From a virus (lineage: Duplodnaviria > Caudoviricetes), in IMG/VR virus record IMGVR_UViG_3300031787_000653, positions 1 through 28,199 of that record: 28,199 nucleotides of DNA. One strand, given 5' to 3'. The first letter of the stretch is position 1, and each line of letters begins with the position of its first letter. Made by a program: the position numbers and the translations under genes. Of the stretch, positions 1 through 28,199 are shown one piece after another. Below the pieces are notes generated by a model. The model did no database searches. It saw nothing but the letters and a program-made list of their open reading frames with translations, and was not told the origin of the DNA.

Positions 1-1320
1 GGGTTGTCTGCACCAGCAGATTGGCCAACGTCTCAGCGCTGGACCCCGTGACGGTGTAGGCCCCTGAGGTTGTCTGCGCCAGCAGGTCGACCAAGGTTGT
101 CGCGCTCGACCCTGTGACGCTGTAGCTGCCTGGGGTTGTCTGCGCCAGCAGATCGGCCAAGGTCGTCGCGCTGGAGCCCGTGACGGTGTAAGACCCTGGG
201 GTTGTCTGCACCAGCAGATTGGCCAACGTCTCAGCGCTGGACCCCGTGACGGTGTAGGCCCCTGAGGTTGTCTGCGCCAGCAGGTCGACCAAGGTTGTCG
301 CGCTCGACCCTGTGACGCTGTAGCTACCTGGGGTTGTCTGCACCAGCAGGTCGACCGAGGTCGTCGCGCTGGATCCGGTGACGCTGTAATTGCCCGGGGT
401 CGTCTCGACGAGCAGGTCGACCAAGGTTGTCGCGCTCGACCCTGTGACGCTGTAGCTGCCTGGGGTTGTGTCGAGCGGAAACGCGCGCGAGGTGTCGGCG
501 CTGGAGCCTGTGACGGCGTAAGACCCTGGGGTTGTCTGCCCCAGCAGATCGGCCAACGTCTCAGCGCTGGACCCCGTGACGGTGTAGGACCCTGGGGTCG
601 TCGTGATCTCGGAACTGGTGCCGACGGTAAGCTCCGCGCTTGATCCCGTGACGCTGTAGCTGCCGCCGGTCGTTGCCGCCAGCAGGTCGGCCAAGGTTTG
701 AGCGCTGGACCCGTCGACGCTGTAATTGCCCGGGGTCGTGTCGAGCGGGTATTCGCGCAGCGTCTCGGCGCTGGACCCGGTGACGTTGTAGCTGCCAGCA
801 GTGGTCGCCGCCAGCAGATCGGACAACGCCCCAGCGCTGGACCCGGTGACGCTGTAGCTACCGGCGGTGGTCTGCACCAGCAGCTCTACCAGCGTCTGCG
901 CGCTGGCGCCCGTGACGTTGTAGCTGCCTGGTGTCGTGGAGACCAACAGGTCGGCCAAGGTCGTCGCGCTGGACCCTGTGACGCTGTAGCTGCCGGCCGA
1001 GGTCGAGACTAGAAACTCAGGGAAGACCTCGGCGCTGGCGCCCGTGACGCTGTAGCTGCCGGAGGTGGTCGCAGCCAGTAGATCGGCCAGCGTTTGTGCG
1101 CTTGCGCCCGTGACGCTGTAGCTGCCGGGCGTCGTGCCGAGAAGCGCATCGACTAAGGTCGTGGCGCTGGACCCCGTGACGCTGTAGCTGCCCGGGGTCG
1201 TGGTGACTAGCAGGTCGACCAGCGTCGTCGCGCTTGATCCAGTGACGCTGTAGCTGCCCGGCGTAGTGGCGACGAGCAGATCGGCCAGCGTCGTCGCGCT
1301 TAATCCGGTGACAACGAACC
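1..1320. repeat. Coding tandem repeat, 66-bp unit, about 20 copies (one 72-bp unit near 600-640)
   Basis: GTTGTCTG recurs at 3, 69, 135 and 201. Positions 1-143 match 199-341 with one mismatch. Confidence 0.95.
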
Positions 1321-1507
1321 CGCGCGGGAAAACGTCGAGGAGGCTGTTGTTGTAATCGAACGTCTCGTCGACGGACTCGGTGATCAACCCCCAGTCGTAG
1401 AAGCCGGAGACAACCGAGGCGACCGAGCCGTAGTCCCGGTCCTCCAAAAGGTACGGCCCCGTGACGGCATAACCGCCCGGGACCGTTTGGAGATCGTAAG
1501 CCGCCAT
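1..1507 (-). CDS. Virion-associated 22-aa tandem-repeat protein (partial, runs off the window; absent from the ORF track)
   Basis: Manual translation from ATG at 1507: MAAYDLQTVPGGYAVTGPYLLEDRDYG..., then about 20 repeats of TTPGSYSVTGSSATTLVDLLVx; frame is open to position 2. Confidence 0.9.
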   Translation of the reverse strand, partial: MAAYDLQTVPGGYAVTGPYLLEDRDYGSVASVVSGFYDWGLITESVDETFDYNNSLLDVFPRGFVVTGLSATTLADLLVATTPGSYSVTGSSATTLVDLLVTTTPGSYSVTGSSATTLVDALLGTTPGSYSVTGASAQTLADLLAATTSGSYSVTGASAEVFPEFLVSTSAGSYSVTGSSATTLADLLVSTTPGSYNVTGASAQTLVELLVQTTAGSYSVTGSSAGALSDLLAATTAGSYNVTGSSAETLREYPLDTTPGNYSVDGSSAQTLADLLAATTGGSYSVTGSSAELTVGTSSEITTTPGSYTVTGSSAETLADLLGQTTPGSYAVTGSSADTSRAFPLDTTPGSYSVTGSSATTLVDLLVETTPGNYSVTGSSATTSVDLLVQTTPGSYSVTGSSATTLVDLLAQTTSGAYTVTGSSAETLANLLVQTTPGSYTVTGSSATTLADLLAQTTPGSYSVTGSSATTLVDLLAQTTSGAYTVTGSSAETLANLLVQTT

Positions 1508-1540
1508 TGATCAGTACCCCAGGCGGCCCTGGGCGAGAGC

Positions 1541-1981
1541 TTAGACCAGCGTAAAGATGGTGCCGGGGGTGGTGTTGTTGAACTTCACCGTGAACGTCTC
1601 GCCCGCGGTCAGCGTGATCGAGCTGCCGTAGTCGAACCAAGCGATGGCTGCATCAGCGGGCGAGGTGGCGGTGTCGTTGTAGAGCACCGCGTAGCGGAAC
1701 GGGCCCAGGTTGCCGCCGGCCGCCGTGAAGACCACCTGAGTGCCCGACACCGTGGTGGTGCCGGTCGTCTCGCTGATGGAGACGGTGGTCGCGGTGCCGC
1801 CTGCGGTGTAGCCGTTGGCCGCCGCCGGTGCCGGGTGGTCGGTGGTGTTCCAGGTCGTCTGGGTGGCCACCGGGGCGGTGTTGGTCAGCGCGATCTTGAA
1901 CGTGTGCGCGTCCCAGTCGTGCACACCTCGGATGAGCTGCTCGCTGAAGTCCTGGAACTTGTTGTAGGCGGAGGTGGCCAT
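1541..1981 (-). CDS. Small beta-rich virion structural or fibre subunit (146 aa)
   Basis: Thr/Ala/Gly-rich with FKIAL..GYTAGG..FRYAVLYNDT motifs typical of phage accessory fibre subunits; SD AAAGG upstream. Confidence 0.7.
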   Translation of the reverse strand: MATSAYNKFQDFSEQLIRGVHDWDAHTFKIALTNTAPVATQTTWNTTDHPAPAAANGYTAGGTATTVSISETTGTTTVSGTQVVFTAAGGNLGPFRYAVLYNDTATSPADAAIAWFDYGSSITLTAGETFTVKFNNTTPGTIFTLV

Positions 1982-1996
1982 GGTGTGTGCCTTTCT

Positions 1997-2686
1997 TTAC
2001 GGGAGCGTCTTGTTCCAGACGGCGTTGGCGATGTTCTCCAAGATGCCGTCCATGATTGCGGGGTTGGCGACGCCAGGGTGCGACGACACCAGCGGGTGAG
2101 CCCCCGAGCGGAGCACCACGTTGCTGGTGTCCTGGCTCGAGTTGGCGTCGTTGACCGCGGCCTGGCGCAGAGCTTCGGTGCCCCGCTGCCGCCAGGCGTC
2201 GCCGATCTTGATGCCTTCCATGCCCTTGACGATGGGCCCGGCCAGGTAGCTGGCCAGCAGGAACCCGAGGCCTGTGGTGAAGTCCGCGGGGTACTTGGTG
2301 GTGTCGGTGACGTCGCGCGTGTACAGCAGCGTCGCGCCTTCCTGGTTGGTGTAGATCGCGTCGCCCTCGACCTCGTAGTCGGAGCCGATGGGCCCGGGGT
2401 AGCCGAGGCTTGTGCTCGGCATCACCCGTCGCGGGCGCAGACAGTCGGCGGGGAGCTGGTACTTGTAGAGCCACTGGCTGGTGTCGTTCAGCAGCTCGGC
2501 CAGGTCGATGCGCTTGCGAGCGAACGACCAGTCGTGCGAGGCCAGGGCCGCGCGTCGGGCGATCGGCAGGAACCTGGCGCAATGCCCCGACTCGACGCTG
2601 CCGTCGGTGGGCGACAGCGAGACCACCACCGCCTCGGCGCCGATGTGGCTCAATGCGATGTTGGCGATGTCGACGTTGCTGGCCAT
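1997..2686 (-). CDS. Head-tail adaptor / tail tubular protein A (T7 gp11-like)
   Basis: N-terminal DIANIALSHIG, plus HDWSFA and YQLPADCLR motifs; position in the podovirus structural operon. Confidence 0.85.
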   Translation of the reverse strand: MASNVDIANIALSHIGAEAVVVSLSPTDGSVESGHCARFLPIARRAALASHDWSFARKRIDLAELLNDTSQWLYKYQLPADCLRPRRVMPSTSLGYPGPIGSDYEVEGDAIYTNQEGATLLYTRDVTDTTKYPADFTTGLGFLLASYLAGPIVKGMEGIKIGDAWRQRGTEALRQAAVNDANSSQDTSNVVLRSGAHPLVSSHPGVANPAIMDGILENIANAVWNKTLP

Positions 2687-2692
2687 GGTGGG

Positions 2693-2724
2693 ACTCTACG
2701 GGGCGGGGGCGAATCGACGGACAC
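2693..2724 (-). promoter_or_regulatory. Putative late promoter GTGTCCGT-N18-TAGAGT, 6 nt before the adaptor ATG
   Basis: One of four copies with identical octamer and 18-nt spacing. Confidence 0.75.
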
Positions 2725-2844
2725 TCAGCGGCGGTTGCGCGTGCGGATGTGCATGAGCCAGTTGATGGCCGTGCCCAGACCTTGGACGACGAACCCCCAC
2801 CACTTCCCCGATGAGTTGCCGCGGTAGCGGCCGAAGTAGCTCAC
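2725..2844 (-). CDS. Small basic/aromatic protein, 39 aa (MSYFGRYRGNSSGKWWGFVVQGLGTAINWLMHIRTRNRR)
   Basis: GTG start overlaps the upstream stop (GTGA) and the ORF fills the gap exactly; below the ORF-track cutoff. Confidence 0.65.
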   Translation of the reverse strand: MSYFGRYRGNSSGKWWGFVVQGLGTAINWLMHIRTRNRR

Positions 2845-3692
2845 GACGGGTCAACGGATGTGACGGTGCGCGCGCCCGAGCTGTAGGTGGCTTCCACCCG
2901 GTCGACGGTGCCGTCTTGGGACTTGAAGACCATGGTCGAACCCTCGAGGCCGGTGGCGTCGCCCGCGTTGACGGCCAGCAGGATGCGCAGCACGTCGCGC
3001 AGCGTGAGGCCGCCCTCCACGGTGCCCAGCAGCGGGTCAGCCGCGGCGCCTGCGCTGTTGAGCAGCTCGCCCATGGATCCGGGGGTGTTGTAGGCGCTGG
3101 CCAGGGCTTCCCAGACTGCTGCCGACAGGGACTGCGGGCTCAGCTCGGTGAAGGGCGTGATGTCGCCCGACAGGTTGCCCGTGGCGCGGATGTTGGCGCT
3201 GGCCGACACCTGCACCAGCGCAGCGCCCACGGCGTCGACGATGGCACCGAGCGTGGCGTTGTTGACCGTGAACGAGAAGGACGTACTGCCCGCAACCGAC
3301 AGGGCGCCGGCCAGGTTGGCGGCCAGGTCGAACGTGATGGAAGCGTTGCCAACTGCCGAGACGATGAGCTGGCCATCGGCCGGGTTGACGGTGATCGTGA
3401 CCGTCGTGTCGCCGCTGATGTTGACGCCCGCCGCGAGGTTCAGCGCACCTGGCGTGACCGTCACCACGCACTGCGTGAACGACGACATTGCCCCCGGCTT
3501 GTACGGCAGCACCCACGACGATGGAGCCAAATGCCCGCTGGGGATGCCTGCCAGCTTGGACGGGATGCCCTCCCCCACGGACTGGTTCATCCTGTCCGAA
3601 CGCCCCCACATGGAACGAAAAGTTCCAGGCGAGCCGCCGATCTGGCGCAGGGGTAGCTGCGCCAGGAGCGTGGTGTTCTGCTTCAGTGCCAT
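2841..3692 (-). CDS. Accessory virion protein (283 aa) with degenerate ~20-aa beta repeats
   Basis: Operon context; Ala/Gly/Thr/Val-rich periodic middle section; LSAAVW motif. Confidence 0.75.
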   Translation of the reverse strand: MALKQNTTLLAQLPLRQIGGSPGTFRSMWGRSDRMNQSVGEGIPSKLAGIPSGHLAPSSWVLPYKPGAMSSFTQCVVTVTPGALNLAAGVNISGDTTVTITVNPADGQLIVSAVGNASITFDLAANLAGALSVAGSTSFSFTVNNATLGAIVDAVGAALVQVSASANIRATGNLSGDITPFTELSPQSLSAAVWEALASAYNTPGSMGELLNSAGAAADPLLGTVEGGLTLRDVLRILLAVNAGDATGLEGSTMVFKSQDGTVDRVEATYSSGARTVTSVDPS

Positions 3693-3700
3693 GAGCCTGA

Positions 3701-4579
3701 TCAGCCCCAGCCGACCTCAACGCCGCCGTAGAAGTTCGTGTTTGCCGCCGTGGCCGCGCCCGCGAAGTAGAGCCACACCAGACACGCGCCGTCCATCACC
3801 CGAGGAAGGCTCGGCAGTTGGTTGACCAAATCCCGCTCGGCAGCAACGGACACGGTGGTCAGCGGCAGCGTCAGCAGCGGGCGGGCAAGGCACAGCGCAC
3901 CGGTGCCGGTGTTGGCCGCGCTGAAGGTGACAGACGCCACGTTGGACACGCCGGTGTCACCCGATGCCAGGGGCAGGAAGGGGCCGTAGTTGTTGGCCGC
4001 CGTGCCGCTGTGGCTGATGTGCCCCACGATGCCGGAAGCCGTCATGGCGACCGTGACCGGAAGCGTCCTGCCCGAAGTCGGCACCGTGTTGCTGTAGCTC
4101 AGCGCGATGTTCTGCGCCGTGCCACCCGCTGCAGCCGTCTGCACCCAGAACAGCCTGCACCCGGCCCCGTTGGCGTAGCGCAGGCTGGGCGTGCCCGTGA
4201 GCGTCTGCGCCACGGCGCTGTTGTTGCTGATGCCGGGCCAGTAGCCCTGCAAGTCCACCAGCATCAACTGCCCTGGCACACCCGTGGCCACAGAAGTGAG
4301 CGCCGAGACGTTCAGAACGTGCTTGGTGTCAGGCGAGACGTTGCCGGCATGCGGCAGGCCGAAAATCTGCGTGCCGTTGCCGGTGGCCTCATCGCAAGTG
4401 CGCCACGCCAGCGCAGTTCCGGCCCAGGCGTTGGCCACAGGCGTGCCGGCCAAACCGCTGAAGTCATACCACCGTCCCGCCGTGTAGGCTGCAGCGCCCG
4501 TGAGTTTGTTCCAGTCGGCGCGGTTGAACTTGCCGCTTGTGATCTCGTTGACGAGATCGTCCATTGAACTGAATGGCAT
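3701..4579 (-). CDS. Uncharacterised beta-rich accessory virion protein (292 aa), paralog of 4589-5452
   Basis: Shares MPFxS start, GPFxPLAxGDxGV, LAxPL and LPRxxDGA motifs with its neighbour. Confidence 0.8.
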   Translation of the reverse strand: MPFSSMDDLVNEITSGKFNRADWNKLTGAAAYTAGRWYDFSGLAGTPVANAWAGTALAWRTCDEATGNGTQIFGLPHAGNVSPDTKHVLNVSALTSVATGVPGQLMLVDLQGYWPGISNNSAVAQTLTGTPSLRYANGAGCRLFWVQTAAAGGTAQNIALSYSNTVPTSGRTLPVTVAMTASGIVGHISHSGTAANNYGPFLPLASGDTGVSNVASVTFSAANTGTGALCLARPLLTLPLTTVSVAAERDLVNQLPSLPRVMDGACLVWLYFAGAATAANTNFYGGVEVGWG

Positions 4580-4588
4580 GGTGATTCC

Positions 4589-5452
4589 TTACGGTGTCCA
4601 GATGAATTGCGCCTGCCCCACCATCGGCAACAAGGCGCTTGTATTGGTGGACAGGTTGTAGATGTAGTTGAGAAACGCGCCGTCCAAAATGCGCGGCAAC
4701 GCCGCCTGTTCGCGTAAGAAGTTCTTCTCGACAGTTGACGACAACTCGTTGGCGGACATCGTGAACAGCGGCTTGGCCAACAGCATCACGCCGAACCCGC
4801 CCACGCCTGCCGCAAGCTGCACAGACTGCACAGACCGCACGCCTCGGTCACCATCGGCCAGCGGGAAGAACGGCCCTGCAGAGCCCCCGGAGGTGCTGAT
4901 CATGTTGGGTCCAATGACACCAATGCCGCCCGAGGCTCTGTACGCTGTCGTAATGGTCTTGGCAACGCCGTCTTGGTTGGTGTAGTTGATGGTGATGTTC
5001 GTGGCAGCGCTTGTTCCGGGCGTCTGCATCATCATCATCATCCGCACACCCTCGCCGTCTGTGTATCGCGGCAAGGTCACATCGTTGGTCAAGTCTTGCG
5101 GGTCAGTGCTGTCCAGGTCGATGTACGGGTAAAACAGCAGGTAGTCCAAAAAGTACACCGAGGCCAGAAAGCCCCCGGTGCCGCCATGCGTCAACGACAT
5201 GCTGAGCAGATACCGCTCCGTGCTGATGCCAGGGCCGACATAGATGCTGTTGTTGCGCTGGCCGATAAGTTGCGTGGCCTCCAGCGCCAAGCCGAGGTAT
5301 GCGTTGTAGGACGGGATGCCGGTGCCGACGCTGAAATCACCAAGCGCGTTGGTCCCGAAACCGCCGTAAACCGATGTGCGGATGAAATGCTGGATGTGAT
5401 GCCGCCCTTGCTCGACGGCAGCAGCCACCTCGGCAACGGACCTAAACGGCAT
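4589..5452 (-). CDS. Uncharacterised beta-rich accessory virion protein (287 aa), paralog of 3701-4579
   Basis: Same shared motifs; tightly packed in the operon. Confidence 0.8.
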   Translation of the reverse strand: MPFRSVAEVAAAVEQGRHHIQHFIRTSVYGGFGTNALGDFSVGTGIPSYNAYLGLALEATQLIGQRNNSIYVGPGISTERYLLSMSLTHGGTGGFLASVYFLDYLLFYPYIDLDSTDPQDLTNDVTLPRYTDGEGVRMMMMMQTPGTSAATNITINYTNQDGVAKTITTAYRASGGIGVIGPNMISTSGGSAGPFFPLADGDRGVRSVQSVQLAAGVGGFGVMLLAKPLFTMSANELSSTVEKNFLREQAALPRILDGAFLNYIYNLSTNTSALLPMVGQAQFIWTP

Positions 5453-5588
5453 CAGTGTTCTCCAGCGGTATCCACTCCACTTCGTCAGGCGACCACTCCA
5501 CGCCCCCGTCAGGATGCTCCGAGCAGGCCGACAGCTCGGTGTCGGTCAGCGTCAGCAGTTCCCGGCAGTGGGCGCAGCGGTACACCAC
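5442..5588 (-). CDS. Small acidic putative zinc-binding protein (48 aa; CAHC...CSEH)
   Basis: GTG start immediately after the upstream stop; CxxC and CxxH pairs. Confidence 0.55.
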   Translation of the reverse strand: MVYRCAHCRELLTLTDTELSACSEHPDGGVEWSPDEVEWIPLENTDAV

Positions 5589-5589
5589 A

Positions 5590-6030
5590 TCAGTCCACCG
5601 TGGCCGTGAGCGCACCGGCCGCAAACTGCGGCTGAATGCCGTTGCTGATGGACAGGCTGGCGTTGAGCGCACCTTTCAGCAGCAGGTTGCCCGCGCCTGT
5701 GCTGTCCGTGCCGATGCCGAAGTGCGTGGCCGTGGCGGTGCCGCCCGTGCACTGGCCGAACTGCACCAGGGCGGTGTTGGCCACGGTGGACACAGTGCGC
5801 GTGAAGCCACCGGCCGTGCGCGCCACCGCCACGCGGGCGTATCCGGTGTAGGCCACCTCGCTGGTGGTCTGGGTGCCGCTTTCGCCGGGGTCAGCCGTGT
5901 GCAGGCTGATGTAGAACGAGCCTGCGGCGGCGCTGTTCTGCAGGCCGGCAGCGTCGCCGATGTTGGCCCAATCGACGTTCAGGAACAGGAGGTCAAGGAG
6001 TGCCGCTTCGGCGGCGTTGGTCATGGACAT
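5590..6030 (-). CDS. Small beta-rich virion fibre subunit (146 aa)
   Basis: YISLHTADPGE..EVAYTGYARVAV..THFGIG motifs of a widespread phage fibre-subunit family; SD AGGAG before the ATG at 6030. Confidence 0.8.
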   Translation of the reverse strand: MSMTNAAEAALLDLLFLNVDWANIGDAAGLQNSAAAGSFYISLHTADPGESGTQTTSEVAYTGYARVAVARTAGGFTRTVSTVANTALVQFGQCTGGTATATHFGIGTDSTGAGNLLLKGALNASLSISNGIQPQFAAGALTATVD

Positions 6031-6040
6031 GGTTGAGCTC

Positions 6041-6397
6041 CTAGATTGATCGCCTACCCGACAGGACAACGCTCAGGTTGGTCGTGCCGTTGCCTCCGAA
6101 CACTCGGGGCTTGATGAAGATGGGAAGCTCGACGATGGCCCGCAGGGCCGCGCTCGTGAGCGTGAGCACGTTGCCCTGAGGATCGGACAGCGCGTGGTAG
6201 GTGATGCCGTCGTTGGAGCCCCCGATGGTGACGGAGGCTCCCCCGAACGTGCCGGCCACCTGGATCGAGCGGTCGGAGTAGACGGCCAGGCGCACCGGTG
6301 CGCCGTCGTCATCGGCGGCCAGCGGTGCCCAGGTCGTGACCGCGACGTCGAGCGAGGTCTCGAACGGGAACGTGGTGACGGGATCGACCGTCGCCAT
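6041..6397 (-). CDS. Hypothetical beta-sandwich virion protein (118 aa)
   Basis: SIQVAGTFGGASVTIGGSNDG motif, common in phage structural accessory proteins. Confidence 0.75.
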   Translation of the reverse strand: MATVDPVTTFPFETSLDVAVTTWAPLAADDDGAPVRLAVYSDRSIQVAGTFGGASVTIGGSNDGITYHALSDPQGNVLTLTSAALRAIVELPIFIKPRVFGGNGTTNLSVVLSGRRSI

Positions 6398-6403
6398 GTC
6401 CCG

Positions 6404-6622
6404 TTACACGATGTCGTTCGCCGACTTGGCCGGGACCTTGGCCATCTCGGACAAGGTCTTCGGTTCAGCGCGAGCGGGTTTCGGTTTCGCAGGGGCAGAG
6501 GCCGGCGAGCCGACCTCCGCCACCCACGAGCCCTTGAAGTCGTCGGGCACCTCGAACTCGGTGCCGGGACGGACACGGGATCCTTGGTAGAACCCCATCG
6601 AGATGGCCACGACTTTCTTCAT
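6404..6622 (-). CDS. Small phage protein (72 aa) following the cement gene
   Basis: Fills the gap; GFYQGSRVRPGTEFEV motif typical at this position in related podophages. Confidence 0.75.
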   Translation of the reverse strand: MKKVVAISMGFYQGSRVRPGTEFEVPDDFKGSWVAEVGSPASAPAKPKPARAEPKTLSEMAKVPAKSANDIV

Positions 6623-6633
6623 GGGCTACCTAC

Positions 6634-7107
6634 TCAGGCCTGGCTCGGAGAGTCGTAGGCCTTCCAGCGAGCCACGTCTTCGGTCAGGAAGGCGTTGATC
6701 TTGCCGGCGTTCAGGGCCGTCGTGCCCGTGATCTGCTGGATGCCCAGGTAGCGCTCGTACACGGCGCCTTCGATCGGGAGCTGGATCGCGAACAGGGTGG
6801 TGCCTGCAGCGATGGCCGTGGCGCCCGTGGTGAACGCGCGAGACACAGCGTGCACCGTCTGGGTGCCGTTGGTCAGCGGAGCGTCCTGGGCGTCAGACAC
6901 CAACTGGAAAGCCACGGTGCCGGCAGAGCCTGCGGTGGTGATGCCGGTGTCGACCGTCACCACCAGGTACAGGGCCATGTCGCCACCGAGGTCCCGGGAG
7001 GGGGACACGGCGCCCAGGTCGATCACGTCGCCCAGGTTGTAGGTGCCGGCAGCGCCGGTGTTGCACGAGACTGCATCGCAGAACTCGGTACGCTTATCGA
7101 GAATCAT
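6634..7107 (-). CDS. Capsid cement/decoration protein (Bbp16-like)
   Basis: MILDK start, VIDLG, RYL and GKINAFL motifs; directly downstream of the major capsid gene; SD AAGGA. Confidence 0.85.
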   Translation of the reverse strand: MILDKRTEFCDAVSCNTGAAGTYNLGDVIDLGAVSPSRDLGGDMALYLVVTVDTGITTAGSAGTVAFQLVSDAQDAPLTNGTQTVHAVSRAFTTGATAIAAGTTLFAIQLPIEGAVYERYLGIQQITGTTALNAGKINAFLTEDVARWKAYDSPSQA

Positions 7108-7137
7108 GGTGTGGTTCCTTTCGATTCAGTGCTGCGA

Positions 7138-8133
7138 TTACTGCACGCGGGTCTCGGTGTTGACCAAGGCGTCGGTGCGGCGCACGGGGATGTCGTCGAA
7201 CGTCATCACGCGCTTGCCGGAGACCGTCTCCCAGGTGAGGTTGGAGCTCACCCGCTCGAGGATGCCCAGGCGCAGCTTCTCGCGCAGCGTGCGGTTCATG
7301 TAGAACACGGCGCGGCCCTTGCCGAAGCTGGGGATGCGCTCGCTCGCCTGCACCATCCAGTTGATCAGGTTCTTGGTGTTGGCGATCGTGCCGAGCTCGG
7401 AGATGTCGATGTTGGCGATGCGCACGAAGTAGCGCCAGTCGCGGATCGTCAGGCCAGCGTCCCAGCGGTAGTGGGTGCGATAACCTTCCATCCGGCCGCC
7501 GTTGCCGTCGACGTTCTCGATCGTCACCTGGCCCTTGTCGGACATCTGCAGGCCAGCCTGCGAGCCCTTCGGGTAGATGCCGAAGCCCGTCTGCGGACCC
7601 CACACGCACAGCCAGATCGACGTCAGGTCACCACCGGAGCCGCTGAAGGCGTCGATGATGTTGTCGGCGTTCTGCGCGGACAGCGAGTTGTAGCGCGGGG
7701 CCAGGCCGGTGAACGCCTCAGGCTCGGTGCCTTCGTTGCCGTAGAACAGCGTCGAGGCGTGCTCCTGGGACATCGACTCGATGTGGGCAGCGTCTTCGCT
7801 CAGGCGGAACGCGGCGGTGTTGCCGTTCAGATCGGCCAGGGCCTTGTCGACCTCGGCGTAGGCTTCCAACATACCGCACGAGTCAGTGACCTGCGCGGTG
7901 GTGCTCTTGCCCGGCTGCACGCCGCCGTACAGCTTGCGCCACGTCGGGGTGGGCAGGCCGGTGCGGACCGTGGTCTTGTTGCCGGTGGGCAGGTTGCCCT
8001 CGACCCAGGCCATGTCGGTCAGAACTTCGTTCGACTGGTTCAGCAGCTCGACGATGGTGTCGATCTTGCCATCGGGATCCAGACGCTTGGAAACGTCCAG
8101 CAGCGTCGGGTTGTTTGCAGCGAGGGTAGTCAT
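7138..8133 (-). CDS. Major capsid protein (BPP-1 Bbp17-like)
   Basis: TLLD..KRLDPDGKI, RTGLP..TWRKLY and CGMLEAYAEVDK motifs; 331 aa. Confidence 0.95.
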   Translation of the reverse strand: MTTLAANNPTLLDVSKRLDPDGKIDTIVELLNQSNEVLTDMAWVEGNLPTGNKTTVRTGLPTPTWRKLYGGVQPGKSTTAQVTDSCGMLEAYAEVDKALADLNGNTAAFRLSEDAAHIESMSQEHASTLFYGNEGTEPEAFTGLAPRYNSLSAQNADNIIDAFSGSGGDLTSIWLCVWGPQTGFGIYPKGSQAGLQMSDKGQVTIENVDGNGGRMEGYRTHYRWDAGLTIRDWRYFVRIANIDISELGTIANTKNLINWMVQASERIPSFGKGRAVFYMNRTLREKLRLGILERVSSNLTWETVSGKRVMTFDDIPVRRTDALVNTETRVQ

Positions 8134-8146
8134 GGTGTGTTGCCTT

Positions 8147-8734
8147 TCAATTCATGGAGGGGAACAGTTTTCGGGCCGGGTCAGCCTCGGCGCCCTTCGG
8201 GCTGCCGGGAATGAAGCGGTCTTCGCTGATGGCCTTGCCGGCTTTGTAGAAGGCTCGGATCACCTCGGGGTGGTTGCCCAACCCGGTGCTGTTCAGCACG
8301 TCCCGAAGCTCAGGCGTGCCGAAGGTGTCGAGCGCCTTCTTGGCCACCGCCAGGTTCTCGGTGAGCTTGTCGCCGCCGATGTCTTTGTCGGCCTTGACCT
8401 GCTCCACCCAGGTCTCCACCAGTTTCGTGTGCGCTTCGGCCTGACGCTGGGCCATCTTGGCCCCGATGTCTGCAACCTTCTGCGCGCCCGCCTGGTCGAG
8501 CTTGAGCTCCTTGGCGATCGCCTTGAACTCGTCAGCAGCGACGCTGTCGAGTTGCACCCCTTCGGGCATCGTGAGCGTGTAGTCCTCGGGGGCCTTGGCC
8601 TCAGGGGCCTTGGTGTCCGCCGCGGGCGTCGTGCTCGCGCTGTCCGCAGCAGGTGCTACGGCTTGTCCATCAATCGGTTTCGGTTCCCCAGCGTCGTTGG
8701 CAGGTGTGCTGGTCACCGCAGTCGAATCATCCAT
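8147..8734 (-). CDS. Capsid scaffolding/assembly protein
   Basis: Ala/Pro-rich N-terminus, APEDY and GLGNHPEVIRAFYKAGKAISED motifs; lies between portal and capsid genes. Confidence 0.85.
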   Translation of the reverse strand: MDDSTAVTSTPANDAGEPKPIDGQAVAPAADSASTTPAADTKAPEAKAPEDYTLTMPEGVQLDSVAADEFKAIAKELKLDQAGAQKVADIGAKMAQRQAEAHTKLVETWVEQVKADKDIGGDKLTENLAVAKKALDTFGTPELRDVLNSTGLGNHPEVIRAFYKAGKAISEDRFIPGSPKGAEADPARKLFPSMN

Positions 8735-9038
8735 CTTTGCCCTGGTACTCTTTCAGGAGTTTGAAGTACCCCTCGGGCGAGGCCTCGAGCACTTCTGCCG
8801 TGAGGAACAGACCGACGTGCCGCTTGCCCTCGTTGAACGCCATAACGCTGCCGCTATGGTTGAACGTGGTGCGGTTGACACCGGCCTCCTCCAGCAGACG
8901 ACTCACGATGCGTCGTCCTTGGGGGTGGGCCATCAGCCACTTGAGGTCCTCGAGCTCCTTGCGACGTTTCTCGCGTGCCACCAGCTCTTCGCTTTCAGCA
9001 TCGCGTTCCTGGCCTCGCAGGTCTGTCGGATCTCTCAT
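8727..9038 (-). CDS. Bbp19-like conserved phage protein
   Basis: DLKWLM..QGRR and MAFNEGKRHVGL motifs; start taken at ATG 9038, downstream of the promoter motif. Confidence 0.85.
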   Translation of the reverse strand: MRDPTDLRGQERDAESEELVAREKRRKELEDLKWLMAHPQGRRIVSRLLEEAGVNRTTFNHSGSVMAFNEGKRHVGLFLTAEVLEASPEGYFKLLKEYQGKDG

Positions 9039-9051
9039 GGTTGACGGGAGC

Positions 9052-9083
9052 ATCGTAGAAGCGGGCCCGCCTCAGACGGACAC
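9052..9083 (-). promoter_or_regulatory. Putative late promoter GTGTCCGT-N18-TACGAT
   Basis: Motif copy upstream of the scaffold/capsid operon. Confidence 0.75.
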
Positions 9084-9086
9084 GCT

Positions 9087-10814
9087 TTACTCGACCATCG
9101 CCGGGCTCGGGCTTGAGTAGCCCTGCAGCATGCCCATCACGTCGCGGAGCTGGTCGGTGTTGATCTCGCTCGCGGTCTTCGCGCTCTCGACCACCTGAGG
9201 TGCGGTAGCGGCCGAGGCTTGCGCCTGCATGGCCTGGGCACGCTGTGCGCGGATCTCGGCCACCTGACCGTCGGGCACAACCAGCGCCGGGTTGACGCCG
9301 AACGCCTCGCCCATGTCGTCGATCACCTGGTCGAAGTTGATCTTGTCCAGGATCTCGGGCTTGACCGGCGCCAGGTTCACGGCGGTGGTGAGCAGTCGCT
9401 CCATGCCGTTGACGGCCACCGCGCGCTGCGCCTGAGCCAGCACGCTGATGAACTCGATGTTGAGCTCCTGGCCCGCGATCTCCTCGGGCGGGGGCGGCAG
9501 CACGCCGGCCTCGTTGAGTCGGTCGAACGTGAGATCCACCAGCGGCGAGAGCAGCTCGTTGTGCAGGCGCTCGAGCACCGGGCCCAGCATCAGCAGCTTC
9601 TCCTCGTGGCGCTCGGCCACCTCGGTGGCGGTCATGCGTCCGTTGGCGGGTTGCTGCGCCAGCATCAGGAACAGGTCGGCGTAGTAGGCCTGGCGGATGC
9701 GGTCGCGCGTGTCGCGGATCGAGTCCATCAGGAAGTCCAGCCGCAGGTTCACGTCGAACGCCGAGCGCACCCCGCTGCCAGGGCCCATCGCGTCGACGTA
9801 CATCACGCCACCCGGCAGGCGACTCTGGGAGGTGTTCTTGTAGCTGGTGGGCACCTGCAGAGGCGGGTTCACCTGGTACTCGATCGCCTGCGCCTTGCGG
9901 GCCTGCTCGAACTGCAGTTGCTTGGTGTCGCCGAGCGCCTCCATGCCGGGGCTGCGCCCGTACACGTCGTTGCCGGTGATGGTCCAGCGCGGGCACAGGG
10001 CCGGGAAGCGCTTGAACCCTGACTCGCTCAGGTACTGGTTCTGGGCCTCGCGCCCGGGCTCGAAGTAGCAGGACTCGAACGCCATGTTCTTGGCGTCGCG
10101 CTTGCCGTACTCACGATCACGGCGTGGCTGGATCATGTGCACCACGTCGATCCACTGATCGTAGGCGCCCTTGTCCCACAGGTTGCGCACGGTCGCGCTG
10201 CAGGCCTGCTTGCCGAACTGCTCGACCATCTGCGCGACGGTCATCTTGAACTCGCGCGCCAGGGTGTCGACCCGGCCCTTGTGGTTGGTGCCGAGGTAGT
10301 ACTCGCCGATGGTCAGCGGGTAGTGGTGGATCACGTTGTCGAAGTCGGGCAGCACCACGTTGGCCCAGGTGCCAAACGCGCCGAGCTCCTCGTAGCAGGC
10401 GTGCAGGCTGTTGTAGGTGTTGCTGGCCGCGAACACCGCGCGCATCAGCTCGGCGCTGTCGTGCAGCCACTGCTTGACGGGCCCGAACTCCATCAGGTCC
10501 TTGTCGGGCAGGCCGAGTCGGAACCAGGGGCGGGCCGGGCTGGTGACGCCCGACATCATGCCGGCGGCCAGTGTGCGCACCGCGAACACCGCGGTGTTGT
10601 CGTAGATGAGCTGGTTCTTCTTCTTGCCCTGGTTCACCTCGCTCGAGATGAACCGGCCGGCGCGCGGGAACTGGTACTGCGCGACGTCCTTCCAGTGCGT
10701 GTCCCAGGAGCTGCGCTCGGTCTTGAGCGCCGACAGGCGCGCGAGCTTGCGGTTGATGTCGTAGCCGCGGCCCTGCGGGCTCTCACCGGAGTCGGGCCCG
10801 GCGCCGTACATCAT
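9087..10814 (-). CDS. Portal (head-to-tail connector) protein
   Basis: TSPARPWF, YGRSPGMEALGD and MTATEVAERHEEKLLMLGPVLERL motifs of T7-type portals. Confidence 0.95.
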   Translation of the reverse strand: MMYGAGPDSGESPQGRGYDINRKLARLSALKTERSSWDTHWKDVAQYQFPRAGRFISSEVNQGKKKNQLIYDNTAVFAVRTLAAGMMSGVTSPARPWFRLGLPDKDLMEFGPVKQWLHDSAELMRAVFAASNTYNSLHACYEELGAFGTWANVVLPDFDNVIHHYPLTIGEYYLGTNHKGRVDTLAREFKMTVAQMVEQFGKQACSATVRNLWDKGAYDQWIDVVHMIQPRRDREYGKRDAKNMAFESCYFEPGREAQNQYLSESGFKRFPALCPRWTITGNDVYGRSPGMEALGDTKQLQFEQARKAQAIEYQVNPPLQVPTSYKNTSQSRLPGGVMYVDAMGPGSGVRSAFDVNLRLDFLMDSIRDTRDRIRQAYYADLFLMLAQQPANGRMTATEVAERHEEKLLMLGPVLERLHNELLSPLVDLTFDRLNEAGVLPPPPEEIAGQELNIEFISVLAQAQRAVAVNGMERLLTTAVNLAPVKPEILDKINFDQVIDDMGEAFGVNPALVVPDGQVAEIRAQRAQAMQAQASAATAPQVVESAKTASEINTDQLRDVMGMLQGYSSPSPAMVE

Positions 10815-10820
10815 GGGTGA

Positions 10821-11006
10821 TCACCCACCCAGCAGCGTGGCGCCGCCGGTGCTCAACCCGCCAGACGACACGCCCGAGGGCCCGGTCAGCATGGTGCCGG
10901 GCGAGGTGCTCGTGCGCTGGCGCCGACGCATGGCCATCGAGTCAGGCTGCTTGGCCTCTTGCGGAGGCGGGGGCGGCGGGGGAATGTTGGGCGATGACAT
11001 GCACAT
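10821..11006 (-). CDS. Small Pro-rich virion-associated protein preceding the portal gene
   Basis: MC start, poly-Pro, MLTGPSGV...TLLGG; typical synteny; SD GGAG. Confidence 0.8.
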   Translation of the reverse strand: MCMSSPNIPPPPPPPQEAKQPDSMAMRRRQRTSTSPGTMLTGPSGVSSGGLSTGGATLLGG

Positions 11007-11029
11007 GGGAAGCTCCAGTCTGCAGGGGG

Positions 11030-11061
11030 ATTCTGCGGATGCTGGCCGATCAGACGGACAC
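11030..11061 (-). promoter_or_regulatory. Putative late promoter GTGTCCGT-N18-CAGAAT
   Basis: Motif copy between terL and the portal operon. Confidence 0.7.
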
Positions 11062-11066
11062 GCGCC

Positions 11067-12410
11067 TCAGACGCCAGCCATCGGGTCGTAGGCGGTGACG
11101 CTGACGTCGGAGTCGAACTGCCCCGCCCGGTGCCCGGCCAGGATGGCGGCCTGGCGGCGCAGGTCCCGCTCCTTGGCCACGGGGAACGCGAACGTGAGCG
11201 CGAGCGCATCGCCGAGGTCAGGCGACGGCAGGCCACGCTTCTTGATGTCGTCCTTGGCCTCGAGCGCCACCCGGTCCTGGTTGTCGAACGTGTAGATCGG
11301 CGCAGCCAGGTCCTGCATCAGCGCCGTGTTGCGTGGGATCGCGGCACCCAGGGCGAGCCACTCGCGCATCTCGAACCACATCTCGGCGCGCTTGTTGACG
11401 TAGCGGGGCTTGCTCGCCCGGCCACCGAAGTGCACCTCGGTGACCTCGTGGCCCATCTGGCGCAGCTTGTCGATGACGCCCGCCCCGTTGCCCGCGTCGA
11501 TGAACACCGCATCGGCCTGGAAGTCGGCGATGGCCTGGCCCACGTAGGCCGCGAGCGCCATGTTGTCGATCTTGGTGTAGACCCGGAAGTCCTTGGCCAG
11601 CAGGCCCTGACGCACGCTGATCACGCTGCGGTCATCGCCGAACCGTGCCGGGTCCACGCCCAGGATCACGGGCGCGAAGTCGTACTGGTCGCGACGCAGG
11701 TGGCGCCGTGTGGCCTCCTCCACATCGGCCAGGCTGATGAGCTGCTCGTCGCCCGCGGCGCTGAAGTCGCACAGGTACTCGCGCCGCCACGAGAGCTCGC
11801 TCATCTCGGCCTGCAGTCGGCGGGCCTCGTCCGGGTCGATCGACTCGGTGTCGTGCACCGTGTAGAGCGCCGAGTGCCAGTTCGTCTTGTCGCGTGCCTC
11901 AAAGAACAGCTTGGAGAACAGGTTCACACCCTTTGGCGTGCCGATGAACAGCGCCCAGCCCAGGCGGTCAGACAGCGCCGGCTGCAGGATGTCGTCCCAC
12001 ACCTCGGGCGCCATCTGCGCCACCTCGTCGAGCACGACACCGTCCAGGCGCACGCCCCGCATGCGGTCAGGGCTGTCGGCCCCGTACACACGGATCACGG
12101 CGCCGTTGGTCGTGAACCGCACCCACAGCTCGGACTCGTTGATCTCGACCATCCCGCGCATGAGCAGCGGCGTGACCTTCTGCTTCAGGCGCAACCAGGC
12201 GATGGCCTTGGCCTGCTTGAGCAGTGGGGCGACGTAGAAGAACAACCCGAGCTCGTGCTTGAACCGCAGCGCCTTGTCGATGAGCTCGGCCAGTGCGAGC
12301 TCGGTCTTGCCGGCCCGCCGGTGCAGCGCCAGCACCGTGAAGCGCCGGCGGTTGAGGTGGCACTCGGCCTGCCAGGCCCTGGGCCGGTAGCCGAGGTCGA
12401 TCGCGGTCAG
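11067..12410 (-). CDS. terL: Terminase large subunit (probable CTG start at 12410)
   Basis: HRRAGKT Walker A, VVLDE Walker B, IGTPKG, nuclease GVDPARFGDD and SPDLGDALALTF. The frame continues upstream of the track's start as TAIDLGYRPRAWQ. Confidence 0.93.
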   Translation of the reverse strand: MTAIDLGYRPRAWQAECHLNRRRFTVLALHRRAGKTELALAELIDKALRFKHELGLFFYVAPLLKQAKAIAWLRLKQKVTPLLMRGMVEINESELWVRFTTNGAVIRVYGADSPDRMRGVRLDGVVLDEVAQMAPEVWDDILQPALSDRLGWALFIGTPKGVNLFSKLFFEARDKTNWHSALYTVHDTESIDPDEARRLQAEMSELSWRREYLCDFSAAGDEQLISLADVEEATRRHLRRDQYDFAPVILGVDPARFGDDRSVISVRQGLLAKDFRVYTKIDNMALAAYVGQAIADFQADAVFIDAGNGAGVIDKLRQMGHEVTEVHFGGRASKPRYVNKRAEMWFEMREWLALGAAIPRNTALMQDLAAPIYTFDNQDRVALEAKDDIKKRGLPSPDLGDALALTFAFPVAKERDLRRQAAILAGHRAGQFDSDVSVTAYDPMAGV

Positions 12411-12835
12411 ACCAGATCCTCGATCGCCACAGGCGCATCGGGCACGCCGGTGACGATCACCACCTGGGACTGCACCGGGCCGCCGTTGGGCCCGGTCTGC
12501 TCCACCCGTTCAGCGAACACCTGCTTGCGCCTGCCCTTGAGCAGCAAGGCCAGCAGCGAGTCGCTGTAGACCGTCTTGGTGCCCACCAGTTGCCCGCCCT
12601 GGTACACGGGCTCCTCGACGCCCTCCAGGGCCCGCCTGCGGGCCTCCCGCTCGAGCTTGTCGGCGGCGGCCTCCATCGCGTCGCGCACGGCGGCGTCGAA
12701 CTCCTCGTCGTCCTGCCGACGGCGAAACACGGTCGAGCGGTCCACGCCCGCAGCCGCGGCGGCGTCGGTCAGGACACCGCACTCAGCCAGGTGCGCGAGG
12801 AAGGCGTCGGTCCAGAGATGTCGAAGGTTGCCCAT
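12407..12835 (-). CDS. terS: Terminase small subunit
   Basis: N-terminal HTH; LEREARRRALEGVEEPVY..YSDSLL motif; directly upstream of terL. Confidence 0.85.
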   Translation of the reverse strand: MGNLRHLWTDAFLAHLAECGVLTDAAAAAGVDRSTVFRRRQDDEEFDAAVRDAMEAAADKLEREARRRALEGVEEPVYQGGQLVGTKTVYSDSLLALLLKGRRKQVFAERVEQTGPNGGPVQSQVVIVTGVPDAPVAIEDLV

Positions 12836-12841
12836 GATCTG

Positions 12842-12873
12842 ACCTTAGCCGCGAACCTTCGGATCACGGACAC
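12842..12873 (-). promoter_or_regulatory. Putative late promoter GTGTCCGT-N18-TAAGGT, 6 nt before the terS ATG
   Basis: Motif copy overlapping the 3' end of the HTH gene. Confidence 0.75.
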
Positions 12874-13114
12874 GCACCCAGCCGGCCGGCACCTGGCCAC
12901 GCCGGTGGCCGCTCACGATCTTCCAGATGCAACCCTTCGACACTTCCATCTTGCGTGCGATCTCGGCCAGGGGCATGCCGTCGTCGCGAAGCTGGTGCAC
13001 GAGCTCGACCTCGTGATCGGAGAGCACAGCCCCGGGGTGTTGCTCGCCGATGCGCCGACGCCGATCGTTGACCGGCACCAGGCGCATCTTTGCAGTTTTT
13101 TGCACACTGACCAT
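12845..13114 (-). CDS. HTH DNA-binding protein (candidate late regulator)
   Basis: GEQHPGAVLSD followed by HTH LAEIARKMEVSKGCIWKIV; start uncertain (13114 or 13087). Confidence 0.75.
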   Translation of the reverse strand: MVSVQKTAKMRLVPVNDRRRRIGEQHPGAVLSDHEVELVHQLRDDGMPLAEIARKMEVSKGCIWKIVSGHRRGQVPAGWVRVRDPKVRG

Positions 13115-13124
13115 TCCAGGGCCT

Positions 13125-13300
13125 TTCTTGAAAAACTTTTCAAACAACCAAGAAAGGCTGCACACCGCGCCGCTGCGTATAACTGCACCACGCACCACCC
13201 CTTATAGGGTGGTGGTGCGGTGCGGTGCAGTTATCCACAGGATGCACCACGCACCACGATGTGCACGGTGCATCGTGGTGCACGGTGGTGCAGGTGCTTT
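13125..13300. other. Candidate replication origin: GCACCAC/GTGGTGC repeats, two inverted repeats, DnaA box, adjacent A/T-rich tract
   Basis: TTATCCACA at 13231-13239; inverted repeats 13193-13200/13207-13214 and 13251-13261/13271-13281; lies immediately downstream of the primase-helicase gene. Confidence 0.6.
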
Positions 13301-13327
13301 CTTGCATGTTCGCGATTCCTTGCACGT

Positions 13328-15310
13328 TCACATGACTGCGATGCAGCCGTCGTCGCCGATCCAATACGGCGCCGTGTCACCGTTGCACAGGCTCTCCAAC
13401 GCACGCTTCGCGTGCTGCCGCCTTGTGTCCCGCTTGCCATCCTCCGGTGCCGGCAAGCGCTTGACCGCCTCGGCCAGCACCGCAGCCACCTCAATACCCT
13501 CGGTCTGCGCCTTGGCCATCTCCTGGATCACCTCGTTGACCACCACCTCCTTCGGCCCCAACTGACGCAGCAAGCGCACGCCCTGGAGCTCAGCCTCGAC
13601 CACCACACACGACGTGATGGGCTCCATGTCCTCATCAGCGCCGATCTGCACCACGTCCAGCGCGAAGCCCCACTCGAGGCCGTCCTCGCCGTCCTTGTTC
13701 TTGCTCAGACGCAGCGCACGCTGGCCTGACTCGGTGCGGATCACCTCGACCTCAGCGTCGGCCGCCGCACGCAGGCCTGACCAACCCCGGGCGCCCCTGG
13801 CCTGGTCCTTCCCGCTGTGGTGGATGAGCACCACCAGCGCCCCTGTGAGCTCGTGCAGGCGCTTGCAATGGCCCAGGGCCTTGCCCATGTCCTCGCCCGC
13901 GTTCTCGTTGGCCCCTGGAGTGGTCTGCGCGAGCGTGTCGACCACGATCACGCTGGTGTCCTCCCCCGCCGCCAGCACGCCCACGGCCAAGTCCTTGGCA
14001 TCCTCGAGCAGCATCAGGTTGGGGGCCCCGTTGAGCACGCTCACGGGCACGTCAGCGAGGTCGAGCTTGTTGTGCTGGGCGTAGGCGGCCAAGCGCTTCC
14101 TGAACCCGTCAGCGCCCTCGGCAGCAACGTATGCCACCCTCCCCTGCCTGACCTTGCGACCACGCCAGGGCGTGCCCCTGGCAATGGCCAACGCCAGGTC
14201 AAGCACGACGAACGACTTGCCGGCACCGCTGGCGCCGTAGATCACCGCCAGGCCCGCGGCCGGCAGCACGCCCTTCACGATCCAGGGCAGTGCAGTCGCG
14301 TTGGCGAACGTGTGGGCGGGCTCGAACTGAAACCGCAGCGGCTTGCCGTTGGCCTTGGCCGCCTCCACCGTCTCGGTGACCATGACCTCGAACTCCTCCG
14401 CGCTGGCCGGCGCACCACCAGCGATGGAGGCGCCGTGCTCGTTGGCCAGGTGCACGAAGCTCTTGCCGGTGACGACCGGCCCTTGCCCCTTGCCGAAGCT
14501 GTCCCAGCGCTGGCGCAGGATGTCGCGGCCGGGGAACTTCGCGCCTCGCTCGCTCCAGTCGCACCAGTAGTCGAACCCCTCGCCCCGTGTCTCGTGATGC
14601 AGCGCCATGCCGACCTGGAGCCACTCATCGTGGCCGGTGTCGGGGTCAAGGTGCTCCAGGCCCTGCTCGATCTGGCTGGGTGTGAGACCCAGCACCGGGT
14701 CGTCGTGGCTGGGGGTCGGTCCGTCCTGGCGCTGGAACCGCTGGCGCACCAGGCCCATCACCTCCTCCCCGATCGGGGAGACGGTGTTCTCGTTGCCGAG
14801 CACGTCGCAGATCTCCAGGCGGTTGCCGGTGACGGTCACGAATCCCTTGGTGCTGAAGGTCTCGAACCCGTAGGCGCCCTCGAACGACTTGCGGTTGAAC
14901 AGCAGGCCACGCAGCAGCACCCGCACGCCGGTGCCCGATGGGCTCCACTCCGCGTAGCTGGTCGATGCGATCGCCTCCACCTCGGGGTGGAGCTGGCCGC
15001 CGCTGACGCATCGGTCGAAGTCGAGCGCGGTCAGGTTCCAGTCAGGCAGCAGTGCAATGCCCACGCCGTCGAACCCGCGGCGGGCGGCTGCACTGCGTGC
15101 GGCGTCGAACGTGGTGAGCTGCTGCCTGTCCTCGGGGGAGCCCTGCTGCCCCTGGCGGCGTCGCCCGTTGGGGTAGTACGGGACCTTGCGGGGCTTGTCC
15201 TCGCCCTCGTGGTACTCGAGCCGCCACATCAGCCAGCCCGGGATCTCTCGGAGCTCGTCTGGGACTGTGACGGTGTTGAGGTGTGCGCTGAGTTTGGTCA
15301 CGGCGCTCAT
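13328..15310 (-). CDS. Primase-helicase (AEP-type primase + PriCT-2 + AAA_25/RepA-like helicase)
   Basis: KPRKVPY, LDFD and SPSGTG motifs; WLQVGMALH (PriCT-2); GASGAGKS Walker A, IVVDT, IHHSGKD..RGWS. Confidence 0.9.
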   Translation of the reverse strand: MSAVTKLSAHLNTVTVPDELREIPGWLMWRLEYHEGEDKPRKVPYYPNGRRRQGQQGSPEDRQQLTTFDAARSAAARRGFDGVGIALLPDWNLTALDFDRCVSGGQLHPEVEAIASTSYAEWSPSGTGVRVLLRGLLFNRKSFEGAYGFETFSTKGFVTVTGNRLEICDVLGNENTVSPIGEEVMGLVRQRFQRQDGPTPSHDDPVLGLTPSQIEQGLEHLDPDTGHDEWLQVGMALHHETRGEGFDYWCDWSERGAKFPGRDILRQRWDSFGKGQGPVVTGKSFVHLANEHGASIAGGAPASAEEFEVMVTETVEAAKANGKPLRFQFEPAHTFANATALPWIVKGVLPAAGLAVIYGASGAGKSFVVLDLALAIARGTPWRGRKVRQGRVAYVAAEGADGFRKRLAAYAQHNKLDLADVPVSVLNGAPNLMLLEDAKDLAVGVLAAGEDTSVIVVDTLAQTTPGANENAGEDMGKALGHCKRLHELTGALVVLIHHSGKDQARGARGWSGLRAAADAEVEVIRTESGQRALRLSKNKDGEDGLEWGFALDVVQIGADEDMEPITSCVVVEAELQGVRLLRQLGPKEVVVNEVIQEMAKAQTEGIEVAAVLAEAVKRLPAPEDGKRDTRRQHAKRALESLCNGDTAPYWIGDDGCIAVM

Positions 15311-15313
15311 CGC

Positions 15314-15667
15314 TCAGTCGGCGGTGCCGCCCTCAGACTCCACGAACAGCTCGCCCTGGCGCGGGTCGACGATCGGGAAGTGGCTCGCCACCGCCCGCTC
15401 GCCAAGACACTTCTGGGCGTACTCGCACTGGCGGCAGGCGTCGACGACGTCGGTGCGGTAGACGACCGGCAACCGCCCCTTGCTGGCCTTGGCCATTGCC
15501 TTGGTGACCCGCTCGAGGTCTCCACCACGCTGGGCGCTCGCCTCGCGGAAGCCCCCCGCGTACTGGTAGAGCATCGCCCGGCTGGTGCCCGCCATCTCGG
15601 CGAGCGCCTCCTGCTCCTGTGGGGTGGCGGCCATCATCCAGGCCTTCATGGGTGTGATCGTGGTCAT
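15314..15667 (-). CDS. Cro-like HTH regulator
   Basis: LAEMAGTSRAMLYQYAGGFR HTH plus a CxxC; divergent from the repressor. Confidence 0.7.
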   Translation of the reverse strand: MTTITPMKAWMMAATPQEQEALAEMAGTSRAMLYQYAGGFREASAQRGGDLERVTKAMAKASKGRLPVVYRTDVVDACRQCEYAQKCLGERAVASHFPIVDPRQGELFVESEGGTAD

Positions 15668-15694
15668 GGTGGTGAAAAGGTTGAAGGGGGCCCG

Positions 15695-15712
15695 ACTGTA
15701 GCATTTAGTAAA
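15695..15712 (-). promoter_or_regulatory. Leftward early promoter/operator (TTTACTAAATGCTACAGT)
   Basis: Extended -10 TGnTACAGT shared with the other copies of the motif. Confidence 0.65.
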
Positions 15713-15752
15713 GCCGTTGCACACCCTGCTATGACTGTGCGAGGCTATCCGG

Positions 15753-16178
15753 GTGAGGACCATCTACGACACCCGCCGCGACAACCTGCGAGCGCTCATC
15801 GGCCAGTGGGGTGGGCCGACCTCGCTGGCGAAGAAGCTGGGGCACTCGAACGGGAGCTACATCGCCCAGCTCGCCGGGCCCAGGCCGTCGCGCGAGGTCA
15901 GCGAGAAGGTGGCCCGCGAGATCGAGAAGGTGCTGGGCCTGCCGGTGGCCTGGATGGACCAGGACCACCCGACCGGCGGCCAGCAGTTGAACGACGAGAC
16001 GCTGACCGAGTGTGTCAAGGCGGTGGCCACCGTGCTTCGTGACGCAGGTCTCAGACCGGACCCGCAGGCGTATGCGACGCTGGTCCAGCTTGTCTATGAC
16101 CGCGTCAAGCTGACCGGCCGCCTGGACGAGCACCACATTCAGAAACTGACAACCCTACTCCGTGGGAGCGGACGATGA
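15753..16178 (+). CDS. CI-like repressor (XRE-type HTH, no S24 peptidase domain)
   Basis: RRDNLRALI..LAKKLG..SYIAQL..EKVAREIEKVLGLPVAWMD is typical of phage repressor N-domains; divergent from the cro-like gene. Confidence 0.8.
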   Translation: MRTIYDTRRDNLRALIGQWGGPTSLAKKLGHSNGSYIAQLAGPRPSREVSEKVAREIEKVLGLPVAWMDQDHPTGGQQLNDETLTECVKAVATVLRDAGLRPDPQAYATLVQLVYDRVKLTGRLDEHHIQKLTTLLRGSGR

Positions 16179-16327
16179 GCAACGAAGAGATCAAGCAGCG
16201 CATCCAGTACCTGATCGAGCACGGCGGCGTGTACGACGACCCACTAGGGGACATCCGCCGCCAGGTGCGGTGGGCCCTGGGCATCTCGCTGGTGACCCTG
16301 CTGCTGGTGAGCGCGCTGCACCTCTGA
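16175..16327 (+). CDS. Small membrane protein (50 aa) coupled to the repressor gene
   Basis: ATGA overlap; MSNEEIKQRIQYLIEHGGVYDDPLGDIRRQVRWALGISLVTLLLVSALHL with a C-terminal hydrophobic segment; not in the ORF track. Confidence 0.7.
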   Translation: MSNEEIKQRIQYLIEHGGVYDDPLGDIRRQVRWALGISLVTLLLVSALHL

Positions 16328-16348
16328 CCGTCGACCCCGGAGCGTGAG

Positions 16349-16376
16349 AAAACCCCACCGCCGTGTGGGGTTTTTT
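16349..16376 (+). terminator. Intrinsic terminator ending the repressor operon
   Basis: AAAACCCCAC-CGCCGT-GTGGGGTTTTTT. Confidence 0.85.
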
Positions 16377-16387
16377 GTGGGTGGCGT

Positions 16388-16405
16388 TTTAGCATGTGCT
16401 ACAGT
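16388..16405 (+). promoter_or_regulatory. Early promoter/operator TTTAGCATGTGCTACAGT
   Basis: TAGCA-NN-TGCTA palindrome overlapping an extended -10; identical to the copy at 21831. Confidence 0.75.
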
Positions 16406-16449
16406 TCACACATCGCAGCAAGGACGCTGCTTCAACCGGAGTAAACGAC

Positions 16450-16812
16450 ATGGACGTCATCCTCAACATCGGCCTCAAGAGCGACACCCTCGGCGACATC
16501 TCCGTCGTGCTGGCCAAGCAGATGCTCTGGGCCGCCGACCTGCTGATCAAGAGCGAGCGCCTGGTCCAGTCCGACACCGAGCCGACCCTGGTCGTCGAGG
16601 TCACCAGCGTCAACGGCCCGACCCTGACGCTGTCCGCCTTGCACAACCTGTCTGTCGACCTCGGCCAGGACTGCATCGCCGTCTACCGGCCCAAGACCAA
16701 GGGCGGCGCCCTGGTCGGCCCGAAGGCCTCCGCCTGGGGCCGCTTCAACCCCGAGTTTTTCATCCTGCCCGACGGCACCCGCCTGGCAGCTCCCGCGGCG
16801 CAAGCCGCTTGA
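16450..16812 (+). CDS. Hypothetical early phage protein (120 aa)
   Basis: SD GGAG; QDCIAVY..LVGPKASAWGRFNPEFF; follows a promoter motif. Confidence 0.8.
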   Translation: MDVILNIGLKSDTLGDISVVLAKQMLWAADLLIKSERLVQSDTEPTLVVEVTSVNGPTLTLSALHNLSVDLGQDCIAVYRPKTKGGALVGPKASAWGRFNPEFFILPDGTRLAAPAAQAA

Positions 16813-16836
16813 CCAGCCTGTAGCGCATGCTACAGT
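16809..16836 (+). promoter_or_regulatory. Sigma70-type early promoter TTGACC-N16-TACAGT with operator
   Basis: Near-consensus -35 and -10 boxes; TAGCGCATGCTA palindrome. Confidence 0.75.
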
Positions 16837-16863
16837 TCACCTCCCGCAACTGCTAAACGTATC

Positions 16864-17232
16864 ATGCACGACCTCAACACCATCAATCGCCTGAACTCCG
16901 AAGCCTTTAGCGAGGCCGTCGACAACTTCCGCGCACAGGGCCGCTACGTGCTGGCCAAGTACGACGGCGTCACCCTCATGTCCATCGAGACTTTCTCGAA
17001 CGCAGAGGAAGCCGCCGCAGCGCTGGTGCAGGCCCAGGAAACCGGCGGCGTCAGCGAGCGCTTCAAGCTGCTGGCCCCCACCGGCACCTGGCACGGCACC
17101 CAGCGGGACCAATCCGAGGATCGGGCCCAGCCGTACACGCTCGAGGAGCTCGCCGCCCTCGGCCGCAGCACCACCAAGACCGACGTCACCCTCGGTGACT
17201 ACATCAACCGCGTCACCGCCCAGGAGGCCTGA
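16864..17232 (+). CDS. Hypothetical early protein (122 aa)
   Basis: ORF with phage-like codon use downstream of a promoter. Confidence 0.75.
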   Translation: MHDLNTINRLNSEAFSEAVDNFRAQGRYVLAKYDGVTLMSIETFSNAEEAAAALVQAQETGGVSERFKLLAPTGTWHGTQRDQSEDRAQPYTLEELAALGRSTTKTDVTLGDYINRVTAQEA

Positions 17233-17236
17233 GATC

Positions 17237-17719
17237 ATGTTCCCCATTCACTTCAAGCTGACCGTCAGCGACATCACCCAGCTCCAGCGCCTCACTGCGT
17301 TCATTGAGCAGGACGGCATTCAGGCGGTCGCCAACGCACCACGGCTGACCGGCAGCAACGCCAAGGCCGACATCGTGAAGGAGGCCGCCGCGCCGTCGGG
17401 AAAGCCGGCACCCGCTGCCAAGACTGCCCCTTCCGCTCCTACTGCCGAGGCGGCCCAACCCCCGGCACCCGCTGCGCCCGCGCCGAGCACGCAGTCAACG
17501 GCGGCCGAGACGCCCACGGCAGCACCTGCCGCTGCGAGCTCTGTCGGCTACCCTGACCTGCAGAAGGCGGTGCTGACCCTGCACAAGCTGGACCCGACCG
17601 CGGCGGTGCCGATCGCCAAGGGCCTGGGCGCCGACACGTTCAAGGCGCTGAAGCCGGAGCAGTGGGCCGAGGCCCACCGCCTGGTGACCGAGGCCATCGC
17701 CGCTCGGAGCGCAGCGTGA
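17237..17719 (+). CDS. Ala/Pro-rich protein with a C-terminal helical domain, upstream of DUF2800
   Basis: SD AGGAGG; usual synteny of this replication module. Confidence 0.75.
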   Translation: MFPIHFKLTVSDITQLQRLTAFIEQDGIQAVANAPRLTGSNAKADIVKEAAAPSGKPAPAAKTAPSAPTAEAAQPPAPAAPAPSTQSTAAETPTAAPAAASSVGYPDLQKAVLTLHKLDPTAAVPIAKGLGADTFKALKPEQWAEAHRLVTEAIAARSAA

Positions 17720-18960
17720 CCGAGGCCGCCCACTCCAAGCTGAGTGCGTCGGCGGCCGACCGCTGGATGGCCTGCCCCGGCAGCGTCGTCCTGTCGGCCG
17801 GCCTGCCCGACAACACCAGCGAGTACGCCGCCTGGGGCAGCGTTGCGCATCGCGTCGCCGATGAGTGCCTGACCAAGATCTGGGACCCGGTCCTGTTCGT
17901 GGGCACCACCCACGACCAGGACGGCTACAAGATCACGGTCGACGCCGAGATGGTCGAGTGCGTGCAGACGTACCTCGGCAACCTGCGCGAGATGACCGCA
18001 GGCGCCGACCTGTTCGAGTCCGAGACACGCACCAACTACAGCACCTGGCTCAACGTCGACCAGGATCTGGCCTGGGGCACGGCCGACGCCACCGCGCTGA
18101 TCGGCACCGAGCTGCAGGTGCACGACCTCAAGACCGGCCGAGGTGTCGAGGTCGACGCGGTCGAGAACCGCCAGATGATGCTGTACGCAGGCGGCAAGCT
18201 GCTGGAGATGGAAGCGCTCGGCATCGAGGTCGAGACCGTGCGCCTCGTGATCCATCAGCCCCGCGTGCGCAAGGCCCCCAGCGAGTGGCGCCTGACGCGC
18301 GACGAGCTGGCCGACTGGCTCATGGGCGACGCCCGCCAGGCCGCTCAGCGCGTGCTGACGGTAGGCGAGCCGCTGGACGAGTTCATGGCCGCCGGTGACC
18401 ACTGCCGTTGGTGCCGCGCCAAGGCCACCTGCCCGACGTTGCGCGCTCATGTAGCCCGCACGGCTGCGCTGGAAAGCTACGCCGCCAGCCCTGAAGACTT
18501 TGACGACCTGTCCACTGCCATCCCGCACAGCCACAGTGAAGCCGCATGGCTCGCCGCCTGCCTGTCCAAGGTCGACATGATCGAGGACTGGTGCAGCGCT
18601 GTCCGCGCCGAGTCGCTGCGCCGCCTGTCGGCCGGCGAGCCGGTGCCCGGCTACAAGCTGGTGCAGGGCAAGCGCGGCGCCCGTGCCTGGGCCAACCCGA
18701 CCGAAGCCGAGAAGGTGCTGCGCGAGCAGTTCCGCCTGCCTGTCGAGAAGGCCTACGACCTGAAGCTGATCAGCCCCACGACCGCCGAGAAGCTGGCCAA
18801 GGCCGGCGACATCGGCCCCCGCCAGTGGGCCAAGGTCATCCCCCTCATCGTGCAACGTGACGGCGCCCCCAGCGTCGCCCCGGTGTCCGACAACCGCCCC
18901 GCGATCACCGTCCAGCCGGTCGCAGAGGCGTTCGACGTCCAGGCTGGCGACATCGTCTGA
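17716..18960 (+). CDS. DUF2800 family Cas4-like/PD-(D/E)XK exonuclease
   Basis: HSKLSASAADRWMACPGS, WGTAD, DLKTGRG and HCRWCRAKATC motifs; GTG start overlapping the upstream stop. Confidence 0.9.
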   Translation: MTEAAHSKLSASAADRWMACPGSVVLSAGLPDNTSEYAAWGSVAHRVADECLTKIWDPVLFVGTTHDQDGYKITVDAEMVECVQTYLGNLREMTAGADLFESETRTNYSTWLNVDQDLAWGTADATALIGTELQVHDLKTGRGVEVDAVENRQMMLYAGGKLLEMEALGIEVETVRLVIHQPRVRKAPSEWRLTRDELADWLMGDARQAAQRVLTVGEPLDEFMAAGDHCRWCRAKATCPTLRAHVARTAALESYAASPEDFDDLSTAIPHSHSEAAWLAACLSKVDMIEDWCSAVRAESLRRLSAGEPVPGYKLVQGKRGARAWANPTEAEKVLREQFRLPVEKAYDLKLISPTTAEKLAKAGDIGPRQWAKVIPLIVQRDGAPSVAPVSDNRPAITVQPVAEAFDVQAGDIV

Positions 18961-18974
18961 AAGGAACCTGAACC

Positions 18975-19565
18975 ATGACTACCCCTACCCGCTTCCGCCT
19001 GGACAACGTCCGCGTCGACTGGCCCAACCTCTTCAAGGGTGAGCAGTTCCAGGGCACCGGCAGCTACCGCTGCGGCGCCACGCTGATCGTGCCCGGCGAC
19101 CACCCTCAACTGCCGCAGATCAACGCGGCGATCGAGGAGGCCGCCAAGGCCAAGCTCAAGGACGCGACCAAGGCCGCGCTGTTCATCAAGTCCGCCCGCG
19201 CCAAAGGCAAGGTCTGCCTGTCCGACGGCGACCTCAAGGCCGCCAAGAACCCGCACTACGAGGGCACCTGGGTGCTGTCGGCCAACTGCAAGGGCGGCGA
19301 CACCGAGGCCGAGGCCGAGAAGCCCACCGTGTACGACCAGTTCCGCAACCAGGTCACCGACCCGGCCAAGAACCCGATCTACCGCGGGTGCTACGTGAAC
19401 GCGCTGGTCGAGATCTACGCCGACAACCGCTACGGCGAGCAGATCAACGCCAAGCTCGTGGGCATCCAGTTCCGCAAGGACGGTGACGCCTTCGGCAGCG
19501 CGCCTGCACGGGCCGATGACTTCGACGACGTGGCCGAGGGCGCTGACGCCGACGCCTTCGTCTGA
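18975..19565 (+). CDS. DUF2815 family ssDNA-binding protein (gp2.5-like)
   Basis: NVR..PNLF, DGD, IYRGCYVNA, GIQFRKDGDAFG motifs and an acidic tail. Confidence 0.9.
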   Translation: MTTPTRFRLDNVRVDWPNLFKGEQFQGTGSYRCGATLIVPGDHPQLPQINAAIEEAAKAKLKDATKAALFIKSARAKGKVCLSDGDLKAAKNPHYEGTWVLSANCKGGDTEAEAEKPTVYDQFRNQVTDPAKNPIYRGCYVNALVEIYADNRYGEQINAKLVGIQFRKDGDAFGSAPARADDFDDVAEGADADAFV

Positions 19566-19595
19566 CCAACCGAAAGCGGGTCGCGCCTATCCTAC

Positions 19596-19715
19596 CCGGG
19601 TCTAGCCCACCCGGCACACAGCCCCTGCATCAGCGCCGCCGGTCCCCGCACACTTGAACGGCCGGCGGCGCTTACAGCGTCGGTGCGACGCAAGCAACGA
19701 AGACGTATGCAGGGG
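19596..19715 (+). other. Predicted structured intergenic element (multibranch fold) upstream of the polymerase
   Basis: Pairings 19622-30/19707-15, 19632-44/19660-72, 19677-82/19686-91 and 19596-601/19609-14. Confidence 0.5.
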
Positions 19716-19732
19716 AACGGGCCCCATACACC

Positions 19733-21808
19733 ATGACCACTCTCTGGTTCGATTGCGAGACCTACAGCGAAGCCGACCTCAAGGCGGTCGGCACGCACGC
19801 CTATGCAGAGCACCCCAGCACCGAGATCACGGTCGCCCAGTGGGCGGTCGACGAGGGCGAGCCAGTGGTCGAGGACTGCAGCGAGAAGCTGGGCCCCAGC
19901 AAGGCGCTGCGCACCTGGCTGACGGCGCCAGGCGTCACCGTCGTGGCGCACAACAGCATGTTCGACCGCACGATTCTGCGCCACTGCTGGAACATCAAGG
20001 TGCCGGTCAAGCGGTGGCAGGACACGATGGTGCGCGCGCTCGCGCACGGGCTGCCGGGCAGCCTGGACAAGCTCTCGGGCATCCTGAACCTGGCCAGCGA
20101 CGAGGCCAAGGACAAGCGCGGCCGTGACCTGATCCAGCTCTTCTGCAAGCCCCGCCCGAAGGGCCACACGCTGCGCCGCGCCACCCGCGAGACGCACCCC
20201 ACTGAGTGGGCCGAGTTCCTGGAGTACAGCCGCCAGGACATCGTCTCGATGCGCGCCGTGCACAAGAAGCTGCCGGCCTGGAACTACAACGCCACCTCGC
20301 CAGAGCTCGCACTGTGGCACCTGGACCAGCGCATCAACGACCGCGGGTTCGCCGTCGACCTGGAGCTCGCCCACGCTGCGATCGAGGCGGTGGCCACCGA
20401 GCAGGCCCGGCTGAAGGAGGAGACCCGCGAACTGACCGGCGGCCAGGTCACCTCCCCCAGCAAGCGCGACGAGCTGCTGGCGCACATCCTGATGGAGTAC
20501 GGGGTCGAGCTGCCCGACATGCGGGCCGACACGCTGCGCCGCCGGATCGAGGACCCGGAGCTGCCTGACGCGGTGAAGCTGCTGCTGTCGATCCGGCTTG
20601 AGGCCACGAAGACCTCGACGGCCAAGTACAAGGCCCTGGTCAAGGCCACCTCGGTCGACGGCCGCCTGCGCAACACGCTGCAGTTCGCTGGCGCTCAGCG
20701 CACCGCCCGTTGGGCTGGTCGCGTGTTCCAGCCCCAGAACATGCCCAGGCCTGACATGGAGCAGGACGAGATCGACCTGGCCATCGACGCGCTGAAGGCG
20801 GGATGCGCCCCCCTGGTAATCGCGGACGTAATGAGGGCCACCGCAAACACCGTGCGTGGCGCGATCGTAGCACCTCGTGGCAAGAAGCTGGTGATCGCCG
20901 ACCTGTCCAACATCGAGGGCCGCGGGCTCGCGTACCTGGCCGGCGAGACCTGGAAGGTGCGCGCGTTCCGCGAGTTCGACCAAGGCAAGGGCGCCGACCT
21001 CTACAAGCTGGCCTACGCCCGCTCGTTCACGGTCGACCCGAAGGACGTGACGAAGCCCCAGCGCCAGATCGGCAAGGTCATGGAGCTGGGCCTCGGGTAC
21101 GAGGGCGGCGTGGCCGCGTTCCTGACGTTCGCCGCGGTGTACCAGATGGACCTCGAGCAACTGGCCGAGGCAGTGTGGTCGGCCGCCAGCGCGCAGGCGC
21201 TCGAGGCAGCGCTGGGCATGTGGTCCTGGGCCACGAAGAAGCGCCGCACGCTCGGCCTGTCGCAGCGCGTCTACGTGGCCTGCGAGGTACTGAAGGCCGC
21301 CTGGCGCGCTGCGCACCCGGCCACGACCTCACTGTGGGCTGACATGGGCACCGCAGTGCGCCAGGCCATCCAGCGCCCGGGCGAGGTGTTCCGCGTGCGC
21401 GCGATCGCCGTGCGCCGTGACGGGAACTGGCTGCGGGTGCGCCTGCCCTCCGGTCGCTACCTCTGCTACATCAACCCCGAGGTCGGCGACGACGGGCAGA
21501 TCAGCTACATGGGCGTGAACCAGTACACCCGCCAGTGGGCCAGGATCAAGACCTACGGTGGCAAGCTGGTGGAGAACCTGGTGCAGGCCTGGGCCCGCGA
21601 CGTGCTGGCCAGCAACATGGCCGCGATCGACGCCGCCGGCTACGAGATCGTGCTGACGGTGCACGACGAGCTGATCACCGAGGCACCCAACAACCCCGCG
21701 TTCAACCACGAGCACCTGGCCGCGCTCATGTCCACCCAGCCAGCGTGGGCGCCTGACGTGCCACTGGCCGCGGCCGGGTTCGAGACGTTGCGCTATCGCA
21801 AGGACTAG
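19733..21808 (+). CDS. Phage DNA polymerase, family A, with 3'-5' exonuclease domain
   Basis: FDCETYS and AHNSMFDR (exonuclease); ADLSNIEGR (motif A), RQIGKVMELGLGY (motif B), TVHDE (motif C). Confidence 0.95.
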   Translation: MTTLWFDCETYSEADLKAVGTHAYAEHPSTEITVAQWAVDEGEPVVEDCSEKLGPSKALRTWLTAPGVTVVAHNSMFDRTILRHCWNIKVPVKRWQDTMVRALAHGLPGSLDKLSGILNLASDEAKDKRGRDLIQLFCKPRPKGHTLRRATRETHPTEWAEFLEYSRQDIVSMRAVHKKLPAWNYNATSPELALWHLDQRINDRGFAVDLELAHAAIEAVATEQARLKEETRELTGGQVTSPSKRDELLAHILMEYGVELPDMRADTLRRRIEDPELPDAVKLLLSIRLEATKTSTAKYKALVKATSVDGRLRNTLQFAGAQRTARWAGRVFQPQNMPRPDMEQDEIDLAIDALKAGCAPLVIADVMRATANTVRGAIVAPRGKKLVIADLSNIEGRGLAYLAGETWKVRAFREFDQGKGADLYKLAYARSFTVDPKDVTKPQRQIGKVMELGLGYEGGVAAFLTFAAVYQMDLEQLAEAVWSAASAQALEAALGMWSWATKKRRTLGLSQRVYVACEVLKAAWRAAHPATTSLWADMGTAVRQAIQRPGEVFRVRAIAVRRDGNWLRVRLPSGRYLCYINPEVGDDGQISYMGVNQYTRQWARIKTYGGKLVENLVQAWARDVLASNMAAIDAAGYEIVLTVHDELITEAPNNPAFNHEHLAALMSTQPAWAPDVPLAAAGFETLRYRKD

Positions 21809-21830
21809 GGTTTGCCCTAGGTTGCAGGGC

Positions 21831-21848
21831 TTTAGCATGTGCTACAGT
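21831..21848 (+). promoter_or_regulatory. Early promoter/operator TTTAGCATGTGCTACAGT
   Basis: 20-bp identity with 16388-16407. Confidence 0.75.
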
Positions 21849-21855
21849 TCTTCGC

Positions 21856-21969
21856 ATGGACAAACCACCGCCCATCTGGCCCTTCCCCACCTGGAAGGGT
21901 CAGCCCCTCCCCAAACCGAAGCGCCAGCCCAAGCCGGCGTACCCCTCCGACCAACCAGCACCATTCTGA
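21856..21969 (+). CDS. Pro-rich peptide, 37 aa (MDKPPPIWPFPTWKGQPLPKPKRQPKPAYPSDQPAPF)
   Basis: ATG 7 nt after the -10 box; stop 2 nt before the next ATG. Confidence 0.55.
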   Translation: MDKPPPIWPFPTWKGQPLPKPKRQPKPAYPSDQPAPF

Positions 21970-21971
21970 CC

Positions 21972-22130
21972 ATGAAGAACTACCGCACCCCCCGCACGAT
22001 CGCCGAGTGTGACTTCACGACCGGCTATTCGATCGACAACCCCAACAAGGCCGCCGCTCGCCGGGCCGACATCTACCTCGCCGTGATCTGCGTGCTGGTC
22101 GCCGGCCTCATGCTGTGGGGGGTCATCTGA
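21972..22130 (+). CDS. Small membrane protein (52 aa)
   Basis: MKNYRTPRT... with a C-terminal hydrophobic helix. Confidence 0.7.
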   Translation: MKNYRTPRTIAECDFTTGYSIDNPNKAAARRADIYLAVICVLVAGLMLWGVI

Positions 22131-22348
22131 TGGACCCGAACCTGCGCATCGTCAAGCTGCCCGGCTGCCTGGGCGACTGCCAGCAAGGGCGCCGACCTTG
22201 CATGAGCCCCAAGGAGTGCTCTCCTGACCAGCCGCTCACCCGCAACGGGTGCTTCATCATTCTGGGCGCTGCGGTGCTGGCCTGGGCCATGGTCGCGCTG
22301 GCGTTCCTGGCCGCGATCGCCCTGCACAACTGGTGGGCCGGGCTGTGA
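22130..22348 (+). CDS. Small Cys-rich membrane protein (72 aa)
   Basis: CLGDCQQGRRPC..PKEC followed by a hydrophobic helix; TGATG overlap. Confidence 0.7.
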   Translation: MDPNLRIVKLPGCLGDCQQGRRPCMSPKECSPDQPLTRNGCFIILGAAVLAWAMVALAFLAAIALHNWWAGL

Positions 22349-22611
22349 GAGAGCGCGAGATCGAGGACTACCTGGCCCGCCGGGTCAAGGCCATGGGCGG
22401 CGAGATCCGCAAGGCCCAGTGGATTGGGCGCGCTGGCGCGCCAGACCGCCGCGTGCTGCTGCCGGGTCGGCCACCCGTGTGGGTCGAGCTCAAGGCCCCC
22501 GGCGTCAAGCCAGAGCCGCACCAGATCCGTGAACACAACCGCATGCGCCGACTCGGCGAGCTGGTCGAGGTGATCGACTCGCTCGAGGGCGTCGAGGAGC
22601 TGCTGACATGA
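22345..22611 (+). CDS. VRR-NUC domain nuclease (probable junction resolvase)
   Basis: EREIE..GAPDR..WVELKAPG..Q; GTGA overlap. Confidence 0.9.
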   Translation: MREREIEDYLARRVKAMGGEIRKAQWIGRAGAPDRRVLLPGRPPVWVELKAPGVKPEPHQIREHNRMRRLGELVEVIDSLEGVEELLT

Positions 22612-22955
22612 CCCGCGCATCCCATGCCGGCATCCGCGAAACCCTGGCCGCCTGCGGGCCGTTGACAAGCCGAGAACTCATGTCGTTTTTCCCCGCCAGC
22701 AGCCAGCAGGACATTGCCGGCCTGCTGGGCAGCATGCGCAAGCGCGTCGCAGTCAGGCAGGTCTACATTCACTCCTACACCCGAGAGGCCGACCATGCCC
22801 GCGACTACATCCGCGCTGTTTATGCGTTGGGCAACCTGCCCGATGCGCGCAAGCCGAAACCCATGAGCAACGCCGAGCGGTGCAGGAGGCACAAGGCGCG
22901 CAGGGCGATTCCGAAGGTTGCGAACTCGGTGTTTGCGCTGGGGGCGTTTCTATGA
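22608..22955 (+). CDS. Hypothetical basic protein, possibly winged-helix (115 aa)
   Basis: ATGA overlaps at both ends. Confidence 0.7.
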   Translation: MTRASHAGIRETLAACGPLTSRELMSFFPASSQQDIAGLLGSMRKRVAVRQVYIHSYTREADHARDYIRAVYALGNLPDARKPKPMSNAERCRRHKARRAIPKVANSVFALGAFL

Positions 22956-23128
22956 TGCGCTGCCCCACCTGCCAAACCTGGACCGAGGTGCTTGAAACCC
23001 GCACTCGCCAGGACGGAACCCGGCGCCGCCGGTACGTCTGCGCCAACATGCACAAGTTCAACACCGTCGAGCGGGTCGAGGTGGTGCAGCACGGCGGCGC
23101 CCGCAGAAAGGCACCCAATGCTGCGTGA
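22952..23128 (+). CDS. Zinc-ribbon protein resembling the NrdR N-terminus (58 aa)
   Basis: MRCPTC..VLETR..RRRRYVCANMHKFNTVE. Confidence 0.75.
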   Translation: MMRCPTCQTWTEVLETRTRQDGTRRRRYVCANMHKFNTVERVEVVQHGGARRKAPNAA

Positions 23129-24491
23129 CTACCAGCGTGCCATCGTCGGCCACATGCTGGACCACGAGCGCTGCAACGTGTGGGCCGGCATGGGCACCGG
23201 CAAGACGGTGTCCGCGCTCACCGCGCTGCAAGGCCTGGCGGCGGTCGAGGACCCCTTCCCCGCCCTGGTGCTGGCGCCGCTGCGGGTGGCCTCCAGCACC
23301 TGGCCCAGCGAGGTGCAGAAGTGGGCGCACCTGCAAGGCCTCAAGCTCGCGACCGCCGTCGGCGACGTCAACGCCCGGGTGGCCGCGGTGCACGCGCAAG
23401 CCGACATCGTGGCCACCAACTACGAGCAGATCCCGTGGCTGGTCGAGCACCTGGGCGACCAGTGGCCCTTCCGCACCGTCGTTGCCGACGAGGCCACCCG
23501 GCTGAAGTCCTTCCGCGCCAGGCAGGGCGGCAAGCGCGCCCAGGCCCTGGGCAAGGTGGCGCACAAGCACACCCGCCGCTGGGTCAACCTGACCGGCACG
23601 CCAGCGCCCAACGGGTTCATGGACCTGTGGGGGCAGCAGTGGTTCATCGACGCCGGTGCCCGCCTTGGTCGCTCGTTCAGCGCGTTCGAGGACCGCTGGT
23701 TCCGCGTCAAGCGGGCCCCGGGCCAGCAGTACGGTGGTACGGTCGAGCTGCTCGAGGGGGCGCAGGCCGAGATCGAGAGCCGCCTGGCCGACTGCACATT
23801 GACCGTGCGCGCTGCAGATTTTCTCGACCTGCCCCCGCTGGTTGAGAACACAATCGAGGTGGAGCTGCCGGCCACCGCGCGCCGGCACTACCGAGAGCTG
23901 GAGCGCGAGATGTTCACGGTGCTGGCCGGTGGCGCCGAGATCGAGGCGTTCAACGCCGCGGGGCGCACGATGAAGTGCCTCCAGGCCGCGAACGGTGCGC
24001 TGTACACCGACCAGCAAGGAGCATGGAAGGAGCTGCACAATGCAAAGATTGACGCCCTCTCGTCCGTGGTGGAAGAGGCTGCTGGGGCCCCGGTTCTTGT
24101 GGCGTACCAGTTCAAGTCCGACCTCGCCCGACTACAGCATGCGTTCCCTCAAGGTCGGGCGCTGGACGCTGACCCTCGAACGATCGAGGCGTGGAACCTG
24201 GGACGGATACCACTCCTATTCGCTCACCCTCAAAGCGCTGGCCACGGACTCAACCTCCAGGAGGGCGGGAACATCCTCGTGTTCTTCGGCCTGTGGTGGG
24301 ACCTCGAGGCGCACGAGCAGATCATCGAGCGCATAGGCCCGACACGCCAGGCCCAGGCCGGCTACAACCGGCCCGTGTACGTGCACCGCATCGTCGCCCG
24401 CCAGACGGTCGACGAGCTGGTGCTGCAACGACTACAGACCAAGGCCTCGGTGCAGCAGGTGTTGCTCGAGGCAATGAAGACCCGACGATGA
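23118..24491 (+). CDS. SNF2-related (DEAD-like) helicase
   Basis: LRDYQ, MGTGKT, VVADE, LTGTPAPN and SAGHGLNLQ motifs. Confidence 0.93.
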   Translation: MLRDYQRAIVGHMLDHERCNVWAGMGTGKTVSALTALQGLAAVEDPFPALVLAPLRVASSTWPSEVQKWAHLQGLKLATAVGDVNARVAAVHAQADIVATNYEQIPWLVEHLGDQWPFRTVVADEATRLKSFRARQGGKRAQALGKVAHKHTRRWVNLTGTPAPNGFMDLWGQQWFIDAGARLGRSFSAFEDRWFRVKRAPGQQYGGTVELLEGAQAEIESRLADCTLTVRAADFLDLPPLVENTIEVELPATARRHYRELEREMFTVLAGGAEIEAFNAAGRTMKCLQAANGALYTDQQGAWKELHNAKIDALSSVVEEAAGAPVLVAYQFKSDLARLQHAFPQGRALDADPRTIEAWNLGRIPLLFAHPQSAGHGLNLQEGGNILVFFGLWWDLEAHEQIIERIGPTRQAQAGYNRPVYVHRIVARQTVDELVLQRLQTKASVQQVLLEAMKTRR

Positions 24492-24667
24492 GCTACCTCC
24501 CTCCCCTTCCGCCAGGCTACGACTACAGCCTGGCGAAACGCCAGAACCTGCTGCTGGGTTTCAGCCCGACGCTCCCGATCCTGTACCTGGACGAGGCGAC
24601 GATGACGTGGCGAGAACTTGACCGGCACGTCAGCGAGGTGCATCCTGCACTTGCGTCTAGCACTTGA
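24488..24667 (+). CDS. Hypothetical protein (59 aa)
   Basis: ATGA overlap with the helicase stop. Confidence 0.6.
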   Translation: MSYLPPLPPGYDYSLAKRQNLLLGFSPTLPILYLDEATMTWRELDRHVSEVHPALASST

Positions 24668-24723
24668 TCAAAGACGCCCGAGCACTGAATCCCTCGCAAG
24701 GCTCGGCTGCCTTTAGCATTTTG

Positions 24724-24751
24724 GAAAGGCAGAATATACATTATGCGTCTC
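24724..24751 (-). other. dif-like Xer recombination site (candidate attP): GAGACGCATAA-TGTATA-TTCTGCCTTTC
   Basis: Compared with E. coli dif GGTGCGCATAA-TGTATA-TTATGTTAAAT: XerC arm 8/11, core 6/6, XerD arm 4/11, with 15 contiguous identical bases. Intergenic and AT-rich in a GC-rich genome. Confidence 0.75.
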
Positions 24752-24761
24752 AAAACGGGGG

Positions 24762-24798
24762 TTGACGGGTTAGCAGTTGCTACAATATACTGTAGCAA
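24762..24798 (+). promoter_or_regulatory. Sigma70-type promoter TTGACG-N18-TATACT with operator repeats, upstream of acb2
   Basis: TAGCAGTTGCTA palindrome plus the inverted repeat TTGCTACA-N6-TGTAGCAA. Confidence 0.7.
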
Positions 24799-24851
24799 AA
24801 CGGACGTCCGCCCCCGTACCAGTGGCGGCATTTTGATGAAAGACCTGACAC

Positions 24852-25076
24852 ATGGACAACCAACACCGCCAGATCAAGGGCTACCGCGAACTGTCGCAGG
24901 ACGAGATCAACCTGATGAACGAGATCAAGCAGGCCGGCAAAGACCTGGGCGACCTCGTGGCCACGCTGAAGCAGATGCCCGAGCTCGACCAGCGCTGGAT
25001 CTCGATCGGCGCGACCGAGCTGCAGCAGGGCTTGATGGCCCTGACCAGGGGTGTGGCCCGGCCGGAGTTCTTCTGA
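24852..25076 (+). CDS. acb2: Anti-CBASS cyclic-oligonucleotide sponge, Acb2 family
   Basis: MDNQHRQIKGYRELSQDEINLMNEIK...RWISIGATELQQGLMALTRGVARPEFF closely matches Pseudomonas phage Acb2 as recalled; Y11 and K26 are present. Confidence 0.9.
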   Translation: MDNQHRQIKGYRELSQDEINLMNEIKQAGKDLGDLVATLKQMPELDQRWISIGATELQQGLMALTRGVARPEFF

Positions 25077-25165
25077 GCTTTAGCAAGCCCCGTGCATCCT
25101 GCATTTAACAATATCACCTGGATCGCGCACTCGTTGCGCGGTCGCCACACTTGAAAGGGATTGAG

Positions 25166-25444
25166 ATGCCCCAGCAATACGACCCCCTGGAGCTCCACGT
25201 AACGCACGCGATCGTGGCTGGGGTGCTCTACGACTTCATGGGCTGGCTGACTACCCGGCGAACCCGCCTCTGCCTGTCCGACCATGACGAAGCCGGGCCC
25301 GCTGTCGCGGCCATCGTCGACTTCGCCAAGATGCGCGGCCTGCGGCTGGAGGACGCCCAGGTCGAGCACTGGCAGCAGGTGCTCGTGGCGCCGCCGTGCA
25401 CACCCCAACCCGCTGCCACCCCTACCCTTCCGCCTGAGTCATAA
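25166..25444 (+). CDS. Hypothetical phage protein (92 aa)
   Basis: SD AAGGGA; VAGVLYDFMGWLT..FAKMRGL. Confidence 0.7.
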   Translation: MPQQYDPLELHVTHAIVAGVLYDFMGWLTTRRTRLCLSDHDEAGPAVAAIVDFAKMRGLRLEDAQVEHWQQVLVAPPCTPQPAATPTLPPES

Positions 25445-25452
25445 GCCTGTTT

Positions 25453-25632
25453 ATGCGTACCGACGACACACCCCCGTTGGAGACCTGGGACGACGTGCTC
25501 AAGCACTGCGAGCCAGGGTCTCCCGCCGACAGGTTCGCTAGGTTGTGCCGCACCTGCCCGAACGCCGACCTGTACCTCGACCTGTTCAAGGCGATGCGCC
25601 CAGTCGAGCCGCCGGTACCCCGTGCCTCCTGA
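25453..25632 (+). CDS. Hypothetical protein (59 aa; MRTDDTPPLETWDDVLKHC...)
   Basis: Manual translation; fills the gap and overlaps the next start; just below the track cutoff. Confidence 0.55.
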   Translation: MRTDDTPPLETWDDVLKHCEPGSPADRFARLCRTCPNADLYLDLFKAMRPVEPPVPRAS

Positions 25633-26056
25633 GACTGCGCCGCGCCAGCGGCTTGAGGTCAACCGGATCCCGCTGCGCGAGCTCGCCCACGCGGTCGAAC
25701 TCCTCGGCGAGCGCCCGCTGCTGCGCGCGCTCGACATCCACGAGAAGACCCTCTACCGCTGGCGCACCGGGCGCTGCAAGATCCCGGGCCACCAGCGCCA
25801 GGCGATCCGTGCGCTGCTCGGCGACCTGCCCGGCACCGAGGGGCGCTGGAGTGGTTGGCGGTTCGTGCGCGGGGAACTCCTCTCCCCGGGCGGGGATCGG
25901 TTTGAGGCAGGCCACGTGCTGAGCCTGGTGCTGCTGCGCCAGCAGCTCTCGGCCCAGGAGCGGGAACTGCGCCGCCTGCGCGAGCGATTGCAGATCGCGG
26001 AGACCGCGCTGCAGCACTACGCGGGCGCTGCCAACGAGGAGCGCGTGCGGGCTTAG
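25622..26056 (+). CDS. HTH + DUF3653 protein, XafT/VC1465-like candidate Xer recombination activation factor
   Basis: HTH LDIHEKTLYRWRTGRCKIP, then the DUF3653-type motif WSGWRFVRGELLSPGGDRF, then a C-terminal coiled coil. Confidence 0.75.
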   Translation: MPPETAPRQRLEVNRIPLRELAHAVELLGERPLLRALDIHEKTLYRWRTGRCKIPGHQRQAIRALLGDLPGTEGRWSGWRFVRGELLSPGGDRFEAGHVLSLVLLRQQLSAQERELRRLRERLQIAETALQHYAGAANEERVRA

Positions 26057-27009
26057 GGGATCGTGATCCGGCTGATCTGCGTGGCGGTGCCGGCCGCCGT
26101 GTTGGTCGTGCCGCCGTCGGTGGCGTAGTCGGTCGCGCAGTTCGAGTTGCCGCTGCTGAAGAAGAACAGCCCGCCGGTCGAGTTGCCCTGCACCATCTTC
26201 GGCCACATGACCCGGCCACCCTTGGTGTCGCTGCCCACCGCCAGGTAGCGCGCCCCGGCGCTGGCCGCCTGGCCGTAGAAGAACACGTCGGTGGCGGTCG
26301 GCAGCAGGCACCCCTCCCAGCGGATGGCGCAGTCCGAGCACAGCTCGAAGTAGGTGCCATCCACCTTGTTGTAGTCGCCTTGGTCGTAGACCCCGTGCTG
26401 GAAGCCCTGGATGAACCCGCCATAGATCGCGTTGCTCGAGCCCGTGATGTAGACGCCCGTGCCGGTCAACGGCGAGGCGCCGGTCTGGTGGTCGATCTGC
26501 GGGCAGGTCACCACGTTGGCATTGCTCGCCAGGATCTTGATCGCGTCGATCGTGCCGTAGATCGTGGGGTGGTCGACGTGCACGCCGATGCAGGTCGACT
26601 GCAGCACCAGGCCGGTGGCGCAGTTGTTGACGTTCAGGCCCACCACCGCGCTGTCGAACTGCACGTTGGACAGGGCCACCGCGGTGACCCCGGTCTTGCT
26701 GTTGCCGTCGACCGCCACGTTCCTGAGCTTGATGCCGGTCTTGAACCCGGCCGTGGTCGAGAGCACCGTCATCGAGTTGGTGCCAGCCTTGAGCAGCGCT
26801 CCAGCCTCGAACTCCAGATGGCAGCTCGAGGGCAGCGTGAGCCCGGTGTTCACCAGGTAGTTGCCCTTGGGCACGTAGACGGTGCCCGCCGCGGCGTTGA
26901 TCGCTGCCTGGATCGCGGCGCTGTCGTTGGTGGTGCCGTCACCCCTGGCACCGTAGGCTTTGACGTTGACCGGGGCGTCGGTCATGGAGTACGGAACACG
27001 GGTCGTCAC
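26053..27009 (-). CDS. Tailspike/depolymerase with pectate-lyase-like right-handed beta-helix
   Basis: VNVKAYGARGDGTTNDSAAIQAAINAA..VYVPKGNY followed by beta-helix-like repeats. Confidence 0.85.
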   Translation of the reverse strand: MTTRVPYSMTDAPVNVKAYGARGDGTTNDSAAIQAAINAAAGTVYVPKGNYLVNTGLTLPSSCHLEFEAGALLKAGTNSMTVLSTTAGFKTGIKLRNVAVDGNSKTGVTAVALSNVQFDSAVVGLNVNNCATGLVLQSTCIGVHVDHPTIYGTIDAIKILASNANVVTCPQIDHQTGASPLTGTGVYITGSSNAIYGGFIQGFQHGVYDQGDYNKVDGTYFELCSDCAIRWEGCLLPTATDVFFYGQAASAGARYLAVGSDTKGGRVMWPKMVQGNSTGGLFFFSSGNSNCATDYATDGGTTNTAAGTATQISRITIP

Positions 27010-27401
27010 TTGCTCCCTTTCATCGCAGCCGCGGCTGCCGGGATGATCTTCTCGGCCGAGCGGCCCACGACGTAGCCGCCCAGGCCGAACTCAACGATCG
27101 ACCAGAGCTTGAGGTACTCGGCCTCGCTCAAAGCCGGCGCGGCCCAGCCGAACCAGCGGGCGACGATCAGCCCGCCGAAGGTCAGCATCAGGATCGGGCG
27201 CCAGTTGGCCGCGAGCCAGTGGGAGGACGCCGCCTCGGTCTTGACGATCTCGGCCCGGCCGGTGAACTCGGCGAGCTCACCCTTCTGCGCCAGCTCCAGC
27301 ATCGCGAGCTTGGCCTGGTCGCGCTGGGCCGGGTCCGGCCAGAGCCGGTCGATGAGCTTGCCGCCCACGTCCAGGGCGGCGGTGATCGGGTCGTGTGCCA
27401 T
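27006..27401 (-). CDS. Holin, 3TM (GTA-type) family
   Basis: GKLIDRLWPDP..EAASSHWLAANWRP, hydrophobic helices, LGGYVVGRSAEK. Confidence 0.85.
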   Translation of the reverse strand: MAHDPITAALDVGGKLIDRLWPDPAQRDQAKLAMLELAQKGELAEFTGRAEIVKTEAASSHWLAANWRPILMLTFGGLIVARWFGWAAPALSEAEYLKLWSIVEFGLGGYVVGRSAEKIIPAAAAAMKGSK

Positions 27402-27877
27402 CAGGCCTCCATCAAATCGCTGATGCGGCGGGCCCAGCCGCGGGAGAACGCCGGCCAGTTGGGCAGGCCTGCCATGAACCGCAGACGCTGCGCCAGGATG
27501 CGCAGGCGCAGGGCGTTGGTGTCCTGGGCGTAGGCGGCGGCCAAAGTCTTCGGACCGATCAGCCCGTCAGCCTCGACGCCGAGTGCACGCTGCAGCCAGC
27601 GGGTGGCCTGGGCGGGCCCTGAGTTGACTGCGCCGTCGAACACCGCATAGCGGATGCCGGGCGGCAGGTCGTCGGCGCGGATCGGCTTCCAGTAGCGCTC
27701 GAGGTAGATGCGCTTGGCCAGGTCCAGCGGCAGCTCCCGCATGTCGCCCTTGTAGCCCACCTCCCGGGCCACTGCCTCGGTGACGCCAAAGCGGGTCCTG
27801 CCCCCGGGATCGTCCTCGTGGTCGGAGAAGTCTCCCTCGTGACCGAGGAGCAACTGGAACGCGGTGTCGAAGTTCAT
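27401..27877 (-). CDS. Endolysin, glycoside hydrolase family 108
   Basis: HEGDFSDHEDDPGGRTRFGVT, FDGAVNSG, LQRALGV.ADG.IGPKTL and FSRGWARR motifs. Confidence 0.92.
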   Translation of the reverse strand: MNFDTAFQLLLGHEGDFSDHEDDPGGRTRFGVTEAVAREVGYKGDMRELPLDLAKRIYLERYWKPIRADDLPPGIRYAVFDGAVNSGPAQATRWLQRALGVEADGLIGPKTLAAAYAQDTNALRLRILAQRLRFMAGLPNWPAFSRGWARRISDLMEA

Positions 27878-28080
27878 TTGCTGGGCCAGTGGGTGGCGAT
27901 CCAAGACACCAGAGCCCCCATCATCGACGCGATGGTCATGCCCATCCAGAACCCGCCCTTGCCCTTGTTGGCCAGGGCCAGCAACTCCTTGACGTCGCTC
28001 TGCAACGTGGCCACCTCGCTGCGCAGCAGGTGGACCTCGGCCTGCATGCGGCCGAACGTGATGGGGTCGATGTCACTCAT
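27874..28080 (-). CDS. Small coiled-coil + transmembrane lysis-cassette protein (68 aa)
   Basis: IDPITFGRM..LLALANKGKGGFW followed by a hydrophobic helix; ATGA overlap with the endolysin gene. Confidence 0.75.
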   Translation of the reverse strand: MSDIDPITFGRMQAEVHLLRSEVATLQSDVKELLALANKGKGGFWMGMTIASMMGALVSWIATHWPSK

Positions 28081-28085
28081 GGTCG

Positions 28086-28199
28086 TCAAGAACTCAGTTC
28101 TGCAGCTCGGGCCTCAACCTCGAGCGGGTTGTCCCAGTACCCATACCGCGCGTTGTAGAAGAGATACGTGATCGCCCACCGCACCACGCCCATGCGCTG
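28086..28199 (-). CDS. 3' end of a gene, possibly DUF4157-like (partial)
   Basis: ...QRMGVVRWAITYLFYNARYGYWDNPLEVEARAAELSS*; the NPxExEA motif resembles the C-terminus of zincin-like DUF4157 proteins. Confidence 0.55.
   Translation of the reverse strand, partial: QRMGVVRWAITYLFYNARYGYWDNPLEVEARAAELSS

What the first reader, a model, noticed from the sequence alone, without database searches (positions are those of the whole stretch)
24724..26056. Candidate tailed phage that integrates through host XerCD: dif-like attP plus XafT-like activator, no integrase
Seen: a repressor/cro switch (temperate signature), an early arm visible end to end with no recognisable tyrosine or serine recombinase, a dif-like 28-mer at 24724-24751 and an HTH+DUF3653 gene at 25622-26056. 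Known: the Vibrio TLC satellite integrates at dif using an attP with a degenerate XerD arm and XafT (HTH+DUF3653), which activates XerD independently of FtsK. The characterised Xer-exploiting elements I know of are mostly filamentous phages, satellites and islands. Inference: this podophage uses a TLC-type Xer-hijacking module in place of an integrase. An intact site with phage genes on both sides implies the non-integrated form.
Basis: partly seen in the sequence, partly recalled or inferred. Interest (0 to 1): 0.92.

Follow-up and report, generated by a model that had tools for sequence, protein, structure and literature searches.

The report
Integrase-less phage with Xer gene cassettes
This uncultured tailed phage has no integrase and instead carries copies of the bacterial chromosome-unlinking site (dif) next to a likely activator of the host's XerC/XerD recombinases, which it likely uses both to enter the host chromosome and to slot in swappable counter-defence genes.

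Summary
24724-24751 reads on the minus strand as an XerC arm, the dif overlap TGTATA and a degenerate XerD arm; 25622-26056 is HTH + DUF3653. The phage is BPP-1-like, and the module sits where BPP-1, BcepC6B and close uncultured kin keep their integrase. None of 15 near-complete relatives has a tyrosine or serine recombinase or ParA, and 55 of 61 related loci keep the site core in the same orientation. Integration was not seen: no prophage junction and no host genome with this clade was found. The window has a second dif-like site (25434-25461), 16 of 50 relatives have 2-4, and filled/empty pairs switch inside the overlap. Cargo includes methyltransferases, Mom, Acb2/Tad1 and Acb3. Best reading: an XafT-family Xer module that likely integrates the phage at dif and also collects accessory cassettes (0.62). 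This scan noted tailed phages with dif + XafT, and Xer cassette arrays in cells, on other DNA (unchecked notes). My paper searches listed no tailed example.

The parts
24724..24751 (-). Main dif-like site (class A, candidate attP): XerC arm 24751-24741, overlap TGTATA 24740-24735, degenerate XerD arm 24734-24724
25622..26056 (+). HTH + DUF3653 protein, candidate XafT-family Xer activator, on the XerC side of the sites and read away from them
25434..25461 (-). Second dif-like site (class B): consensus XerC arm, different 6-bp overlap, XerD arm starting TTATG; holds the stop of the 92-aa ORF and the ATG of the 59-aa ORF
25103..25131 (-). Tentative third, decayed dif-like site with a 7-bp centre, inside a remnant of the block that ends inserted units in relatives
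   Evidence: read by eye; not tested against chance
24762..24791 (+). Sigma-70-like promoter next to the XerC arm with a palindromic operator (24772-24781) between the hexamers
   Evidence: 1 found, 0.2 expected; operator within 45 bp in 44 of 49 loci
24618..24732 (.). Conserved XerD-side block: palindrome GTGCA-N3-TGCAC at 24638-24650, operator-like palindrome, and an inverted repeat (24707-24732) overlapping the XerD arm
   Evidence: palindrome in 47 of 47 loci examined
24852..25076 (+). Acb2/Tad1-family anti-defence gene, first cargo gene of the array
   Evidence: PF24729 E 3.8e-19
25166..25444 (+). 92-aa ORF of no known family, ends in the XerD arm of the second site
25453..25632 (+). 59-aa ORF of no known family, starts inside the XerC arm of the second site
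15753..16178 (+). Repressor candidate
   Evidence: PHROG 12107 E 3.3e-13
15314..15667 (-). Divergent Cro-like gene
   Evidence: Atlas look-alikes XRE/Cro/YdaS 0.91-0.92; no Pfam hit
16386..16404 (.). Operator copy before the early genes; further copies at 16818-16836, 21829-21847 and a weaker one at 15696-15712
22992..24491 (+). SNF2-type helicase, left border of the slot
26053..27877 (-). Convergent tail-spike-like, holin and endolysin genes, right border of the slot

Best explanation
This BPP-1-like tailed phage has no recombinase of its own and carries, in the slot where its kin keep the integrase, an array of dif-like sites and an HTH-DUF3653 gene, which likely let it integrate at the host dif site through host XerC/XerD and likely take in small gene units at the same site. 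Shown: the anatomy, its conservation, the absence of a recombinase, the swap with an integrase in close kin, and insertions whose junction falls in the overlap. Inferred: (1) the circularised genome presents the class A site to the host dif, with which it shares the overlap; (2) the DUF3653 protein activates Xer without FtsK, as XafT does; (3) the degenerate XerD arm keeps FtsK from excising the prophage; (4) the repressor shuts the promoter beside the XerC arm in the lysogen, so the activator is made only on infection or induction; (5) the same reaction inserts 0.4-1.4-kb units, each with its own promoter or start codon supplied by the site, that carry counter-defence genes.
For: Site core kept upstream of the gene, minus strand, in 55 of 61 dereplicated loci against 2 of 61 on the other strand; the 6 others show variant sites. 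70 core hits on the minus strand against 2 on the plus strand in 73 kb of slot, 19 in 579 kb outside. No same-orientation site downstream of the gene in 56 of 56 loci, so the unit bounded by the site is the whole genome. PF00589, PF00239, PF07508 and PF13614 each hit 0 of 15 records at least 90% complete; BPP-1 and BcepC6B ring for PF00589. Integrase sits between helicase and lysis genes in BcepC6B and BPP-1 and in L329, L330, L344. Of 71 helicase-dereplicated loci 45 have gene + site, 5 an integrase, none both; L329/L330 group with two gene + site phages (SH-aLRT 97, quick tree). In bacterial chromosomes distant homologues have the same geometry at a real dif: 15 of 20 matches lie off the XerC side of a canonical dif, 9 of those with a degenerate-XerD copy 0.8-1.8 kb away; also G155. 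Filled versus empty alleles: in 11 of 12 ungapped comparisons (8 filled loci) the empty allele follows the left site on the XerD side and the right site on the XerC side, two of them weakly. 10 of 28 cargo proteins have Pfam hits, 8 of them DNA-modification or anti-CBASS families. XafT precedent: PMC6744903, PMC9226527.
Against: No integrated copy found. The scan of 185,579 species genomes gave 3 partial, unrelated hits. 0 of 401 genomes of a Comamonadaceae-like family hold a close homologue (best E 6.4e-14) and no phage marker lies in 20 flanking 20-kb stretches. The longest contig is 48.3 kb among 118 homologue clusters and 46.8 kb among the best 120 of 403. Junction patterns in IMG/VR found none of this clade (128 and 130). 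Contigs of 6 runs show no joint or listed loose end at the site (contigs drop rare forms and hid 46 rows). Four loci keep sites without an intact gene, one of them a complete genome with four sites. The host is unknown: two homologues come from bins labelled Limnohabitans and Rubrivivax, yet Comamonadaceae dif sites and their small elements have XerC arms unlike the phage's. The locus sample is biased, as most loci were recruited by this gene.
Confidence: 0.62

Rival explanations
1. The phage does not integrate, or rarely does. The Xer module would serve the free or episomal genome: capture and shuffling of counter-defence cassettes and resolution of genome multimers.
For: No prophage in any search. 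Arrays of 2-4 sites in 16 of 50 loci. Sites kept without the gene in 4 loci. Other tailed-phage records carry fully canonical dif sites, several beside terminase genes.
Against: The module replaces an integrase in close kin. A repressor, a Cro-like gene and operators are kept. No ParA in 15 of 15. The overlap of class A sites is fixed at the common dif overlap, which phage-only recombination would not require.
Confidence: 0.2
2. The phage integrates at dif, but by the XerC-first route: the protein would act like XafV, the junction being resolved by replication or by a phage nuclease. This would also allow joining of class B sites whose overlaps differ.
For: XafV is a structural relative of XafT that helps only XerC-initiated reactions (10.64898/2026.06.12.731946, sections 10-11). 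All sites have a near-perfect XerC arm; 19 distinct sites have other overlaps, 15 of them keeping the T next to the XerC arm.
Against: Class A sites keep a fully matching overlap and a degenerate XerD arm, the TLC pattern. Class A junctions keep the overlap intact on both sides.
Confidence: 0.1
3. The repeats are regulatory cassettes (promoter, operator, ribosome-binding site) shuffled by homologous recombination; the dif likeness would be a relic of a captured small element and the HTH protein a transcription factor.
For: Each class A site comes with a promoter and operator. Class B sites overlap a ribosome-binding-like sequence and an ATG and sit in repeats of about 70 bp that are 78-89% alike. 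One class B insertion does not end at the site (L031 vs L056).
Against: For class A pairs the switch maps to the overlap plus inner XerC arm, at most about 17 bp. Class B XerD arms match host-type arms at 7.9 of 11 (16 arms) against 4.6 for 99 ordinary start regions (arms are not independent). The core is conserved across helicases only about 50% alike.
Confidence: 0.08

Closest known systems
TLC-phi of Vibrio cholerae and XafT (PMC6744903, PMC9226527)
   Same: dif-like attP with matching overlap and degenerate XerD arm; HTH + DUF3653 gene on the XerC side; no recombinase of its own.
   Different: TLC is a small rolling-circle satellite. This is a 44-kb tailed phage with PolA, terminase and portal, several sites in a row, a repressor-type operator at the site and a conserved XerD-side palindrome; TLC needs no accessory DNA. 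No direct sequence comparison with XafT was made.
[quoted passage not shown]
   Same: Xer activator gene beside attP; variable cargo region next to it holding defence-related genes.
   Different: All non-tailed; cargo there is not described in the passages read as bounded by repeated dif-like sites inside one genome.
Bordetella phage BPP-1 (Rauchvirus) and Burkholderia phage BcepC6B (Ryyoungvirus)
   Same: Gene order and replication genes; capsid 61% and 73% identical; helicase 60% and 52%.
   Different: They carry a tyrosine integrase in the slot (BPP-1 att is a His-tRNA end) and no such site or DUF3653 gene.
Integrons and Acinetobacter pdif modules (features recalled; pdif papers seen only as listings)
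   Same: Small unrelated genes bounded by recombination sites with variable centres; class B genes take their start codon from the site.
   Different: No IntI and no recombinase at all; sites are Xer-type and all in one orientation, where pdif modules are recalled to use inversely oriented pairs on plasmids; the carrier is a phage.

Membership tests
TLC-type IMEX | dif-like attP with good XerC arm, dif-matching overlap, degenerate XerD arm | tested here: met
TLC-type IMEX | No element-encoded recombinase | tested here: met
   0 of 15 near-complete records for PF00589, PF00239, PF07508; transposase families not searched
TLC-type IMEX | HTH + DUF3653 gene on the XerC side of attP | tested here: met
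TLC-type IMEX | Found integrated at host dif between a regenerated dif and a degenerate copy | tested here: inconclusive
   not found for this clade; seen for distant homologues in small elements
TLC-type IMEX | Activator binds XerD; XerD-first, FtsK-independent reaction | not testable with these tools
TLC-type IMEX | Small rolling-circle satellite | tested here: not met
   PolA, primase-helicase, terminase, portal, capsid
XafT itself | Direct sequence or structure match to VC1465 | tested here: inconclusive
   the pTLC record fetched gave no DUF3653 ORF among 5 ORFs scanned; only the shared Pfam family links them
BPP-1-like podophages | Capsid, portal, Bbp16/Bbp19, PolA-helicase arm in BPP-1 order | tested here: met
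BPP-1-like podophages | Tyrosine integrase after the helicase | tested here: not met
Integron-like cassette array | Unrelated genes between co-oriented sites, with filled and empty alleles | tested here: met
Integron-like cassette array | Linked IntI integrase and attC hairpin sites | tested here: not met
   no tyrosine recombinase; no Rfam match of note; no covarying consensus fold
Integron-like cassette array | Circular intermediates; same cassette at different positions | tested here: inconclusive
   no whole unit shared between phages among 24 units, only end blocks and one methylase pair; no circles in contigs

The most novel reading that the evidence does not exclude
A widespread clade of tailed phages has replaced its integrase with a host-Xer activator and turned its attachment site into an integron-like platform: the host's chromosome-segregation recombinases both lysogenise the phage at dif and load single counter-defence genes into an array, where each dif-like site supplies the promoter or the start codon and the phage repressor controls the activator.
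Probability: 0.42. Interest if true: 0.9.

Novelty: new variant of a known kind. Interest (0 to 1): 0.76.

Why it matters
The Xer-exploiting phages in the papers I read are filamentous, satellite or tailless. A large tailed clade (403 protein clusters) that swaps an integrase for a dif site and activator would extend the strategy to Caudoviricetes and means that integrase-based lifestyle calls score such phages as lytic. The array gives a concrete, testable route by which phages gain anti-restriction and anti-CBASS genes, and its cargo is a ready list of candidate counter-defence genes (18 of 28 tested have no Pfam hit). The operator at the promoter beside the site offers a direct test of a question left open in PMC9226527: how activator expression is shut off after integration.

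Tried and rejected
GenBank phages hold no homologue of the DUF3653 protein at E 0.01. The GTDB scan gave three partial Rhodobacteraceae hits without a site, rejected as members. Junction searches: 14 loci for a phage-side flank plus canonical XerD arm, none of this clade; 18 loci for a phage XerD side with any XerC arm, all known free forms or one unrelated low-GC record. 120 IMG/VR loci with a canonical dif: weak A1 matches beside the site in small records, no member of the clade. Read laying on 6 runs: no joint at the site; X1 may be the source sample; X5 gave no cover; no RNA holder listed. A structured RNA on the XerD side was considered: single sequences form inverted repeats, but the consensus fold kept only the invariant palindrome with no covariation and Rfam gave nothing, so I treat these as DNA palindromes. 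No terminator found. Plasmid-prophage maintenance by ParA rejected; other partition or replication systems were not searched. PDB fold search gave only weak HTH matches. The pTLC record did not yield XafT. Complex prediction with XerD was not available, which is no evidence either way. DUF3653 hits in 7 of 401 Pseudomonadota genomes showed no window marker genes in the six regions fetched. The helicase tree is the quick version; the careful search did not finish.

Full report
Observation. The window is a whole 28,199-bp virus record, rated 64% complete. It matches record G001 (43,818 bp, rated 100% complete) at 99-100% over nearly its full length. Its genes are those of a BPP-1-like podophage: GP7 capsid, Bbp16, Bbp19, head-tail connector, terminase, primase, PolA, SNF2 helicase, holin and endolysin. 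The capsid is 73-74% identical to Burkholderia phages BcepC6B and KL4 and 61% to BPP-1. The 28-mer at 24724-24751 reads on the minus strand as an 11-bp arm ending CGCATAA, the overlap TGTATA and a degenerate second arm. Published dif sites of Bordetella bronchiseptica, Neisseria and Thiobacillus have the same inner arm and overlap (PMC3025954, supplement rows). The pattern occurs twice in the window against 0.01 by chance. ORF 25622-26056 passes the DUF3653 cut-off, is nearest to DUF3653 clusters in the Atlas, and folds as a four-helix domain, a small beta hairpin and a long helix; structural matches beyond two uncultured phage proteins are weak XRE/Cro domains. XafT is described as HTH_XRE + DUF3653, lies on the XerC side of an attP with a degenerate XerD arm and activates XerD without FtsK (PMC6744903, parts 1-3 of 5 and passages).

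Conservation. The protein has 118 clusters by single-sequence search and 403 by profile. Of 68 dereplicated loci, 61 have at least 600 bp upstream; 46 of 61 carry the exact overlap plus inner arm and 55 of 61 the inner arm, against 2 of 61 on the other strand. The other six have variant sites. The XerC arm and overlap are nearly fixed and the XerD arm varies. None of 56 loci has such a site downstream of the gene. A more distant BPP-1-like lineage (G017, gene 34% identical) has the same pair.

No recombinase, and a swap with integrase. PF00589 hit 0 of 14 records at least 90% complete while BPP-1 and BcepC6B rang, and missed G429 as well. Resolvase, serine recombinase and ParA families each hit 0 of 15. 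In BcepC6B and BPP-1 the integrase lies between helicase and lysis genes, the slot the module fills here. Three uncultured relatives (L329, L330, L344) have an integrase in that slot and no site or DUF3653 gene. Among 71 helicase-dereplicated loci, 45 have gene + site, 5 an integrase, 4 sites without an intact gene, 1 the gene with a variant site, 16 neither (12 of these with the slot's end out of view); none has both. In the quick tree of 59 of them (those 12 left out), L329 and L330 group with two gene + site phages at SH-aLRT 97. Most loci were recruited by the gene, so the proportions are biased.

Temperate control. A repressor candidate and a divergent Cro-like gene flank a gap with an operator-like palindrome; copies lie before early genes and between the hexamers of the one promoter found in 24400-26200, next to the XerC arm. 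The operator is within 45 bp of a class A site in 44 of 49 loci. That the repressor binds it is inferred. PMC9226527 (passages) reports XafT undetectable after integration and leaves its regulation open. On the XerD side a palindrome GTGCA-N3-TGCAC lies within 140 bp in 47 of 47 loci, the distant lineage included; it may be a promoter element or an accessory binding site, untested.

The array. Of 50 loci with the helicase in view, 30 have one exact core, 11 two, 2 three, 3 four and 4 none; the slot holds 70 hits on the minus strand and 2 on the plus strand in 73 kb, against 19 in 579 kb outside. Class A sites have the TGTATA overlap and a promoter. Class B sites have other overlaps, and the ATG inside their XerC arm opens a frame of 30 aa or more in 18 of 23 cases; 17 such proteins share only short N-terminal matches. 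Class B XerD arms match host-type arms at 7.9 of 11 on average (16 arms), class A at 6.3 (27 arms), ordinary start regions at 4.6 (99 controls); the arms are related, so the p-values (2e-10, 5e-9) overstate independence. The window has a class B site at 25434-25461 between its 92-aa and 59-aa ORFs and a tentative decayed site at 25103-25131. Filled and empty alleles exist: the right-hand alignment starts at the first base of the overlap in L065/L064, L041/L042, L028/L036, L032/L078 and L047/L042. In 11 of 12 ungapped comparisons from 8 filled loci the empty allele follows the left site on the XerD side and the right site on the XerC side, two weakly; L276/L275 follows the left site on both sides. 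One class B insertion (L031/L056) does not end at the site. Among 24 units none recurs whole; they share an end block of about 180 bp. Of 28 cargo proteins 10 have Pfam hits: five DNA methyltransferases, Mom, Acb3, Acb2/Tad1, an exonuclease and Vut_1; a second scan added Mom, a SLOG protein and NinX.

What was not found. No integrated member: with 47, 128 with 130, 53, 57, 129 and 133 all came back without a junction, and no listed homologue lies on a contig above 48.3 kb. A complete relative with direct terminal repeats, G429, has four sites but neither the gene nor an integrase. The host is unresolved: two homologues come from bins labelled Limnohabitans and Rubrivivax, but Comamonadaceae dif sites, while mostly sharing the overlap, have different XerC arms. 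Indirect support comes from chromosomes: 19 of 401 genomes of a family chosen by a Comamonadaceae-type dif have distant homologues, and 15 of the 20 matches sit off the XerC side of a canonical dif, 9 with a degenerate-XerD copy 0.8-1.8 kb away; G155 holds a 10.5-kb element of the same layout. The geometry is therefore that of real dif-integrated elements, but none of those examined is a tailed prophage.

Mechanism. Most likely the circular phage genome recombines its class A site with host dif through XerC/XerD, activated by the DUF3653 protein; the poor XerD arm would protect the prophage from FtsK-driven excision, as proposed for TLC and the gonococcal island; the repressor would silence the activator in the lysogen; and the same reaction would insert small circles at the site. 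Confidence 0.62. The main rival (0.2) is a non-integrating phage that uses Xer only for cassettes or multimers. An XerC-first route, as for XafV (10.64898/2026.06.12.731946, abstract and sections 10-11), fits class B overlaps better (0.1). Homologous shuffling of regulatory repeats is least likely (0.08).

Novelty. Seven searches of the open-access library listed no paper on a tailed phage that integrates through Xer or on dif-bounded cassettes inside a phage; I saw most hits only as listings, and subscription papers are not covered. PMC12715192 (passages) extends IMEX to double-jelly-roll phages. Supplements of the XafT paper, which list 179 DUF3653 proteins, were not read and may include tailed prophages. 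This scan's own notes report tailed phages with dif and XafT on other DNA and Xer-site cassette arrays in cellular genomes; these are unchecked and not counted as support, and none matched this sequence. Verdict: new variant of a known kind, interest 0.76.

Noticed in passing
L115, L120, L124, L127, L136, L145, L152, L164: Tailed-phage records of other groups carry a fully canonical dif, several right beside terminase genes. Could be dimer resolution of episomal phages or FtsK-dependent integration.
   Followed up: partly
L449-L468; G586, G534, G777, G559, G641, G459, G669, G721, G680: Tiny elements of 0.8-1.9 kb with a distant HTH-DUF3653-like gene are integrated at dif in 19 of 401 genomes of a Comamonadaceae-like family at most, some in tandem. 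Their size matches the units in the phage arrays.
   Followed up: partly
G429:C1:42728-44688 (L260); G430 (L276); L398; L371: Relatives that keep one to four dif-like sites but lack an intact DUF3653 gene and, where searched, an integrase; L371 has a short remnant.
   Followed up: partly
L041:8877-8904, L015:9808-9835, L032:7337-7364, L047:7259-7286: The end block of inserted units holds a nested dif-like site with a near-canonical XerD arm and another overlap, about 110 bp before the main site.
   Followed up: no
window 24707-24732: The degenerate XerD arm is half of an inverted repeat that resembles the operator; the sequence differs between site types while the symmetry is often kept. A repressor bound here could block excision.
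   Followed up: partly
G155:C1:118829-129341 (L318): A 10.5-kb element at a chromosomal dif with a distant homologue on the XerC side; four of its larger ORFs tested have no Pfam hit.
   Followed up: partly
L020, L045, L068, L080, L082: The class A site has a different overlap and an altered promoter region, followed by an ORF that by eye looks like an HNH nuclease; may point to another host dif.
   Followed up: no
window 2-1507; G001 15100-16850 region: A tail-region gene is built of long tandem repeats.
   Followed up: no
P0024, P0028, P0047, P0059, P0073 and others: A long form of the DUF3653 protein has a proline-rich N-terminal extension of about 50 aa.
   Followed up: no
G108:C1:34692-34713 (L306): A chromosomal dif-like site whose XerC arm equals a common arm of this phage clade but whose XerD arm is imperfect; no window marker genes nearby.
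   Followed up: partly
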